Source of the DNA: Hyaloraphidium curvatum SAG 235-1
Taxonomy: Eukaryota; Fungi; Monoblepharomycota
Reading direction: 5' to 3'
DNA length: 64,000 nt
Assembly: GCA_025558095.1 (NCBI GenBank)
Contig: JAIVFI010000005.1
Location: 744,001-808,000 of the forward strand
Shown here piece after piece: positions 1 to 64,000 of this stretch. The position numbers and the translations under genes were made by a program. The notes under the pieces were generated by a model. That model searched no databases, was not told the DNA's origin, and saw only the letters and a program-made list of their open reading frames with translations. The first letter of the stretch is position 1. Each line of letters begins with the position of its first letter.

Positions 1-855
1 CCGTTCGATGATGCTACGAAGGTCGTCGTCCGAGATCGACGCATCCAGCCTCGCGTAGGCTTCCAGCTTGGCCTTGATGTCGTCCATCGCCTCCTTCCGC
101 GCGGCAACCTCGCGCGAGATTTCCCACTCGGCCCAGTCGACCCGGGTCTGGTCCGCCTTCCGCTTGTCCTCCAAGGCGTGCTCCAACCGCGTCACCAGCC
201 GCTCCAAAAAGCGCTCCCGCGTCGACAGCTTCGCTTCCTCCTTCTTTTTGAGGTACCGCGCGTACCAGTCCGGCTCCTTCTTCTGCTGCGAGGCAAGGAG
301 CCGCAGCCGCACCAGCTCCAGTTCCCGCCGGACCTTGGGCAGGAACTCCAGGGCAAACAGGCTGTGCGTGTCCGTCGGCGAGTCCACGAGCTCGATCAGG
401 GCGCGCTCGCCCTGGTCGCGCTGCCGGTAGCCCGCGAGGGTGACGCGGGCAAAGTTCTTCTTGCGGTCGCGGTAGCGGAACCGCAGCTCCCCGAGCAGCT
501 TGGGGACCACGGTCTCTTGTTGCTGCAGGATGGCCGCGGCGCGATGCGCCCGTGAGCAGGATTCCGGCGCCGATCGCGGCGGGCACCCACGTAGACCTTG
601 TAGCGGAGCGCCCACCGCGCGTAGTCCGTATCGCGCTTCGCCAGCGCGATGGCCTGCCGCCACATGAGCCGTATTAGGGACATCGAGGCGCGCGGCCGGC
701 GTTCCCACCTTCTCGGCCACCTTCTGGACCTCGCGCGCCTTTGCGTTTGTCGTGATTATCTGCTCGTGCACGACGAGCTGGCCGAGCAGCGTCCGCAGCA
801 GGTCGCGGCGGTGCAGCGCCGTGCGGCCGAGCTTCCGCATTCGCTGCATCGGCAT
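1..855 (-). CDS. MRPL17: Mitochondrial ribosomal protein bL17m (3' end runs off the window; 2 introns, 654-708 and ~526-590)
   Basis: Spliced translation MPMQRMRKLGRTALHRRDLLRTLLGQLVVHEQIITTNAKAREVQKVAEK|AIALAKR...VVPKLLGELRFRYRDRKKNFARVTLAGYRQRDQGERALIELVD matches the L17 consensus (RKLGR..HR, HE.I.TT.KA.E, RY..R..GYTR...IELVD), with a fungal-type C-terminal extension. Confidence 0.92.
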   Translation of the reverse strand, partial: MPMQRMRKLGRTALHRRDLLRTLLGQLVVHEQIITTNAKAREVQKVAEKVGTPAARLDVPNTAHVAAGHRAGEARYGLRAVGAPLQGLRGCPPRSAPESCSRAHRAAAILQQQETVVPKLLGELRFRYRDRKKNFARVTLAGYRQRDQGERALIELVDSPTDTHSLFALEFLPKVRRELELVRLRLLASQQKKEPDWYARYLKKKEEAKLSTRERFLERLVTRLEHALEDKRKADQTRVDWAEWEISREVAARKEAMDDIKAKLEAYARLDASISDDDLRSIIER

Positions 856-957
856 CGTGGCGGCGATGCGCGGGATGGCGCGCGGGGAGAGGTGTGCGGC
901 GGTCGCGCGCCGCGCGCGCTGCGAGTGATGCGGGGAAGACGCGACTTCAATGCGCCA

Positions 958-2926
958 ATGCCCACGGCCGCCCTGCTCTTCAATGGAGCGGTCGTCTTCT
1001 GGTGCGAACTGTTCCGAAGCGGCGATCGATCTCCCCTGAGTTTCCGCGGAGCTCCCTCGCCGTGTTCTACCTCTTCGGCTGGGTCTTCACGGAATCGAAG
1101 CTCTTCGCCAACTACGCGGTCCACAACAATGTCGTCCGCGTCGTCTTTGCCCTGCTCTTTGCGCTGTCGTGCGAGGTGTTTGAGCTCATCATCTTTGAGA
1201 TCCTGGACGTGCTGAACAGGGAGTGGGTCGGTCTCCCGGAGCTTGTGTTCCCGAGCTGACGTGTCGTCCGCAGCTTCCGGCGCTGGCACTGGTACGAATC
1301 GCTTCCTTTGGCGCTTGACTCACCCGTTCGGATCGCTGAATGGCCGTTCCGCCGCTTGTTTTGGGAGCAGGAAGTTCTCCCTCTTCCTCATCCTCACGAT
1401 CACCGTCTGCGTGGTCCCGTTCTACCAGTTCGTCATATTCTTTTCTAATCGCCGCTACGGTGCGTTGTCAGACGTGCTCTTTACTCCCTTGGAGGAGCGA
1501 AGGGAGGACCAACTGACTGGGATGCCGGCCAACAGCATGGACAAGGCGGTACCGATATCACCTCTCGTCCCTCTTCTTCATCCCCTACGCTTTCCTCTTC
1601 TGGAAGGTCGGCGACTGGTTCCCGATCCGCTCGGACGGCGATGCGGGGAGAAGGAGCTCCTGTGAGCACTGCAACGGGCCCATGGCCAGGGGGCACACTG
1701 ACAGCCGTGGCAGACCTCGGGGAGGCGCAGATTGAGGCGACCATGGGCCGTGTGGGGGTGGTCGGGGTCACGATGATGGCTCTGCTTTCGGGCTTTGGCG
1801 CGGTGAACGCGCCGTACACGTCTCTTTTCTTCTTTCTCCGGTGCGTTGGCTTCCGTCGGTCATCAGCCTCGCACTCACTTTCGGGACAGACCAGTGACTG
1901 CCGCGCAGATCACTGCCGCGGAGAAGCGTCTCGCCCTGGCGGACGACCAGCTGGCGCACAAGCGCCGCAAGATGGAGGCGGCGCGGACCAAGGTGCAGGA
2001 GCAGGAGCAGCGCACCCGGCGCGACGGCGTGGCGGGCCTAGCGCGGCGGGTGTGGACCACCGTGGCGGGCAAGGGCAAGGACCACGAGATGCTGCGGATG
2101 CTGGAGCACGACATCGCGGCCATGGAGACCTTCAGGGACACCATGGCCGCGGATCTGGACGACATGCAGGCCGAGCGGGTGGGCCGACAATCCGGTCCGC
2201 TTTTGCTGCGGCTGATTGGGATCCGCAGAAACGCACCGAGGAGGCCAAGACCCTGCGCGGACAGTACGCCAACGTCCTCGGCGTCCTCTTTTCCGTCTAC
2301 TGCGTCTACAAGGTTGTTATGTCGACCGTCAACATCGCCTTCAACCGCACCGGCGGCTCGGACCCGGTCACGTACGCCATCACGCTGCTGATCGAGCTCG
2401 TGGGCTGGACGACGATCGACGTGGAGCTGTGGTCGCAGCAGCTCAGCTTCGCGCTGATCGGCGTGATGATCTTTGCCACCATTCGGAGCCTGCTCATACA
2501 GCTCATGAAGGTGCCGCGCGTACTAGCTGCTGCGCGTGCGACGGGCTCTGACTTGCCCCGCCCCGCAGTTCTTCCAGTTCATCTCGACCGTCTCCATCTC
2601 CCACGAATCCGTCCTCCTCTTCCTCGCCCAGATCATGGGCATGTACTTCTCCTCCACCGTGCTCATGATGCGCAGCACGCTGCCGCCGCAGTACCGCACC
2701 ATCATCACCGACCTGCTGCCGTCGACCGACTTTGCGTTTTACCACAGGTGGTTCGACGTGCTGTTTGTGATTTCGGCGCTGCTGTCCATGGTGGGTGATG
2801 CGGGCCGCAACGGCCGGAGCGCAGCTCAAACAGCCGCATGCTCCGCAGGGCTTTGTGTGGTTCAGCGAGCAGATGCTGCGGAGCAAGGAGGAAGGCTGGA
2901 TCGGGCTCAGCCTGTCCTCCGTGTAG
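958..2926 (+). CDS. GPR89: Golgi pH regulator / GPR89 (ABA-GPCR-like), multi-exon
   Basis: Exons encode FALSCEVFELIIFEI, RVGVVGVTMMALLSGFGAVNAPY, SQQLSFALIGVMI, LAQIMGMYFSSTVLMMR and FYHRWFDVLFVISA, which are GPR89 hallmark motifs; GT-AG introns link them. Confidence 0.95.
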
Positions 2927-2967
2927 CGCCCCGACCTTCGAATACCCGCGCGCGCCAGAGCGGCCCG

Positions 2968-3570
2968 CTACACCTTGATTCCGGCCAGCTTCGCCTCCAA
3001 CGCCGCAACTTCGTCCTCCAGTTCCGGAAGGCGGGAAACCTTGGCCTCCTGCTCGGGGAGCAGAGCGTCCCCGGCGGCCTTCTTTGCCTCGAGGTCCTTT
3101 GCCTGCTGCAACTTCTTTTTCAGGTTCCGGAGGTGTTTCTGGTCGTCCGCTGGGGTGGCTTCCGCCGCTGCCGGGTCGGCAGGGGCGGCACCGGCCGCGG
3201 AGGTGGCGGCAACAGGAGGCTCGGTCTGCCCGTCGGCCTGATCGCCCTCCTCGTCCCCTCCCTCCCCTCCCTTCTTCTTCTTCGCCCTCCTCTTTTCGTT
3301 CTTTTTCGCTGCCTTGCTCTTCTCGGCCTCGCCCGGCGCGTGCCCGGCCTTGTTCTTGTCCACGACCCCCAGCCCGACCACGTAGCCCTCGGGCAGCTTC
3401 ATCCCCTCCACCTTCTGGTTTGCATACCGCGCCACGTCCTCTGGCGGCACGTATCCGGGGCGAATGCGGATCTCCTTGCGCAGGGAGCCATCCGCGCGGC
3501 GGGTGGCGGCGACGACGCGCTCGCCGTCCTTGGCGACAATGCCGGCGGCGCTGGGCTGCGGGCGTGACAT
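2968..3570 (-). CDS. PYM1: Partner of Y14 and mago (PYM/WIBG), exon-junction-complex disassembly factor
   Basis: N-terminal Mago-binding motif GERVVAATRRADGSLRKEIRIRPGYVPPEDVARY and C-terminal RNLKKKLQQAKDLE...LLPEQEAKV. Confidence 0.93.
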   Translation of the reverse strand: MSRPQPSAAGIVAKDGERVVAATRRADGSLRKEIRIRPGYVPPEDVARYANQKVEGMKLPEGYVVGLGVVDKNKAGHAPGEAEKSKAAKKNEKRRAKKKKGGEGGDEEGDQADGQTEPPVAATSAAGAAPADPAAAEATPADDQKHLRNLKKKLQQAKDLEAKKAAGDALLPEQEAKVSRLPELEDEVAALEAKLAGIKV

Positions 3571-3806
3571 CGGACGATGCGATGCGACTTTTGAAGGTGG
3601 CCTGGCGCGATTCCGAGGGCGAGAGCGTGGGCTGCTCAACGCTTGTCTGTAGTGATCGGCGAGAAGTCGCGAATTTGCTGTTTGGCCTTCGAAGTCCCCC
3701 AACCTGTCGATCGAAGCCCCGCAGCATTCGGGCGGCCGCAGGCGGACGCCGGGGCTGACACGGGCGCGGAGCTCACGCGGTGCCGGCGGCGACCGCACGG
3801 TGCGCG

Positions 3807-5207
3807 ATGGCGGACTTTGCCGCGGCGGAGCCGATAGCGCCGGAGCGGGCACTGGAGGCGCCGGCGGACACCGCCGCACTGTCAGAGGGCGGGGCGGCGC
3901 ACATGGACGCTGAGAGGACCGGCGAGGACGGCGGCGACGCAGGCGGGGACGGGGCAGGCCCCGGGGCACCCGCCTCGGACGACGTGCCGCGCACGCCGAC
4001 CCGCGGCTCGCCGTCGCCCGCGCCGTCGTCGGACGACACGTCGCCCGCCGCAACGCCCTCCAAGCCGCACTGGAAGGCGCTCATGAAGGAGCGCGAGAAG
4101 ACCGCCCCGCGGTGCAGGGTCATCGTGCACCCGGACGACGCCCGCGACAAGGTGCTCATGGGCATCGTGCGCGTGCTCATCAAGAGCGGGAACATCCCGA
4201 GCACGCCCAAGGAGCTCACGGCCATGATCTTGCACTGGAAGATCGTGCGAATGGGGTGCGTGGAACCCAGCCTGCTTGACATTCCATTTCGCTGACACCC
4301 TCTCCGCTTCCTTCCTCGCCCCTTCCATTCGTCATTTGCACCTTTCTACCTCTCTGCTTTGGGCATGCAGCGGCGCGACGCCGCACGCAACGATCTCGTC
4401 CCGGATCTCGCAGCACTTCAAGCGCTGCGCCGAAGCCAACCCCGTCCGCGAGCCGATCCTGGGCGCCTGGGCCGCTGAAGGCGTGCGCCGCCTGAGGTAC
4501 TTTGTGAACCACAAGGGCGTGCCGGTCGCGGAGGTGCCCAAGTCGCGCCTGGAGTACCGGCTGCAGCTCGAGGACCCGGTCCCGGGCAAAGACGGCGCCG
4601 CCACACCGGACGGCAAGGAAGGGGAAAAGAAGACGCCGGTCAAGAAGCTCAAGTCGGGCGCTTCCAGCCGCCAGCCGACCCCAACGCCCCTCACCAAGGT
4701 CAAGAACATACCCCTGGCTCTCCAGACCAGCGGTAGGTCAACCGCATGGGTGCGCACCCGATCATGTTCACTCATTCCACGACCCTTCCAGCCGTCATGT
4801 ACGCGCCCGGCGAGAAGCCCCTTTTCCCCCCCGAACCCGCCCCCGCTCCCGCGGCTGTCCTTGCCGCGGGCCTCCTCCCCCACCAGCAGATCCCCGTGCA
4901 GCCCGAGAGCTCCCCTTCCCCCGCGCCCGGCCACGCGGTGGAGCTCAACGCGATCTCGCTCGACGTCCCTGCCGAGGAGCCCGCGGCCCCGGCCCCGGCC
5001 GCGGGCGCCAAGCGCGACCGCGACGCGTTCGAGGACGACGACGACCACGCGGTCGTGCCCTCGGTCTCGACGGTCGTCTCGCCCGCGGCGCCCAAGAAGA
5101 AGAAGAAGAAGAAGGCGGCCGCAGAGCAGGCCGGCCTGTTCGACGATGGCTTCCTCGATTCGCTGGGGGCCAAGCTGAAGAGCGACCTGGACCCCGCCGA
5201 GGCCTGA
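3807..5207 (+). CDS. Winged-helix (GDS1/HARE-HTH-like) domain protein, 2 introns
   Basis: DDARDKVLMGIVRVLIKSGNIPSTPKELTAMIL...G|GATPHATISSRISQHFKR resembles the fungal GDS1/HARE-HTH domain; disordered flanks and a poly-Lys NLS-like tract. Confidence 0.7.
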
Positions 5208-5755
5208 TCGGCCCCGCTTGCGACGATCTCTTAGTGGACTTTCTCGTTGGACATTTTGCCGCCATCTTTTGCGGCTTGCACTCTTCATTCTGCTGCCGGT
5301 CGGCTCATTCGCACGATTCACGACACTCATTCCACGCCACCTCACGTCAAGACACTAATCAAGCACGCACGCACAGCACGCACATTCCACGCAACCACGC
5401 ACGGCGGATCACGACACCCATGATGAGGCGGAGATGCACGGGAGGAGGAGGAGGGGGCCCGCAGGGCGGGCAGGTCATTTTTGAGGTGTAGATACCAATG
5501 CACGGTTCAAACTCCCCAAGCGCCAGTTGCTCCTCCACAGCATAGAGAAGCCGCATCAACGGCCGATCGGAAAGGCGATAGCGCGCACATAGCGCCGTGG
5601 GGGAGGCGCGATCGGATATGGTGTGCGTGATCGTTAGTCGGCCCGACATTCCGCCCGCTCCGCTTCCGCTTTCCGCTCGTCTCCCTCGCTGCATCGCGTC
5701 CGACGCGTCTGCCGGTCGACACTCCACGCTGCAGATTGCCTCCGCGCTGCCGAAA

Positions 5756-6804
5756 ATGGCTTTCCACTACGACAAAACCACCGCGCTGGAGCCCGCGCCG
5801 GGGAAGAAGGACACTTTCCACCACACCTTCCACGCGTCCTGGCTCAACGAGGGCGGCGGCCCGCTCGGCTCCGTGATCATCGCCGTCGTGCTCAAGGCCA
5901 TCCTCCACGTCACCAAGCCCCTGGGCTTCCCGGACCCTGTCACGCTGTACTCGACCTTCCTCGCGAGCCCGTCTGCGGGGCAGCGCTGCGAGATCCGGGT
6001 GGAGATACTGAAGAGGGGGCGGCAGTTCTGCTTCGCCGAGGGCCGGCTGTTCATCCCCGGCCGGAAGGATCCGGCGGAGCTGGAGCTCGCCTTCACGGCC
6101 CAGGGCTCTTTCGGGACCCTCTCTTCCGACGCGCGGCAGCCCATCTTCTCGCCCGGCCCGATTGCCCTCCCGTACTACAAGCTACAACCTTACCCTACCG
6201 CGACGGGAAAGTCGCCCAGCGAATCCGTGGACGTGTTTTCCGTCGTCGACGAGCTCCTGATCGCGCCGTACCTCGAGAACCTCTCGATGCTGGTGGACAA
6301 GGCCGCCGTCGAGGACGTCGTCAGACAGACCGAGGCCCAGATGAAGGCCGGGTTCGCGCCGGACATGATGGCTGCCTCGTACGGGGACTTGTGGATGGGC
6401 GACCGGGACCGCAGGCCGCCAGACTACGAGGCGCTGGCCATCTACAGCGACGTGGCGCCGACCTTCAACGCCAAGATGCACAACCTGTACGCGGACAACG
6501 AGCCGCACATGATGAGCACCGTCGCAGAGGCGATACACTTTTTGGCTCCGGTGGGTGGCTTGCTGCTCCTTCGGGGCGCTCATCTCACTCCATTTGGCAG
6601 ATCCCCGAGGACAATGGCCCGTTCGTGCGCGTCCGCGCCAACTACACCGTCTGCAGCCGCGATCTCGTGGAGTACGAGACTGCCATTTGGGACCGGCAGG
6701 GAAACCCGATCGCGTTGGCGAGGCAGGTGGGCCTGCTCAGGAAGCTCGACAATGCCAAGGAGGGTTCGGTGGCCGCCGCGGTGGGCAAGAAGGCAAAGAT
6801 GTAG
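5756..6804 (+). CDS. Double-hotdog thioesterase-like protein (intron ~6551-6600)
   Basis: W...GGPLGSVIIAVVLKA, PDPVTLYSTFL, VEILKRGRQF, DYEALAIYSD and IWDRQGNPIALARQVGL are typical of TesB-like thioesterases. Confidence 0.85.
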
Positions 6805-6926
6805 ATGAGGGAATGTAGACCTAGATAGACGTACGGAGCATCTTCAATTGATCGATGGAGGGTGCGCGGCCCCGCATGCGGACTCTTCCCTGAATTCGCT
6901 TCCGGTCCCTGCCTTCTCGAGTCGCG

Positions 6927-9650
6927 ATGGGTGCGCCGCAGCCGCCGGCCAGTTCGTTCGAGGACGCGGCCAAGGCGGTGCGGCACCTGCGCGGTGCGCG
7001 GGCCGCCGCGGTCGCGCTCCTCACCGCGGCGAGGACGGCGCCGGCCGACGCCGCCGCGATCGGCATCCCCGCGCACTGCGCCGGCGCGGAGGGCGGCGCC
7101 GCGCTGAAGACGGCGCTCTTTACCGCGCCCGATGGGCGGAGCCACTCGGGAAGAGACGGCGCACGCGCAGGCCTCGGAAGCGCGGATCCCAAGGGGGCGC
7201 CGGCGAACGCCCCCGCAAACGACGCCTCGCCGCTCTTTGCCGTGCGCGCCGTTCGCGCACAGTACCAGAGCGCGCGCCAGCGCGCCATCCTCGCCGCCGC
7301 CCGGCCGGCCCCGTCGCGGACCTTTGATCCCGCCGTCCCGCTCGCCGACGTGCTCTCGCACCTTCACCCTTCGCACCCCCTGCGGCGCACCGCGGTGCAT
7401 CTTTCCGAATGGCTCGACGATCACGTTGCGAGGCTGTGGACGGCGCATCGCGCGTACGAGGCTGCGGAAGCTGAGATGGAGGCTGAACGGGAGGCCGAGA
7501 GGGCTTCTCGTGCAGGAGGGTTCACGGCCATCGCTGGGCGCCCTAGCGTTGACGATTTCGTGTTTCCGGCATACGGGAGGTACGGTGGCGTTGAGGAGCA
7601 CAAGACGGGGCCTCCCAATGGAGGAGTGGCAGAACCAGCCGACGCCTCTCGGACCCCTGCCGCCAAGGCGGCCGGTACGCCGGCCTCTCGGGCAACACGC
7701 ACGCCCAGGACATCGCGAAAGTCAAAGGTGGCGAACCACGCCCTCCGACCCGGCGTGCCGACGCTCGGATCGCTCGCCGCTGCGGCCGTGGGCGAGCTGT
7801 GCGCGCGCAGAAGCATCTCGGCTTCTGTCACATTGGACGATACGCCGGCTTCTTCCCCAACTTCCGCTTCAGCCTCGGACGAATCTCCATCGAATCTCGT
7901 CTCGATTTCGGTTCCGGCAGAGGACGATGTTGTCTTCTACTCCCGCATCCCCTTCCTCCATCGCCGCGACGTGCTCCTTTCCCACGCTCTTCATCTGGCC
8001 CTCGCGCACGCTCCCCTGCCGGCCCTCATTGCATCCGTCCTTCGCACGTGCCAGCGTGCCGGCTACCTGCCAGGAGCCCGGGCGTGCCTCTCCCGCCTCG
8101 CCGCCATCCGCGAGGGCGGCTCACGATCGGCGCTCGAGTTCTGGAAGTGGTTCATCCCCTCCGCCCGGACCGCGGGCTGGGCGGACTCGGCCTTGGCGGC
8201 GGCCCTCGCGGATTCGCAGCACGCTTCGTACGATCCCGCCGAATCGCCGCCCGGAGGCCGGCTGCGCGCGGAGCGGCTCGCGGCGTCGGAGGAGCTCTCG
8301 GACGGCGAGGCCGTGCGTTTCGCGGCCGCTGCGTTCGAGATGGTGCTGGCCGGAATGGAAGGCACGGTGGATGTGCATCCCTCGCACCTGTCTGCAGCGG
8401 AGGCGCTGTCTGCTACCATCGTCTCGCGTTCCGTTTCGGCGGCTGATGCCCCGGAGCCAGCTCAGGCCTCGGCGCGGGCCGTGCTAACGGCCGCACTTGC
8501 CGCCTCGCTGTCGAAAGCTTGCAAGAACGAGGCTCCCCAGGCCGTCCTCCTGGTCTGCATGCACGCCCTACGCCTCTGCTCCGACTTTGGATACCCCGTA
8601 CCTCCTTCCCTGTCCCAGGCTCTCCGCGACCCTTCGGTGGAATCCGCCGACCCTGCTCCCCTCCTCGACGCCCACGCCGCCCGCCCGGAGCTCCTCCTCC
8701 GTCTCGCATCCACCGCCTTGCGGGAAGGATGCCACGGGGCCGCGTACCGCCCCCTGCAGCACCTCGCCGCCACGGGCGCGGACCTGGTGCGGGAGCTCGC
8801 CGAGTGCGAGCGCGGGCTGGAAGGCGCGGGGAGGGCGAGGTGGAAGTTCGACCCGCTGGTGGGATCGTACGTGCCCGCCACGCCCGCGGTGGTGCGGCGG
8901 GTGGCTCCGGAGAGCGAGTCGGAGAGCGAGGCGGAGGAGAGGGCGAGGAAGCCCAGGAAGCCGGCGGGGGCGCGCAGGAAGGCCGCCGCCGAGGACGACA
9001 GCGAGGACGAGGTGGTGAGGTTCCGGAGGCCCGAGACAGAGAGCGAAGGAAGCGACGAGGAGAGCGGGTCGGAGCGATCGAACCGGTCGGACGAGACGGA
9101 CGGATCGGAGAGCGACGGCTCCTCCTCCGATGAGGACGCAAGCTCCCACAGCGACCGCGATTCCGATTCCACCGTGCCCCTGGCCGCACGTCTCCGTTCG
9201 GGACTGTGCGTGACGCCGGCGGCCGAGGCTGCGGGCAGGAAGCTCGTGGGCAAGGTGACGAGGAGCATGGGCAAGCTCAGCGTCGGGAAGCGGGCTCGGC
9301 AGTCCTCGTCGTCTTCGTCTTCGAGCGGATCGGATTCCGGCAGGCAGAAGGCGGAGCAGGAGAGCAGCGGATCGGAGGCGCCGACGCCGCGGAGGACGCT
9401 CAAGCGCCGCAAGCGTTCCCCTTCGCCTTCTTCCTCCTCGTCTTCGGAGGACGAGATCGCCGCCCTCCCGGCCCGCAGGCCCCTCGCTCCTCGCGCTGCG
9501 GGCCGGCCGGCCGCGATGCGGGTGTTTGTGCGGGGCGGCAAGGAGAACTCGCCGACGGGCAAGGTGAACGCGGCTTTCAGGGTGGCGGCGGTGCCCAAGT
9601 TCCCGCTCGCGGGAGAATACGATTCGGACGCGGATCCGCTGGCGATGTAG
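6927..9650 (+). CDS. Hypothetical protein (907 aa) with a helical core and an acidic/Ser-rich disordered C-terminus
   Basis: Long uninterrupted ORF with coding-like codon usage; motifs VPTLGSLAAAAVG and RWKFDPLVGSYVPATP; no family recognised with confidence. Confidence 0.7.
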   Translation: MGAPQPPASSFEDAAKAVRHLRGARAAAVALLTAARTAPADAAAIGIPAHCAGAEGGAALKTALFTAPDGRSHSGRDGARAGLGSADPKGAPANAPANDASPLFAVRAVRAQYQSARQRAILAAARPAPSRTFDPAVPLADVLSHLHPSHPLRRTAVHLSEWLDDHVARLWTAHRAYEAAEAEMEAEREAERASRAGGFTAIAGRPSVDDFVFPAYGRYGGVEEHKTGPPNGGVAEPADASRTPAAKAAGTPASRATRTPRTSRKSKVANHALRPGVPTLGSLAAAAVGELCARRSISASVTLDDTPASSPTSASASDESPSNLVSISVPAEDDVVFYSRIPFLHRRDVLLSHALHLALAHAPLPALIASVLRTCQRAGYLPGARACLSRLAAIREGGSRSALEFWKWFIPSARTAGWADSALAAALADSQHASYDPAESPPGGRLRAERLAASEELSDGEAVRFAAAAFEMVLAGMEGTVDVHPSHLSAAEALSATIVSRSVSAADAPEPAQASARAVLTAALAASLSKACKNEAPQAVLLVCMHALRLCSDFGYPVPPSLSQALRDPSVESADPAPLLDAHAARPELLLRLASTALREGCHGAAYRPLQHLAATGADLVRELAECERGLEGAGRARWKFDPLVGSYVPATPAVVRRVAPESESESEAEERARKPRKPAGARRKAAAEDDSEDEVVRFRRPETESEGSDEESGSERSNRSDETDGSESDGSSSDEDASSHSDRDSDSTVPLAARLRSGLCVTPAAEAAGRKLVGKVTRSMGKLSVGKRARQSSSSSSSSGSDSGRQKAEQESSGSEAPTPRRTLKRRKRSPSPSSSSSSEDEIAALPARRPLAPRAAGRPAAMRVFVRGGKENSPTGKVNAAFRVAAVPKFPLAGEYDSDADPLAM

Positions 9651-9851
9651 AGGCAGGGAGTGAAATGGTGGATGATGCTTTGATCGAAGGCAACTAGCTA
9701 GAGTGTCACAAAGAGCCCCGCGCGGGTGTTTGCAGAACTCGACATACTCGGAGGCCGCGTGGTCAGTTAGAAACCGCGGTGGCCGCAGGACGTACTCCAG
9801 AGGAACAAGATGATGGCCCGGCACGTTCCATTGCCGATTACGGGGCGAATG

Positions 9852-11009
9852 CTATTTGGGAGCGTACACGTTGACCTTTGACTCCTCATCCTTGCCAAAG
9901 ACAAAACGGTAGGCCCTTTTCGCAGCGTGGGCCAGCTCTGTGACCGTGTCTACCAGCACTTCCACGGTAGTTGACGTCTTGAAAGCATCCCGTATGCTAT
10001 CTGTCTGGTTAAGCCTAGCCCTGATGATACCCTTCGCAGCATTGATTTTCTTGACAAACTCTTCCCTCTTCTGCATGTCATGCTGAGTGCCTTCCAGATC
10101 TATCAACGCTTCCTTGCACTCCTCCTGCAACTTGGCAAACTTCGACCCGAAAATCAGCCTCCATATCCATTTGTCATAGGAACGGTACTGGCCCATCAAT
10201 GCTACCAGCTTCTGTGCCTTTTCAGCCTCGTTCCAGTTGTCGCGCGACTTTATGAGATTATCGAGATCCCTCTCCATTTGCTCCACAGTCGTTGTCAGAT
10301 CCCGAATGGGCCTCGCGTCGTCGGCCTTTGGGTAGTCCGAAAGCACTTTCGACGAGTCCTCCATCAGCTTCTGCCTCAGTGCCTCGACGTTGCGACCCTT
10401 AGTGATGATGATCGAGTCAGGACTGTACGCGTCCACGAGCTTGCCAAGGTAGTTTGCAAACTCCGGGTCGTCATCCTCTGAGTAGTTGTAGGTGATGACC
10501 AAATGGATCTCGACCTTGTCACGGACCAAAGCGAGAAGCGTGCTCAAGAAGTCGTCGAACTCTGGCTGGTTGCGGATTGCCACAGAAAAGCACAACAGGA
10601 AGCGGCTGACGGTGTTTGATGCCCTTGGCACGTCACTGAGGATCTGGGTGAGGGCATACCGGCGCCGCTCCGGGTCCGTGCCGTTGTAGCCCTCCGTGTC
10701 CAAGATGTAGGACGTCTCTGTGAACGCGGATTAGCTTGCAAGACGCCTGCAGCGGGCAGTACGCACTCATGTCGGGAAGAACTACCTCGTACATGTGGCA
10801 GCCCTCGGTTTGCGAGGTCGCGCTGATCGGAGTCACCTTCTCTCCTTTCAAGAGCCGCACGAGCGAAGTCTTGCCGGAGCCCGTCGCGCCGAACAAGATA
10901 GAGCATGTTTTGACGGGCAACTGGCTTTCGGGGACTGGGCACGGTTAGGCAGCGCCTTGCCTGCGCCGATGCGGTGCTCACTAGAGCCCTTTGCGGTGAA
11001 AGACTCCAT
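9852..11009 (-). CDS. P-loop GTPase (AIG1/TRAFAC-like G domain) with C-terminal coiled coil, 2 introns
   Basis: Spliced MESFTAKGS|IPESQLPVKTCSILFGATGSGKTS (G1)...SQT (G2)...DM|KTSYILDTEG (G3)...HLVITY (G4-like); the C-terminal ~150 aa is a heptad-rich helix. Confidence 0.85.
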
Positions 11010-11134
11010 CTCGCGCGATGCAGTAGGGGACTAAGCGCAGGATAGGAGAAGTCAGAACTGGTCAGGGTCCTGGGTGATGGTGTATCAGTCCCGGCCAGGG
11101 TCCTGCAACTGGTCGCCAGCTTGCGAACGCAAAG

Positions 11135-12882
11135 ATGGCGGCAACCGGAGTCGCTACCGCCGTCAATGCTGCTGCCACCGTGCTCACTTTCGCTTCGGGC
11201 GAAGATGCGATGCGCGGCGCAGGGGGGAACGTCGCCGGCGCCGTGGCGGAACTGTTCGACCGGGGGCAGGCGCTCTGGGCCAAGGCCAAGACCCTCAAGA
11301 AACTCGCGCCGGCGGTCAACGAGCTCCTTAAGGCGGACACGGATCTCGGGCAAAAGCTCAGCCTGGCAAAAGACATCGTCGGCGACGTCGTCGCGGTCGG
11401 GGCCGCTGTGAAAGATATATTGTCCAAGCCGTTGGCCGACGGATCTTTCCTGGGCGCGGGCCTCGGCGCCGCTGCTTCGGAGCTCGTTGCAAACGGTGCC
11501 GCGGTGATTGGCAGCGTTGGCAGCGCTGCTGCCGCTGTGCCCCTCGGACTCGGGGTTGCCAACGCATTCCTTAGTGCCGTCTCCGTGGGAATCGGCGTTC
11601 GCACGCTGCAGAAGCTGGGCAAAGTCGCCGAAGATGTCAAGCAGATCTATGGCCGCGCGGAGGACATCGACAAGAAGCTCGACAGGACAAACAGCTCCCT
11701 CGATCTGGCGCATACGAAACTAGATAGCATTCTCAACCTGCAGCAGCGGGCGAACGCGGGCATAGGTGGGCACGCATTTCGTGCAGTGTTCTCTGGATGG
11801 GAGTTGACCAGGCGTCTGAAAGGCAAGCTCATCCGGGGCCAGGGCGAGTTGATGGATGCTCTCAAGAGACTGCCGGCCGAGGCGGCGCAAGCGCAGGCAC
11901 TGGTGCAGCTGACCATAAACGTGCCCGCGCTAGCGATGAGCCGCAGCCAGTACTTTGCGCTGGTTAATGAGAAGGGCACCGACGCGCCGGATGTGGCCAC
12001 AATGAAGGTGCATCTACTGCGTGACGCGAACCTGATAGTCGCTACCGCCATCGAGCTGGCCCGGGCCGCCGTTGCACCTGGGCAGGCCTCGGATCCCGAA
12101 CGCCTGTGGAATCTGTTCTGCACGCGTGCGTTTGCCCTGCGGTGCAAGGCGGAGGTGGAGGCTGAGCAGCGCAACGGCCTCCTGTTGGTGCACAAGGAAA
12201 TCTCTGACCTGGCTAAAGAAATCAAGGAGACAGGAGCAAGTCTCTGCAGGGGCATGACGGTCAAACAGCTCGTCGCGGGGGAGTGGGACCTCGTCCTCAA
12301 CTATGCTGTTTTGTACCGGATGGTGCTCCTCGGCGTGGCCGGTGACTACATCGACTTCGAAACGGCCGACGGCAAGACAGATGAGGTCGAAAAGAAAGAG
12401 GTCGACAAGGTAAGCCCGTGGGGTGTCGTGGGAGGGAGCGCGACACACTCACGGCGCGCCAGGTGGTTTCGGATCTAGTGTCCTGCCTCGCGGACGACGT
12501 CAACCTCCACATGTCCAACCTCGCGGCGGCCTTTGGGACTGAAAGGGTGTGCTGGGTCCCCCTCCGCTCGCCCGAAGACATCAAGTGGTTCCGAAAGGCT
12601 GCGCTGCCCGAGCACCGTGACAAGAACCCCGTCGCCGTCAACCTGGCGGCGATCGCCGTCTCCCTCGGCGGGCAGGGCGTGGCACAGCGCGTAGACGAGG
12701 GCAAGGCCAAGACGCTCCTCGCTGCCGCGCTTCCCGACTTCCACGAGAACCTCGCCCGGGCGGTGCGCCTCCTGTTCGACCTCGACGAGAAGGCCGCGAT
12801 CGGCATCGAGAGGCGTGGTGTGGACGCGGCAGGCTTCTGCTTTGCGCAGGATCTGGGCGCGGGGACCCGTGCGCTTCGTTAA
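11135..12882 (+). CDS. Helical protein with a Gly/Ala-rich hydrophobic segment followed by a coiled coil (possibly membrane-inserting); intron ~12410-12463
   Basis: ORF 11135-12409 is spliced (GTAAGC...CCAG) to VVSDLVSCL...; the segment FLGAGLGAAASELVANGAAVIGSVGSAAAAVPLGLGVANAFLSAVSVGIGV is followed by KLGKVAEDVKQIYGRAEDIDKKLD. Confidence 0.75.
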
Positions 12883-12985
12883 GCCGGGACGCCCGGCAAC
12901 TTGTCTGCATCTCCCTGCTCGTCCGGATAGAGCCGAAATAGGCCGGTTTGGCCGGCACCATCGCGCCCATGCAAACCAAGTGCCT

Positions 12986-13921
12986 TCAATGCAAAACAAT
13001 ACGCTTTGCCAGCTCCTTGTTGACATAAAGCAGATCGTACTGGTCCACTTTCGAGTGGAACACGAAACCCAGTCGACCCATCACCTCGCGAACTTTGCGC
13101 TCGGCTTCCGGGGTGTTGACCTCCACCGTCATCACCCTCACATCCAGCCGGCTAAAGTCGGTCGACTTCAGGATCGCCGATTCTGATCCTTCCGTATCCA
13201 AGCTCCAGTAGTCGATCAGGTGCACCATGCCTGGCACAGAGCCGGGCATCGAATCCAGCAGGTCCAACAGAGGCCAACAGTCCACCTCGCCCAGATGCCC
13301 GTCCCCGCCTTCATCGACGAACCAGGAGTGGTTTGAATCCTTCAGCAGCCTCATCTTGTCCTTCATCGGCTCGTCGATGTAGGCTTCGATGCCGCCGAGT
13401 CCGGCTCCCATCCGCCACACGACCCGCTTCCGCGTCCCCGAGTCCGAGAGGCACACGCCGGCCATCCAGCTCGTGCGGCGGCTGGCCCGCAACTTCCGGA
13501 AATTCAGCGGATTGCCTTCGACGAGGAGACCCGTCCAGCCGACGGTCTCCATGAATAAGGTATTCGAGTCCCATACGCCGTCCAGAGCCCCCGACTCGAC
13601 GAAGAAGCCATTCGACTGGTTGCCCAGCAGGCTGTAAACCAGACTGTCCTGCCCGAACTGGCTGTGAAAACGCCCCTTGTATTGGGCATGGGAGGGATCC
13701 GGATCCAAGGCGCGTTCAAGCACGTTTGGTTCCGGGGGGCGGGCAGACAGTCCCTGGAAACGCAAATCGCGGAGATGTGCCGAAGGAGCCAGGAGCAAGC
13801 ATGCGAAGAGGAGGAAGAACAGCGCGGAGAGGAGCGCGAGGACGCGCGCGAGGCCCGTGTTCGTGGGCACGCCGCGCGTCAAGTCGGCGAGCAACGGGGT
13901 CCGGAGCGCGAGCTTCGACAT
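12986..13921 (-). CDS. FkbM-family (Methyltransf_21, Star-like) SAM methyltransferase with an N-terminal TM anchor
   Basis: SQFGQD, GFFVESGALDG..DSNTLFME..GWTGLLVEGNP and IDYWSLDTEGSE motifs; hydrophobic anchor VLALLSALFFLLFACLLLA. Confidence 0.9.
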   Translation of the reverse strand: MSKLALRTPLLADLTRGVPTNTGLARVLALLSALFFLLFACLLLAPSAHLRDLRFQGLSARPPEPNVLERALDPDPSHAQYKGRFHSQFGQDSLVYSLLGNQSNGFFVESGALDGVWDSNTLFMETVGWTGLLVEGNPLNFRKLRASRRTSWMAGVCLSDSGTRKRVVWRMGAGLGGIEAYIDEPMKDKMRLLKDSNHSWFVDEGGDGHLGEVDCWPLLDLLDSMPGSVPGMVHLIDYWSLDTEGSESAILKSTDFSRLDVRVMTVEVNTPEAERKVREVMGRLGFVFHSKVDQYDLLYVNKELAKRIVLH

Positions 13922-15029
13922 GATACTGTCCGATGCGGAGGCATGGTTGCCCGATGAGAGGCTCGGAGGGGACGGGGCAGCATTTGGCATGAGGGCATGG
14001 AGCAACGGACTCGCAGTGCGTCTGACGAGGCAAGACGACCCCTGTCCACCCTGCTGCTCGTTCCACATCGCCAATGCCGTTTTCTACCCCGCGCATTGTG
14101 CCGGATCCCTGTTTCGCTGCTTTCAACTTTGTCGGTCAGCTTGTCGGTCCCTACGTGCCCCCATCTTCCGCATCCACCCGACGCGCTGGTTCACGCGCAT
14201 TCCAATGGCACGGCCACAAATTCGTGTTCGGCGGCGAGAAATGAGCCCGGATGATTGGCAGACGGCCCGGGAGGCCGTGCGGAAAGCTGGCGGACTAGCG
14301 CGGGGCCGGATCCCCTTGCAACGCTCCCCGACGCGTTGAACCTCCGAAACCGGTACCCGGATCAAGCGAATGAATTCACTGCGGTATGTATGCACCAGGA
14401 CCTTGTAGAAATTGCTTCTCTTCGGCGGATTTTGGAGGTGGCTTCCGTCGAGGGTAGGCTGGGTCGGGGTTGAAAATGATGGCGGGGTGCATACGCGACG
14501 CTTGGGATGGGAAGCGACCTCTCTGCGCCTCTTTCTGATTCTAGTGGATGCTCTGGAATGTCCAGTGCCAGCAAAGGGGAAGCGCGGGCGGCGAGACGTC
14601 GCGCCCCGTGGAGCAAAGCGGCCGGACCGATGCCCGGTTGGCTCTGGCCGTCCATTGGAGCGTGGACTCCTCCGAAACGTGCATGGGCCGTCCTGTGCAG
14701 TGGTCGCAACTCGCGCATTGGTCGCATACCTCGAACTGCCTCCGAACCTCGCGAAACGGCCGAAGGTTCCGCGGTGGTCCGCCCTCCTTCCCCTGGCCTC
14801 TTCATGCAGGGCAAGATAGACAATCGTGCCTTGCGGCCTCCGCTTTGTGGCTTCTGGCGCCACACGGCGTTAAGGTCCACGAATCCTAGGGGTCCATGTG
14901 ATGGCATGGAGCTCGAGAACTTTTCGCTTTCTTCTTCATCTTCTTCATCAACTCTCGCCCGTCGCATCGCCTCCGCTCCGAGGCCACGACTCGCCGCCGC
15001 CTCCTCGCGACTTTCTGCCGCCGAAGAAG

Positions 15030-15611
15030 ATGTCGCTCTGCACCTGCGAGGCCGCCGCCGCCCCCCGGTACATCTCTCTGTACAGCAACCCCGACGCTCC
15101 CGCCCGCGACGTGATGCCCCGGGTCGTCGCGCGCCAGCCCTCGCTCGGCCGGTACCTCAGCTGCTACGACTTCTCGGACCGGCTGGGCTTCTTCGCCTTC
15201 GAGGAGGTGCGGCTGAAGTGGGCGGTCGCCGCGGACAAGCCCGGCGCCCACGAGGCATTCGCCGCGTTCCTGCGCGGGAGGTTCGGCCCCGCGTCGGTGA
15301 AGGACATGTTTGCTTTGCAAGCCATCGCGGAGGAGCACGCCCCGGAGCCGGTCGCCGCCGCCGAAGCCGCTGCCGAGCCCGAGGCCCCGAACGCCATCCC
15401 TGCCGTCACAGAGGCCAAGCCGGCCCGCCGCCGCTTCTTCCCGCGCCTGTCGGACATCCGCCTGCGGTTCTGGCGCCGCAGTGCTCAGTGGACTTTGCCA
15501 GTGACAGATGCTATCTACTCTAAGAGCCCGAGATGGGCAGGGGACACGCGGACGGGGACGATGTGGGATGGGCGAAGTCGTGTAGGGGCTTGCGAGGTCC
15601 TGGTGGCCTGA
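15030..15611 (+). CDS. Hypothetical protein
   Basis: ORF with C/G-ending codon bias (MSLCTCEAAAAPRYISLY...), preceded by a pyrimidine-rich leader. Confidence 0.5.
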   Translation: MSLCTCEAAAAPRYISLYSNPDAPARDVMPRVVARQPSLGRYLSCYDFSDRLGFFAFEEVRLKWAVAADKPGAHEAFAAFLRGRFGPASVKDMFALQAIAEEHAPEPVAAAEAAAEPEAPNAIPAVTEAKPARRRFFPRLSDIRLRFWRRSAQWTLPVTDAIYSKSPRWAGDTRTGTMWDGRSRVGACEVLVA

Positions 15612-16740
15612 CTGTGTCTAGAATGATTGTTGACGATGCAGAGCTGTTGTCTGTAGACCTCTAGTTGGCTCAATGAGAGTTGCGGATGTGCCTCACGAGT
15701 CTCCTGTCCGCGCAGGCCGAAGAGGGCACCTGGCGACCAACAGATGGCAAACGAGGTCCGAAAGCCGGCAAACGGCAAGCAGCCAAACCGAAGATGTCAG
15801 AGAGCAGGCGAAATAGCGACCTGCCGCTCGTCCGACCGCCGAGATTCGGAGAGCCCGATCTGTGAACGCTGTTGACACACACCAGCCCGGCGTCGCTCGA
15901 CCGTCCTCCCGTTCCCTCCAAAGCCAAGATGGGGAGCGAGCAAATCGGGGTCTCCGGCCGCTCGATGGGGTCTCCGGGGACGACTCGGCACGGTAACGGC
16001 GGGAAAACGTGGTTCTCGCCGCAGCCGAGGGGGATGGAACTGTTCGTCCATGGAGGTCCTTCCGGCAAGTCGCAGGCACGTATCGGAACCATCGTGGCAG
16101 GAAGGAAGCAACGAAGCTTCGAATGGGATCCTCTGGAGGCGAAAGATGGCAGACATATCGCCGTTGAACGTCCCTCGCAGGCGGTTGGTCCCCAGAGCCA
16201 GATATGCGTGCCGCTTCCGAATTCCCGCGAGCCACGGAGGTCCAAAGAAGTGTATGCGGCCATTGAGCATTGAGAATGGGCCATGCAAAGAAGAGAGACG
16301 CGTGGGGAGGCGTCATGGGGAATAGAGTTCAGGTGAGCCACAAGCTGAGCTGGCGCACGAGTCGAAGAACGCTGACGATGCGCGCCTTTGACAAACTTTG
16401 CTGACAGTTTGGAATCGGCCGTTAGCTGGCCGTTGAATGAGGCTCAATGACGGAACGAGAGAGGAGATCGCCGGTGCCGCTTTTGTCGCTCCGCGCATTC
16501 CGAGGAAGCTCAGACCGCGCGTGGAACGTTGAGCGGACTTTGCGGAAGCAGAACACTCTGGGATCCCTCCGGTCTTCTGTGTCGCTCATCGAAGGGACGG
16601 GTCGAGGGTCGATGAGTTGGAGCGACCTTGCGCTGGACCCCTGCCTGCCCTTTTTCCTTTCATCACTCAACCGACTCCCGCTCTTCCCGCGGCGACTTCG
16701 GCAGCTACTGCGACTTCTGCGCTTCAACCGCATCGCGACA

Positions 16741-17337
16741 ATGCACACGCTGCGCCGCGCTGTTCCGCAGCACCAGCTGTGGTGGTCCCGGGAGTTCAGC
16801 TTCGTGCCCGGGGACGACCTGCACCTCACGTCGGACATTTCTGCTGCCGTCGCCGCCGTCACCCTCAAGGACCTCGCGAATGAGCCTCCTTACGCTCCGC
16901 GGCTCCCGTTCAAGCCGTTCCCGCAGCTGCTGGTCGGCTCGCAAGCGAGCCTGCACTCCGAAACGGCACAGGCTGCCGTGCACAACGCCGGCGCCGGACA
17001 AGCCGATGACGGCCGCCTCAGCGCTGTCGGCTCGATGCGCGCTCAGGACTCTGTCCGCCACGATGGCGAGCGCATCGGCCTCGGGGCCGCGGACCCATTC
17101 TCGTTCGTCGTCGGCGACGACGTGCACCTCATGGAGGCCGCGACCTCCGAGGGCGCCGCCAACCGCAATGACATGTTCGCACAGCCCTCGCATGCTGCTG
17201 CCCCCGCAACGCCGGCGCTTAATGCCGCCTGGTCCTGGGAACAGTTGGTCGGCCGGGCCGCGGCCGACCCGGCTTCCGGCGCGCGGAGGCTGGGTCTTCC
17301 GTGCTGGTGCATGAAGCTGAGGAGTATTTTGCGCTAG
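16741..17337 (+). CDS. Hypothetical protein with a duplicated FSFVxGDDxHL motif
   Basis: Coding-like ORF containing FSFVPGDDLHL and FSFVVGDDVHL. Confidence 0.5.
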   Translation: MHTLRRAVPQHQLWWSREFSFVPGDDLHLTSDISAAVAAVTLKDLANEPPYAPRLPFKPFPQLLVGSQASLHSETAQAAVHNAGAGQADDGRLSAVGSMRAQDSVRHDGERIGLGAADPFSFVVGDDVHLMEAATSEGAANRNDMFAQPSHAAAPATPALNAAWSWEQLVGRAAADPASGARRLGLPCWCMKLRSILR

Positions 17338-17527
17338 ACATACGTTGCGTCGGACAGGGCGGTTGGTTGGACGTTGAGTGAGCATGCCAAGGACTGGCAT
17401 GGACAATTGGATTGAAGGGCCGGCTGCATCGAATGTACAGCATCAAAACTGTCAGAACTGGTCACTATTCAATCAAATGGGATATCGCATCCATCGCTCG
17501 AGCTTGGTACTTTCGGTCCTCGATCTG

Positions 17528-19294
17528 CTAGTCGCTCCGAGACCACGCGGTGGACCTGTACGTGCTGAGCCTCATCCACTCGTCCATGCCGGAGCCCGAA
17601 CCGCCCTGCCGCCAACGCTGGCCCGTCGTCTCCACCAGCACCTTCACCATCTCCTGCAGATCATCCTGGGCACCGAGCTTGCCGCCGACCACGAACCGGA
17701 GCTCCGGCGCATCTATCGCGGTCAGCAGCTCCTTCTCCTCCGTAGTGAACCGCCCGGGGGCAGCTGCAACCCGCATCCCGCGCAGACCCAGCTGCCGCAG
17801 CTTCGGCCACCCGCCCGGAAGCTGCAGCGCACCGGCAAGGAGGGGAAGAGGCTGTTGCTTTGCACCCTGGAGCTTCTCCTTCTTCAGGACAAAGTTGGTA
17901 TCGACGTCGAGGCCGAGCGTCTCGAGCTTGCTGGAGCATGCAGCATGGATGATGGACACGAGGTTGCGGAAGAGCTGGGAGGGCGAAATCAATCAACGAA
18001 AGTTTACGACCGTCCACGGGCGACCAACCCTGTCGACCGTCTCCTGCGGCCGCGCCGGGTTGGGCACTTGGAAGGTGGAGGAAAGGCCGACGAGAATGTG
18101 ATCAATCAACAGGGTGCGGAGGCGGGGCATGGGCTCCAACGCCGGCAAGGGGACGGCCAAGTCGGAGTTCGAGGAGCGGCTGTGGGTCGTGAAGCCCGAA
18201 ATGTGAAGGTACTCGAGTTCCGAAAACAAGGACCCAAGCTGGGCAATGGCGGCCGGATCCACCGAAAGCGAATGCCTATCCGTGTTCACTGTGGCGTGGG
18301 AAGACAAGGAGAAGGAAAGAGTCAGATGCTCTGTCCGGGTTCTCATCGTGAATGGAACCAACGCGAAAGCCTCACGATCCTCGAGAACCCGTGGGCTCCG
18401 CCGGGTCTCAGCGCCGAACCAGCTCTTGCGAACCTCGCGAGTTCCGCGGCGCTGATGTAGTGCATCATGAGGCAGAGATCTTCGATGTTGGGATTCTGGT
18501 CGAGGATCTTGACGACCGTGTCGGCGTAGATCTTGGAGTTCCTAACGACGAAACGGCGCAGATTCGGGGCGTACGCCTTGGAAGCCTGCTGAATCGCATG
18601 GTCCGTGAGCGATTTCTCGCCCGAGAGCTCCAAGTCGACGACGTTGGGAGTCCACGCGAATATCCTGAGGCCAGCATGAGCGTTCACATCATCACACGAT
18701 TGAAATCGCCCACTTCTTGAGGTCGGGCGAGCTCAGGTCGCTCGTTGCCTGGTAATGGATCTTGCGAATGTTGGCCAGATCAAGCGTCTTGAAGCACCCT
18801 TCCGCCCTTCCGAACAGCCGAGAGATCGACGACAAAGTGAAGTGCCTCGGCGGTTTCTTGAGGAATCCCCATTCGAACTCCGCGCTCTCCCACAGAACAG
18901 GGACCTTGAGCAGCTCCCGCCACGACCGGCAAACAAGGGCAGCAGCGCGCAGACGATCGACGAACGGCAGCATCGAGAAGATGAGCAGCTGGACCTCGTT
19001 CGGTAGCGCCGCAAAGGCGCCGACGGCCCCACTCCGGAGATCCTTGGCGACGACGTCGATCTTCTGCGACACGAGCTCGCGCCGGTTCTCGGGCAACCTC
19101 GCCTTGACGTGTTCGAGCGGCACCGCGCCGCTCCGCATGGCCTCCAGCATCAGGTCCTCGAGGTCCGCGCGCGGCAGGCGGTTCACGAGCGCAGCGGCGA
19201 GCGTGTTGCCGTCGTCCTGCGTCTTGGCGGCCTTGCGGCGCGGCGCGCGCCCCTTCTTGGCCGTGGAGGCGTCCTGAGCTTCCGTCCCCTCCAT
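17528..19294 (-). CDS. F-box/LRR protein, multi-exon
   Basis: F-box FAALPNEVQLLIFSMLPFVDRLRAAALVCRSWREL; downstream exons carry LRR-like repeats (PNVVDLEL, PNLRRFVV, PNIEDLCL, PRLRTLLI, PKLRQLGL). Confidence 0.85.
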
Positions 19295-19517
19295 GGCGAA
19301 CGGGTGGCGATGCGGGCAAAGAGCGGCGCTCGGACGGACTAGAGGGATTCCGAAGTACACGAGGAGGACCGGAAGTCGCGAGGACGCGTCGCACGAGCCG
19401 CGAATTGGTCCTGTACACGCAGAAAAGCAGTTCGAGCAGAGCAGCGGCGCGAAAGACCTTTCTATACACCACAAATCAACTTGGCTTACTCCGCCGCCTT
19501 GGGAGAACGAGCGCAGA

Positions 19518-20099
19518 ATGCCGACGGTTTTCGTCCGCGCCGCCGTCAACTTTAGGCCCTCGTGGGAGATGGAGGCCGAGCACGGCAGCATGCCCATGGA
19601 GGACGCCATTCGCGAAGTGGAAGAGCGGATGTGGGCCTCGCTCCGGGGTTCCGCGATGCCGTGCTTCAACTGCCAGTCTGAGAACTCGGACGACCGGCTC
19701 GTGGCCATTAGCACGCGCTCGCCCGCGGACCTGACCATGGTCTCCTACACGATCCTGGCGTACTGCGCCAAGCCCGAGTGCAAATTCCACGCGGGGCGGT
19801 CGAGCGAGTTTGAGCTTGAGATGTTCGAAAGCATTGGTTGTCACAGCAGCAGGGCGTGCACCGGGTGCCGGCGCTCTTTCCGGACGGGGGAGCTGCAGCG
19901 CTGCGGGAAGTGCAAACACAGCTTCTACTGCTCGCGGGACTGCCAGGCCAAGGACTGGCCACACCACAAACCCGAATGTTTCAAGCCGCCAGCGAGACCG
20001 CCGGCGGAGAAGGAGAGCCTGGCGGGGGCACGGTCGGTTTTGAAGGACCCGAAGAGTGCGGAGGTGCTCAAGCAATATTTGATGTCGAGATCAATCTAG
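19518..20099 (+). CDS. MYND zinc-finger protein
   Basis: CTGC...LQRCGKCKHSFYCSRDCQAKDWPHHKPEC is a canonical zf-MYND. Confidence 0.9.
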   Translation: MPTVFVRAAVNFRPSWEMEAEHGSMPMEDAIREVEERMWASLRGSAMPCFNCQSENSDDRLVAISTRSPADLTMVSYTILAYCAKPECKFHAGRSSEFELEMFESIGCHSSRACTGCRRSFRTGELQRCGKCKHSFYCSRDCQAKDWPHHKPECFKPPARPPAEKESLAGARSVLKDPKSAEVLKQYLMSRSI

Positions 20100-20226
20100 C
20101 CCATTGAAGACTGGGGCCCGGACTTTGTGAGTGTGGGGGTCAGGAAGGTAGCGAGTTAAATGGGTTATCTGGGCAGAGCGGAGCAAAGAGGCTGCGCGGA
20201 GTGTAGCATTCGACGCGGGTACACCG

Positions 20227-22017
20227 TCAGCCAATCTCGAGCATGTCCTTGGCCACCTCGAACAGCGCGAACCCCTGCCGACGACATCGATCAGCGTTCC
20301 TTACAAAGCACCACCATGCGAGAAGACACCCACGATCCCGACCCCCGGTGCGGCCTTGGCCAGCGTCGGGACAAGCCCCTTGTAGAACCCGCGGGGCCCG
20401 GTCGTCCTCAGGAGCTTCCTGAAGCAGTCCCACGTCGAGGAGTAGGTCTCGGGGTTGGTCACGGTGTTTTGGGACTGCATGCGGGCGCGAAGCACCGTAA
20501 GCGGGTCTGTCGGAGAGGTGAGGGAGGCCAAGCGGACGCCGCGCGCGGGACCCACAGACGGCCGTCTCGGCGGCGGCCCCCGCCAGGCACCCGATCCCCA
20601 GTATCATCACCAGGTGTGGCCTGGACTCGGTCGCCTGCGCGTTCAGGTACCCGTTCTTGAGCGTCTCGAAGACGCTCAGGTTGATCCCCGCGTAGGGCAC
20701 GATGCCCGTCAGCGCGAGCGGGAAGCCCCGGTAGAAGGCGCGCCACCCTCCGTCGCGGAGCATCGACTGCGCCGTGTGGATCGCCGGGTGGTCGTGCACG
20801 ATGGAATGATACAGCGCGCGCCAGCTAATGCCGCGGCGCTGCGAGGGAGGTGTCCGCGGCCGGGGGGCCGACAAGGTGTGGAAACGGCGGGCGCGGGCGT
20901 CCGCCGCCGCCGAAGCTGTCCGTCCGATTGAGCCAGCGGCCTCGTCCGCCGCGGCGTCCTTCGCCACGTTGCTCATCATCCGGATCCGGAGGACGTCCAT
21001 CGGGTATACCACGCTCGTGGACGCCAGCCCGCCCATGGCGCCCGCCATGAACCTCCCCGCGGGCGAGATGCTCATCCCGTCGTCCACGCGTTCCATCCGC
21101 GCCACCATCACCCTCGTCTGGCCCAGCGCCAGGCTCCGCGTGGCCGCCTCGGGGATCACCTTGACCACGGAGATGAGGTTCCCGCGCCAGAAGCCGCGCA
21201 CGAGGCCGCCGTCCCGGCCGATGGTCCGAATGGTGGTCCGCACGCCGTCGGCGAAATCGCGGCGGCCTCGGGCGGTGAGGAGGGTCCACCATTTCGGCCG
21301 CTTGCGCTCGCCGCCGCCCAAAGAAAGGTACACGCGTATCCGTTCGGCAGGCGCGGTGCAGGTCCTCGACGCCGCGGCGGATATCGAAGACGCGAGAATG
21401 TACTTGTACCGCGTCCCTTCGGCCTTGGCCTCGTCGGGGGGCAGCGGGACAAACTCGACGCCCGCGACGGCGGCGCCGAACAGCGTCTGGTAGTAGCCGA
21501 ACGCCGACACGAGGTCCACCGCGTCGGGATTCAGCGCAAAGGCCTCGCGGAACTCGACCCACGACACGGTCGCGTCGCCGTCGCGGTTCAGGTTCCCGAC
21601 GAAGCGGGACAGCGACTTGTCCGAGACGGAGATGCCCTTTGCCGCCAGCGCGTCCTTGAGCTCCGCCATCTCGATCTGCCCGTCGCCCGACGCGTCGATC
21701 TGGCCGAACAGCGCGTACAGGTCGCGCTCCTGGGCCTCGACGAACCGGCAGAACTCGCCGGCGTCCACAAGCCCGTCGCCCGACTCATCTGCGCGCGCCA
21801 GCAGCCCGTCGGCGAGGCGGCCGGCGGCCTCGGTGCCCGCGGCGCCGGATTTGGCCAGCGACTCGAGCTTGCGCCGCAGCTCGTCAGCCGTGAGCGTCCC
21901 CGACCGGTCGGCGTCGATCGAGCGGAACAGCCGCATGAGCCGCGCATGCCGCTCCCCCGGCGTTTCCAGCTCGTCGTACGTCGGCCGAGCGCCGCCCGCC
22001 CGTCCCTCCGCCGCCAT
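20227..22017 (-). CDS. SAL1: Ca2+-binding mitochondrial ATP-Mg/Pi carrier (SAL1/SCaMC), introns near the 3' end
   Basis: EF-hands (DADRSGTLTADE, DESGDGLVDAGE, DASGDGQIEMAE, NRDGDATVSWVE) plus carrier repeats (SRTCTAPAERIR, FWRGNLISVVKVIPE, YPMDVLRIR, GIVPYAGINLSVFETLK). Confidence 0.92.
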   Translation of the reverse strand: MAAEGRAGGARPTYDELETPGERHARLMRLFRSIDADRSGTLTADELRRKLESLAKSGAAGTEAAGRLADGLLARADESGDGLVDAGEFCRFVEAQERDLYALFGQIDASGDGQIEMAELKDALAAKGISVSDKSLSRFVGNLNRDGDATVSWVEFREAFALNPDAVDLVSAFGYYQTLFGAAVAGVEFVPLPPDEAKAEGTRYKYILASSISAAASRTCTAPAERIRVYLSLGGGERKRPKWWTLLTARGRRDFADGVRTTIRTIGRDGGLVRGFWRGNLISVVKVIPEAATRSLALGQTRVMVARMERVDDGMSISPAGRFMAGAMGGLASTSVVYPMDVLRIRMMSNVAKDAAADEAAGSIGRTASAAADARARRFHTLSAPRPRTPPSQRRGISWRALYHSIVHDHPAIHTAQSMLRDGGWRAFYRGFPLALTGIVPYAGINLSVFETLKNGYLNAQATESRPHLVMILGIGCLAGAAAETAVCGSRARRPLGLPHLSDRPAYGASRPHAVPKHRDQPRDLLLDVGLLQEAPEDDRAPRVLQGACPDAGQGRTGGRDRGCLLAWWCFVRNADRCRRQGFALFEVAKDMLEIG

Positions 22018-22132
22018 CGCGCGTGGCGCCGCGTGGCCGCGCGGTGTTTGGGACGCAGACTCCGCGTTAGCGAATTTCGCGTATTTGACCCCCAACAAAC
22101 ACAACTGCGACTTGCCGGGGTCGCATCCCGCG

Positions 22133-22988
22133 ATGGGCGTGCTCTCCGGCGCAGATATCCGTGCGGCACTGGAGGACGGCACGCTGGTGATCGACCCGTT
22201 CGACTCCAACCACATCGGCGCGGCGTCCATCGACCTGACGCTCGGCAACGAGGTCCGCCCCGACCGCTCCGGGACCGCGATACGGAGGGCTGACAGCCGA
22301 ACCGGTGCCAGTTCCGCTCGTTCCAGCACCACAATGGGCCGGTGGACGTGTCGGATAGGGCCGAGGCGAAGGAGTACCAGAAGTTCACCAACTTGGTCCG
22401 TCCCGCCGGTTTCGGACGCTGCGGGCGGGGCCTGACGCGCGGGGGGGAACGCAGATCAAGCTCGAGGACGGGGAGCCGTACTATCTCGGCCCCGGGCAGA
22501 TGTGTCTCGGTGCGTCGGCCTTCCGGCGGCCGCGGAAGTGGGGCTGACAGCTCGGGCAGCGATAACGCGGGAGCGGGTGGTGCTGCCGCCGACCCTTTGC
22601 GCGCTCATCGAAGGTCGCTCGCGCTTCGCCAGGCTGGGGCTGAGCGTGCACATCACGGCGTCGTTCATCAACCCCGGGGTCGGTGTGCTCGAGGCTGCGA
22701 TGGTGACGGCGGCCTGACTCCCGCCGCAGGTGCAAAACCAGACCGTACTCGAGTGCTTCAACGCGTCCTCGCTGACGCTAGCTCTGTACCCGGGGACCAA
22801 GGTCTGTCAAATGATCGTGGGTCCCCTCCGTCTGCCGCCAACGAGCAAAGATCGCTGACATCGCAACGACAGTTCTTCAGGATGGAAAACCCGGCGACGT
22901 GGGCCTGCACCGGTATGCGTCGCTGCCGGCGCTCAACTTCCCGTCCGCTGCCAGGTACACCGGGAACTTCAACTACCAGTCGCTGTGA
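22133..22988 (+). CDS. dcd: dCTP deaminase (prokaryote-type trimeric dUTPase fold), 6 introns
   Basis: Spliced MGVLSGADI...IDPF...IGAASIDLTLGNE|F...LIEGRSRFARLGLSVHITASFINPG|VQNQTVLECFN...LYPGTKVCQMI|FF...YTGNFNYQSL*; the Dcd motifs ASIDLTLG, GRSxxARLG and catalytic Glu are present. Confidence 0.9.
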
Positions 22989-23223
22989 CCGCGGATAAGG
23001 TGATCTCTGTCGCACGATATCAGGGGAACGGGGAGGGGCTGCCGCTGCGGGATACCCGGGCGAGGAACGAGGATATGGATGTAGAAACTGGCCGCGCACG
23101 GCTGCCGCCTTGGTTGGTAGATCAGAGATCAGCTGATGGACATGGACGCGTGTACTTTACTGAGACTGCGCCCCCTCCGCCGGCCCACAACGGACGCGCT
23201 GTTGCCCTGTCGTCCACCTGACT

Positions 23224-24193
23224 ATGGCCGCTGCCAACCAGATCCAGAATGAGACCACCGTCGAGGGTCGCCCGGTGGAGTTATTGCTGGGCGATGGCCG
23301 GACGCTGCTCCAGCAGCTGCAGGACTGGGCCGACGCGCAACTCGGCAGCAGGGAGTTCGTCTTCCTCATCCCGGACGGCGATGCACGCGCTTCTGTTGTC
23401 ACCGATGGCACCCCGGTGTCGGACGCCATCGGCAAGAAGGTCCACGCGGTCGTCTCGGCGAGCCTTCACATCGCGGTCGTCAAAGATGTTGCCACCCTCA
23501 AGAAGGGCCTGGCCACACTCCAGGAACAGTTTGCTGGCTTCAAAGATAAGGCTCTGGCCGTCGAAAACCTCACGATCACCGGCAAGATCACTGCTCAGGA
23601 GCTGCAAGTCAACGGAGCTACCGAGATCAGCGGCGTTGTGACACTTTCCAACGCGACCTCGCTGATCGCACGAGGCAACGTTGAATGCAAAGGGAAGCTG
23701 GTGGCAGAGGGGACTACCGAGGCGAGTATGTTCTGCATCAGTCTGCGGCTCAATTGATCTCTTCGAGTTCCAGATCAAGTCCCTCGTAGTCGGACCGGAC
23801 AACAACAACCAAAGCCGTGTCCCGGTCCCGGTAGCAGTCATCAACGGGCTGCTCGATGCCGCAAAGGCGACTGTCAACGGGGATATCGGTGTCACAGGCA
23901 AGGCAAAGCTGGGCACGGTCGAAGTCGAGGAGACGGCTACATTCAAGAAGGGGGTGGAAGTCCAATCTGGCGGCCTCAAAGTAACCAAGTGCGACATCCA
24001 AGTGAATGAGGGCAGCGTCAACATCAACGGCAGGGCACGCGTTTTGGGCGGCCTCGAGGCCTCTAATGGCATCGAGATCCATAGTGGCAACAAAGACGGA
24101 TGGGGCCTGCTCATACACAGTGACAACTTGGCTGTTGCCAGAGGCACAATAAAGGCCAGAGACGGTGTTTATCATGGTGATCGAAGGCTTTAG
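23224..24193 (+). CDS. Fibre-like protein A: small N-terminal domain, coiled coil and beta-helix repeats (predicted GC-AG intron 23722-23773)
   Basis: Paralog of 30964-32463 (near-identical N-terminal ~130 aa); repeats of the V.G.L.V/I.V..G type (LTITGKITAQELQVNG, ATVNGDIGVTG, VEVQSGGLKV). Confidence 0.7.
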
Positions 24194-24287
24194 GAATGTG
24201 GAGCGGTGTGGAATAGCTGCATATCAGTGTGAAGAACAGGATCTATCGGATTGAAATTTACTATCCAAACACCGTGCTCAAATCGGT

Positions 24288-24745
24288 CTAAAGAAAGAAA
24301 AAAGCCCGCAACACTCGCCGCCGCCGCCGCCACCCTGATATCCCGCACGACGCTCCGCGCCTCCACCCCCACCTCGCCTGCTCCTCTACGAACGCCTCCG
24401 CCTCGCCCAGCTCCACCCCCCTCGCATCCCTCGCCAACCACACCACAAACTCCTCCGGGCTCGGCCCGCCCATCCCCAGCCTCGCGCGGGGGCGGTGCAT
24501 CAGGCCGTAGTAGAAGCTCTGCACGCTGCAGTCACCCAGGGCGCCGTACAGCCGCGGCAGGCGGACCAGGGCAAAGGGGACGTCCTCGCTGCCGCGGAGG
24601 GCGTGCTTGCAGCAGCGGATGGCGGCGAGGAGGCGGTCGTTGAGGGCGGCGGGGATCGGGGTCGTTGGGGCGCGGTAGCCGTACGGGGCGGGCGGCGGAG
24701 CGGAGTGCGAGGCCAGGGATTCGTAGGCCGAGGCGAGGGCGGCTC
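24288..24745 (-). pseudogene. Probable gene remnant or last exon of an unidentified gene
   Basis: Stop-free frame AALASAYESLASH...ALNDRLLAAIRCCKHALRG...VQSFYYGLM...EEFVVWLARDARG with coding-like composition; no clear start was found. Confidence 0.35.
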
Positions 24746-25244
24746 ACATCCACGAGTCGTGGGCCCGCGAGAAGCGGAGAGGGATCAGCGATCGGCGTCA
24801 GGTCTGAGGCGCCGACCCTTGATCGCCGCCGCCGCTGGTAGCAATAAACCGAATAGGACGGCATCCGCAGCACTTCGTACGCCTGCTCCAGCCCATACCA
24901 CGACCACAGCTCTTTCGGATTGATGTCAACGGCCTGCGGTACGCCTCCATCGCGGCCATGTTTGTCACCTCCACGTTACTCGTGGCCTATGAGCATCCAC
25001 GCGGCGGAGTAGTTGCAGTCAGGCGCAGGGCCCGAAGGAAGTGCATGTCGGCCTTTTCGTGCTCGGTGCGGAGGGAGAAATAGTCGCCTGCAGAACGGAG
25101 CGTGAGCGATGCGTGGATGCAAGTTCGGGTGACGACTGACCGACGACGACAACATTTCCCGCCTCCACCGGTCCACGCCCATGCACTAGTGCGCCCATAA
25201 ACCCAGCTTGGCCTCTTCTCCATAAAAGAGAGCGCACTGGCGTA

Positions 25245-25845
25245 GCCGTCCTCCTTGCTCTGGTGCGCGACAACCAGCCGCGCTCAACATCCGGTAGAGG
25301 GATGCGCAGACGTGAGAGCCGCCGCCGCGTCGGTGCGAAATGCGAGACAATGGAAGGCGCCAGGCACCTCGTAGGGCAGTTCGCCCCCGTCGGCTAGTTC
25401 GAGTGCGCCGTCGGTGGACGCGCGGACAGGGTTCACGCCCCCGTCAAAGTCGCAGAATCGTCCGCGTCCGCAGGGAATGGCACAGTCGCGGCCCTAGCCA
25501 CCGCACAATCCGCTGCTTGAGCAGATCCGCCGGAAATGCGGCGCCGAGGGGTCGTTGGTCTCGACAGCATGGCCGCCGCCTCACAAGCGCTCGTCGGGGG
25601 GCAGGCGTGCAGCATTCGCGCTGCCGCGGGGTGGGGTTCGATGTCGAGCAGCGCCGGCTGCACTCGATGCCGTAGCCCGCGCGCTCTGAGCGGCCCAAGT
25701 CGCGTCGACCACGGGAGGCGGCGGAACTGGACGCGGAAGAGCTCTCCACGCGGCGATCTCGTCGCGCGCCATCGCGGTGTCCCAGCGCGGCCCCTCCTGC
25801 TGTGGACCGTGCGCGACACGCCTCACGCGCAACGCGGGTGAATGG
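25245..25845 (-). pseudogene. Frameshifted copy of the 5' part of the AAA ATPase gene (30120-30824)
   Basis: Pieces in three frames match the AAA N-terminus: QEGPRWDTAMARDE vs QEGPRWGTAMANDE, QPALLDIEPHPAA vs QPALLRRAPHPAA, FPADLLKQRIVR vs FPADLLEMRIVR, TVPFPA, and HQSKED vs HQSKEE. The ATG is missing. Confidence 0.85.
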
Positions 25846-26100
25846 GAGACCCGCAGAATGTTTCCAACGCAAGACGTGGACCTGACTGGCGCATGAGACC
25901 GCGTTTGGACCGCGTTGAGACGCCTTTCAACGGACGCGGCGACGACGCCATCCCGGCACCGCACGACCGCACGCGCCGCCGGATCCGGCCTCCGTCTGGC
26001 GCCGCCGAAGTCTCCCGAGCTCGCCGCCTAAGCAGCTGCCGGCCCCGCCGGACTCGGTCGCCTGAGGCGCAGAACTCCGTCCCCAGCCGTACTTTTCGCC

Positions 26101-27458
26101 ATGCCCGACCTCAGGGACCTGCTCGAGGACCAGAAGCTCCTGCAGAGCGAGCTCAAGGACCTGCAGGCCTGCCGCAACGCGGTGGACGAGGAGCTGGCGA
26201 ACGCCAGTGACGCGCTGGACAAGCTCCTGGGGGCGCTGGGAGGGAAGACGGACGAGCTGCTGCAGCAGCTCATCGGACGCGATCTGCTCGGCAATGAGCT
26301 GCTGCAGCTCAGGGAAGTCGAGCGCATGGTCACCGGAGCGATCGACGATGCGCTGAAGGAGCTGGCCGACGTCGCCAAGAACGAGGCCAAAGCGCTTCTG
26401 AACAAGGAAGGAGTGCAGAACATCCTGTCCTTCCTCCAAAAGGGGCAGGCCGCGCTCGAGCAAGCCACAAAAGCCGTATCATCGGCGGTGTCGGCCGCGA
26501 CGGCGGCTATCGAGAAGTTCAAGTCCCTCCTTTCCCGTGCCGAACAGGGCGTGGATGAGATAAAGAACGAGAAGGACGACGTGCTCAAGGCCATCATGGC
26601 CATCGAGCTGGTTCTGGAGCTTGTCGAGAAGCTGCTCGACGCGCTCATTGCTTTGATCGCCGCGCTTCTTGTGGCCCTCGCCGGTGCGTTCCGAAAACCA
26701 GCTGTAGCTGCCTAGACAACTGATTCGCCTTCCCCTGCAGCTGCTTCCTTTCTCTTCGGCATCGGCGTCGCGCCCATCGTCGCGGCCCTAAAGAAAGCTT
26801 CTGCTACCCTCCTTCTGACGAAGGAGAAGGTCGGACTGCTCCGCCTCAAGATTCGCCTCATGCGCGTGGCGTTCACGGGCCTGACACAGGGCTGGCAGAA
26901 GGCGATCGAGCTGGCCAAGGGGCTGACCAAAGACCTTGCAATGAAGGTGGCCGACGAGATAGGGCTCGGCGACGAGCTGAAGAAGCTGCAGAAGGACATA
27001 ACGGACAAGGTCCAAGAGATTGCGAAGCAGACTGGGATAATGGACGTCGTCAACTCAACCCTGGACGGGCTTAACGGACTAAAGAAAGGGTTGGAAGCCA
27101 CGGTGGCTGCCAGTAACGAGAACCTTGCAGGAATCATCGCGGATGTTTCAAGGACGGTGGGATGCTTACCGCAGGTTCTCATAATCGTTTCCAATGCTGA
27201 TTTTGCATTCTGTAGGCGGGAAACCTTGACAAGGCAAAAGAAACTGTCGGCCAATTAACGGGTCAAATTGGAGCCATCACTGACGCCAAGGGCGTTCTGG
27301 ACAGCATCATTAGCGAAGCCGGCAAACGCAAGTCGCAGTTAGACAAGCAGATCGAAGATGTTACCAAGCGCAGTGAGGCGCTCGAGTCGCAAATCGCACA
27401 GGAGGAGGCGAAGATGAATGCCAACGTGGTGAACGTGGCCTCGAACATCAACCGTTGA
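26101..27458 (+). CDS. All-helical coiled-coil protein (413 aa) with a central hydrophobic hairpin, ClyA/HBL-like architecture; introns 26684-26740 and 27157-27215
   Basis: The spliced ORF is continuous; long amphipathic heptads flank LLDALIALIAALLVALAAASFLFGIGVAPIVAAL; there is no signal peptide. Confidence 0.8.
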
Positions 27459-27502
27459 TTGCCGCGTAATGTTCTGAATGTGGTTCAAAAGTGCGTTTTG
27501 AA

Positions 27503-30500
27503 TTACTTCGATGCCTTTTGTACAATCTGTTTCTTGGCCATGTTCGTCAACGCATTCCAGTTCACATCTGCAGGTGATCCTCGAGTGCTGTGGGGAGCCG
27601 GTATTTCCCCCTTCTCCGACCATGCCTTCCCACAGCACATCCATTTGGCCTCTACAGGTTCTTTCATCTCTTTCAGCCGGTCGAGAACATCGACGAAATT
27701 GCAGATTTCCGGCACTGGAGCAGGGGCATCGGTTTCTTGGTTGCCGTTGCTAGCACTTGCTTTTGCAAGGGCAAGGAACTGTGACGCGTGTCGTCCGCAT
27801 TCCGTTGGCCCATTGTCCTCCTCTTTGTAGTTTTGGAAGCAGAAGATGCATTGGGTCTCTGTTGTCCTCTGTCGGCCTTCCTCTTGCACTCTTCGGTCGT
27901 CCTCGGTATCCCATCTGAGTTCCTCCTTCAGTCGCTGTGTCACGTAAGGGTGCCCGGAGACTGCAACCACGCAGCAACGCGGCCAGTTGCTTTCTGGTTC
28001 CGTTTCCAACTCGCCAGCAAGCTGGATCTTTGCAACAATGGCCTCGAACAACTGCTGGCGTAGGAGTTTGTACGTCACGCTCTCTGTTGAAGTGCTCTTA
28101 ACCTGGTTGCGCGCCGAGGATTCGAGCTCCTTAGCCCGGCCCGATACGTCCTTCGTAGGAGAAACCACCGAGTCGCAATCGATGATGAGCAGCGCCTTCT
28201 TGTACTGCAATGCCTCGTCCCACACGCGCTTCAGCTCATGCAGTGCAGCGGACTCCTCCGTAGCACGCTTCGCAAGGAGAACATCGAGGTTGAAAATGGC
28301 GACGTGGTCCAGCTCCTTGCGCACCGCAAGCTTGATCAGAGTACTGTACGCGGCCTTCTTTGCCGTCTGTCCTGCGGCCACGGGGTCCTCCACAAGGCGC
28401 ACAAGAGGCCGGATCCTCGCTTCGGCCTCCTCAAGCTCCCGCTGCCAATTTGCCTTGATATTTGCACTGCATGGGAAGTTTGGGCCGAGGTAGCTGGATA
28501 CCGTCCCGCCCACAGCCCTATAGAGGGCTTTGTCAAGCTCTGAATCACGTGCTCTTGCCGAGTGCACGCCATTCTCTCCAGCAAAAGCTTGTTGAGCGCC
28601 TGGCCACGTGCAATTGTCCCTGTCCCCAGAGTGCCCTTGGATTAGTGCCGTCAGTGTGCGGTGCACCCAGAGCAGGTGCTCTGTGCTCCGGCTCCAGCCA
28701 GCAGCACCAAGCTCAGGTCGGACCTTGGAGAGGTACCTCACGGACGTCTCCGCTAGCTCCGCAATCACCTGCTTGGCGCCGTTCCCGAAGGGCCTTTCAG
28801 GTTCTCCTGCCGGCAGCTGCGGGTCCGTGGAGGGCGAGGGCGGAGGCTTGCGTGAATGGGCGTCCGCAGACTGCCCTGCAGGATCCGGCGGTGCAGTCCC
28901 GGCCTCTGGTACGGCGGCTCCGGCCTGAGGTGCCGCCCCGGCCTGCGGCGTCGTCCCCACAATGTCCGTGACCAGGTTGCCGCCGACGTCGATGCCCTCC
29001 TCTCGGCAGAAGTCCCTCACGAGCTTCTTCACGCGGCCCGCCTTGCCCTCCGCCGTGCGGAAGACGACGTCGAGCATCAGATAACGCAGCAGCTTCTCCA
29101 TTGCAGCGTGGGAGAAGCCGAGGGTCCATTCCACGAGACTCGTGCCCAGCCCAGATAACAGTATCTCACCAGGACGAAGTGGGTCCTGTCTGAACAAATG
29201 ATCGAGGGCGGTTTGGTCTGCGCGCGGCACTTTGAAGACCTCAGGTCGCGTGCGAGCCATGTGAATCCATTCTTGTCGGTGCGCGGCCGACGGGAGACCA
29301 ACGAAGATCTTGACGTGCATGCGGCGGAGGAAAGCCGGGTCTAGTACGTCGAATCGGTTGGTGGAACCGAACAGCACCAGGTTCTTGGTTTTGTCCTTGA
29401 TCCCAGCAATGAGGCTGAGGAGCGAGTTGAGCCCCGTGGCGCGGCCCTCGCGCCCCGAGCTCGAGCTCCTGTCCATCGCCATCGTGTCGATCTCGTCGAT
29501 CGCGGCGACGCAGACGGCCCAGGGCAAGCGCTCCGCCCGGTCGGCGAGCTCGTTGAACATGCGCTTGTCGTCGCCTACGATGCCTTGGTCGAAGTCGGCC
29601 GAGGACATGGGTTCCACGATCAGGAAAACTCCCAGGGCTGCGCACAGTCGCTCCACGAGCATCGTCTTGCCCGTGCCCGGGGGACCCCAGAGGACGATTC
29701 CGCGAGGGATGCCGGGGGTGGTGTAAGGCCGCAGAGGGAGCTCAAACTCGTCCCGCAACTGCTCGGCACCAATCAGGTCGCTCAACCCAACGGACAAAGC
29801 CAGGTCCACGATGTCCTGGTGGCAGTAGGCCATGTTCGCGTACGCCGTTTTGTTGTCGACGCCTTCCGAATGATAGGCGAGGTAGCGCATGAAGAGCCTG
29901 CCGGGAAGGCAAGAAGAGGGCGTTAACACTCGGTGGGTCGAGATGCGCGGAGATGACGCCCAACCACGCGGTTGCCATGTCCTTGGCCTTCTTTGCATCG
30001 ACGTCGGGTGGGACCGACGACGTCTGGGGCACCGAGGTGAAATCGATATCGACAGAATTGCCTTGCTTCAGCGCAAACAGGTCCGACGGCAGCACCTTAT
30101 AGGTGCGTCCAGGCAGGAGCACCTCCTCTTTGGATTGATGCGCGACGACCAGCGGCGAAAGTTTGATATCGGGGAACAGGACCGGCCTAGCAGCGAGGCG
30201 CCGGACGCCGTCCTGCACAGCGGCGCGCTCGCTCGTGCGCAGGGCGGAGAGCGCCCAACGCGCGGCATCGGTGAGAGGAACTAGTTGCAGGTAAGCGCCG
30301 CTGCTTGGGACGCCGGCGTCCGCGTCGGCGCCCTCGAGCACGCCTGCGATGAAGGCACTGGCGCGGTTGACGTCCGCAGGGAGAGCGTCTTTGTCGTCCC
30401 CTTCCGCTGGGAACGGTACGGTGCACAGCTGACCTTGTCGCCGCACGATGCGCATCTCCAGCAGATCGGCCGGGAAAGAATCGCCGAAGGGGTCGTTGCC

Positions 30501-30824
30501 CTCGGCCAGTCGCCGAGCGAACGCCTCCTCGGCCCGCGAGCGCTTCTCAACGCCCAAAGAGCGCAGGACCCGCACGGCGGCGGGGTGCGGCGCGCGGCGA
30601 AGCAGCGCCGGCTGCAGTCTGATGCCGAAGCCAGCGGCGGGCGCGTGCTGCGAGACCCACACCGCGTCGACGTGCGAAGGCCGAGGTCCCGCATCGACCG
30701 CGCTGAACAGCGCATCGCACGCCTCGGCCTCGTCGTTCGCCATCGCGGTGCCCCAGCGCGGCCCCTCCTGCCGTGGACCGCGCGCAACTTCACGCGCAAC
30801 GCGGGCGAATGGGTGGGGCGCCAT
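27503..30824 (-). CDS. NSF/CDC48-like AAA+ ATPase with a novel N-terminus, a degenerate second AAA module and a C-terminal Cys/His Zn finger; intron 29898-29964
   Basis: Walker A GPPGTGKT, Walker B AAIDEID, SRH STNR..LDPAFLRR; D2-like LKRVWDEALQYKKALLIIDCDSVV; C-terminal CIFC..Y...DNGPTECGRH...WMCCG. Confidence 0.9.
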
Positions 30825-30963
30825 CTTTCTCGTCACAGGGAGAAGAACGCGTTGAGACTCGCCGCGTGGATTGCGCGGACCCTGACTGGTTGAGATAGAA
30901 CTCAAAACGCGGCCGACGCCATCGACGTTGTCGACGAGAGCAACAATCTCCTCCCTGCAGACC

Positions 30964-32463
30964 ATGCCCGCTGCCAACCAGAATGAGGCCACCGTCGAAG
31001 GCCGCCAGGTGCAGCTAGCCCTGGGCGGTGACTCGACACTGCTCCAGCAGCTGCGGGACTTGGCCGGCAAGGAGTTCGTCTTCCTCATTCCGGATGGCGA
31101 CGGACGCGCAATCATGGTCACCGATGGCACCCCGGTGTCGGACGCCATCGGCAAGGAGGTCCACGCGGTCGTCGCGGCCGGCGCACACAAGACGCTCGCG
31201 AAGGAAGTCGACGACCTCAAGAAGAATCTGAAAGCGCTCCAGGATCAGTTTACTGCCATCAAGGATAAAGCTCTGACCGTGGAAAACCTCACGATAACCG
31301 GCAAGATCATTGCTCAGGAGCTGAAAGTCCACGGAGCTACCGAGTTCCAGGACAGCGTTAAGGTCACGCACGGGGAGCACGGCCTGAACGTGTCCGGCCC
31401 ACTCGTCTGTAACGGCGTCACTTGCAACGGAAATGTGGTCGTTCAAGAAGGCGCCACGCTCCAGGTTGGTCGCTCACGTCCCGGCATCGCGATCGCGAAT
31501 GACGACCTTCTGCCCTCGCAGGTGAAGGGCCAGCTCACGGTCGAAGGCGAAAGAGGCAAGGCAAATATCAAGGCTCTCGATGTCGGCAAGATCGCCCAGA
31601 CGGGCTACAATGATGCTACGGCGGAGCTCAGGGGCCTGACCATCAGGGAAACCGGCATCAAGGTTGAGAGAGGCCTGGTTGAGGTCCAGAACGACGGCAT
31701 CACGGTCAAAGAAGGCGGACTGGAGGTTAAAGCTGGTCTCCTGCGCGCCAGGGACGGCATCAAGGCGACTTCGACGCTGACGAGGGACCGCCCTGGTGTG
31801 GAGATCAGCAACGGGCTCGTCTCAAGCGACGGAAATGTGGTCGTTCAAGAAGGCGCCACGCTCCAGGTTGGTCGCTCACATCCCGGCATCGCGATCGCGA
31901 ATGCCGACCTTCTGCCCTCGCAGGTGAAGGGCCAGCTCACGGTCGAAGGCGAAAGAGGCAAGGCAAATATCAAGGCTCTCAATGTCGGCAAGATCGCCCA
32001 GACGGGCTACAACGATGCTTCGGCGGAGCTCAGGGGCCTAACCGTGAAGGAAACCGGGATTAAGGTCGAGAAGGGGGGCGTGGAGGTCGAGAAGGGCGGC
32101 GTGGTGGTCCAGGATGGCCGTTTGCTTGCCAAGAACGGCATCACGGTCGAGAAGGACGGGCTGGAGGTTAAAGCCGGCCCCCTGTTCGCCAACCACGGCA
32201 TCCATACGACTTCGATCATGTCGAGCGGTGGCGCCGTCCTCGGCGACTCTGTCAATATCCGGAACTTCCGATTCAAGGCAGTCGATGACTTTACGCTTCA
32301 TCTGGAACACAACAACGGGGACACGAACATGGTGCGGTTCAGCCTGCACCACCCGGACCGCATCCGGATCTACAACAACCACGGCAACTTCTTCTTTTTC
32401 AACCACGACAGCCGCTTCGGGGTAGGGATGAAGGGAGGAGCTGTCCACTATGGCAAAACATAA
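30964..32463 (+). CDS. Fibre-like protein B: N-terminal domain, coiled coil, extended beta-helix repeats and a distinct C-terminal tip; in-frame introns 31465-31521 and 31867-31923
   Basis: Repeats GIKVERGLVEVQNDGITVKEGGLEVKAG and GVEVEKGGVVVQDG; two 57-nt GTTGG...GCAG segments look like introns. Confidence 0.8.
   Translation: MPAANQNEATVEGRQVQLALGGDSTLLQQLRDLAGKEFVFLIPDGDGRAIMVTDGTPVSDAIGKEVHAVVAAGAHKTLAKEVDDLKKNLKALQDQFTAIKDKALTVENLTITGKIIAQELKVHGATEFQDSVKVTHGEHGLNVSGPLVCNGVTCNGNVVVQEGATLQVGRSRPGIAIANDDLLPSQVKGQLTVEGERGKANIKALDVGKIAQTGYNDATAELRGLTIRETGIKVERGLVEVQNDGITVKEGGLEVKAGLLRARDGIKATSTLTRDRPGVEISNGLVSSDGNVVVQEGATLQVGRSHPGIAIANADLLPSQVKGQLTVEGERGKANIKALNVGKIAQTGYNDASAELRGLTVKETGIKVEKGGVEVEKGGVVVQDGRLLAKNGITVEKDGLEVKAGPLFANHGIHTTSIMSSGGAVLGDSVNIRNFRFKAVDDFTLHLEHNNGDTNMVRFSLHHPDRIRIYNNHGNFFFFNHDSRFGVGMKGGAVHYGKT
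31429..32180 (+). repeat. Intragenic tandem duplication with a 402-nt period (copies start at 31429 and 31831), including an intron
   Basis: GGAAATGTGGTCGTTCAAGAAGGCGCCACGCTCCAGGTTGGTCGCTCAC... occurs at both positions and is near-identical for ~210 nt before diverging. Confidence 0.95.
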
Positions 32464-32610
32464 GGGGATGGAGGAGAGAGAAGACGGTGCAGCCATGAAG
32501 AAGCGATCTATCGCGGCAGACGGTGTAGCTAAATGGATGTCGGGCACGGATGAAGTCCGAGATCCGATACCATGCCCCGCAAAGCGGGAGCCTGCCGACT
32601 TGATCAACAA

Positions 32611-33849
32611 TCAAGGTCCGCGGAGGATCCACTTGAGCATGGACGTGCGACGGCCCGCCAGCGTCCCCGCGTGGAGCTCTCCAAACACATCCGAAGTCCC
32701 ACACAACTGCTCCAGAAGCTGGTTGCCCCCCTCCGCGTGCTGCTTCTCCCAGAACGCCGCAGCCAGCCACCGGGCGAGCTCGTCGACCCTGCACGCGTCC
32801 CCCAGCTTGGCCGCCTCGGCCTGCGCTGCCTCCGACCCGCCCTCGGCAGCGAGCAGCACCGCCAGCGCGCCCTTGACCTGCTGCTCCAGCTGCCACTTGG
32901 ACAGCTGCAGCTTTGCCGAGCTCGCCATCTCCCTCGCCCGCAGCGCGACCCGCATCAGCACCGACACGTACTCCAGGTCCCCCTGCGCCCCACCCGCTCC
33001 GGGACCCAGCAGCCCGACGAAATGCCGCGCGAGGCAGCCCATCCCCGCCGGCGAACGGATCAGCATCCCTGCCTCGCTGTAGGCCCCGACGTCCTTGGAT
33101 ATGCGGTCGAAGAAGCCCCGCGTGCGGGCGACGTCGAGCGCTCCCAGCCGCGAGGAGTCGCTTATGAGCTCCGCGAGCTCGGCGTACGGGTCGTCGGGGG
33201 GGCGGAGGGCGGCGAGGAGGCGCTGCCGGAGGGAGCTCATCGCTGCCTCGTCGCCGGCGAGGAAGCGCGATCGGAGCTCCTGCGAGAGGCGGGCCCGGGA
33301 GGCGGGGGAGCTCCGCGCGATGAGCTCCAGCGCGCGAAAGGCGGAAGTGGTTGACTGGTCGACAGAGGGTTCCGCCGGGGCACCGTCCGAGTTCCCGTTT
33401 GCGTCCGACTGCAGACCTTCCCCTGCAATGTCCGTAGACGCCGTCTCGCCCTCCCAAAACTCTCTCTGGAACCCATCGAGCCAATACTTCAGCTCGGAAT
33501 CGAGCACCCCCTCGTCGTACCCGCACAGCTTTGCCCGCAGCAGCACCGGCAGCGCGCGCAGCAGCCCCCGACTGTCCGCGCACTGCGCCGCCAGCTCCCC
33601 CAGCAGCTCCGGCGGGCAACTTTCGGGATCGATCCGCCGCAGCGCACCCAGCAGGACGGCGCGCGGCTCGTCGAACCGGGCGTACGGGACCGACGCGGCG
33701 GCGAGCGTGGCGAGCGCGTCCTGGCCCGCGGTCTGCACGCGCCGGCGGAGGGCATCGCCCAGGGTTCGGAGGAGGTGGCTCTCGAAAAGCGCCTCCGGGA
33801 TGTCGTGCTCGTCGAGGAGCTCGGGAAGGGCGGGAATCGTGCGGCTCAT
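32611..33849 (-). CDS. NELFB: Negative elongation factor B (COBRA1)-like protein
   Basis: Aligns by eye to NELF-B: LPELLDEHDIPEALFESHLLRTLGDALRRRV ~ LPLLDLHGTPRLEFHQSVFDELRDKLLERV; LRSRFLAGDEAAMSSLRQRLLAAL..DDP ~ LRTLFLRTRNVHYCTLRAELLMSL..VDP; SEAGMLIRSP ~ GDLSMILCDP. Confidence 0.72.
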   Translation of the reverse strand: MSRTIPALPELLDEHDIPEALFESHLLRTLGDALRRRVQTAGQDALATLAAASVPYARFDEPRAVLLGALRRIDPESCPPELLGELAAQCADSRGLLRALPVLLRAKLCGYDEGVLDSELKYWLDGFQREFWEGETASTDIAGEGLQSDANGNSDGAPAEPSVDQSTTSAFRALELIARSSPASRARLSQELRSRFLAGDEAAMSSLRQRLLAALRPPDDPYAELAELISDSSRLGALDVARTRGFFDRISKDVGAYSEAGMLIRSPAGMGCLARHFVGLLGPGAGGAQGDLEYVSVLMRVALRAREMASSAKLQLSKWQLEQQVKGALAVLLAAEGGSEAAQAEAAKLGDACRVDELARWLAAAFWEKQHAEGGNQLLEQLCGTSDVFGELHAGTLAGRRTSMLKWILRGP

Positions 33850-34166
33850 CGCGGTGTTTTCGTCGCGTCGTCGTGTGCTCCGGTCGACTTCAGACGTGTC
33901 GACTCGTTGATCTGGCACGGACCTCGTCGATGTCCTCACTGTAAGCTGCAAACTCGGACAATCTGATCCCGGATCCCGTCCGATTCGACACCGACGGGGC
34001 ATCTTTTCGCCATAATCCCCGATCCACGCCTCCCGTCCCCATCCCCGTTGCTTCCGCCCTTCCTTCCCTTCCCCAACCCGAATTCCAGCCCGCACCCACC
34101 AGCACCGCACCCGTCCCAGCCTGGCACGGCAGCCCATCCGCGCCGAGCCCTCCGCCGGCACTCGGA

Positions 34167-35573
34167 TCACCCCGCCAGCCTGTTCTGCTCGATCATCCCC
34201 CTGACCCGAACAAACTCGGGCGACGTCGCGGGGACGTTCTGCGCCGCGAGGGCTTTCAGCGTCTGCCGACCCCAAGCCGTTAGCGAGCGCAAATCCGAGT
34301 AGGGCAACGGGCAACCCACGTCGGTGGCCTCTTTGATCTGCTGGCAACGCGCGAAGTCCATCTTGGCGATCGACGCCTGCAGCTGCGCATCCAGCTTCGG
34401 CACCGTAACATCCGCATACGACGCCGCGGTCTCGGCCGGCGCAACGGGTGCCCGCGGCGGGGGCGGCGGCGCGTTGACCCGCGACGGGGGCGGCGGCGGC
34501 CTGGGGGCGGCGGGAGCGGGCGCGGCGCCGCCAGCGGGGCCGTACGGGTACGCTCGCGGAGGGGGGAGGTCCGTGGGGAACCGCCATTTGCCCTCCGTGG
34601 GCCCGGGCATGGCGGGGCCCCGGTTGGGAGGGGGTCCGGGAGGCGGGGCGAACTGGTTCGCCGGGGCGGGAGGAGGGGGAGCGGGGGCGCGGGAGGGAGG
34701 TGGGGGCGCGGTGGCGACGGCTGCGGCAACGGCGACGCCGGCGACGGCGGCGGGGGCGGGGTTGCGGGTCGGCGGGGGCGGGGGTGGGCCGCGCCTGGTG
34801 ATCGCGGGGTCAGATTGCGACAAAAAAGGAGCTGATCGACAAAGAACTCACCTAGATGGAGGAGGCGGCGGAGGAGGACGCGGTCTGGATTCCGAGGACG
34901 CGTTTGCCGGGGGCGGCGGTGGAGGAACGGTCCGCGCGGGAGGCGGCGGCGGGGGGCCTGGACGAGATCGGGTGTCACAATCGAAATGCAACGACGAAAG
35001 CAAGCATTCCAAATCACCTGTTCTTGCGGGAGGAGGCGGCGGGACGGTGGTCCGCGGCGCGGTCGGGGGAGGCGGGGGAGGTGCGGTGGTGCGCGCCGCT
35101 GTGGGCGGCGGTGGCGGCCTGGGTGTTGCCGGCGTGCCCCCAGCCGAATCTGTCGCGAATCCGTGCGTCAGCAGCCGCGATGAGTGGTGCGAGCCGGGGT
35201 GATGCCCACCTCCGGCCGGCTTCAGGCCGGTCGACTTGAGCTTCGGCATGCCGCCAGCAAACAGCCCGCCGAGCCCCGGCGGCCCGGCCATCGGCGACGC
35301 GCCCGCCGAGCCGCCGCCGCCGCCGCCTCCGCTCGGTGGCGCCGCGGGCTTCGCGTCCTTTGTCGACACGATGGGCGCCGAGCGGTCGTTCGTCACGGTC
35401 TTTTTGAGCTTCGCGCCCTTCTGGATGTCGGCGAGCAGCGCGTTGGTGCCGCCCGCCGGCGCGGGGCGCTCGGCCGCGGGCGGCGGCGGCGGAGGCGGCG
35501 GGCCGCCGGAAGGCGGAGGCGGAGGTGCGGGCGGGCCGCCCGGCGGAGGCGGTGGGGGAGGTGGGGGCGGCAT
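34167..35573 (-). CDS. VRP1: Verprolin/WIP, a proline-rich WH2 actin regulator, multi-exon
   Basis: Poly-Pro start, WH2 NALLADIQKGAKLKKTVTNDRSAP, GLGGLFAGGMPKLKST, and WASP-binding EGKWRFPTDLPPPRAY. Confidence 0.92.
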
Positions 35574-36200
35574 TCCGCGCTCCGAATACGTTCCGGAAAG
35601 TGTTCTTTTAAGTGCTCCTCGCCGCTCAGCAGCCCATCATGGGCCGGGTCGGGTGGGGTGGAAACGCGTTGGCCGCAGCACGCGGACGCCGACGACGCGT
35701 CTTCGCGGTTCGACCCAGCACCGCTGCGCCCCAGTGGCATTCAACCCTCAAAAATTGGAAACGTGCAGCTTCAACTGCTTGAATGACCATTGAACGATGC
35801 GCGCCGCGGATTTGCCGAGGGTCGCGAAGGATCTGATCTCGCCGTCCCCCGCAGATCTCTTCGCGTCAGCGTCACGGCCATCCCGACGATCTATCTTTGA
35901 CGCAGTGCATCCGCCGGAATCAAAACTTGCCAGGAAATAAGCACGTCTCGGAGCAGCGCCTCCCTTGAACCCAGCCCTCCACGGCTCGAGTCCATCGCCA
36001 CTATCACCGCACAGCTACAACGTCCACGATTCGTGGCAGATGCAAACCGTGAAGGCTATGTCTGTCGCACCAGTGTCCGATTCATCAAGAAACACCCCTC
36101 TAGCGTACTCTCTTTGTATCCCGGCCGCAAGTGGACCCGCTTTGCACCCGCTGGGTTGCCACAAGATCCCTCATCGGTCCCTCTCTAACGTCATCCCACG

Positions 36201-37326
36201 ATGCGGACCCGCCCCGCGTGGAGCTTGGCTGCCTTGGCCATCGCCCTCATCGCCCTCCCATTCCCGACGACCGCCACGTAAGCTGGGACCACTCCGCCCC
36301 ATCCGCGCCGTTCCAACGCTCGTCCCCCAAACCAGGCCTGCCCCCATCTGCACCGCCCCGCGGGGCGGCCCGTCCCTGGGCGGCTCCCCCTGGAAATGCG
36401 TGCAGGGCGCCGGCGACGCATGGGTGCCGGTGAAGGTGACCGCCGGCGGGGACGGCGCGTGCATGTCGTTCGATTCGGGCAAGGAGTGCGTGTGGACCGA
36501 CAAGGAGTGCTGCGCGGGATACGCGGCCTCGGCCGACGAAACAACGCCGTACTTTGAGTGGGTCGCGGGATGTTGCCTGCGGGCCGGCTGCCGCGGGGAT
36601 TTACCGGGAGACATCCCTGCTGACAGGTGCGGCGAGCGATACGCGGCCGCGTACGGTGGAGACGACGGCTACGGCGAGCCTTCGAGCTTCTGCAACAAGG
36701 CGTTCGATGCGTTGGGCAGCAGTTCGGGTGAGTGTAGTCGTACCGCGCAGATTTCCACTGCGTCTAATTGTTCGGTTTCCTTTCAGTCACAGCTCAAGAT
36801 GCGGGAAGCCCGCCGGGTCTCGACTGTGAAAGGCAGTGCCTCATCAGCCGAATTGAGCAGGCCAACATCTGTATCAGAACCCATTCACGCAAGTTCTGCG
36901 AGAGGGAGGGGGACAGACTTTACCAAGAGTGCATCTCCAAATGTGGGCACTGGATATTGCTCAATGTTTTTTGACACTGATTGTCCGCGACATACTTGGG
37001 GATTGGGCGCCTGGTACACCGCCAATGACATAGGCCCTCTCACTACCGGTGCGCCGCCCACGGATGCGCCGCCCACGGATACAGCGTCGCCAAGCGACGA
37101 TACCCAAGACCCATGTCGCGTGTGCAGGGACCTCGCGACCTGCAAGGAAGGGGAAGGGATTGATTTGGCCAAGTGCGATAAATCGACCGGCACCGTGCAC
37201 GATGTCTGCGTAGCCACTGCCAAGGCTAGGTACGGAAATTGCGTTGTAGGTTGCGTGGCCCAGTGCGGATCTTTGCTTCTTCCGGAGGAGAATTGCCTGG
37301 GCAAATATGTACTTGTCTTGGCCTGA
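36201..37326 (+). CDS. Secreted cysteine-rich protein, multi-exon
   Basis: Signal peptide MRTRPAWSLAALAIALIALPFPTTA; Cys-rich domain WKC...VPVKVTAGGDGACMSFDSGKECVW...CGERY...GY..PSSFC followed by further Cys-rich helical modules. The 3' exon structure is uncertain. Confidence 0.7.
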
Positions 37327-37530
37327 TTCGTGCAATAGATTGGTGCCATGATGGACGGTCACTGTATGTTTATGAAGAGCGTTCGCCGTCAGCTCGCAGC
37401 CACCAGCCAGAAGATGTATCAAAGACACAGCGGCATCAAGGCAGAATCAACTCTCTGCATGGTCTTGAAGCACCTCCTCCCCTGAAACCAGCCCGCCATG
37501 ATTCGAGTTCAAGGCCACGTCACCACACAG

Positions 37531-38064
37531 CTACAGTGTCCACGAATCGTGGCAGATCCAATCGCCGTTGTCCATCTGCTCGTAGAGCCGCACCTCCCAC
37601 GCGACCTTGGAGCGCGGATCGACCATCAGACGCGCCAGCGCAGCGAGGCGCTGCCCCTGGTCCCTCCGGAACCCGTACGCCAGGCTGACGTGGAGGTTCC
37701 CCTTGAGCCGCAGTGCCTCCCTGCGCGTCGGCGAGCGTGCGCGACGGGCAAAGTCCGCGGTCACGGCTTCGAGCCACGGCGCGTCGACCAGCAAGCCGTG
37801 GAAGCGTTCGCCGAGCTCCATCCTCGCGATCGACAGCGGCGGGTCCGGGCGGGAGGGGCGTGCCGCGTCGAGCGCGTCCGTGAGCGCTTTGGTGTAGATC
37901 GGTACCGATTCGGGCGCGTCTTCGAAGAAGCCGGTCAGAGTGACGTGGGGCGGGTACGCGTGCGCCTCGTTGCGCCCGACGGAGGAGAGCGAGCACGCAA
38001 AGTACGCGTCCAGCTGGTCGGCCAGCGGGCCTGTGGGGCACGCGTAAACGATGTAGCGCGGCAT
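37531..38064 (-). CDS. 2H phosphoesterase superfamily protein (UBASH3-2H/cyanobacterial-like), intronless
   Basis: Two HxT/S motifs, AHAYPPHVTLTGFF and LHVSLAYGF; N-terminal YIVYACPTGPL. Confidence 0.85.
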   Translation of the reverse strand: MPRYIVYACPTGPLADQLDAYFACSLSSVGRNEAHAYPPHVTLTGFFEDAPESVPIYTKALTDALDAARPSRPDPPLSIARMELGERFHGLLVDAPWLEAVTADFARRARSPTRREALRLKGNLHVSLAYGFRRDQGQRLAALARLMVDPRSKVAWEVRLYEQMDNGDWICHDSWTL

Positions 38065-38161
38065 TCCCGCTGCGGCTCCGGTCGTCGTTGCGTTGGCGCG
38101 ACCAGTGATCGCGTGGAATCGCGCGATTGTCTCCCACGTCCGCAATTTCGATTGCCCGCCA

Positions 38162-39031
38162 ATGGCCGACCCGCTGAAACACATCGCGGGCGTCGATCAC
38201 GTCGTCGTCGCGGTCCGCGCGCTCGACGCCGCGGCGGCGGCCTGGCGCGCGCTGGGCTTCACGCTCTCTCCCCGCGGCGAGCACCCGCCGCAGCTCGGCA
38301 CCGCGAACCACACGCTGATGCTCTCCGACGGCGACTACATCGAGCTGCTCGCGCCCGTCATCGACACGGACTTCAACGCCGCGATGCGCGCGTTCCTCGC
38401 GCGGGGCGAGGGGATCGACCGCGTCGCGTTCAAGACCGACGACGCGGCGGCGGGCGTCGCGGAGCTCAAGGCTCGCGGGATCGACGCCGCCGGGCCGATC
38501 AACTTTGCCCGGCCGGTCGATCTCCCCGAGGCCGATGGCGGCGGGTCGGCCGAGGCCGCGTTCAATGTTCTTCTGTATCCGCCATCGGCGCGGCCCGCAG
38601 GCCTGGGCCTTTTCGCCTGCCAGCAGCTCACGCCCGACACGGTGTGGATCAAATCTCTGTGCCGCCACGCGAACGGGGCGCGCGGGCTCGTGCGGGTCGA
38701 GATCCTGGCCGGGGACCCGCGGGCGGCGGCCGCGGAGGCGTCGAGGCTGTTGGGTCGGCCCGTGAAGGAGGAGGCTGACGGGGCATTCGAGATTGCCACC
38801 GCACCGGGACTCGCATCGCTCGTCTTTCTCTCCCTTTCTGCGTTCAAGGCGCGTCACAAGGGGCTCGTCTCGGACGCGGATGCGGAGAAGCTGCCAAACG
38901 AGGGCGCGGCGGGCCTCGTGGTCCGTACCGAAGACCTCGGCGCAGCAAGGAAGTGCCTCGGAGTTAGCGACGGGGCAAATGAGGTCGGCAAGTGGGCTAC
39001 GGGGTTGCTAGTCGTGTTCGTCACGGCGTGA
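38162..39031 (+). CDS. VOC/Glyoxalase_3 family protein, intronless, bacterial-type
   Basis: GVDHVVVAVRALDAAAAAWRALGFTLSPRGEH..GTANHTLML...YIELL, FLARGEG and HANGARG motifs. Confidence 0.9.
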   Translation: MADPLKHIAGVDHVVVAVRALDAAAAAWRALGFTLSPRGEHPPQLGTANHTLMLSDGDYIELLAPVIDTDFNAAMRAFLARGEGIDRVAFKTDDAAAGVAELKARGIDAAGPINFARPVDLPEADGGGSAEAAFNVLLYPPSARPAGLGLFACQQLTPDTVWIKSLCRHANGARGLVRVEILAGDPRAAAAEASRLLGRPVKEEADGAFEIATAPGLASLVFLSLSAFKARHKGLVSDADAEKLPNEGAAGLVVRTEDLGAARKCLGVSDGANEVGKWATGLLVVFVTA

Positions 39032-39100
39032 TAGAGGGCGGTGGATGCTGCTACTTTTTTCTCAAACGATCACATTACAATTCCGTCCTTTGACGAGCGT

Positions 39101-40594
39101 TCACGACGGACACGCAATCTCGAGCGTGAGCACCACGCCCGATGATCTGAGGACCGACCACAGGCCCACTGCCACGGTGAACACGGCGATCAGGATCGCC
39201 CTCGCGGACCCCCAATCCGCCTCGATCCCCAGCACCTTTGCCCTGGCCTGATCCGCGGCGTACTTTTCCAAAAGCTCCGCATGCCACGCCAGGCTCTTCG
39301 CCGCCCGGGTGCCCGAGAGCCCGTCGGCGGTGGCGCGCGCGAGGAGCGCTGTGGCTTCGCGGGAGGCGCGGCGCAGGACAGTCGAGGTGCCCGAGACCTG
39401 GGCGTTGGCGGCGGCGACGGCGAGCAGTTCGCGGGCAAAGAAGTAGAGGAAGTAGAGGAGCGGGGTGAGCCAGCAGGCGGGGATGCAAGATCCGGCGACG
39501 ACGTTGGCGATGGCACCGGCAACGGGGAGCACGACGAAGCCGACAAAGAGCGCCCAGGAGACGCCGAGCACGGCGAATCGGTTGGTGCGGTAGGCGGCAA
39601 GGCGGTCGCAGAGGTCCTGGTAGGGCTCCGTGATCCGCAGTGCGGCTTCCGCGGCCTCGCGGTCGCGATCGGCGTCCCAGAGCGCTGCAAAGTGGCGCCT
39701 CAGCATGTCCGCCACTGCGTCCGAAACGGCCCTCACGTGGAGGCGCCGCGAGAGCTCCAGGGTGGGCAGCGAGGCAGAGACCAGAAGCAGGCTGGAAAAG
39801 ACCAGCATTATTGCGAACGAGACCGCGAGCAGGGACGCAAAAGTGGCGGGGACCGGCGTGGTCCAGGTGAAGGAGCGCAGGGTGATGAATTGGGTGTAGA
39901 TGCCGAAGAGAAGGTGCACGCCCATCAGCGCAAATCTGGCGAGGACGTCCAATAGACGGAGCAGGCCGGAGCGTCGAGGGAGGCCACCCGCGCAGGCTGG
40001 CTTGCCGCAGGGGCACGCCTCGTCACCGTCCACGTGACGGACCAACGGGTGCTCGGGCGCCTTCCCGGTCTCCACGTTCACAGCTTCCGCAGCAGCATTC
40101 TGATCTGGAGAGAAGTTCACGAGCCGCGCCCACCGCGCCAGCACGGCGTGCGGGTGGCCGCTGAAGTCATACTGCTTCGATCGAAAGTACCTGCCGCGGC
40201 CGGTGAGGCCCGAAACGGCACCCCACACATGCCAGGCGATGTAGATGGCCAGAAAAGCCACGGCAACGGCAAACTGCGTGGGCCCGAACAGTGGGATGCC
40301 GGAGCGGGGGATATATGCCGTGACGATGGCCCAGCTCGCGCCAAAGGTGACCATGCACGCCGCGAAGACGCCCCCGGTGTACAGCGGCGACAGCCTCAGT
40401 TGCAGACCGACGAGAACGCGCAATAGCGGCGACCCGAGGCCGCGGAGAAGCGCCGTCCTGTCCAGCCGAGGGGCCGCGTTGGCATCCTCGACTCGGCGCG
40501 CGCCCGCGTCCGGCAGCGTGAACAGGTGCGGTGGGACCGGCGGCGAGGCGGGAAACAGCGCGAGGCGCTCGTCGGCGTCGAAAATCGCGTCCAT
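39101..40594 (-). CDS. Multi-pass membrane protein, lineage-expanded 7TM family (copy 1)
   Basis: About 7 hydrophobic segments, loop motif HVDGDEACPCGKPACAG, C-terminal KVLGIEADWGSARAILIAVFTVAVGLWSVLRSSG...CP shared with the paralogs at 50012 and 60526. Confidence 0.85.
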   Translation of the reverse strand: MDAIFDADERLALFPASPPVPPHLFTLPDAGARRVEDANAAPRLDRTALLRGLGSPLLRVLVGLQLRLSPLYTGGVFAACMVTFGASWAIVTAYIPRSGIPLFGPTQFAVAVAFLAIYIAWHVWGAVSGLTGRGRYFRSKQYDFSGHPHAVLARWARLVNFSPDQNAAAEAVNVETGKAPEHPLVRHVDGDEACPCGKPACAGGLPRRSGLLRLLDVLARFALMGVHLLFGIYTQFITLRSFTWTTPVPATFASLLAVSFAIMLVFSSLLLVSASLPTLELSRRLHVRAVSDAVADMLRRHFAALWDADRDREAAEAALRITEPYQDLCDRLAAYRTNRFAVLGVSWALFVGFVVLPVAGAIANVVAGSCIPACWLTPLLYFLYFFARELLAVAAANAQVSGTSTVLRRASREATALLARATADGLSGTRAAKSLAWHAELLEKYAADQARAKVLGIEADWGSARAILIAVFTVAVGLWSVLRSSGVVLTLEIACPS

Positions 40595-40686
40595 TGGAGC
40601 TCGTTCTTCGGGATCCTGGAAGCTTCTAGTGGGCGGAAGTTTGCGATCCCTCTGCTGCTAAAACCGCCGCCGCAACTCGTCGACCG

Positions 40687-42702
40687 TCACAGAGCTGTGG
40701 AGCGCGAATTTTTGAGCTTCTCGACCGAGCTGTAAACGACGGCAATGTCCTGTTTGCGGGGTATCAGCGGATGCACGTCGGCTTCACCCTGCGCCTGTAC
40801 CAACGTGGCTTCCCTGGCTGCCGGGCAGGAATCCGACGATCTCGTCCATGCTGGTGTCCACGATGATGGTGCCGCTCTCGTAGCGCTGGAAGCCGCCGAC
40901 GGCGATGAGGAGGTACCTCCCGTCGTCGGTCATGCCCATGCTCTGCGTGTCGTGCACCACATAGCGGATCTCCTTGACGATCCTGAGCCTGGTGAGGTCG
41001 ACCACGGCAATCGAGGAGCGGGATTCCTTGGTCGACGGGTCTGCGTCCCCGTGGATGGGGTTGAGCACGGCGATGTAGACCTTGTTGGGGTAGATGGGGT
41101 GGAACGTCATGTGGAAGGGCGACGGGTACATGCCCTTCCACAGCGGGTCGCGGATCACGCCCAGGCGCTTCCACTTCTTGGGGTCGGGGTCCGACGAGTC
41201 GTAGACCGAGATGCCGTTGAGCTTGACGTTGGCCATGTTGAGGAAGAAGTGGCCGTCGGGCGAGAAGCCGAGCTCGTGGCTGGGCGTATCGACGCGGTAC
41301 AGCTCGATCTCCCAAGTGTCGTCGCCGACCTTTTGCACGGGGCGGTGCTCGAGGGTGTCCTCGTTGAAGGAGATGTACAGGTAGGGCTCCGCCGCATCGC
41401 TGGTCATGTCGTGGACCACGGCACCGCCGAGCATGCGCAGGATCTCGGCGGCCCACTTGCCCGTCGGGTGCCAAACAAAGCCGTCCGCGGCCACGAGCGA
41501 CTCCTTCTGGGGTCCGGGGATCAGGCCCTGCTCGATCTGGCCCTCGGCCATGGGCACCAGTTCCACGGTGATCTTGTTGCCCTTGGTGCCGAGGAGGTCG
41601 TACTTGCCCGTCTTGGGGTCCGGCCTGAGCTTGGTGATGCGAACGTTGCCGCCCTTGGCCTGGATGAGGATTGCCATAATGTCAAATTGTGAAGTGCTTG
41701 GGACTCGCGACTAACGACCTACGCACCCAGCAGTTTTTGAGCGACTTGCAGTTGTTTCCGATCCAATCATAGCGGAAGGACGCCTTGACTGTGCCGCTGT
41801 CCTTGTCGATCCATGCATTGACGTCCTTCTGGCCGTCGGAAACCGTGAACGACTTAGCGTCGTCGGGTTTGACGCAGACGTGCACGCCGAGGCCGAGTCC
41901 CGAGATGTCGCTGTAGTTCTTTGCGATAGACAGGCTGTTGCCGTCGAAATGCAGCAGGTAGAAGTTTGTGGCCTGCGGGATCGTGTCGGCGGTCCACTTG
42001 GTCGGGATGTTGTAGAGCAGCGTGTTGGCGCCGCCCTGGCACGAGTTGATCACGTCGAAGCCCTTGCGCGGGTTGGCCGACGGGAACGCCTGGATGTGGT
42101 GGGCGATGCAGTTTTCGTCTCCCCTGTGTTGGGGGAGTGCGGAAGTTAGAGGCTGGCCTCCGGATCGGACGGCAGCTGACCGACCAGTTCGAGTACCACA
42201 GCGACGCGAGAGTGAGGCCGCGCTTGAGATCGAGAACGTTGACGCCGAGGCCGAGTTTCGTGGGATAGACGACGAGCTGGTCGCCGAGGTCGAACCCATT
42301 CAACTTCATGGTGTAGTTGTCCCAGTTCCAGTCGTATCGCGGGATGTCATCGCCGTACTGCACCTGCAACGTTGTGCAACGTGTTTCAGGACTAGTTTGG
42401 CGATAGGTCAGCGCATGCGCCGGCCTCACCTCGGAACGGAACGCGGTCACGTCAACCACGCCGTCCGCGGGGGAACGCGTCTGCGGCGCCGAGGGCGAGC
42501 CGCGGCCGACCAACAGCAGTGCGAGATTGACAAATCCGAGAGCGGTCGACACCACGAGCAGGCCGAGGAGCAGCGCAGAGCGGTCAATGCGGCGGTTCAG
42601 GACCAGGGATTCGCCGGCGAGAGTGCGGCCAGACGCGCCGGACTCGTCCGAAACGCGCGAGAGCGGGTCGTCCTTGCCGAAAAGCGGTACGAAGTCGGCC
42701 AT
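40687..42702 (-). CDS. tcdh: Thiocyanate dehydrogenase (TcDH)-like copper beta-propeller with an N-terminal TM anchor; introns 42364-42429, 42124-42184, 41660-41726 and 40750-40804
   Basis: The spliced protein contains PTKLG, NWGDENCIAHHIQAFPSANP, SCQGG, SGLGLGVHV, DGQKD, GTKGNKITVELVP, VAADG, SHELGFSPDG, YPSPFHM, GFQRYESG and GFLPGSQGSHDIAVV...SRST, collinear with my recollection of Thioalkalivibrio TcDH. Confidence 0.88.
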
Positions 42703-43126
42703 GGCGGCAGATCCGGACCTGAAAACGCGCCGAGGGCGGTCCCGGAGCTTGGGGTGCCAATACTCAGGGGCCCTGTGTCCCTGCGTCCGGAGCGTCCGAA
42801 GCTCCGGATACGGGCGGCCCAGCCGCCAAGCACCGGACGTCATTGGATTCGAAACGCACACAGTGGTGCTTTCGGCAGCCACATGCGAACATACATGAAT
42901 CTCCGTCTTTGAGGCATTTGGGATCGAAACCCTGTTGTTCTGATCTTCCGCAAGACGGCCTGCACAGGCCCGCCCTACAGAGCTAGAAGACGGGCAAAGG
43001 CCTGGAAGCTCCGCCGACAACAGTTCAACAGTGCTGCTGCTCAAACGTCTTTCCAATGTCACAGTATCATTGACAACCCTGCCCTTGACTGCGCGAGCTC
43101 CAGCTGCTGCTCAACCTCCAAGTCGC

Positions 43127-44170
43127 TCATGACGGACACGCAATCTCGAGCGTCAGCACCACGCCCGACGATCTGAGGACCGACCACAGGCCCACGGCGA
43201 TGGTGAACACGGCGATCAGGATCGCCCTGGCGGACCCCCAATTCGCCTCGATCCCCAGCACCTTTGCCCTGGCCTGATCCGCGGCGTACTTTTCCAAAAG
43301 CTCCGCATGCCACGCCAGGCTCTTTGCCGCGCGGGTGCCGGAGAGTCCGTCGGCGGCAGCGCGGGCGAGGAGCGCGGTGGCTTCGCGGGAGGCGCGGCGA
43401 AGGACGGCCGAGGTGCCCGAGACCTGGGCGTTGGCTGCAGCGACGGCGAGCAGTTCGCGGGCAAAGAAGTAGAGGAAGTAGAGGAGCGGGGTGAGCCAGC
43501 AGGCGGGGATGCAAGATCCGGCGACGACGTTGGCGATGGCACCGGCAACGGGGAGCACGACGAACAAAGAGCGCCCAGGAGACGCCGAGAACCGCGAATC
43601 GCTTCGTGCGATAGGCCGCGAGACGGTCGCAGAGGTCCTGATAGGGCTCCGTGATCCGCAGTGCGGCTTCCGCGGTCTCGCGGTCGCGATCGGCATCCCA
43701 GAGCGCGGCAAAGTGGCGCCGGAGCATGTCGGCTGCAGTATCCGAAACCGCCCGCACGTGAAGGCGCGCCGCGAAAGTTCCAGGGTAGGCAGCGAGGCAG
43801 AGACCAGCGACAGGCTGGAAAAGACCAGCATGGTTGCGTACGAGACCGCGACCAAGGACGCAAACGTGGCGGGGACCGGCGTCGTCCAGGTGAGGAGCGC
43901 AGGGTGATGAACTGCGTGTAGATGCCAAGAAATTGAAGCAAACACATCAAGGCAAACCGAGAACATACGTCCAGCAGGCGCAGTTGCCCCGAGCGTCTAG
44001 GGAGCCTGCCTGCACAGGTCTCACTGCCGCAGGGGCACGTATCGTCATTGTTCACGTGCCGGATCAGCGGGTGCTTAGACACCTTCCCGGCTTCCACATC
44101 AGGAGCCAGAGCGTCCACGAGCTGGGCCCAACGTGCCATAACCGCGTGAGGGTGACCGCTGAAGTCCTGC
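43127..44170 (-). pseudogene. 5'-truncated, frameshifted duplicate of the 7TM gene at 39101-40594
   Basis: Very high nucleotide similarity to 39101-40170, but the homologous peptide is split over three ORF-track frames. Confidence 0.9.
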
Positions 44171-44184
44171 TGAGTGGACTGAAA

Positions 44185-44614
44185 GGGAGGCGGGGAGGTC
44201 GGGGGGGTAGGGCGAGGAGCGGTCGGGGTGGCGCTCGGACAAGGTGGGGAACTTCGAGGCAGTCGTGTGGTGGAGCGGGGAGGGACCGAGGGTGCCCGTG
44301 CTGGGGGCGTTGGGGTCCCCCGAGCAGGTCTGTGAGTCCGAGAGCCGATGGAGGCAGGCAGCGCCCGTCAGTCTTTCTTCCGGCCCAGGCTTCCGCCCAC
44401 GGTAGTCCCACCTTGTCCGTAACGACGCTCGTCGACGGGTCCGACGACGCCGCGGGCATCGGGTTCGTCCCCGCCGGCATCCCCTCGGCGACCGACGCCG
44501 AGCCGCCCGTGTCCTTCTCCCCCTTGATGCGGACCAAGCTGCGGTAAAGGTGAGCGGAAGTACGGCGGAGGCTAACGGTGGGGCCCACGATTCTTTGCTG
44601 GCCTCGCTGGTCGT
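44185..44614 (-). pseudogene. Duplicate of the 5' part of the 51920-52537 gene, with the start codon mutated to ACG, fused to the 7TM pseudogene
   Basis: GCAACGACCAGCGAGGCCAGCAAAGAATCGTGGG vs GCAATGACCAGCGAAGCCAGCAAAGAATCGTGGG; shared peptide KGEKDT..SASVAE.MPAGTNPMP.ASSDPSTS; similarity extends upstream to ~44760. Confidence 0.85.
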
Positions 44615-45269
44615 TGCGTTGCGTTTTGATTGGGGATGACGTGGCGTCGGCGGAACCGACTAACCGGGGCGGTTGGGGCCCCGCGAAAAGAAGAATGCCC
44701 CTGGATGGAACGTATCCGGCCCAACGCTCCAGATTTATCGATTCCGAATGTGCAGAAGCAAGACAACAACGACGCGCCCTTATTTGACAGCCACCCATGT
44801 GCCGCTCTCGGCCGACCGCACCCAGTCCCTCGAATCCGGGTACCGGTAGTAGCTGTAGCGAGCGTTGCGCGAGCCGGAGTCACATGTCCTTCTCCGCCGC
44901 GGCATCCGAGCCCTCGTCGTACTTCCGCCCGACCGCGAAACCGCCGATCCACAGCCAGCCGACGAGGCGCCGCACCTCGCGCTCCACGCGGGGGAGCTCG
45001 GCGGCACGGATTCCGAACTCGGAAACGGAGAGCTTGAGCTTCTTGGTGCGGGGGAAGCCGTGGACCGGATATGCGAGTAGGGGCATCGCACGTGCTATCC
45101 GGGTCTTGCCGTGGTGGTGAAGAAAGTACACGCATTCATCAACAGCATGCCCGTCTGTCAGTTACCAGACGAGTTATAGGTGGTTTCGACCAGTCCCGGG
45201 CGCTGAGTAAGGGGCGCATCCTTGCGGATCCTCGGCACCACCAACACGGCCGACTGCCTCCCGCCCGAC

Positions 45270-46117
45270 ATGAGCGTAGTCATCACCGGCACCAACAAAG
45301 GAATCGGCCTGCAGCTCGCGGCCGACTACGCCGCCGCCGGCGAGCCCGTCGTGGCGGCGTGCCGCGCGGCATCGGACGCGCTGCTCGCTCTCGGGGTGCA
45401 CGTCGGTGCGTCTCCCGCGCGCTCGACGCGTCCGGCGTGAGGAATTGATCCCGGAGACAGTCGAAGGCGTCGATGTGGGGACGGACGCCGGCGCCCAGGT
45501 GCTCGCGGACGCGTTGGAGGCCAAGGGAGCGCCGGTGAAGCTCCTGGTCTGCAACGCCGGGACCGCGGAGGGGGACACCTTGGAGACGTTCGGCACGGAA
45601 GAGATGCTCCGCGAATACAACGTCAATGCCGTGGGTGCCATGCGCACCGTCAGGGCCGCGCTGCCGCAAATGGGCGAAGGCGGGAAGGTCGCGTTCATCA
45701 CCTCGAGGTTGGCAGACATGCTCGAAGGCCGGCGCGACGGGGCTAAGTAACAACGCGCTTTCCAGGGCCGGATCGATAGGGGACGGACCGTCGGGAGGCA
45801 ACTACGCGTACCGGGCGTCCAAGGCGGCAATGAACATGCTGGGCAGGAACCTCGCATCCGACCTCAAGGCCCGGGCGATCGCGGTCTGCGTCATCCACCC
45901 GGGCATGGCGCAGACCGACCTGCTGCCGGCGCACCTGAAGCACATGGGGATCCCGGTGGAGCGGTCGACGGCGGGGATAAGGAAACAGATCGAGAGGCTG
46001 GACCTGGAGACGACGGGGAACTTCTGGCACTTTGAGTCCGGCGACGTGGGTTGGCGTGTTCTTTTGAAGTGGGACACAGCTGACATACCTGCCTACATCC
46101 AGGTTTTGCCGTGGTGA
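45270..46117 (+). CDS. Short-chain dehydrogenase/reductase, CsgA/C-factor-like, 3 introns
   Basis: VITGTNKGIG, CNAG, YNVNAVG, SR|AGSI, YAYRASKAAMNM, IHPG...TD, and C-terminal LPW. Confidence 0.92.
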
Positions 46118-46172
46118 AGAAGCGGTATCTGGGGCGTTGTGCGACAGAGGCGGCATCCCGCTGCCCATTTCT

Positions 46173-47526
46173 TCAAAGCTCGTTGCCTGGTCGGAAGATC
46201 AGCGATCGTGCGAGCCGACCGACGGGCGGGTACGCACCGAGGGTCACCCAGCCGTCGCGGAGGTTGTTCCTGCGGCTGCGGGTGGGGACGTTGGTCAGCA
46301 ATCCGCCGTCGGCAGCGTAAGGCGCCGACGCACCCGAAGATCTCGATGTACTTGCCTGCCCCACCCAAAATGGTCAGTGCCCTCCCCATCCGCGAGCCCG
46401 GGCGACCCACCATTGGGCACCAGCTCCTCGATCATCTCGTACAGCCTGTCCGGCTTCTGGCTCTGCCCCCTCCGCTCGGCGTAGATCACGTCCGACAGGA
46501 TCGAATGCCTCGTCCCCGGCGGGTCCTTCCCCTTCTTCCCGACCAGGCACGTCTCCTTGGCGTGCTGCAGGTAGTACCCGTGCCCCTTTGCCATCCGCCT
46601 GTTGACCGTCTTCTTGATCCAGGTCACGTCGTCGACGAAGGTGTACCCCCAGCGGTCCATGAGGTCGAACGCCTTGGTGTACTTGTTGTTGATGACCCAG
46701 ATGAAGATGAAACCGTCCGTGGAGAGCTTGGCGATGGGGAGCTCCTCGATGCAGGCGTCGGGGAGCTGCTGGTAGCCGATGGCGACGCCGCGGGTCGGTT
46801 GGGCGGAGGTGAGCTGCCAGGGGGGGTCCATGAGGATGACGTCGAACTGGCAGGCCTGGGCGAGTTTCTGAAATCATGTCAGGGCCGTCACGGCGGCACA
46901 ACAGGAGGACAACCCACGTCCCAGTCGAAGGTCATGACGTCGGCGCGGATGGGGACGCACCACTCGGGGACGCGGTAGTCGTCCGGCACGAGACGCTCGC
47001 CCTCTTCCGCGGGGCCCTCGAGCGGGGGCTCCTCGTCGGCTTCCGGCGTGCCGCCCCGCGCCCCCGCCGGCACCTTGCCTTTCAGCCGGCTCCGAATCGC
47101 CCCGACCTCCTCCTCCAGCGCCTCGATCCTCAGCCGCAGCTGGATCTCATCGTCCACCAGCGCCCGCAGCACATTGTCCGACTGCACGAGCTCGTCGTCG
47201 AGCTCGAGGTCCGGGGGCAGCACGGGGAGGGAGGGGGCCGGGGCGCTGCCCTCCGAGAAGTCGTCGCCGCTGCTGTCGCTCCCGCGTGCCTTGCGCTTCC
47301 GGGTCCGCGCAGGCTTCTTTTTGCCGCGTGCCGCCGGGGCCTTTGGCGGCTTCGGGGCATTCCGCGGCTTCGACGACGCGACGGCGGCGCGGACTTTGGC
47401 GAGGTGCGGCCGCCCGCCATCGCCGCCCGCCGACGCGTCGCCGCCCTCCAAATTGTCAGCAGGGCGCTCCATCGCCGTTTCTGTAAATTCATTCGCGTCG
47501 CCCGCCGCCTCGTCGCCCGAGAGCAT
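46173..47526 (-). CDS. AMT1: MT-A70 family DNA N6-adenine methyltransferase, AMT1/MTA1 clade, multi-exon (alternative start 47472)
   Basis: DVILMDPPWQLTSAQPTRGVAIGY, GFIFIWVINNKY, RRMAKGHGYYLQHAKETCLVG, ERRGQSQKP, EIFG|RRNNLRDGWVTLG|NEL. Confidence 0.92.
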
Positions 47527-47568
47527 CCCGGGCGAAGGCGCGCACGTGCGTCTCAGAACCCCGGTGCG

Positions 47569-48459
47569 ATGGAGCCCGCGGGGGCCCCGGCCCTGCCCGA
47601 TGCGCCGTGCTACCTCAACGGAGAATATCTCCCCGTCAACAAGGCCCAGATCTCCGTGCTGGACAGGGGCTTCATATTCGGCGACGGGATATACGACGTG
47701 GTCCCCGTCTATGCCTGCAAGCTCTTCAGGTTCGACGAGCACATCGCGCGGCTGGAGCGCGGGCTGCGAGAGATACGCATCCCGAACCCGCACACCCGCG
47801 AGGAGTGGCTGGAGCGGTGCCGGAAACTCGTGGCCATGCTGATGGAGCAGAAGGGCGCCGCGGACCAGGTGGTGTACATCCAGGTCACCCGCGGCCCCGC
47901 CCCGCGGGACCACGTGATGCCGGCCCACCCGTCGCCAACCGTCTTCATGATGGCCAACCCAATGCGGCCGCCTTCAGCAGAGATGCGCCAACGGGGCGTC
48001 AGCTGCGTGACGGTGCGCGACTTCCGCTGGGAACGCGGGGACATCAAGAGCGTCAGCCTCCTGGGAAACGTGCTCGCGCGGCAGGTATCGGCCGACGCGG
48101 GCGCCCTCGAGACCATCATGTTCCGTGACGGCTTCCTGACCGAGGCGTCGGGGAGCAACGTGTGGGTCGTTCGCGGCGGAGCGCTCCTCGGCCCGCCAAA
48201 GAGCGCGCACCTGCTCGAGGGCATCCGCGTGGACCTGCTGAGGGAGCTCTGCGGCAGCTGCGGGATCGAGTACCGGCTGCAGCCGGTTTCGGAGGCCGAG
48301 GTGCGCGGCGCGGACGAGGTGCTGGTCAGCTCGGCGACCAAGGAGATCCTGCCCGTCACGACGATAGACGGCGAGCCCGTGGCGGACGGCAAGCCGGGCC
48401 CGGTCTGCGGGAGGCTGTACGAGGCGTACCAGCAGGCCAAGAGATCCATGTCGATCTGA
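47569..48459 (+). CDS. dat: D-amino acid aminotransferase (PLP fold IV), intronless, betaproteobacterial-like
   Basis: ISVLDRGFIFGDGIYDVVPVY, YIQVTRG.APRDH, RWERGDIKSVSLLGNVLARQ (PLP Lys), TEASGSN, LEGIR, SSATKE. Confidence 0.92.
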   Translation: MEPAGAPALPDAPCYLNGEYLPVNKAQISVLDRGFIFGDGIYDVVPVYACKLFRFDEHIARLERGLREIRIPNPHTREEWLERCRKLVAMLMEQKGAADQVVYIQVTRGPAPRDHVMPAHPSPTVFMMANPMRPPSAEMRQRGVSCVTVRDFRWERGDIKSVSLLGNVLARQVSADAGALETIMFRDGFLTEASGSNVWVVRGGALLGPPKSAHLLEGIRVDLLRELCGSCGIEYRLQPVSEAEVRGADEVLVSSATKEILPVTTIDGEPVADGKPGPVCGRLYEAYQQAKRSMSI

Positions 48460-48474
48460 TTGCGCGCAGCGCGC

Positions 48475-48616
48475 CGACGTTCAGGCACCTTTCGAGTGAT
48501 GGTGCCCTTGTAGTGCGCCCCTCATCGTCACTTGGAACACCATGCTGACCGCTTCCCGATCATCGCATCCTATCCATTCACTCCTGGCCCCGAATCGGAG
48601 CGCCTTCGCTGGCGAC
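48475..48616 (+). repeat. ~140-bp non-coding direct repeat, copy 1 (copy 2 at 51608-51746)
   Basis: GCACCTTTCGAGTGAT.GTGCCCTTGTAGTGCGCCCC.TCATCGTCACTTGGAACACCATGCTGACCGCTTCCCGATCATCGCAT.CTATCCATTCA...GCGCCTTCGCTGGCGAC is present at both sites. Confidence 0.92.
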
Positions 48617-48800
48617 ACGGAGCTGCCTTTTTCGCGGCCTTCCGAACGAATTGCTTCGTGATCCCTGGAGTTCTCACGTGCTTTGGATGCGCCGGCGGCA
48701 GGTTCCATGATGGTGTATTGGCGATCGGGTCGGAATTTGGGAAGGCAACAAATCTACCCGCAGCCGGCTGGAACCGATTCGCACCCTCGTCATGGCCGCC

Positions 48801-49883
48801 CTACAACTTCGAAATGTACTCATCCAGGGCAAAGTCCTTGACGTACGGGACCATTTTGCCGCCGGAGCCGACGACCGCAAAAGCCTGCCCGCGGATGTGC
48901 TCGTCCTCGATGACGCGCACGTAAGCGTCCACCAGCTTCTCCATCGGCACCCAGCCGCCGAGGCCCTCCACCCAGGGGCCGAACATGGGACTCCGCTCGA
49001 CCTTCTCCGGTGTGTCCTGTGGCGGGTCGGGCGGTTACTGTCGGCGGGCGTTGGGAGCGGCGGGCCATGCTCACGCCTGCGGAAGCATAGATACCGGTGA
49101 ACACCATTCGCCCGCGGCACCGTCCACAAAGAGCTGCATGTTGTTGGTGATGGCAATCTGCCCCGCCTTGGTCGCCGGATCTGGAGGCAGGGTCGATCCG
49201 CGATTGCAAGAGAAGGGAGGATGGAAGCGAGCCGCCGGTGATGAGATACCGTGGGTCAGATCCTGGCTGCCGCTTACATGAGAAGGAAAAGTGGGACTTG
49301 CCGAAAACCTTGCCCGCTCCGAAGATGGCCGCGAACGAAGCGGTGGCGACCAGGGCGCCCGGCATGTCGTTCTTCCACCAGTACGCCGTCGCAAGCCGCA
49401 CCAGGAGGCCGAAGCCGACCAGGTTGCCGTCGATGTCGCGGACCCACCGCGCGTCGTCCTCGCGATCGAGGTCGGCCGGCCCGAGCGGTGTCCCGCGCGC
49501 GGGGTGGAACGACATGATGTCCGACGCAAAGCCGGCATTGGCAACGACCATGTCGACACCGCCGAGCACCCTGATCCCCTCCGCAAACCCCTCCCGGAGC
49601 TCGGACCGGCTGCACACGTCCAGCATGACGAACCCGGCGGCACGGTCGCCGAAGCGGGCCTGCAGCTCCGAGAGGACTTGACGGCCGTGGGCGGCGTTGC
49701 TGGCAACCACGACGCGCGCTCCGAGGGCGAGCAGGCGCTCGGCGACGGCGCGGCCGATGCCCTGCGGAGAGATGGGGTCAGGACCGGCGGGAGCGGGACG
49801 CATCGCGGCGCGGCGGCGCCCGGCCGACGTACATCCGTGCCGCCGGTGACGAAAGCGCGCTTCCCGGCGATTCGGAAGGCCAT
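48801..49883 (-). CDS. Short-chain dehydrogenase/reductase (15-PGDH-like), multi-exon
   Basis: GKRAFVTGGTD|GIG, DMVVANAG, NLVG, ATAS and the YxxxK motif (Y|PATK) across introns. Confidence 0.85.
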
Positions 49884-50011
49884 GGCTCGCGTGGTCTGTT
49901 CGCCGCGGGAGCGTTTGCGAGGAAACTGGCGGGGCGAAGGGAAACTGGGGGAGGACCATTCTCCACCGCCGCCGCGGTCAACACCGAAGACGCGTGGACG
50001 CGACCGCGACA

Positions 50012-51570
50012 ATGGAGACTGAGGAGGTGGCCATGACAATGGAGGCCTCGTCTGTCGACGGGCGACCCTCGCCCGAGGAGTTCCTCCTCCTGTTTCCCGT
50101 GTTCCCGGCAACGCCGCCGTCGCTGTCGGATGTTCCTGCGCCGACCGATCCGGCGTCCGAGCTGCGCGCCCTGAAGCCACTCACGCGTGATGCGGTGCTC
50201 GACGGGCTGGGTTCGGTCGGGGCGGGTTTCCTCGCCCTCGCGACGCGTCTGCAGCTTTCCGCAATGAACATTCCCGGCGGCTATGCCATTTTGCGGGGCC
50301 TTTTCTTCGCGGGATTCTACGTTCCCGTGGTGGCTTCCGCGTCCGTCTTTGACACGGGCGCCACATACGGCTCGCGGAACCTCATCGCTAGAACGGTCAT
50401 CTCCACCATCCTCATTTCGACGAACTCGTGGGGAAACGGACTCTTTTTCGCGTACCGGCAAAGCCTCCTCGCCTTCAACTCGGCAACGGCGACGGCACCG
50501 CGCGATCTCTCCTCACTTCCCTCTGCCGGCTTGGTGCGATGGATTGAGGCGACGCACCTTCCGGGCGAGCCACTTCCCCTGCTCTCCCACGTGTCCGGCG
50601 ATGCTCTCTGCCCTTGCGCCCTCACTAGCTGCGCTGGATCGGTGCCGACCGACGCGTCCCGCCTCCGTCTTCTCGAGATGGTGTGCAAATCGATCTTCCT
50701 CGCCTGCAATGTCCTCTTCTGGGGTTTCGTACCAATGTTCTCGCTTCCCGGGCAGTTCTGGACGACGCCTTGGACGGCCGTTTGCGGTGCGCTCTACATC
50801 GTTGCCGGATTCGTGTTCTCCTACTACCCGACCGTCTTGAGGTTCAACGGTTCCCCACCCCTCCTCCAGCTGTCGCGGAGGCTGCAAACCCGGGCTATGT
50901 CCCGCGCCCTGGCCTGCGCGCTGAAGAAGGTGCGGAAGGCGGCCCTGAATGGCGAGGACGCGGTGTTTCCGACCGTCTACATGGAGCTCTCCCGCGTCCT
51001 CACCGGCGTGTGGAAGAGCAGGGTCAACATGTTCAACTTCACGAAGCCGCTGGCCCTCTCCGTCATCTTTACCCTGGTCGCGATGGGTCTGACAATGGTA
51101 TGTTTCGGTGCATGCCTGCATTTGAGTCATTTGCGCACCGTGTGCTGACAAAGGAACCGATCCAGATCATCTCCTCTTGCCTCCCGGTAGCCTATCTCTC
51201 CTACGCCTTCTACATGGCTCTGCTTGCGCTCATCGACCTCGTCAATGTTGCAGCAAGCAACGCCGCCATTTCCTCCACGCTATCGCTGTATCTCGACGCA
51301 CAGAGGGAGCTTCGAGAACTTGTAGACGAAGCCTCGCAGAAAGGCACGCTCACCCCGACGATGCTACAGCGGATCTCCACGCACGATCGCATCCTTGCAT
51401 CCTATCTCGAGGCAGACAGGTACAAAGGAACGTTCTCCGGGTTCGTTGTCGACTACGGGATCGTCAGGACGGTGGTTGTTACCGTGATCACAATTGTGGT
51501 CGGACTCTGGAGCATCCTGCGTGGCTTGGGGGTCAGGCTCAGCGCAGGCGCTATCTGTCCAAGCAGTTGA
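50012..51570 (+). CDS. Multi-pass membrane protein, 7TM family (copy 3); intron ~51098-51165
   Basis: HVSGDALCPCALTSCAG loop; C-terminal GTFSGFVVDYGIVRTVVVTVITIVVGLWSILRGLGV...ICP. Confidence 0.85.
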
Positions 51571-51607
51571 CTTCTTCCGGCGAATAGAAATACGCCGCGA
51601 CTTGACG

Positions 51608-51746
51608 AGACATTCATGCACCTTTCGAGTGATTGTGCCCTTGTAGTGCGCCCCTCATCGTCACTTGGAACACCATGCTGACCGCTTCCCGATCATCGCA
51701 TGCTATCCATTCAATCCCGGCCTCGCAAAGCGCCTTCGCTGGCGAC
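51608..51746 (+). repeat. ~140-bp non-coding direct repeat, copy 2
   Basis: Near-identical to 48475-48616. Confidence 0.92.
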
Positions 51747-51919
51747 GAGAGTGGATAGCATTGTGGCGGAAGTCCCCATACATGTCCACGTCGGCCGTCC
51801 GGAGCTCTTCATCAATCCATGTTCTCACATCTTCCGAGATGGATCGTTGGAAATCGCTCGCGTGCTCGGTCCAGCGTTGCCGCGAGAAGCCACATCATCC
51901 CCCAACAAGCACCATCGCA

Positions 51920-52537
51920 ATGACCAGCGAAGCCAGCAAAGAATCGTGGGTCCCACCGCCCGCCACCGCCGCACCTCGGCTCACCTTTAGCGCAGCTCCG
52001 TCCGCGTCAAGGGGGAGAAGGACACGGACTGCTCGGCGTCTGTCGCCGAGGCGATGCCGGCGGGGACGAACCCGATGCCCGTCGCGTCGTCGGACCCGTC
52101 GACGAGCGCTGTGGAGGACAAGGTGGGAGCGCGGCGCGGCGTCAGCGGCCCGAGCGTGCCTGACAATGGATGAACGTGCATTGACGCACCTCCCACAGAC
52201 CGGCTCGGGCGATCCCAACGCCCCCGGCACCGGCACCCTCGGCCCCTCCCCCCTCCAAGGCACCGCCGCCTCGCAGTTCCCCACCTTCTCCGAGCGGCAC
52301 CCCGACCGCGCCTCCCCGTACCCGCCCGAGCTCCCGACCTCCAAGGCCTCGGGCGAGCCGGAGCGGGCGCACGTGGAGCACGGTCCCGGGAACCTGGACG
52401 ACGAGGGGAGGAGCGATGATGGGACGATAAGGACGGGGTCGTGGAATCCCAAGGGGAAGGGGAAGGGGGAGGTGGCCGGTGCGGCGAGGGACGAGGACAA
52501 GGCGAACGAGGTGCCGGGGAGGAAGGGGAGCCTCTGA
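51920..52537 (+). CDS. Small hydrophilic/disordered protein, 2 introns
   Basis: MTSEASKES|SVRVKGEKDTDCSASVAEAMPAGTNPMPVASSDPSTSAVEDK|TGSGDPNAPG...GRKGSL*; in the duplicate at 44.2-44.6 kb the exons are better conserved than the introns. Confidence 0.65.
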   Translation: MTSEASKESWVPPPATAAPRLTFSAAPSASRGRRTRTARRLSPRRCRRGRTRCPSRRRTRRRALWRTRWERGAASAARACLTMDERALTHLPQTGSGDPNAPGTGTLGPSPLQGTAASQFPTFSERHPDRASPYPPELPTSKASGEPERAHVEHGPGNLDDEGRSDDGTIRTGSWNPKGKGKGEVAGAARDEDKANEVPGRKGSL

Positions 52538-53165
52538 GCCCGTGGGGTAGACGGATGAGGGGTAGGGCGTGGGGATAGAGACGGAATTGGGTGGTTTCGA
52601 CTTGCGATCGGCCGGATGCGGTGGCATTTGGCGCAGACGTATCGTGCGTCACGAGTCGCGCGTGGAAAGAGACACGAATCCCGGCTTCCTCCATAAAATA
52701 CTAATCATTCGTATGGAGTTCCCATGATTTCCCCGTGCTCCGGGGTCCTCCCTAGTGCTCCGCGTGCAATCTCCGTGGGATCGGAGACCGGGGCATCGGG
52801 TCCGCTCGACGCGAGGCTGAACGCAAACTCCCCCCTCCCCATCAGGCGTTCCCTCCGCGGCGGCGATCCGCGGCTGCTATTCGGAACATCAGACCTTGCC
52901 GTCGCCGCACACCGAGCGGGCGACGGCGGGGCGGGCGCGTCGGGTGCCTTCCCCCGCTCCGCGCAACGCAACCCGGCGCAATCGCCCGCGACGGCGCACC
53001 GCGACGCGTTCCCTAAGCGCGGAATTCCGATTCGCGCCGTCGTAATTTCCTGGATCGGCGTTGGACGGCGCTTAGCCCCTGCTGAACCGCCGCCGGTCCC
53101 CCGCGGTCACGCGGCCGACCCCGGCCCCGGCACCCGCCCTCCGCACCGCCGCCCCCGATCCGCGA

Positions 53166-55221
53166 ATGGAAATGGACATCGACGTCGCGCCGGCCGCCGG
53201 CGACGCCCCCGCCGCCCAGAACGGCGCGTCCCGCCTCCCGAAGGCCCGGTCGGCCCCCTCCTTCTCGCACCTCACGCACTTCCAGATCCCGCTGCCGGCG
53301 CCCGCTCCGGGCAGGCCGCCGCAGAGCTCGCGCCTGGCATCGGATGCATACGATGAGGGTGCGCCATTTGCCCCCGACGGGCCGGCCACGCCGATCCTGG
53401 AACCCACCACGGTGTCGATCTCGAACCACTTCCTGGAGATTTCCAAGGACAGGCTGAGCGTCAAGTACGTCGGCAAGGTGGGTCTCATCTACAACACCCT
53501 CCCCGCAGGCTAAGGCTTTGATGGAGCTCATGGCTGATCACCCCCATGCCGTACAGGGAAACCACACGTACGACGTCGGGGTCATCCGCGCCAACCGCCC
53601 CTTCTCGAGCCGCCACCAGTCCGTCGGCTACTTCGAGGCCAAGATCCTTGATGCCGGCGCGCGCTGCCAGATCTCGGTCGGCCTCTCGACCAAGGACTTT
53701 ACCCTGTGCAAGCACCCCGGCAGCGACGGCAACTCCTACGGCTTCGGCGACGGCCGCAAGTCGCACGACGGCCGCGGCGAGCCGTTCGGCGGGAAGTTGG
53801 CGGCAGGGGACACAGTGGGGTGCGGGCTGGTGTTTGAGAAGATGCAGGTGTTCTTTACGCTCAACGGCAAGCACCTCGGTGGGTGGACGCGGCTGCCAAT
53901 GGGGAGCCCCTATTCATGTCTCACCCTTATTGGCGCTAGGCGTCGCGTTCAGGGGAGTGCGACCCGCGAGCTGGTACCCGTCCGTGGGCCTCCACAGCCC
54001 CGGCGAGCACGTGTCGGTCAACTTCGGCAGCTCCTCCTTCCTCTTCGACATCGACGGCTTCGTCGAGGACGAGCGGCGGCAGAAGCTCGCGCAGCTCGCC
54101 AGGATCCCCGTCGACATCCCCGGCCTACACCACCTCATCCGCAACTACCTCCTCCACAACGCGTACGAATCCACCTACACCAGCTTCACCTCCGCCTCGC
54201 GCGCCCCGCCCGATACTGCTGCCGAAGGCAACCGCGCCAACGGCCACCGCGCGCCCGCGGACGGCGACGCCGACGAGGCCATGCCCGACGCCCCCCGCGG
54301 CCCGGACCCCTCCGCCATGCTCTTTTCCCTGCACCGCCGCGCCGCCATCCGCCGCGCCGTCCTGGCCGGCCGCATCGCCGACGCCCGCACCGCCGCGCTG
54401 CGCGACTTTCCCGGCATCGAGCGGCTGCCCATCTACCCCCGCCTCCGCCTGCTGCTGCTCTGCCAGGAGTTCGTGGAGGCGGTCAAGGCCGGCGGCGACG
54501 CGCGCGACGACGCGTGCATCGCGATGATGACGGGTGGGGGGATGGCCGAGTACTGGCGCGAGGAGGAGCGGGCGGCGAGCGGGACCAAGCGGCCGCGGAC
54601 GGAGAAGGAAGGGAGGGGGGAGAGGGAGGAGGAGAGGAGGCTCCTGATGGACGTGGCGTCGCTGATGGCGTATGAGGAGCCGGGGAGGAGCCCGCAGGCG
54701 TGGCTGCTGGACGATGCGCAGAGGGAAAGGGTGGCGGACGCGCTGAACACGGCCATCCTTGGTACGGTGCTCGACCTTGACATGCGCTGGACGCAGCCTG
54801 ACGCTCCCCACCTCCAGCCTCGCTCGACCCGCCGTCGCACGCGGTCTACCCCATCTCCTCCCTGGAGCTCTTTGCCCGGCAGCTCGTCGTCACCCGCACC
54901 CTCCTCCGCGAAGGCTTCAACATTCCCCCCCCTCCCATCCTCAGCACCCCCTCCCCGCAGGGCCCGCCCTCGCCCGCCGCATCCCCCGCCCCGCCCGCCG
55001 CCGCGGTGCTCTCGGCGTCGCCCGTGTCGCAGCGGGGGTGGCTGTCGAACCTGCTCGTCGCGTCGCCGCTGCCGCTCGCGCCGCCGGCGGGGGGTCCGCC
55101 GAGGGAGGCGCAGCCGCCCGAGCCGCCCGAGAGGCTCGAGGTGGGGCCGCGGAGGGCGACACCCGAGGGGGGGAGGTACTCGGAGGACGAGCTCGAGGGG
55201 ATCCTGAACGAAGTTGCTTGA
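53166..55221 (+). CDS. RanBP9/10-like (SPRY-LisH-CTLH-CRA) CTLH-complex subunit, 3 introns
   Basis: SPRY (YFEAKI, GDTVGCG, VFFTLNGKHL|G, YPSVGLHSPGE.V.VNFG), LisH HLIRNYLLHNAY, CTLH RAAIRRAVLAGRI, CRA SLMAY.EP...QRERVADALNTAIL. Confidence 0.9.
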
Positions 55222-55411
55222 GTGGGAGGGCGCCTGAGGCCAGTTTCGCGGCGGAGCTTTGTCTTGATTGTATTGGCCACTATGAACGGTAGGAAGCGGC
55301 GTTGCTTTTGCATTCAGGAGCGATTATTCTGTAGGCAGAGGACTGATGGAACTTGAAATCGATTCAGCTTGATCACATTGGAAGCTGTCGCCGTCCGCTT
55401 CTGGCGCCCAA

Positions 55412-56449
55412 TCACAACTTCGTGTCCGCCTCGGGCCACAGGTCCAGCCCCAGCAGCTTCCTACCCAATGCCGTCAGCTCCGCCGTCTTCCCCTCCCTCT
55501 CCTCCTTGCCCCTCGCGTCTTTGCGCACCCAAGGCGCCTCGAGAGGCTGCCTCGCACTCCACGCTGCAACCCTCGCGGCACGAAGACGCTCCCTCCGCTC
55601 CAGTTCCCGCGGCGCGGGGGCCATGAACACGTACATAGCCATCCGCGGGCGCCCTGGGTCGGCAACGGCGCCCGAGGGGAGAACACAGCGGGACAGATTG
55701 CGCCCGTTGCCGTGGAACAGCAGCCGGCTCCAGATGATCAGGTCCCCGGCTTTGGTCGCGATCGGCACCGTCTTTGTCCGCGACATGTCGGGCCGCGGCT
55801 CGGCGGGGTCCGCGCGGATCCAGTTCCGCAGGATGGCCGTGTGCCCGGGGGCGCAGACGAAGCCGCCCATGTCCTCGTCCGTGTCCGAGAGCGAAAGGAC
55901 GCCCTGGACCGAGAACGGCATCCCGCGGAGGCACTTGCGCAGGTCCCTGGGCAGGTCCCAGTGCGCGAAGCCTTTGTCGTCGTCGAACTCGGGGCGGTCG
56001 GGGCGCACGGGGAGCTTGACGTTGACGCGGTCGATAGAGCACCAGAGCGTGTCGGTGCCGAAGAGGTCCGAGAAGGCCGCGTGGACTCGAGGGTGCTGCC
56101 TGATGTCCCAAAGTTGCTGCGATTGGTAAAGTTCGACCATGCCGTTCCGCTTGGGATCCAGAGGCGGGCGGTACCAGTCTTCGGGACTCGAAGCGTCCAT
56201 TTCGAGGAAAGACCAGACGCTCCGCACGAGCCGGTCCAGCAGCTCCATAGGCACCGCGTTCCGCACGATCATGTAGCCATTTTCCACGAAAAACTGGAGG
56301 TCCTCGGGGGAGAGCACTTTGAGGGGGGGGCGCGAAGCTTCGGGGAGATACAGGTACGGCGGGACGGTGGGGTCGCACGAGGGCGCGGCAACGAGCTCCG
56401 GGATGCCCTGCGTGTCGAGATACGCGAGCTCCGCCTCGCTGAACGACAT
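55412..56449 (-). CDS. Phytanoyl-CoA dioxygenase (PhyH) family 2OG-Fe(II) oxygenase
   Basis: LSPEDLQFFVENGYMIV, LWCSIDR, HWD, VQGVLSLSDT...GGF..PG.H, AGDLIIW...LFHGNG.N..RPR. Confidence 0.9.
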   Translation of the reverse strand: MSFSEAELAYLDTQGIPELVAAPSCDPTVPPYLYLPEASRPPLKVLSPEDLQFFVENGYMIVRNAVPMELLDRLVRSVWSFLEMDASSPEDWYRPPLDPKRNGMVELYQSQQLWDIRQHPRVHAAFSDLFGTDTLWCSIDRVNVKLPVRPDRPEFDDDKGFAHWDLPRDLRKCLRGMPFSVQGVLSLSDTDEDMGGFVCAPGHTAILRNWIRADPAEPRPDMSRTKTVPIATKAGDLIIWSRLLFHGNGRNLSRCVLPSGAVADPGRPRMAMYVFMAPAPRELERRERLRAARVAAWSARQPLEAPWVRKDARGKEEREGKTAELTALGRKLLGLDLWPEADTKL

Positions 56450-56872
56450 TTTGTGCGATTTAGTGGGGTGCAAACGGGACTGGGAGACAATGTGAAGCGA
56501 CAAAGTCAAAGACGGACATCACCGTTTGCACAGGAAGATCTTCACCACCGCGAGCGAGACGCGGCACATTCGAAGGGGATGCAAACATGGATCAAAACGT
56601 GACTTATGGGACACGGCGGTTGCGATAAGGGGCCAGTTTTTTGGAAACAGTGTGCCACCGATTACACCCAACGAGCACGGGGATCCGGGGCTGGCCAAAC
56701 AGTGGATGGGCGATGCTCAGGCATCGGCGGGTCCAATCCTGGATGGTGGAAAAGGTTAGCAAGATCGGCCGGAAGGGTCGGTCAGCGGGACTCACTGCGA
56801 TCAGGAGCCATCGCCGTAATCCCACGTCAAGAAAGGACGTGAAACAACCGCATCGCGCGGGAAGACGCGTCT

Positions 56873-57359
56873 TTAGCCACAAGCCACCCGAGCACTGACG
56901 CGTTTCCGTACCTTGCAGACGTTGAACTTGTTGCCCTCGGGGTCCTTCGCGTAGAACGCGTAGAACGCCTGCGGCCCCTCTGGGCCGCGCAGACCCGGCT
57001 TGCCCTCGTCCGTGGCGCCATTCTCCATCGCAATCTTGTATATTTCGTCGACCAGCTTGCGGGAAGGCGCCGCGAGGGCCAGCATCCACCCGTTACCGGG
57101 CGCGTGGGGTTTCCCATTCTCGGGGGTGTTGATTCCACAGACGAGGCCCGATGCCCCCATGTACATCATGCCGCGTCCGTTCTCGCCTATGGAGGGGCGG
57201 GATTCGGTGAGCGCGCGCTTGGGGCGACGAGTTTGGCGCGCTCGGAGTCATACCGTAGGCGAAGCCCTGCGTCACGCCGAGCGGGGCCAATACCTTGTCC
57301 CAGAAGGCCAAGGCCTTGGGAAGGTCGTTGGTGCCGATCGTGGTGTAGGCGACGGACAT
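56873..57359 (-). CDS. VOC/glyoxalase family protein (bacterial-type), with introns; the last exon probably lies further downstream (~56715)
   Basis: YTTIGTNDLPKALAFWD, PGNGWMLALAA, GATDEGKPGLR, FYA.Y.KDPEGNK. Confidence 0.85.
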
Positions 57360-57473
57360 CGTGGCGTTCAGGCGGCGATGGAAGGGGACGCGGGTGCTGT
57401 AAAGTTGCTAGGGGTTTACCGCAATGCCGTTTGAAGACTCGCAGAGCATGGGAGCAGCAAGGAGGCGGAGGGC

Positions 57474-58754
57474 GTGCCGCCGTCGCCGAGCTTCGGCAGC
57501 CTGCCGCACGAGCTCCTCTGTGCCGTGCTCGCGAGCGGCCGTCTCGCATTCGCCGACGTGTTCTTCGCGCGCTTCGTCTCGCGCGTACTTCGCGATGCCG
57601 CCAACGACGTGCTCGTCTTGCGCGTACGTCGTGCGCTGCTTGTCGATCGTGATTCGCGGGCCGTGGCAGCGGCCGTGCAGCTGGTCCGGGCGGGCGCAAA
57701 GCGCCGCGCTGGCGTGGACGGCCGCGAAATCCTGCGCGCCGAAAGCGTTGGAAACCTGCTGCGGAGGGCCGGCGTGCAGCTGGATTTGTTCTCCGCCATG
57801 GAGGTCCTCGTCGAGCTATTCGAGGCGCGAGGAGAGGCCGGCTCGGCCCTGGAGGCGATGGGGGTGTCGGCCGCCTCGCTCCGTACTTTCGTGGATTACC
57901 TAGCTCTGCGGAGACTGTTTCCTAGTACGGACCACGGGCTGGACATGCTGCACGCCACGCATCTGCCGACGCCGGACCTGGTGAAGGCCGTGAAGCTGGC
58001 GAGGGAGCTCGCGTTCGAGGACCGCTGGCACATCATCCACCAACTGCGGCACATCAGTCCCGACGATGCAGAGGACTTCTTCCTAGATGCTCAGAACAAT
58101 GATGTGCGGCGCGCCGGGATCCCACCCGGCGATCACGTACAGCGCGCGTTTGCGGTCTTGGAGCGTTCCTTCAATCCGACCAAGAAGGCCTTCGACATGA
58201 TCCTGAGATCGCCGTGGCCTCCACAAGACCGCGGTCGGCTTCTCGCTCTTTTGTCTAAAGCCGTACCAGAGGTTTCCATTCTCCTCGTCGGTTACCTTCG
58301 CCAGCTCCTGTACCCGCCACCACCCATGACCCGCGAGCAGGCCTGCGACCTGTTCTTCGGCATGACCTCGGAACTCGGCCTCAGGCCGATCGACTTCGTG
58401 CCCCGGCTCCTCAGCGGCGCCGTCTGGCCGGGGGACATGCCGATCCAGGTCTGGGACCTCCTGACCGGGCAACGCCCCGGCCCGGCTGACATGTACCGCC
58501 TCGTGGAGGACCTCATCTTCGGGGCCCCATGTTGCGAAAAGGCCGAGCGGTTCGTGCGCGAGACGGCGGAGCTGCCGTGGGGAAAGGCGGTGCACGGATG
58601 GGCCTGGGCGGTGGTGCCGCAGCGGCAGCGCGAACTCGCGGCCATGCTCGGGGCCGTGCCGGGGGCCAGGGAGCGCCTGGATTGGCTCATGCGGGAGTAC
58701 CGCACGCCGGTGCCGGACTGGCTCAGAGATCCTCGAGCGACGTATCGGCAATAG
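57474..58754 (+). CDS. F-box-like N-terminus hypothetical protein; no in-frame ATG upstream (possible frameshift)
   Basis: SFGSLPHELLCAVL...FFARFVSRVLRDAA resembles an F-box. There is an in-frame TGA at 57432 and the nearest ATGs (57424, 57448) are out of frame. Confidence 0.55.
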   Translation: MPPSPSFGSLPHELLCAVLASGRLAFADVFFARFVSRVLRDAANDVLVLRVRRALLVDRDSRAVAAAVQLVRAGAKRRAGVDGREILRAESVGNLLRRAGVQLDLFSAMEVLVELFEARGEAGSALEAMGVSAASLRTFVDYLALRRLFPSTDHGLDMLHATHLPTPDLVKAVKLARELAFEDRWHIIHQLRHISPDDAEDFFLDAQNNDVRRAGIPPGDHVQRAFAVLERSFNPTKKAFDMILRSPWPPQDRGRLLALLSKAVPEVSILLVGYLRQLLYPPPPMTREQACDLFFGMTSELGLRPIDFVPRLLSGAVWPGDMPIQVWDLLTGQRPGPADMYRLVEDLIFGAPCCEKAERFVRETAELPWGKAVHGWAWAVVPQRQRELAAMLGAVPGARERLDWLMREYRTPVPDWLRDPRATYRQ

Positions 58755-58815
58755 AGGTCTTCTCTTTTGCGCAGATGGCAACACACTGCGACTGCGCCCC
58801 CAAGCGTGTCGCTCT

Positions 58816-60128
58816 CTAAGTGTCCGACTCGTCCGAATCATCGCCGTCAGGCAGGTCCGCGTCTCTTTGTTCACCCCTCCGCGCCAGTACGTGACGGTCG
58901 CGCCCGGCAGTGACTCCCAAAAGCGCATCTCCCGCTTCAGCGCCCTCAGGAACGCCTTCCTCGGGCGTTCCCCGTCCTCGTCTTCTTCGGAGCAGAGGAG
59001 GCTCAGAACGAGGCGGATTTTCCGTCCCGTGAGCGTGGCGGCTATTTCATCCAGAAGCGAGGCAGGCCGCCCAATGACCGTGAGCGTAGAGGTTCGGAGC
59101 TCCTCAAGGTTGCGGGGTAGGCCGATGAGAAGGTGGTGCTCCACGACGATCTGGCCGAGGACGAGCTTGCGCAGCGAGTCCAGGCCCACAAGCATCCGCC
59201 ATTCCGCCTCTGATGGAGCTGCCAAGCACTCGCTGTCCTCGAACTGATCGATGGCCTTCGGACTGAACCCTTCCAGAGCAAAAGGAAGCCACAGGTCCGG
59301 AAGGTAGCTGTACGTCCACGTGTGCATCTTCTCAACGAAAACCCGGGGCAGCATTTCGCCCAAGCCACCGTTCCGCAGGTCCGACAGCCGCCACAGCCCG
59401 CAGTCGACCGATTTCAGGGCCGGACATGCGTTGGCGACGGCGCGAAACAGGGTGCGGTTGGGCGTTCCCACGAATGCGAAATGTTTTAGCCGCGGAAACC
59501 GCATCGAAAGGTTGCGGTAGTCTCCGTCGTCCTGCTTCGCGTCCCAGATCTGAACCCGCAGCCGTGCAAGGTTCCTCGTTGCAAGGTCTCCAATGATCCA
59601 CCGTAGATCTTCCAGCGAATGGAACGAGAACGAGGCGTCCTGCACGGATTCTCAGGCCCGCACCAGACCCCTGAGTGCGTCATGGAAGTCGTAGTGCCAG
59701 CAGGTGAAATCGCGGACCAGGGTCCGCACGAACGCGAATCTGTTGCCGTCGTAGCTAGAACACCATCGGCATGCGAACCGTTCGACGGCGGAAGTACTGG
59801 GGCAGAACATGTCACGGAGGTCGAGCTCGAGGTGGAAGAGCGGTGTCACGAGGTCGCGGTACGCCTTGCAGGCCAGCATCATGCGGAGCAGGGTGGGAGA
59901 ACGCGGCGCAAAGTACTCGGCGACCCTCAGAATGAGCTCAGGTGGCAGCGATGGGACGTTTGCGGCGACGGAATCCGAATGATGCTCGGCCGACGCGACC
60001 GTCCCGCGCTCCGCCTGCGCCAGCCGCTCATGGAGGGACACGACCGTGGCGAGTAGCGAAGATATTTCGGCGCGGAGCCCGTCGTTCTCGGCCCGAAGGA
60101 GCTCGTTTTCGGCCGCAAGCGAGGTCAT
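58816..60128 (-). pseudogene. Coiled-coil/F-box/LRR gene with an in-frame TGA (59652-59654) and an apparent 3' frameshift
   Basis: F-box VPSLPPELILRVAEYF...LLRMMLACKAYRDL; the frame continues past the TGA (VRA*ESVQDASF) into LRRs (FPRLKHF, CPALKSV); the natural acidic tail DLPDGDDSDESDT* is in another frame after a G-run. Confidence 0.75.
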
Positions 60129-60525
60129 TTCTGGAGCGGAGTTGCAGGGGCGGCCGTCCCGGGAAGTCATTTCGCCTCACCTCGGGCTGGACGAAACTGG
60201 ACGGCATCTCCAACGAACCGTGGCAGCCTTCCTCTTTTCAGCTCGGAATCCTAAACACGGTTGCGGTAAGGAACCGCGATTCTGGATGTTTCGCCGTGCG
60301 AAACCAGATCCCGTCTATGTACACATGTATCCATCTCCGTTGAACCTGGATGGAACTGGACGCAGTCTAGGTCAAGCCAACGAGGTTGTTCATGTTTTCA
60401 TGTCACCATCAATCGTCCAATTGCGGTAAGGGACCGCGCCCCTCGACCTCTCGTCCCGCCCAGCCCGAGCGGTCTGGCCGGCTTCCTCCTCGGCCAGCGG
60501 AGGTCCCACCGCGGCTGCCCGCAGG

Positions 60526-62100
60526 CTACGCCGGACAGTAGCTCTCCCACACCACCCCCACACCCACCCCCCTGAGCACGCCCCACACGCCGAACGTGAC
60601 GGTGACCACCCCGAGGAATAGCGCGCGGATGCTCCCGAACCCGACCTCGAACGCCAGGAACTTCGCACCCCCTCCGCCCCGCGCGAGCCGGGCGAGCACC
60701 CCCGCATGGGCCTGCACGTGGCCCAGCGCCGCCGTCGAAGCCGGCGGACTGCAGGCCGGCTGCGCGGCGAGGAGGTCCCGCGAGAGCGAGTCCAGCGCCG
60801 AGGCGTGCAGCGCGCACAGGGAGGCGCCCTCGGCGTTGAGCACCGCGACGTTCCAGAGGTCCATGAAGAGGATACCGAGCAGCCATGCCAGCACGACGAT
60901 GGTCCCTGCGGGGAGGCACTGGCCCTCGATCTGCGGCGGGCGGGGAGGAAGCGGGTGAGAAGGCGGTGCGGGCGGGCAGCAATCAAGGACGAAGGTACGC
61001 ACAGCGTTGGCGGCGCCGCAGAGCACGAACAAAGCGATGTTGCGGAGCGTGGTGCTCGGGTGGAAGGATGCAGTGGTGCCCGCGCGGCACTGCGCGGCCA
61101 GGAGGGGACCCAGCGTCGCGTACTCGGATGCATCGGGCAGGTCCGCCTTACCGGCCAGCACGGCACGGCAGCTCGCCAGCATCCGGGAGAGCGTGATGGT
61201 CACGGCGCGAAGTCGCAGCCTCGAGGTGAGGCGAAGCGACGATGGTGTCGCCTCGATGCCGGTGGCCCCCGTGGCGAACAGCAGTGAGGGCACCTGCACG
61301 GCGAGAAAGACGGCCAAAAGAGCAGCAGACCAGGGCTGCGACCATGTGCGCGACGCGAGTGTCACGACTGGCGTCCAGCACATGGCGAGGAAGCCGGTGA
61401 CCCTCATGAGCACGAACCAAGCCATGGCAGAGAGCCGCTCCCGCGGGATCCGGGAAAGCAGAGCACCTCCGCAAGTAGATTGCGGGCACGGGCACGCCGG
61501 ATCGTCCGCGTCGTGTGTCAGCAGACTTGACGACTCGCCCAGCCCGCCGAGTTCCTCGTTGGCCCCCTTGGTGCGGTTGCCGACGAGCGCGGCCCACCGC
61601 ACTATGCCCGCCAAGCTTCCATTGAGGACGAGATGTCTGGCAAGAGAAGCCCTTCCGGCTAGCACCGCCGGCGAAGGAAAAAGAACCGCGAGCGGGTTGC
61701 GCTCCTTGTCACGGCGCGCATAGAAGACCGCGTAATTGTACACGGCGATCATGTACCCCAGCATTGCCGTGACGGTTCCGACGGCGAGGCTCGCGGTTGT
61801 GAAGCCGCCTGTCCCGGCCGCAATAACGGCGCCGACCACGAGGCAGCCGCACGCTCCGGCGGCGTGCAGCAGCAGCAGCGTCGGTGCGGCGACGGCGAAG
61901 TCAAAAAGGGCAAGTTGGAATCGCACGAGTCCCGTGAGGCGTCCGAACGGCGCGAGGGCCTTGGCCGCGTCGCCCGCCGTCACGTCCGCCCTCGCGTCTC
62001 CCGCGGGGTCCACCGCAGGCAACGCGTCGAACGGCGTCCCTCGCGACGGCAACGCCACCGGGAGCAGCGCCGCGTACTCCAGGCTGTCAAAAAGCGGCAT
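60526..62100 (-). CDS. Multi-pass membrane protein, 7TM family (copy 4); probable in-frame intron ~60931-61002
   Basis: HDADDPACPCPQSTCGG loop; C-terminal KFLAFEVGFGSIRALFLGVVTVTFGVWGVLRGVGV...YCP. Confidence 0.85.
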   Translation of the reverse strand: MPLFDSLEYAALLPVALPSRGTPFDALPAVDPAGDARADVTAGDAAKALAPFGRLTGLVRFQLALFDFAVAAPTLLLLHAAGACGCLVVGAVIAAGTGGFTTASLAVGTVTAMLGYMIAVYNYAVFYARRDKERNPLAVLFPSPAVLAGRASLARHLVLNGSLAGIVRWAALVGNRTKGANEELGGLGESSSLLTHDADDPACPCPQSTCGGALLSRIPRERLSAMAWFVLMRVTGFLAMCWTPVVTLASRTWSQPWSAALLAVFLAVQVPSLLFATGATGIEATPSSLRLTSRLRLRAVTITLSRMLASCRAVLAGKADLPDASEYATLGPLLAAQCRAGTTASFHPSTTLRNIALFVLCGAANAVRTFVLDCCPPAPPSHPLPPRPPQIEGQCLPAGTIVVLAWLLGILFMDLWNVAVLNAEGASLCALHASALDSLSRDLLAAQPACSPPASTAALGHVQAHAGVLARLARGGGGAKFLAFEVGFGSIRALFLGVVTVTFGVWGVLRGVGVGVVWESYCPA

Positions 62101-62261
62101 GACCGCGGTCGATTGGGGGAAACTCGCTCTGCATGAAATCTCTTGCTTCGGACTGTTCATCTGGTTGGCACGAGATCTGTCGCCGCAGGTGCCCGTTGAT
62201 CGTTCGTACCATCGCTCATTACTGGGCACCCAAGGTCCCGGCTGCAGGCATCAACGACCCT

Positions 62262-63971
62262 TCATGCGCTCGTCTCCGGCCCATCCACCTCGGCGGCCCT
62301 CCGCCCCTTTGCCTCCCTCGCCTTGTCCTCCACTTCCCTGAGCACCTCCTCTGCCCTTTTCTGCAGCTCCCCGTCCCCCGCCTTGCCCGCCGCCGCAACC
62401 AGCTCCTTCAGCTCCGTCGCCGCCTGCGCGTACCATCCCTGCGCCTCCAGGATCACGGCATGGTTGAACCCGGCCGCCTTGAGGCATTCCGCGCACGCCG
62501 GCTCCCGCGGCCGCGACTCGGCCAGCAGCTTCGCCGACTCGGCCCACTGCCGTGCCATCCTCAGGTCCGCCGCATATCCCGTCGCCTTGGGCCCCATGCT
62601 TTTCGCCAGCGGCGGCGGCGACCCGTCCGGCAGCGGCGCCTTCCTCCTCGCCTGCCTGTACACGCCATCGGCGAGGTTGCACATGATGGTCGCGCGGCGG
62701 CACACGGCCTGCCGGTCGTGCTTGTCGGCCCAGGTGAGCGCGGCGTAGAGGTGGTAGATCCCGTCGCCGTAGCTCCCGCGCGCCGTTGCCTCCTCGAGGG
62801 GGTGCCGCAGCGCGGGCGGGACGGCATCGTTACCGGCCTCGATGTGGGCGGCGAGCTTGATGAGGAGCACGCCGACGGCTTCCTGGCCGAGCGAGACCTC
62901 GAGGGGCGTGAGCCAGGACGGCGGGTTAGGGGGAGTGAAGGGGAGCCGGGGACGTTGTCGGGCGGCCTGCGAAGGGGCCAGCTGGGAAGGGACGGCCTGT
63001 GAAGGGGCCGGCTGGGAGATATCCGCCGGGGGAGCGGCACTCGAGCTGTCGCCAGCCACCGAGCCGGGCCCGCCATCGGCGTTCGGTCCCGCGACACGTG
63101 GCGCCGACGCCTCGGCCGCCGCCGCCGCGCCGTCCTTGGCGTTCGGCGCCGCGTCCATCCGAGCGACCGTCTGCAGCAGCGCCGCCCGCCGCTTCCCGTA
63201 GTCCTGCACAATGCTCTGCATCTCGGGCCGCGTCCCAGGCTCCCGGAACGACGGCCACATGTCCGCCAGCGTGAGCTTCATGAAGGTCGCGATGGCCACG
63301 GCATCGGGCGCCGGCGGCGCCTCCATCGAGTTGAACAGCTCGATGATCTGCATGCCCAAGGCAAACTGCCGCCGCCAACGGCGCTCCCTATCCTCCTTGG
63401 ACTCTTTTCCCAGGGCATCGGGGCCGATGGCGCCCGCCTCGAGCGCCCCCAGCGCGCGCTGCAGCACCTTGGCCCCGTCCAGCGGACGCCCCATGCCCTC
63501 CAGCAGCTCCGCCTCGCGCACAAACAACCCCACCATGCCCTCGGAATGGCCCGGCATGCCGCCCTCGAAGGCCGCGCGGGCCGCCTGCTCGTACAGCGAG
63601 ATCGCGGCGTCGGGTACGTCTCCCCGTGCGTCCACGATTGCCGCCCGCTGCAGCAACTTGAGGGCCTCGGGCGGAAAGGCATTCAAGTCCCCGAAGCGGC
63701 GCGGGAGGAAGGCGTCCGAGGCCCAGATCAGGCCGGCGGCGCCCAGCGCGGCGAACATCAGCCGGCGGTGGGCCGCGGAGGGCGCGGCGTGCGGGGCGTC
63801 CCGCGGCTCGGTGCCCGGCCGGTAGAGGAGGAGCGTCGTGCGGTTCGGGCGGGCCGTGACGATCCGGCGGTGCGGCAAATGGTGCGAAGATGCGGAGTTG
63901 CGTGGGCCGGGAGGGTGGCGCCCTCCCGGCCCGGCAAAAGCGCCGGGCACCGGACGCCCGGCCAGCAGCAT
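62262..63971 (-). CDS. TPR protein, Mgr3/TTC19-like (mitochondrial); start uncertain at the window edge
   Basis: Arg-rich leader and a TM segment, then FPPEALKLLQRA...AISLYEQAARAAFEGGM...VGLFVREAELLE; C-terminal TPRs (IMCNLA, AGFNHAVILE). Confidence 0.65.
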   Translation of the reverse strand: MLLAGRPVPGAFAGPGGRHPPGPRNSASSHHLPHRRIVTARPNRTTLLLYRPGTEPRDAPHAAPSAAHRRLMFAALGAAGLIWASDAFLPRRFGDLNAFPPEALKLLQRAAIVDARGDVPDAAISLYEQAARAAFEGGMPGHSEGMVGLFVREAELLEGMGRPLDGAKVLQRALGALEAGAIGPDALGKESKEDRERRWRRQFALGMQIIELFNSMEAPPAPDAVAIATFMKLTLADMWPSFREPGTRPEMQSIVQDYGKRRAALLQTVARMDAAPNAKDGAAAAAEASAPRVAGPNADGGPGSVAGDSSSAAPPADISQPAPSQAVPSQLAPSQAARQRPRLPFTPPNPPSWLTPLEVSLGQEAVGVLLIKLAAHIEAGNDAVPPALRHPLEEATARGSYGDGIYHLYAALTWADKHDRQAVCRRATIMCNLADGVYRQARRKAPLPDGSPPPLAKSMGPKATGYAADLRMARQWAESAKLLAESRPREPACAECLKAAGFNHAVILEAQGWYAQAATELKELVAAAGKAGDGELQKRAEEVLREVEDKAREAKGRRAAEVDGPETSA

Positions 63972-64000
63972 GTCCAGGCAGCTCGAACAGCTGCGGCCCA

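What the first reader, a model, noticed from the sequence alone, without database searches (positions are those of the whole stretch)
23224..32463. Candidate novel system: NSF-like AAA ATPase + Ubl-headed beta-helix fibre proteins + ClyA/HBL-like helical protein
Seen: a 9-kb, more A/T-rich island between dcd and NELF-B arranged as fibre A(+), remnant(-), AAA pseudogene(-), helical protein(+), AAA-AAA-Zn finger(-), fibre B(+). All intact genes carry introns, and the cluster shows duplication, decay and repeat expansion typical of conflict loci. The two fibres share a conserved head and coiled coil but have unrelated C-terminal tips, like receptor-binding fibres with swapped specificity. Inference: the fibre is a trimeric sensor or spike, the AAA is an unfoldase that engages the fibre's head, and the helical protein is a membrane-permeabilising effector. 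I know of no described system with this combination.
Basis: partly seen in the sequence, partly recalled or inferred. Interest (0 to 1): 0.88.

Follow-up and report, generated by a model that had tools for sequence, protein, structure and literature searches.

The report
AAA ATPase with coiled-coil hairpin partner
In the chytrid fungus Hyaloraphidium curvatum, an uncharacterised AAA+ ATPase sits next to a long coiled-coil protein with a greasy tip; the same two genes lie side by side in other chytrids, amoebae, bdelloid rotifers and many uncultured protists, whereas the two 'fibre' genes beside them were found only in this genome.

Summary
The three-part "system" is only partly supported.

**Holds up:** the AAA ATPase (27503-30824, minus strand) and the helical protein (26101-27458, plus strand) are one copy of a conserved two-gene module.
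- The ATPase belongs to a large orphan family. It has an orphan N-domain, a catalytically intact classical AAA domain, a P-loop-less second domain and a split Cys/His zinc module.
- At 14 loci this family lies directly beside a long coiled-coil protein. About nine of those partners have a central hydrophobic Pro/Gly tip.
- The loci include two more pairs in this genome, two other chytrids, Naegleria, a bdelloid rotifer and metagenomic protists.

**Does not hold up:**
- The fibre genes have no detectable relatives anywhere. They are absent from every other copy of the module.
- ClyA/HBL membership of the helical protein was tested and is unsupported or inconclusive.
- The ATPase is no closer to NSF than to Cdc48/Afg2/Rix7.
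- The second "AAA" rests on a Walker-B-like motif only.
- The ubiquitin-like head is untested at useful confidence.

**Most likely mechanism (inferred):** the ATPase remodels or extracts its coiled-coil hairpin partner at a membrane.

An earlier scan note (s1-701892) describes a like pair on another piece of this genome.

The parts
23224..24193 (+). Fibre A gene (305 aa; exons 23224-23721 and 23774-24193; predicted 52-nt GC-AG intron). It has a small alpha/beta head, one long helix and Gly/Val-rich 6-residue repeats. It lacks the C-terminal ~70-aa end region of fibre B.
   Evidence: Matches public model P0002. Head is 82% nt identical to fibre B. Alignment A4. Repeat periodicity. Intron read.
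25249..25846 (-). Decayed remnant of the 5' exon (N-domain) of a former AAA gene copy. Its 5' end faces the helical gene start 255 bp away. That is the head-to-head arrangement seen for intact pairs elsewhere.
   Evidence: blastn 25458-25846 against 30394-30813, 68% over 424 nt, E 2e-36. tblastn of the N-domain exon, E 1.8e-5. Repeat families D5 and D6.
26101..27458 (+). Coiled-coil hairpin partner gene (~414 aa; exons 26101-26683, 26741-27156 and 27216-27458). It is all-helical, with a central hydrophobic Pro/Gly segment.
   Evidence: Reading frames and GT-AG boundaries. Exon 1 matches the L003 partner at E 8e-5, and at 1.7e-12 in a small database; exon 2 aligns colinearly at E 0.04. Single copy in the genome.
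26578..26800 (+). Hydrophobic tip of the partner. It spans intron 1: about 35 hydrophobic residues, then Gly/Pro, then a second hydrophobic stretch.
   Evidence: Hydropathy maximum of 2.2 over 30 residues. The equivalent segment forms the turn of a long antiparallel helical hairpin in the model of the L003 homologue.
27503..30824 (-). AAA ATPase gene (1084 aa; exon 1 30824-29965, intron 29964-29898, exon 2 29897-27503).
   Evidence: 831-aa ORF plus upstream exon. Pfam AAA, E 5e-24. Closest relative is P0003, E 1e-83.
29965..30824 (-). Orphan N-domain exon of the AAA gene (286 aa).
   Evidence: No Pfam family for it or for the N-domain of P0003.
29297..29698 (-). Active classical AAA domain (D1): Walker A 29663-29686, pore loop with Ile in place of the usual aromatic 29558-29587, Walker B 29486-29506, sensor 1 29357-29368, arginine pair 29318-29335.
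   Evidence: Motif coordinates. These positions are invariant across the family alignment.
27788..28402 (-). Family-specific second domain (D2-like). It has a Walker-B-like strand at 28169-28192 and no P-loop.
   Evidence: A profile of this region finds 79 of the 283 fetched proteins. Comparison with D1 aligns only the Walker-B region, E 0.94.
27590..27850 (-). Split Cys/His zinc module: CxxC..CxxH at 27788-27850 and WxCC..H at 27590-27643. Possibly CHORD-like.
   Evidence: Conserved in most family members. Sub-threshold hits only: RAR1 CHORD E 0.06, Pfam CHORD E 0.013 in 1 of 14 members and TSTD2_N E 8e-4.
30825..30963 (.). 139-bp head-to-head spacer between the AAA start codon and the fibre B start codon.
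   Evidence: Read directly from the sequence.
30964..32463 (+). Fibre B gene (461 aa spliced, 499 aa if the two in-frame 57-nt segments 31465-31521 and 31867-31923 are kept). It has a 402-nt internal tandem duplication (31416-31715 and 31818-32117) and a non-repeat C-terminal ~70 aa.
   Evidence: Public model P0001. Repeat family D1. Intron boundaries. Low-confidence model with short strands. 6-7-residue periodicity, z 4-5.

Best explanation
The core of the locus is one copy of a conserved eukaryotic two-gene module.

**Gene 1** is an orphan-family AAA+ ATPase. It has:
- an N-domain of unknown fold;
- one catalytically complete classical AAA domain, whose pore loop carries Ile instead of an aromatic residue;
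- a P-loop-less second domain;
- a split Cys/His zinc module.

**Gene 2** is a 400-1000-aa protein that most likely folds into a long antiparallel coiled-coil hairpin. In the chytrids and several protists its turn is a 30-45-residue hydrophobic Pro/Gly segment, suited to dipping into a membrane.

**Most likely mechanism (inferred by analogy, not shown):**
- The ATPase forms a hexamer.
- It uses ATP to assemble, disassemble or extract its coiled-coil partner at a membrane.
- The analogies are NSF on SNARE bundles, Vps4 on ESCRT-III hairpins and PspF with PspA.

**History of this locus:**
- The old head-to-head ATPase copy has decayed to a 5' remnant.
- A second ATPase copy now sits tail-to-tail with the partner.
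- That copy shares a 139-bp divergent spacer with fibre B.

The two fibre genes are paralogues with no detectable relatives outside this genome. They have a small head, one helix and beta-solenoid-like repeats, and they lie beside the module. Whether they work with it is open.
For: **A large, distinct ATPase family**
- The ATPase has intact Walker A, Walker B, sensor 1 and an arginine pair. All are invariant across the family.
- A profile of the whole protein finds many 750-1250-aa relatives.
- 79 of the fetched proteins carry the family-specific D2 region, and most also carry the split zinc motif.
- The family separates from a Cdc48 outgroup on a long, fully supported branch.
- Members come from Naegleria, Willaertia, Physarum, Polyrhizophydium, Nowakowskiella, Adineta, Rotaria and many metagenomes. 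All are unnamed.

**Adjacency of a long coiled-coil gene**

| Locus | Arrangement |
|---|---|
| Window | Partner beside the ATPase |
| Same genome, contig C4, pair a | ATPase near 361 kb, partner 363191-365668 |
| Same genome, contig C4, pair b | ATPase 377380-381701, partner 383210-385753 |
| L003 | Partner ends 30 bp before the called ATPase start |
| Nowakowskiella (L022) | Adjacent |
| Polyrhizophydium (L024) | Adjacent |
| L025 and L026 | Head-to-head, 92-97 bp apart |
| Naegleria (L021) | Adjacent |
| L023 | Adjacent |
| L082, L087, L088 | Adjacent |
| Adineta (L105) | Adjacent |

**Partner features**
- Nine partners have a central hydrophobic Pro/Gly segment, near the midpoint wherever the full length is known.
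- The model of the L003 partner is a long antiparallel helical hairpin whose turn is that segment. Local pLDDT there is 80-90; the mean is 56.
- The window partner and the L003 partner are homologous by sequence.

**Fibres**
- They are single-genome orphans.
- tblastn found no fibre homologue near the C4 pairs.
Against: - No direct evidence of interaction. The one complex prediction (ATPase N-domain with the partner) gave no answer.
- No expression data could be obtained.
- Apart from window versus L003, the partners are grouped by architecture and position, not by significant sequence similarity. The best other pairs reach E 0.002-0.005, and coiled coils are prone to spurious matches.
- In Naegleria, the rotifer and some metagenomic loci the partner's centre is Ala-rich or not hydrophobic. 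A membrane role may therefore not be general.
- A few short contigs show no partner: L075, L027 and L086.
- The partner model has low overall confidence.
- The Ile pore loop resembles the non-threading D1 ring of p97, so classical substrate threading is not assured.
Confidence: 0.6

Rival explanations
1. The fibres are trimeric sensors or spikes. The ATPase is an unfoldase that engages their ubiquitin-like head. The helical protein is a ClyA/HBL-type pore-forming effector.
For: - Fibre B and the ATPase share a 139-bp head-to-head spacer.
- The fibre head's predicted secondary structure has the order and spacing of a beta-grasp.
- The fibre body has a 6-7-residue Gly/hydrophobic periodicity.
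- Language-model look-alikes are phage fibre or baseplate clusters at 0.84-0.88, which is below the trust level.
- The cluster shows duplication, decay and repeat expansion.
- The fibre heads diverge at Ka/Ks 0.65.
- The helical protein has a hydrophobic hairpin.
Against: - The fibres have no relatives anywhere. None was found by tblastn near the two other pairs in the same genome or in four foreign loci.
- There is no Pfam or PHROG family for the fibres.
- The fibre model has pLDDT 44.5.
- ClyA-family matches are not distinguishable from generic coiled coils.
- No ClyA or HBL Pfam hit.
Confidence: 0.12
2. The pair is a mobile, horizontally spread defence or cell-death cassette. The coiled-coil protein is a membrane-damaging executioner and the ATPase is its guard or trigger.
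For: - The distribution is patchy across supergroups and includes bdelloid rotifers.
- Local duplications and a decayed copy are present.
- In the tree the window ATPase groups with an unknown 44%-GC organism, not with the other chytrids. Two chytrid sequences group with Naegleria.
- Neighbours at other loci include an HSP70-TIR-NB-ARC-TPR gene, a ZNFX1-like helicase, PARP, NADAR and Ank genes, a SecA_DEAD/TPR giant and a RING ORF beside C4 pair a.
Against: - No known effector or sensor domain is present in either protein.
- PADLOC hits are only generic AAA and generic coiled coil.
- No family member was found in the viral contigs.
- The tree is a quick one with weak deep support.
- The neighbour associations are anecdotal (four or five loci) and were not tested against a background.
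Confidence: 0.2
3. The genes are unrelated neighbours. The adjacency of an ATPase and a coiled-coil gene is coincidental, and the helical protein is an ordinary structural coiled coil.
For: - Coiled-coil proteins are common.
- Sequence similarity between partners of different lineages is mostly insignificant.
- The complex prediction gave no support.
Against: - There are 14 loci with a long coiled-coil gene as immediate neighbour, many head-to-head with spacers under 260 bp.
- They include three independent pairs in one genome and loci from distant supergroups.
- If a few percent of genes encode such proteins, the chance expectation is well under one locus. This is my estimate, not a computed background.
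Confidence: 0.05

Closest known systems
Cdc48/p97, Afg2/SPATA5, Rix7/NVL, archaeal VAT (classical-clade type II AAA+ unfoldases)
   Same: - These are the best sequence matches of the ATPase domain, E 5e-44 to 1e-40 with the family profile.
- Walker A and B, sensor 1 and the arginine pair are intact.
- The layout of an N-terminal domain followed by two alpha/beta modules is similar.
- An aliphatic pore-loop residue also occurs in the p97 D1 ring (from my own knowledge).
   Different: - The N-domain has no CDC48_N match.
- The second module has no P-loop and is not detectably an AAA domain.
- There is a C-terminal split zinc module.
- The family sits on a long separate branch.
- A dedicated neighbouring partner gene is present.
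NSF with SNARE bundles
   Same: It is an ATPase of the same clade. Conceptually, a hexamer takes apart a membrane-anchored coiled-coil assembly.
   Different: - NSF scores lower than Cdc48-type proteins, E 6e-34.
- NSF D2 binds ATP, whereas there is no P-loop here.
- No SNAP-like adaptor is present.
- The partner is a single long hairpin with a central greasy turn, not a tail-anchored SNARE.
Vps4 with ESCRT-III; PspF with PspA/Vipp1
   Same: - In both, an AAA+ ATPase is paired with a helical-hairpin protein that binds or remodels membranes.
- CHMP4B, Snf7, PspA and Vipp1 hairpins appear among the structural matches of the partner model at Z 10.5-10.8.
   Different: - Those matches do not stand out from generic hairpins.
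- The hairpin here is about twice as long.
- Its greasy part lies at the turn.
- The ATPase is not of the Vps4 or bEBP type.
ClyA-family alpha-pore-forming toxins (ClyA, Hbl/Nhe, XaxAB/YaxAB, AhlB/SmhB, MakA) and the T3SS translocator IpaB
   Same: They are elongated helical proteins with a hydrophobic hairpin that inserts into membranes. ClyA pore Z 11.4, IpaB Z 12.3.
   Different: - No sequence-family hit.
- Foldseek E 0.06-0.17 with TM <= 0.25.
- The protein is eukaryotic and intron-bearing, with no N-terminal signal sequence visible in the reading.
- It is always paired with an ATPase.
Phage tail fibres, bactofilin and other beta-solenoid proteins (for the fibre genes)
   Same: - A helix is followed by short strands at a 6-7-residue period.
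- Weak language-model look-alikes are phage fibre or baseplate clusters.
- Bactofilin hit at E 0.068.
   Different: - No significant family hit in Pfam or PHROGs.
- The genes are eukaryotic and carry predicted introns.
- No confident fold was obtained.
CHORD domain (RAR1, CHP1/melusin)
   Same: - The Cys/His spacing of the two halves, CxxC..CxxH and WxCC..H, is similar.
- Sub-threshold hits to RAR1 CHORD (E 0.06) and Pfam CHORD (E 0.013 in one member).
- The WxCC resemblance comes from my memory of the CHORD consensus.
   Different: - The two halves are split by a variable 40-80-residue insert.
- The second half alone does not find CHORD structures.
- Every hit is below the family thresholds.

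Membership tests
Classical AAA+ ATPase (Pfam PF00004) | Walker A GxxGxGK[ST], Walker B hhhhDE, sensor-1 Asn, and arginine finger(s) in the second region of homology | tested here: met
   Pfam AAA E 5e-24, above the cut-off. The motifs were located and are invariant in the family alignments.
NSF | Closest similarity to NSF; NSF-type N-domain; nucleotide-binding D2 | tested here: not met
   NSF scores E 6e-34, behind Afg2, Rix7, VAT and Cdc48 at E-44 to E-40. The N-domain has no family hit. D2 has no P-loop.
Cdc48/p97-type double-ring AAA | CDC48_N double-psi barrel N-domain and two complete AAA domains | tested here: not met
   No CDC48_N hit. Only one AAA domain is found by Pfam. The D2 profile against the D1 profile gives E 0.94. 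All NCBIfam scores are far below their cut-offs.
ClyA/Hbl/Nhe alpha-pore-forming toxins | Sequence-family membership (Pfam HBL, ClyA or related) | tested here: not met
   No such hit at E <= 0.1 for the window exons or at E <= 1 for the L003 homologue.
ClyA/Hbl/Nhe alpha-pore-forming toxins | Fold: helical bundle tail plus a head or foot with a hydrophobic hairpin, standing out in a structure search | tested here: inconclusive
   The model of the homologue has pLDDT 56. MakA, SmhB, AhlB and XaxB reach E 0.06-0.17 with TM <= 0.25. ClyA reaches Z 11.4 inside a flat list of generic hairpins. The window protein itself could not be folded, because a spliced model must not be joined.
Ubiquitin-like beta-grasp (fibre head) | beta-beta-alpha-beta-beta-(3-10)-beta fold, or a family hit | tested here: inconclusive
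   No Pfam hit. The predicted secondary structure has the right order and spacing, but pLDDT is about 50.
Beta-helix or phage-type fibre (fibre body) | Regular solenoid repeats, a trimeric assembly, or a family hit | tested here: inconclusive
   6-7-residue periodicity at z 4-5 and short regular strands. No Pfam or PHROG hit. Trimer formation was not tested.
CHORD zinc domain | Pfam CHORD above its cut-off; six Cys and two His binding two zinc ions | tested here: inconclusive
   Only sub-threshold hits. The second half alone finds no CHORD structure. Cys/His positions are conserved.
Orphan family defined here: AAA + D2-like + split zinc module, with a coiled-coil neighbour | D2-region profile hit plus the CxxC..CxxH and WxCC..H motifs | tested here: met
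   The window protein is a row of alignments A5 and A8 and carries both motifs. 79 fetched proteins share the D2 region.
Orphan family defined here: AAA + D2-like + split zinc module, with a coiled-coil neighbour | A long coiled-coil gene as immediate neighbour | tested here: met
   Window gene 26101-27458, and 13 further loci.

The most novel reading that the evidence does not exclude
The AAA/zinc-module ATPase and its membrane-tipped coiled-coil partner form a eukaryotic two-gene cell-death or defence cassette. It moves between distant lineages (chytrids, heteroloboseans, amoebozoans, bdelloid rotifers). The ATPase holds or triggers a membrane-inserting executioner. In Hyaloraphidium the cassette has recruited rapidly evolving fibre-like proteins as sensors or baits, through a shared divergent promoter.
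Probability: 0.18. Interest if true: 0.9.

Novelty: new variant of a known kind. Interest (0 to 1): 0.66.

Why it matters
Conserved gene pairs that stay adjacent across eukaryotic supergroups are rare. When they occur they usually mark tight functional coupling or shared mobility.

Here an unnamed AAA+ family has members in Naegleria, Physarum, chytrids, bdelloid rotifers and many environmental protists. It turns out to have a fixed partner, which gives a concrete hypothesis for what the ATPase acts on.

If the partner is a membrane-inserting hairpin controlled by an unfoldase, this would be a new membrane-remodelling or cell-death module. It could be tested in organisms that can already be cultured. 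The finding also gives a defined family (D2 profile plus split zinc motif) for annotating dozens of 'hypothetical' proteins.

The fibre genes are true orphans and are of interest mainly as a possible lineage-specific add-on.

Tried and rejected
- **Word-indexed protein search with the L003 partner:** nothing found, not even itself. Coiled-coil words probably swamped the candidate list.
- **ESM Atlas look-alikes:** the partner scored 0.79 and the fibre 0.88. Both are below the trust level, so they are leads only.
- **PDB sequence searches for fibre and partner:** chance-level hits only.
- **PADLOC, NCBIfam and PHROGs:** only generic AAA and generic coiled-coil matches, and nothing for the fibres.
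- **Viral contigs:** only generic ATPase-domain hits. No N-domain, D2, partner or fibre was found, so a giant-virus origin has no support.
- **Complex prediction of the ATPase N-domain with the partner:** no answer. It counts neither for nor against binding.
- **Second AAA domain:** the profile comparison aligns only the Walker-B region at E 0.94, and the PDB search gives E 1.3 to Afg2.
- **CHORD idea for the zinc module:** sub-threshold only.
- **The search for related loci with two alignments:** they were too divergent to give search patterns.
- **Literature searches:** nothing found on this family or pair.
- **Spliced models:** those of the window's helical and AAA proteins were never joined. 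Exons were searched apart by reference, so the window's own helical protein was not folded or searched as a whole.
- **'Remnant(-)' at 24194-25248:** looked for and not found.

Full report
**Organism and observation**

The window is contig C5:744001-808000 of a 31.9-Mb assembly. The two fibre proteins match public models of Hyaloraphidium curvatum, a monoblepharid chytrid.

| Feature | Coordinates | Notes |
|---|---|---|
| Fibre A | 23224-24193 (+) | 305 aa, two exons |
| AAA 5' remnant | 25249-25846 (-) | 68% over 424 nt to 30394-30813 |
| Helical gene | 26101-27458 (+) | Three exons; GT-AG introns of 57 and 59 nt |
| AAA gene | 27503-30824 (-) | 1084 aa; one 67-nt intron |
| Fibre B | 30964-32463 (+) | ATG 139 bp from the AAA start codon, head-to-head |

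- The fibre heads are 82% identical in DNA. Fibre B holds a 402-nt tandem duplication.
- The island is only slightly GC-poorer than its surroundings, 0.617 against 0.652.
- The additional 'remnant' between fibre A and the AAA remnant could not be found.
All introns are therefore models.

**The ATPase**

- Pfam finds one AAA domain.
- Walker A, Walker B, sensor 1 and an arginine pair are intact. They are invariant across relatives.
- The first pore loop reads Gly-Ile-Val-Gly, without the usual aromatic residue. This is a family trait.
- With a family profile, the best solved relatives are Afg2, Rix7, VAT and Cdc48. NSF ranks lower.
- The N-domain matches no family.
- After the ATPase domain comes a conserved region with a Walker-B-like strand but no P-loop. 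A profile comparison with D1 aligns just that strand at E 0.94. 'Double AAA' is therefore not established.
- The C-terminus carries a split Cys/His module, CxxC..CxxH then WxCC..H. It has only sub-threshold resemblance to CHORD and TSTD2_N.

**A large unnamed family**

- A whole-library profile search gave many 750-1250-aa relatives.
- Named sources are Naegleria lovaniensis, Willaertia magna, Physarum polycephalum, the chytrids Polyrhizophydium stewartii and Nowakowskiella, and the bdelloid rotifers Adineta and Rotaria. All are 'hypothetical'.
- In a quick maximum-likelihood tree the family is separated from a Cdc48 outgroup by a long, fully supported branch.
- In the same tree the window protein groups with P0003 (from a 44%-GC Logan contig) and a metagenomic protein. 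The other two chytrids group with Naegleria.

**The key result: a conserved neighbour**

The closest relative, P0003, lies 30 bp downstream of a 435-aa all-helical protein. That protein is homologous to the window's helical gene and has the same central hydrophobic segment:
- exon 1, E 8e-5 pairwise and 1.7e-12 in a small database;
- exon 2, colinear at E 0.04.

The same arrangement then turned up repeatedly.

| Locus | What lies beside the ATPase |
|---|---|
| Same genome, contig C4 (two pairs) | Head-to-head coiled-coil gene with a hydrophobic centre |
| Nowakowskiella and Polyrhizophydium | Coiled-coil gene with a hydrophobic centre |
| L025 and L026 | 528- and 534-aa partners, head-to-head, 92-97 bp away |
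| Naegleria and a related contig (L023) | Long coiled-coil genes |
| Metagenomic loci L082, L087, L088 | Long coiled-coil genes |
| Adineta ricciae (L105) | 978-aa coiled-coil gene 126 bp downstream |

- That makes 14 loci with a long coiled-coil gene as immediate neighbour. About nine of them have a clearly hydrophobic Pro/Gly centre.
- Three short contigs (L075, L027, L086) show no partner.
- Outside the window-L003 pair, sequence similarity between partners is weak. The class therefore rests on architecture and position.

**What the partner looks like**

- The single-sequence model of the L003 partner has a mean pLDDT of 56. It reaches 80-90 around the centre.
- The model is a long antiparallel helical hairpin (helices 90-217 and 225-321) plus a third helix. 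The hydrophobic segment forms the turn.
- Foldseek and an exhaustive VIA search return chemoreceptor, SMC/Rad50, IpaB, ESCRT-III/PspA/Vipp1 and ClyA-type hairpins at similar, non-discriminating scores.
- ClyA/HBL membership is thus unsupported by sequence and inconclusive by fold.

**The fibres**

- They have no relatives in 5.8 billion proteins. Only two loci exist in the genome. tblastn found none near the C4 pairs.
- Heads (residues 1-127) are about 75% identical, with Ka/Ks 0.65.
- Downstream, both are Gly/Val-rich with a 6-7-residue period but barely align. Fibre B has an extra ~70-aa non-repeat end.
- The two-sequence model has pLDDT 44.5. Its secondary structure fits a small beta-grasp-like head, one helix and many short strands.
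- No Pfam or PHROG family fits.
- Their only link to the module is position, chiefly the 139-bp divergent spacer with the ATPase.

**History of the locus (inferred)**

- In most other loci the ATPase and its partner are head-to-head.
- In the window, that position upstream of the helical gene is occupied by the decayed ATPase 5' remnant, 255 bp from the start codon.
- The intact ATPase lies tail-to-tail with the partner and head-to-head with fibre B.
- The simplest reading is an ancestral head-to-head pair, duplication of the ATPase, and loss of most of the old copy.

**Mechanism**

- Shown: an ATP-competent classical AAA domain, a family-specific domain set, and conserved adjacency to a long coiled-coil protein with a central, often hydrophobic, turn.
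- Inferred: the ATPase hexamer acts on that partner at a membrane by assembly, disassembly or extraction. NSF, Vps4 and PspF do this on their helical clients.
- The one complex prediction gave no answer.
- A defence or cell-death reading is possible. The evidence is patchy distribution, local duplication and decay, and suggestive neighbours such as NLR-like, ZNFX1-like, PARP/NADAR and RING genes. It remains anecdotal.
- No viral link was found, and no paper on the family.

- Spliced window proteins were never joined. Exons were searched apart by reference, and the intronless L003 homologues served for folding.
- An earlier scan note (s1-701892) describes a head-to-head AAA and membrane-tipped coiled-coil pair on another piece of this genome. 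I reached the C4 pairs independently before reading it. I confirmed a RING ORF beside one of them.

Noticed in passing
window 31465-31521 and 31867-31923: The two predicted 57-nt in-frame introns of fibre B differ at only 2 of 57 positions. The exonic codons of the same tandem repeat have pS 0.21. The 'introns' are thus the best-conserved part of the repeat. They may be coding, retained, or homogenised by gene conversion.
   Followed up: partly
window 11078-12475 (+): A 466-aa open frame encodes a helical protein with a Gly/Ala-rich hydrophobic segment. It has no Pfam family. It lies 12 kb upstream of the cluster, and its relation to the cluster is unknown.
   Followed up: partly
G000:C4:359846-365668 and C4:377380-385753 (L028, L029): Two further head-to-head ATPase/coiled-coil-hairpin pairs lie about 20 kb apart in the same genome. 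The partner paralogues share a near-identical hydrophobic tip. A RING-finger ORF lies at C4:357687-358718 (-).
   Followed up: partly
L022 1-4980; L025 5769-11027; L026 5390-10928; L105 14473-19151: Neighbours of the module in other organisms include an HSP70-TIR-NB-ARC-TPR gene, a ZNFX1-like helicase, Ank, NADAR and PARP genes, and a 3228-aa SecA_DEAD/TPR protein. This hints at conflict-type neighbourhoods but was not tested against a background.
   Followed up: no
L003 14-523 (+) and 4958-5416 (-): Two partial ORFs flank the pair on the Logan contig. Neither has a Pfam or PHROG family, and neither resembles the fibres. The contig is intron-free with very tight gene spacing, and its source organism is unknown.
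   Followed up: partly
The dCTP-deaminase call is supported by a DCD hit (E 1.5e-7) on one exon.
   Followed up: partly
window 29558-29587 (-): The first pore loop has Ile where classical AAA unfoldases have Tyr, Trp or Phe. One subfamily of relatives (Gly-Ile-Val-Gly-Asp-Ser-Glu) shares this, while the rotifer-type subfamily has Leu or Tyr.
   Followed up: partly
window 23722-23773: The public model of fibre A uses a 52-nt GC-AG intron. A canonical GTATGT lies 4 nt downstream but would break the frame.
   Followed up: no
contig of P0133 (JGI 3300059473) and L075: Some protist contigs carry two family ATPases in tandem.
   Followed up: no

Follow-up and report, generated by a model that had tools for sequence, protein, structure and literature searches.

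A gene of five exons and four introns lies on the minus strand of the window analysed here, a stretch of 64,000 nucleotides from the fungus Hyaloraphidium curvatum SAG 235-1 (contig JAIVFI010000005.1, positions 744,001 to 808,000). Its product has 588 amino acids. A short acidic tail at the N-terminus leads into a single transmembrane helix, and a stalk of some 50 residues joins this to a seven-bladed beta-propeller that is homologous throughout to bacterial thiocyanate dehydrogenase (TcDH). The features of the locus are listed below with positions in the window; equivalent residues of the Thioalkalivibrio paradoxus enzyme (tpTcDH) follow the equals sign.

40687..42702, minus strand: complete coding sequence of the TcDH-like gene (588 codons plus TGA, in 5 exons with 4 introns), read from the sequence
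42430..42702, minus strand: exon 1 (residues 1-91), acidic N-terminal tail, putative twin-arginine relic, membrane anchor and start of the stalk
42589..42594, minus strand: codons of R37-R38 (LNRR), probable relic of a bacterial twin-arginine (Tat) motif
42514..42582, minus strand: codons 41-63, single transmembrane helix (signal anchor), from hydropathy and AF2 helices
42364..42429, minus strand: intron 1, 66 nt, phase 0, GTGAGG..CAG, skipped in the transcript contig
42185..42363, minus strand: exon 2 (residues 92-151, last codon split), stalk and first blade, K127 (=K103)
42124..42184, minus strand: intron 2, 61 nt, phase 2, inside the W151 codon, GTCGGT..CAG, skipped in the transcript contig
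41727..42123, minus strand: exon 3 (residues 151-283), H159/H160 (=H135/H136), Q180 (=Q156), H232 (=H206)
41660..41726, minus strand: intron 3, 67 nt, phase 0, GTGCGT..CAG, skipped in the transcript contig
40805..41659, minus strand: exon 4 (residues 284-568), E316 (=E288), D342 (=D314), H411 (=H381), H466 (=H437), Q522 (at H482), H568 (=H528)
40943..40945, minus strand: Q522 codon, CAG, at the position of copper ligand His482 of tpTcDH (His447 of pmTcDH, the Pelomicrobium methylotrophicum enzyme)
40750..40804, minus strand: intron 4, 55 nt, phase 0, between H568 and D569, GTTGGT..CAG, skipped in the transcript contig
40687..40749, minus strand: exon 5 (residues 569-588 and stop), D569 (=D529), R584 (=R544)
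40689-40687, minus strand: stop codon TGA
39098..40075, no strand assigned: direct repeat copy A, the 3' two thirds of an intact gene (39101-40594) for a 497-aa multi-pass membrane protein
43124..44097, no strand assigned: direct repeat copy B, a degenerate, frame-broken copy of that membrane protein gene

A transcribed and spliced nuclear gene

The sequence-only reading had described a eukaryotic gene with four introns, and this is borne out by the GT-AG introns and by a 3400-nt transcript contig from public run X1. This contig aligns to the window with 0 mismatches and omits exactly 55, 67, 61 and 66 nt, the gaps falling at the four introns and being flanked by CT..AC on the plus strand. The spliced product is the same as the GenBank entry "hypothetical protein DFJ74DRAFT_702858" of Hyaloraphidium curvatum (P0151, also 588 aa), which matches the 285 aa of exon 4 at 100% identity and has all four junctions as in our gene model. 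The exons were searched one by one, and P0151, identical to the spliced model, was used for full-length work. The gene has the GC content of its surroundings and sits within a 937-kb fungal contig of a 31.9-Mb, 55-contig assembly. Hyaloraphidium curvatum (Monoblepharomycota) has here a nuclear gene that looks functional, is transcribed and has its four introns spliced out.

Genomic partners of canonical TcDH are cytochrome c552, CopC/D or Cus and sometimes cyanase; the genes next to the fungal one are unrelated. The 497-aa membrane protein had no Pfam match and was not syntenic in the other holders of a TcDH-like gene. Repeat copies A and B, which bracket the TcDH-like gene, belong to repeat families D1-D4 (72-93% identity, spacing about 4022-4026 nt). 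A second TcDH-like copy, a decayed and broken fragment without intron 4, was found on another contig of the same genome.

Fold, active site and position 482

Homology of the fungal protein to TcDH is far beyond chance. Exon 4 alone matched the solved TcDH chains in the PDB with E 4.9e-59, and exon 3 alone matched pmTcDH with E 1.6e-27; exons 1 and 2 alone found no match in the PDB, this region aligning in the full-length context only. Exon 1, with the acidic tail and the anchor, had no PDB or Pfam match when searched alone, and a Pfam search of the exons returned no family; to our knowledge Pfam holds no TcDH model, hence this last result is uninformative. With the full protein, phmmer against the PDB gave E 4e-103 for pmTcDH (8q9x, residues 117-586 against 34-487) and E 9e-94 for tpTcDH (5f75, residues 116-587 against 92-547), in agreement with the earlier claim that the spliced protein is collinear with TcDH. 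Further, superposition on the TcDH structures, which the same reading had proposed as a check, supports the relationship. In a Foldseek search with the AF2 model of the fungal protein (pLDDT 84, pTM 0.82), ranks 1-20 were all TcDH entries (TM 0.94-0.96, rmsd 1.4-2.3 A, 470-488 columns, 36-41% identity), the next fold appearing at E 1e-12.

The active site of TcDH has been described as a list of 13 residues (PMC6504805, Fig. 4). Counted on the phmmer alignment, where pm chain numbering plus 59 gives tp numbering, 12 of the 13 are kept in the fungal protein, the exception being His482, which is replaced by Gln522. The histidines and the first aspartate are matched by H159/H160 (H135/H136), H232 (H206), D342 (D314), H411 (H381), H466 (H437) and H568 (H528), and the others by K127 (K103), Q180 (Q156), E316 (E288), D569 (D529) and R584 (R544). 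F465 (F436), K309 (K281) and Y188 (Y164) are kept as well; Y164 is the proposed electron-transfer tyrosine of TcDH, and K103 and H528 have also been proposed for electron transfer. Every residue named in the sequence-only reading was found at its equivalent position, and the Gln that it placed at 482 was confirmed as Q522 on the alignment with 8q9x and 5f75. The 12 residues are invariant or nearly so in family alignments of 60 (A4) and 257 sequences.

Since His482 is absent, the protein is best filed as TcDH-like rather than as canonical EC 1.8.2.7. A census of column 482 over 257 family members, a biased sample, gave Q in 204, H in 31 and E in 11. Gln is the majority state in the family sampled and not a fungal oddity. 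A His at this position in the algal-type P0297 proved to be a frameshifted translation and not a natural His/Gln flip. An apparent co-variation with position 320 (Met with Gln-482, Gly with His-482, Ser with Glu-482) was rejected, as it amounts to 1-2 independent contrasts and Gln/Gly combinations exist.

Distribution, origin and N-terminal anchor

The gene is not unique to Hyaloraphidium. It is also present in a second chytrid, Borealophlyctis, in a metagenomic eukaryote and in green algae (Scenedesmus). The sequence-only reading had TcDH as known from sulfur-oxidising bacteria, and the literature searched does discuss it for bacteria only, mainly sulfur oxidisers; the family itself, however, is not confined to them, at least 272 species genomes encoding a relative, among them many cyanobacteria and Reyranella-type Alphaproteobacteria (family locus search with an 8-sequence alignment).

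In a careful maximum-likelihood tree, the fungi, the algae, and the fungi and algae together were each recovered with support of 100/99. The eukaryotes joined picocyanobacteria as their sister group (100/99) and, beyond these, E-type cyanobacteria (100/99), and an AU test rejected cyanobacterial monophyly without the eukaryotes (p 0.023). The Borealophlyctis gene and the metagenomic contig entered the tree as single exons or single HSPs. The characterised enzymes form a separate clade (100/100), marked by His-482 and anchored indirectly, against the PDB, through P0338 (880 bits to 8q9x) and P0326; the fungal gene groups with algae and cyanobacteria. A phylogeny had been suggested as a way to find the donor and other eukaryotic copies, and these sequence comparisons place the gene on the cyanobacterial branch, with a eukaryote-only clade of chytrid-type fungi and green algae nested among cyanobacterial homologues. 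We take homology, expression and transfer of the gene as shown.

The Hyaloraphidium and Borealophlyctis proteins are 67% identical across two fungal phyla, and the Hyaloraphidium protein is only about 50% identical to that of any alga or bacterium. In Scenedesmus the gene is rich in introns and lies on a chromosome of 4.85 Mb. Intron 4 is missing from the Borealophlyctis gene, which also carries an in-frame TGA. Among Hyaloraphidium, Borealophlyctis and Scenedesmus we found no common intron position, the nearest being one codon apart, as would be expected for an import from bacteria that arrived without introns. An intronless cyanobacterial gene for a Tat-exported protein may have made its way into a eukaryote a single time and later moved between algae and chytrids, in either direction, the introns probably being gained independently in each lineage.

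The N-terminus appears to have been remodelled along the way. Bacterial homologues carry S/T/N-R-R immediately ahead of the hydrophobic signal, P0262 having the same LNRR as the fungal protein, and the RR is also retained at the N-termini from Borealophlyctis and Scenedesmus. We know of no Tat export at the cell envelope of a eukaryotic host. In the fungal protein hydropathy peaks at residues 44-66 (Kyte-Doolittle maximum 2.3, in 19-residue windows starting at residues 44-48), and AF2 places helices at 41-56 and 58-63, together a 23-residue span (41-63). No Ala-x-Ala cleavage site was found after this helix. The first 36 residues hold about 6 acidic and 3 basic ones. The earlier claim that a transmembrane anchor has replaced the Tat signal thus stands on hydropathy and model alike, and the twin-arginine signal may have been lengthened into an uncleaved signal anchor. 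Type II topology is predicted, with the propeller in the secretory lumen or at the cell surface, where it would be loaded with copper. C156, C234, C276 and C282, present in the fungal sequences viewed and absent from the bacterial ones viewed, are consistent with an oxidising compartment.

Possible function and comparison with known systems

We think it rather probable that this expressed nuclear gene of the TcDH family, of cyanobacterial origin, encodes an anchored lumenal or surface copper enzyme with TcDH-type chemistry, thiocyanate being the leading guess for its substrate. By analogy with the bacterial enzymes, two-electron chemistry would take place at a copper cluster ligated by His and Gln, with Glu316 and Lys127 in the roles proposed for the active-site residues Glu288 and Lys103, and the substrate best guessed at would be thiocyanate, converted to cyanate and sulfur. 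It is from this analogy that we infer thiocyanate oxidation by the fungal protein, and we know of no enzyme of the Gln-482, cyanobacterial and eukaryotic clade that has been assayed. Bacterial TcDH passes its electrons to a periplasmic cytochrome c, and a partner of that type is not expected at the lumenal or outer face of the fungal membrane. In a bolder version, which we regard as doubtful, the copper enzyme at the surface or in the lumen is common to chytrids and green algae, came from cyanobacteria and spread from one eukaryote to another; it would oxidise thiocyanate, or else a similar anion of the sulfur or pseudohalide type, and would need no periplasmic cytochrome, using for instance O2 or a membrane acceptor.

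At the loci of the nearest bacterial homologues, which are cyanobacterial, the conserved neighbours are a MacB/FtsX permease and an ABC ATPase; high-GC Reyranella loci were left out of this comparison on account of spurious antisense ORFs. No link to thiocyanate, cyanate or sulfur oxidation was seen in these neighbourhoods, nor any cyanase, cytochrome c or Cop/Cus genes, and with no functional link they were counted against the thiocyanate reading. A six-frame search of the Hyaloraphidium genome, a weak test, did not find a cyanase domain (PF02560), which argues weakly against a nitrogen-scavenging pathway. For both characterised enzymes the PDB contains engineered variants with Gln for His (6sji, 8yu5, 8yu6); a literature search on H482Q/H447Q variants returned nothing relevant. 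If these variants are inactive, the thiocyanate reading is weakened.

The same fold and copper site could serve another job, a real possibility if hardly a probable one, with the Gln-482 clade of cyanobacteria, Reyranella-type bacteria, algae and chytrids acting on another small sulfur or pseudohalide substrate or using another acceptor, for example O2, and thiocyanate oxidation being the speciality of His-482 sulfur oxidisers. The characterised enzymes do form a clade of their own, apart from that of the fungal gene, whose nearest homologues belong to phototrophs and heterotrophs and not to thiocyanate-oxidising lithotrophs; the neighbourhoods of those homologues, the cyanase result and the one copper ligand that differs fit as well, and pmTcDH was crystallised with bound molecular oxygen (8q9x title). 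Conserved chemistry is nevertheless indicated by the 12 published active-site residues plus F436, K281, Y164 and probably T169, all kept family-wide, and Gln-482 proteins of 487-489 aa adjoin the His-482 clade in the tree. An alphaproteobacterial enzyme of 489 aa (Afipia/THI201) is reported to be linked to thiocyanate degradation (PMC8061750; Hussain et al. 2013), which would also weigh against another job.

The place of the enzyme in the cell may differ too. It seems improbable to us that the protein is anchored in the inner membrane of the mitochondrion, its propeller reaching into the intermembrane space and handing electrons from thiocyanate oxidation to mitochondrial cytochrome c and hence to the respiratory chain. 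Stop-transfer proteins of the intermembrane space are laid out like the fungal protein, with a charged tail followed by one hydrophobic segment near the N-terminus, which counts for this location, as do horse-heart (mitochondrial) cytochrome c, a working acceptor of TcDH in vitro, and the retention of K103, H528 and Y164, the residues proposed for electron transfer; the acidic and basic residues of the first 36 positions, though, are unlike a matrix-targeting presequence. It is very improbable that the gene is left over from an old transfer, decaying or neutral, and still transcribed though no longer of use: the broken second copy, the in-frame TGA in Borealophlyctis and the patchy fungal distribution would agree with it, but the frame is intact over 588 codons with four introns correctly spliced, all conserved catalytic residues are kept, and identity to Borealophlyctis is high across the two phyla. 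Bacterial or algal contamination or an assembly artefact is scarcely credible, even though Hyaloraphidium has a history in an algal culture collection and the nearest relatives are algal and cyanobacterial, given the transcript-confirmed spliceosomal introns, the position inside a large contig of a fungal assembly, the limited identity to any alga or bacterium and the decayed paralogue on another contig of the same genome.

TcDH is among the very few enzymes built on a three-copper cluster that acts on sulfur, and intact, expressed TcDH-like copies are now placed in two eukaryotic kingdoms. The family sample, though biased, has mostly Gln at one ligand position and comes mostly from non-lithotrophs. 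The gene offers a tractable case in which a cyanobacterial lineage gave a gene to a eukaryote and this was handed on to another eukaryote, and in which one can see protein targeting rewired and introns gained lineage by lineage. Should the bolder version above be true, this class of copper-cluster enzymes would gain its first member from a eukaryote, with a naturally Gln-ligated cluster and a signal anchor that arose from a Tat signal peptide. If the eukaryotic enzymes act on thiocyanate, algae and chytrids would join the removers of this pollutant and plant- or cyanide-derived metabolite, and a eukaryote-expressible scaffold for thiocyanate chemistry would be at hand; if they do not, the substrate of the dominant branch of the family becomes a question testable with the fungal gene.

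Among known systems, the CuZ domain of nitrous oxide reductase (e.g. 7APY) is an analogy only, being a seven-bladed propeller whose central channel houses a multicopper cluster ligated by His. Its structure matches weakly (E 1e-9, TM 0.37), no sequence homology was detectable, and cluster and chemistry are different. Characterised TcDH, or thiocyanate desulfurase (EC 1.8.2.7), from Thioalkalivibrio paradoxus (5F75, 6I3Q, 6UWE) and Pelomicrobium methylotrophicum (8Q9X), shares the propeller (TM 0.95) and is collinear with the fungal protein at 36-41% identity, with 12 active-site residues in common. The fungal protein differs from it in the Gln for His482, the uncleaved anchor in place of a Tat signal peptide, the stalk of about 50 residues, the extra cysteines, the eukaryotic host with introns and the different clade. 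Engineered His482Gln and His447Gln TcDH (6SJI, 8YU5, 8YU6) carry the substitution that is natural in the fungus, 8YU5 being the top sequence match because of it, but were made in the laboratory as point mutants of His-type enzymes. The closest bacterial relatives are the picocyanobacterial homologues (Cyanobium, Vulcanococcus and freshwater Synechococcus; P0001, P0114, P0150; loci L007-L012), 48-50% identical, sister in the tree and, like the fungal protein, with Gln at 482 and Met at 320; unlike the fungal gene they have a true Tat signal, no introns, and a MacB/FtsX-type permease and ABC ATPase following. Finally, the green-algal homologues (Scenedesmus sp. PABB004 HT031_000869, P0259; P0258, P0261, P0276) form the sister clade of the fungal genes (100/99). 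They differ in sequence (about 50% identity), in intron positions (the nearest lying one codon from Hyaloraphidium intron 3), in having His-His for Ser-His before D529, and in their cysteine pattern, with a Cys pair in the stalk, but share with the fungal protein the N-terminal hydrophobic anchor (RR kept in P0259), Gln at 482, and the derived motifs IPRY before the propeller and V-E-L-x-P-M-A-E-G around the catalytic Glu.

Gene structure, transcript and genomic setting

Three long minus-strand open frames in the ORF listing, differing in phase, jointly bear sequence resembling thiocyanate dehydrogenase (TcDH), a bacterial three-copper enzyme. As read from the sequence, the gene comprises five exons and four introns, with 588 codons in total.

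Exons and introns of the TcDH-like gene, from the sequence reading
42702-42430, minus strand, exon 1
Intron 1, 66 nt, phase 0, GT..CAG
42363-42185, minus strand, exon 2
Intron 2, 61 nt, phase 2, GT..CAG
42123-41727, minus strand, exon 3
Intron 3, 67 nt, phase 0, GT..CAG
41659-40805, minus strand, exon 4
Intron 4, 55 nt, phase 0, GT..CAG
40749-40687, minus strand, exon 5

All four introns contain branch-point-like motifs (CTGAC/CTAAC/TTGAC/CTGAT). An intron-containing eukaryotic gene with four introns at 40687-42702 had been proposed by the sequence-only reading, and this is borne out by X1, the sole public run containing the stretch, which is kept as contigs, probably of RNA. A 3400-nt X1 contig has zero mismatches to the window and lacks exactly the four modelled introns (CT..AC on the plus strand), which shows transcription and confirms the modelled splicing; the depth of this contig is not usable as an expression level. 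It is a single contig spanning window 39625-43273, which covers the TcDH-like gene and enters both same-strand flanking repeat-bearing genes. This extension suggests that transcripts of this compact region overlap or read through and were merged in assembly; the merged contig carries no information on operons.

A profile search recovered P0151, a GenBank hypothetical protein of Hyaloraphidium curvatum with 588 aa, encoded on a 937-kb contig, which matches exon 4 at 100% identity and agrees with the spliced model at all four junctions. Exons were queried one by one and never joined, and all full-length analyses were made on P0151. GenBank already lists the gene under a hypothetical-protein label, and no paper on eukaryotic TcDH homologues was found in the literature searched.

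The Hyaloraphidium curvatum (Monoblepharomycota) assembly comprises 31.9 Mb in 55 contigs, and the GC content of the gene (~0.63) is in line with that of its surroundings. Direct repeats of ~1 kb (72-93% identity) flank it at window 39098-40075 (copy A) and 43124-44097 (copy B). Copy A lies within the gene of an intact 497-aa protein, which has about six hydrophobic stretches and matches no Pfam family, and copy B is a frame-broken duplicate of copy A's gene. The copy A membrane protein does not adjoin the homologous genes in Borealophlyctis, Scenedesmus or a metagenomic contig.

Homology, distribution and ancestry

Against all PDB sequences, exon 4 and exon 3 by themselves gave E values of 4.9e-59 and 1.6e-27, and the full protein reached 4e-103 to 8q9x (Pelomicrobium TcDH) and 9e-94 to 5f75 (Thioalkalivibrio paradoxus TcDH); these queries matched TcDH entries only. 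When modelled by AlphaFold2 from 60 homologues (pLDDT 84, above 90 for most of residues 120-580; pTM 0.82), the protein superposes on TcDH structures with target-normalised TM of 0.94-0.96 and rmsd of 1.4-2.3 Å. The next fold in the structure search is a YVTN propeller (E 1e-12). The proposed homology to TcDH holds in both alignment and superposition.

The family is rare. A cluster search of 1.84 billion representatives (E up to 0.001) gave 112 clusters at 50% identity, many of them fragments, and relatives are encoded in at least 272 bacterial species genomes. Among the best 80 of these, picocyanobacteria rank nearest to the fungal protein, and the remainder are mostly Reyranella-type Alphaproteobacteria. 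In two freshwater picocyanobacterial loci (L008 5413-7996 and L009 5413-7948) the nearest bacterial homologues precede genes for a MacB/FtsX-type permease and an ABC ATPase, with the stop and start codons of adjacent genes overlapping, and this set may form a maturation or export module; upstream in L008 lie a cysteine-desulfurase-like class-V aminotransferase and a DUF456 protein.

Other eukaryotic copies were also found. Borealophlyctis nickersoniae (Chytridiomycota) carries one (JADGKA010000171.1, locus L004 3567-5611), which GenBank divides into two hypothetical proteins: KAJ3295276.1, which stops at an in-frame TGA aligned with W352, and KAJ3295275.1. Sequence downstream of the TGA is still well conserved, and the stop may reflect recent loss of function, a single allele of a diploid or an error in sequencing. 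Further copies occur on a metagenomic contig (L005/L006) and in Scenedesmus sp. PABB004, where an intron-rich 3.9-kb gene with a 567-aa product adjoins a RIO2 kinase on a 4.85-Mb chromosome; the database proteins P0258, P0261 and P0276 share the anchored architecture of the Scenedesmus protein. Hyaloraphidium itself has a second, decayed copy (contig 28, 509075-509417; locus L002 1495-1903 and ~1400-1440), which retains only residues ~140-151 and ~451-588 (55-80% identity) and is frameshifted around residue 521. Its C-terminal end is closer to Borealophlyctis than to the intact copy.

Quick trees were run, as well as a careful maximum-likelihood tree of 42 rows (LG+C20+F+G4), built without four extremely long branches, proteins that were frameshifted or incomplete, and near-duplicates; only one algal row has a species name. 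Fungi and the algal-type group are each recovered at 100/99 and together form one clade (100/99), sister to picocyanobacteria (100/99), and the two together join cyanobacteria with Glu at position 482 (100/99). The characterised enzymes form a separate clade (100/100), anchored via P0338 (880 bits to 8q9x, 803 bits to 5f75). The log-likelihood drops by 22 units when cyanobacteria are forced together without eukaryotes (AU p 0.023, a generous value because the constrained group was chosen after tree inspection). The phylogeny thus supports a probable cyanobacterial ancestry for the eukaryotic clade that includes the Hyaloraphidium gene. In this small sample neither fungi nor algae nest within the other group, so the tree is compatible with transfer between them in either direction.

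None of the four Hyaloraphidium introns is matched in the Borealophlyctis gene, whose own introns number at least six and which includes a micro-exon around Y148-N156. The Scenedesmus gene has many small exons, and its GC-AG intron (L089 4727-4830), the nearest to any, lies one codon downstream of the Hyaloraphidium intron 3 position. Because no intron position is common to the lineages and the decayed paralogue lacks an intron at the intron 4 position, the pattern fits an intronless gene that would have been imported and would then have gained introns separately in each lineage. We conclude that this is almost certainly a genuine, transferred and expressed gene of the TcDH family.

Predicted membrane anchor and compartment

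Bacterial members carry an N-terminal twin-arginine signal, in which S/T/N-R-R leads into a short hydrophobic segment and then Ala-rich cleavage sites. In the fungal protein the first 36 residues form an acidic tail; next come L-N-R-R, identical to the motif of cyanobacterial P0262, and a 23-residue hydrophobic helix (hydropathy peak 44-66, AlphaFold2 helix 41-63) after which there is no cleavage motif. This agrees with the earlier proposal that a transmembrane anchor replaces the Tat signal; RR also precedes the anchor in Borealophlyctis and Scenedesmus. On the most economical interpretation, an extended Tat signal became a signal anchor, which would leave the N-terminus cytosolic and the propeller lumenal or external. 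An oxidising secretory compartment would fit the two N-x-S/T sequons, at N107 and N220, and four cysteines (C156, C234, C276, C282) that were observed in fungal sequences only; of these, C156 and C234 lie two residues from ligands H159/H160 and H232 respectively. A propeller in the mitochondrial intermembrane space would have access to cytochrome c, a working TcDH acceptor in vitro, but the N-terminus is acidic and this location seems less likely than a secretory one.

Active site, substrate and position 482

The published list of TcDH active-site residues comprises K103, H135, H136, Q156, H206, E288, D314, H381, H437, H482, H528, D529 and R544 (PMC6504805 Fig. 4). Counted on the alignment, the fungal equivalents are, in order, K127, H159, H160, Q180, H232, E316, D342, H411, H466, Q522, H568, D569 and R584; pm (Pelomicrobium) chain numbering plus 59 gives tp (T. 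paradoxus) numbering consistently in the exon 3, exon 4 and full-length alignments. The residues named in the sequence-only reading were correct, as was its Gln in place of His482. Also retained are F436 and K281, as F465 and K309, and Tyr164, for which a role in electron transfer has been proposed, as Y188.

TcDH-type chemistry is supported by the near-complete conservation of its catalytic apparatus in a family whose only assayed members oxidise thiocyanate. Several observations nevertheless advise against simply labelling the fungal protein a thiocyanate dehydrogenase: its clade is distinct from that of the assayed enzymes, the bacterial holders are phototrophs or heterotrophs whose neighbourhoods offer only the MacB/FtsX permease and ABC ATPase, one copper ligand differs, and the cytochrome that normally partners the enzyme in the periplasm has no obvious counterpart. 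A search for cyanase, suggested earlier, detected no such domain in the Hyaloraphidium genome, a weak negative. A 489-aa alphaproteobacterial homologue is linked to thiocyanate degradation in the literature (PMC8061750; Hussain et al. 2013, as cited elsewhere), and 487-489-aa proteins with Gln at position 482, possibly including this enzyme, occur in our family set. On balance, thiocyanate is a plausible physiological substrate of the fungal protein, though we lean slightly away from it.

Gln at position 482 is no fungal peculiarity. In a biased sample of 257 near-full-length members gathered here, the residue is Gln in 204, His in 31 and Glu in 11, and all remaining active-site columns are nearly invariant. 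His occurs in the clade of characterised enzymes and a few very divergent sequences. Glu, a third natural state, is found together with Ser at position 320 in a cyanobacterial subclade (P0260, P0262, P0288, P0289), whose holders are Synechocystis, Synechococcus PCC 6312, Neosynechococcus and Thermosynechococcaceae. For the characterised TcDHs, engineered His-to-Gln variants of both are in the PDB (6sji, 8yu5, 8yu6).
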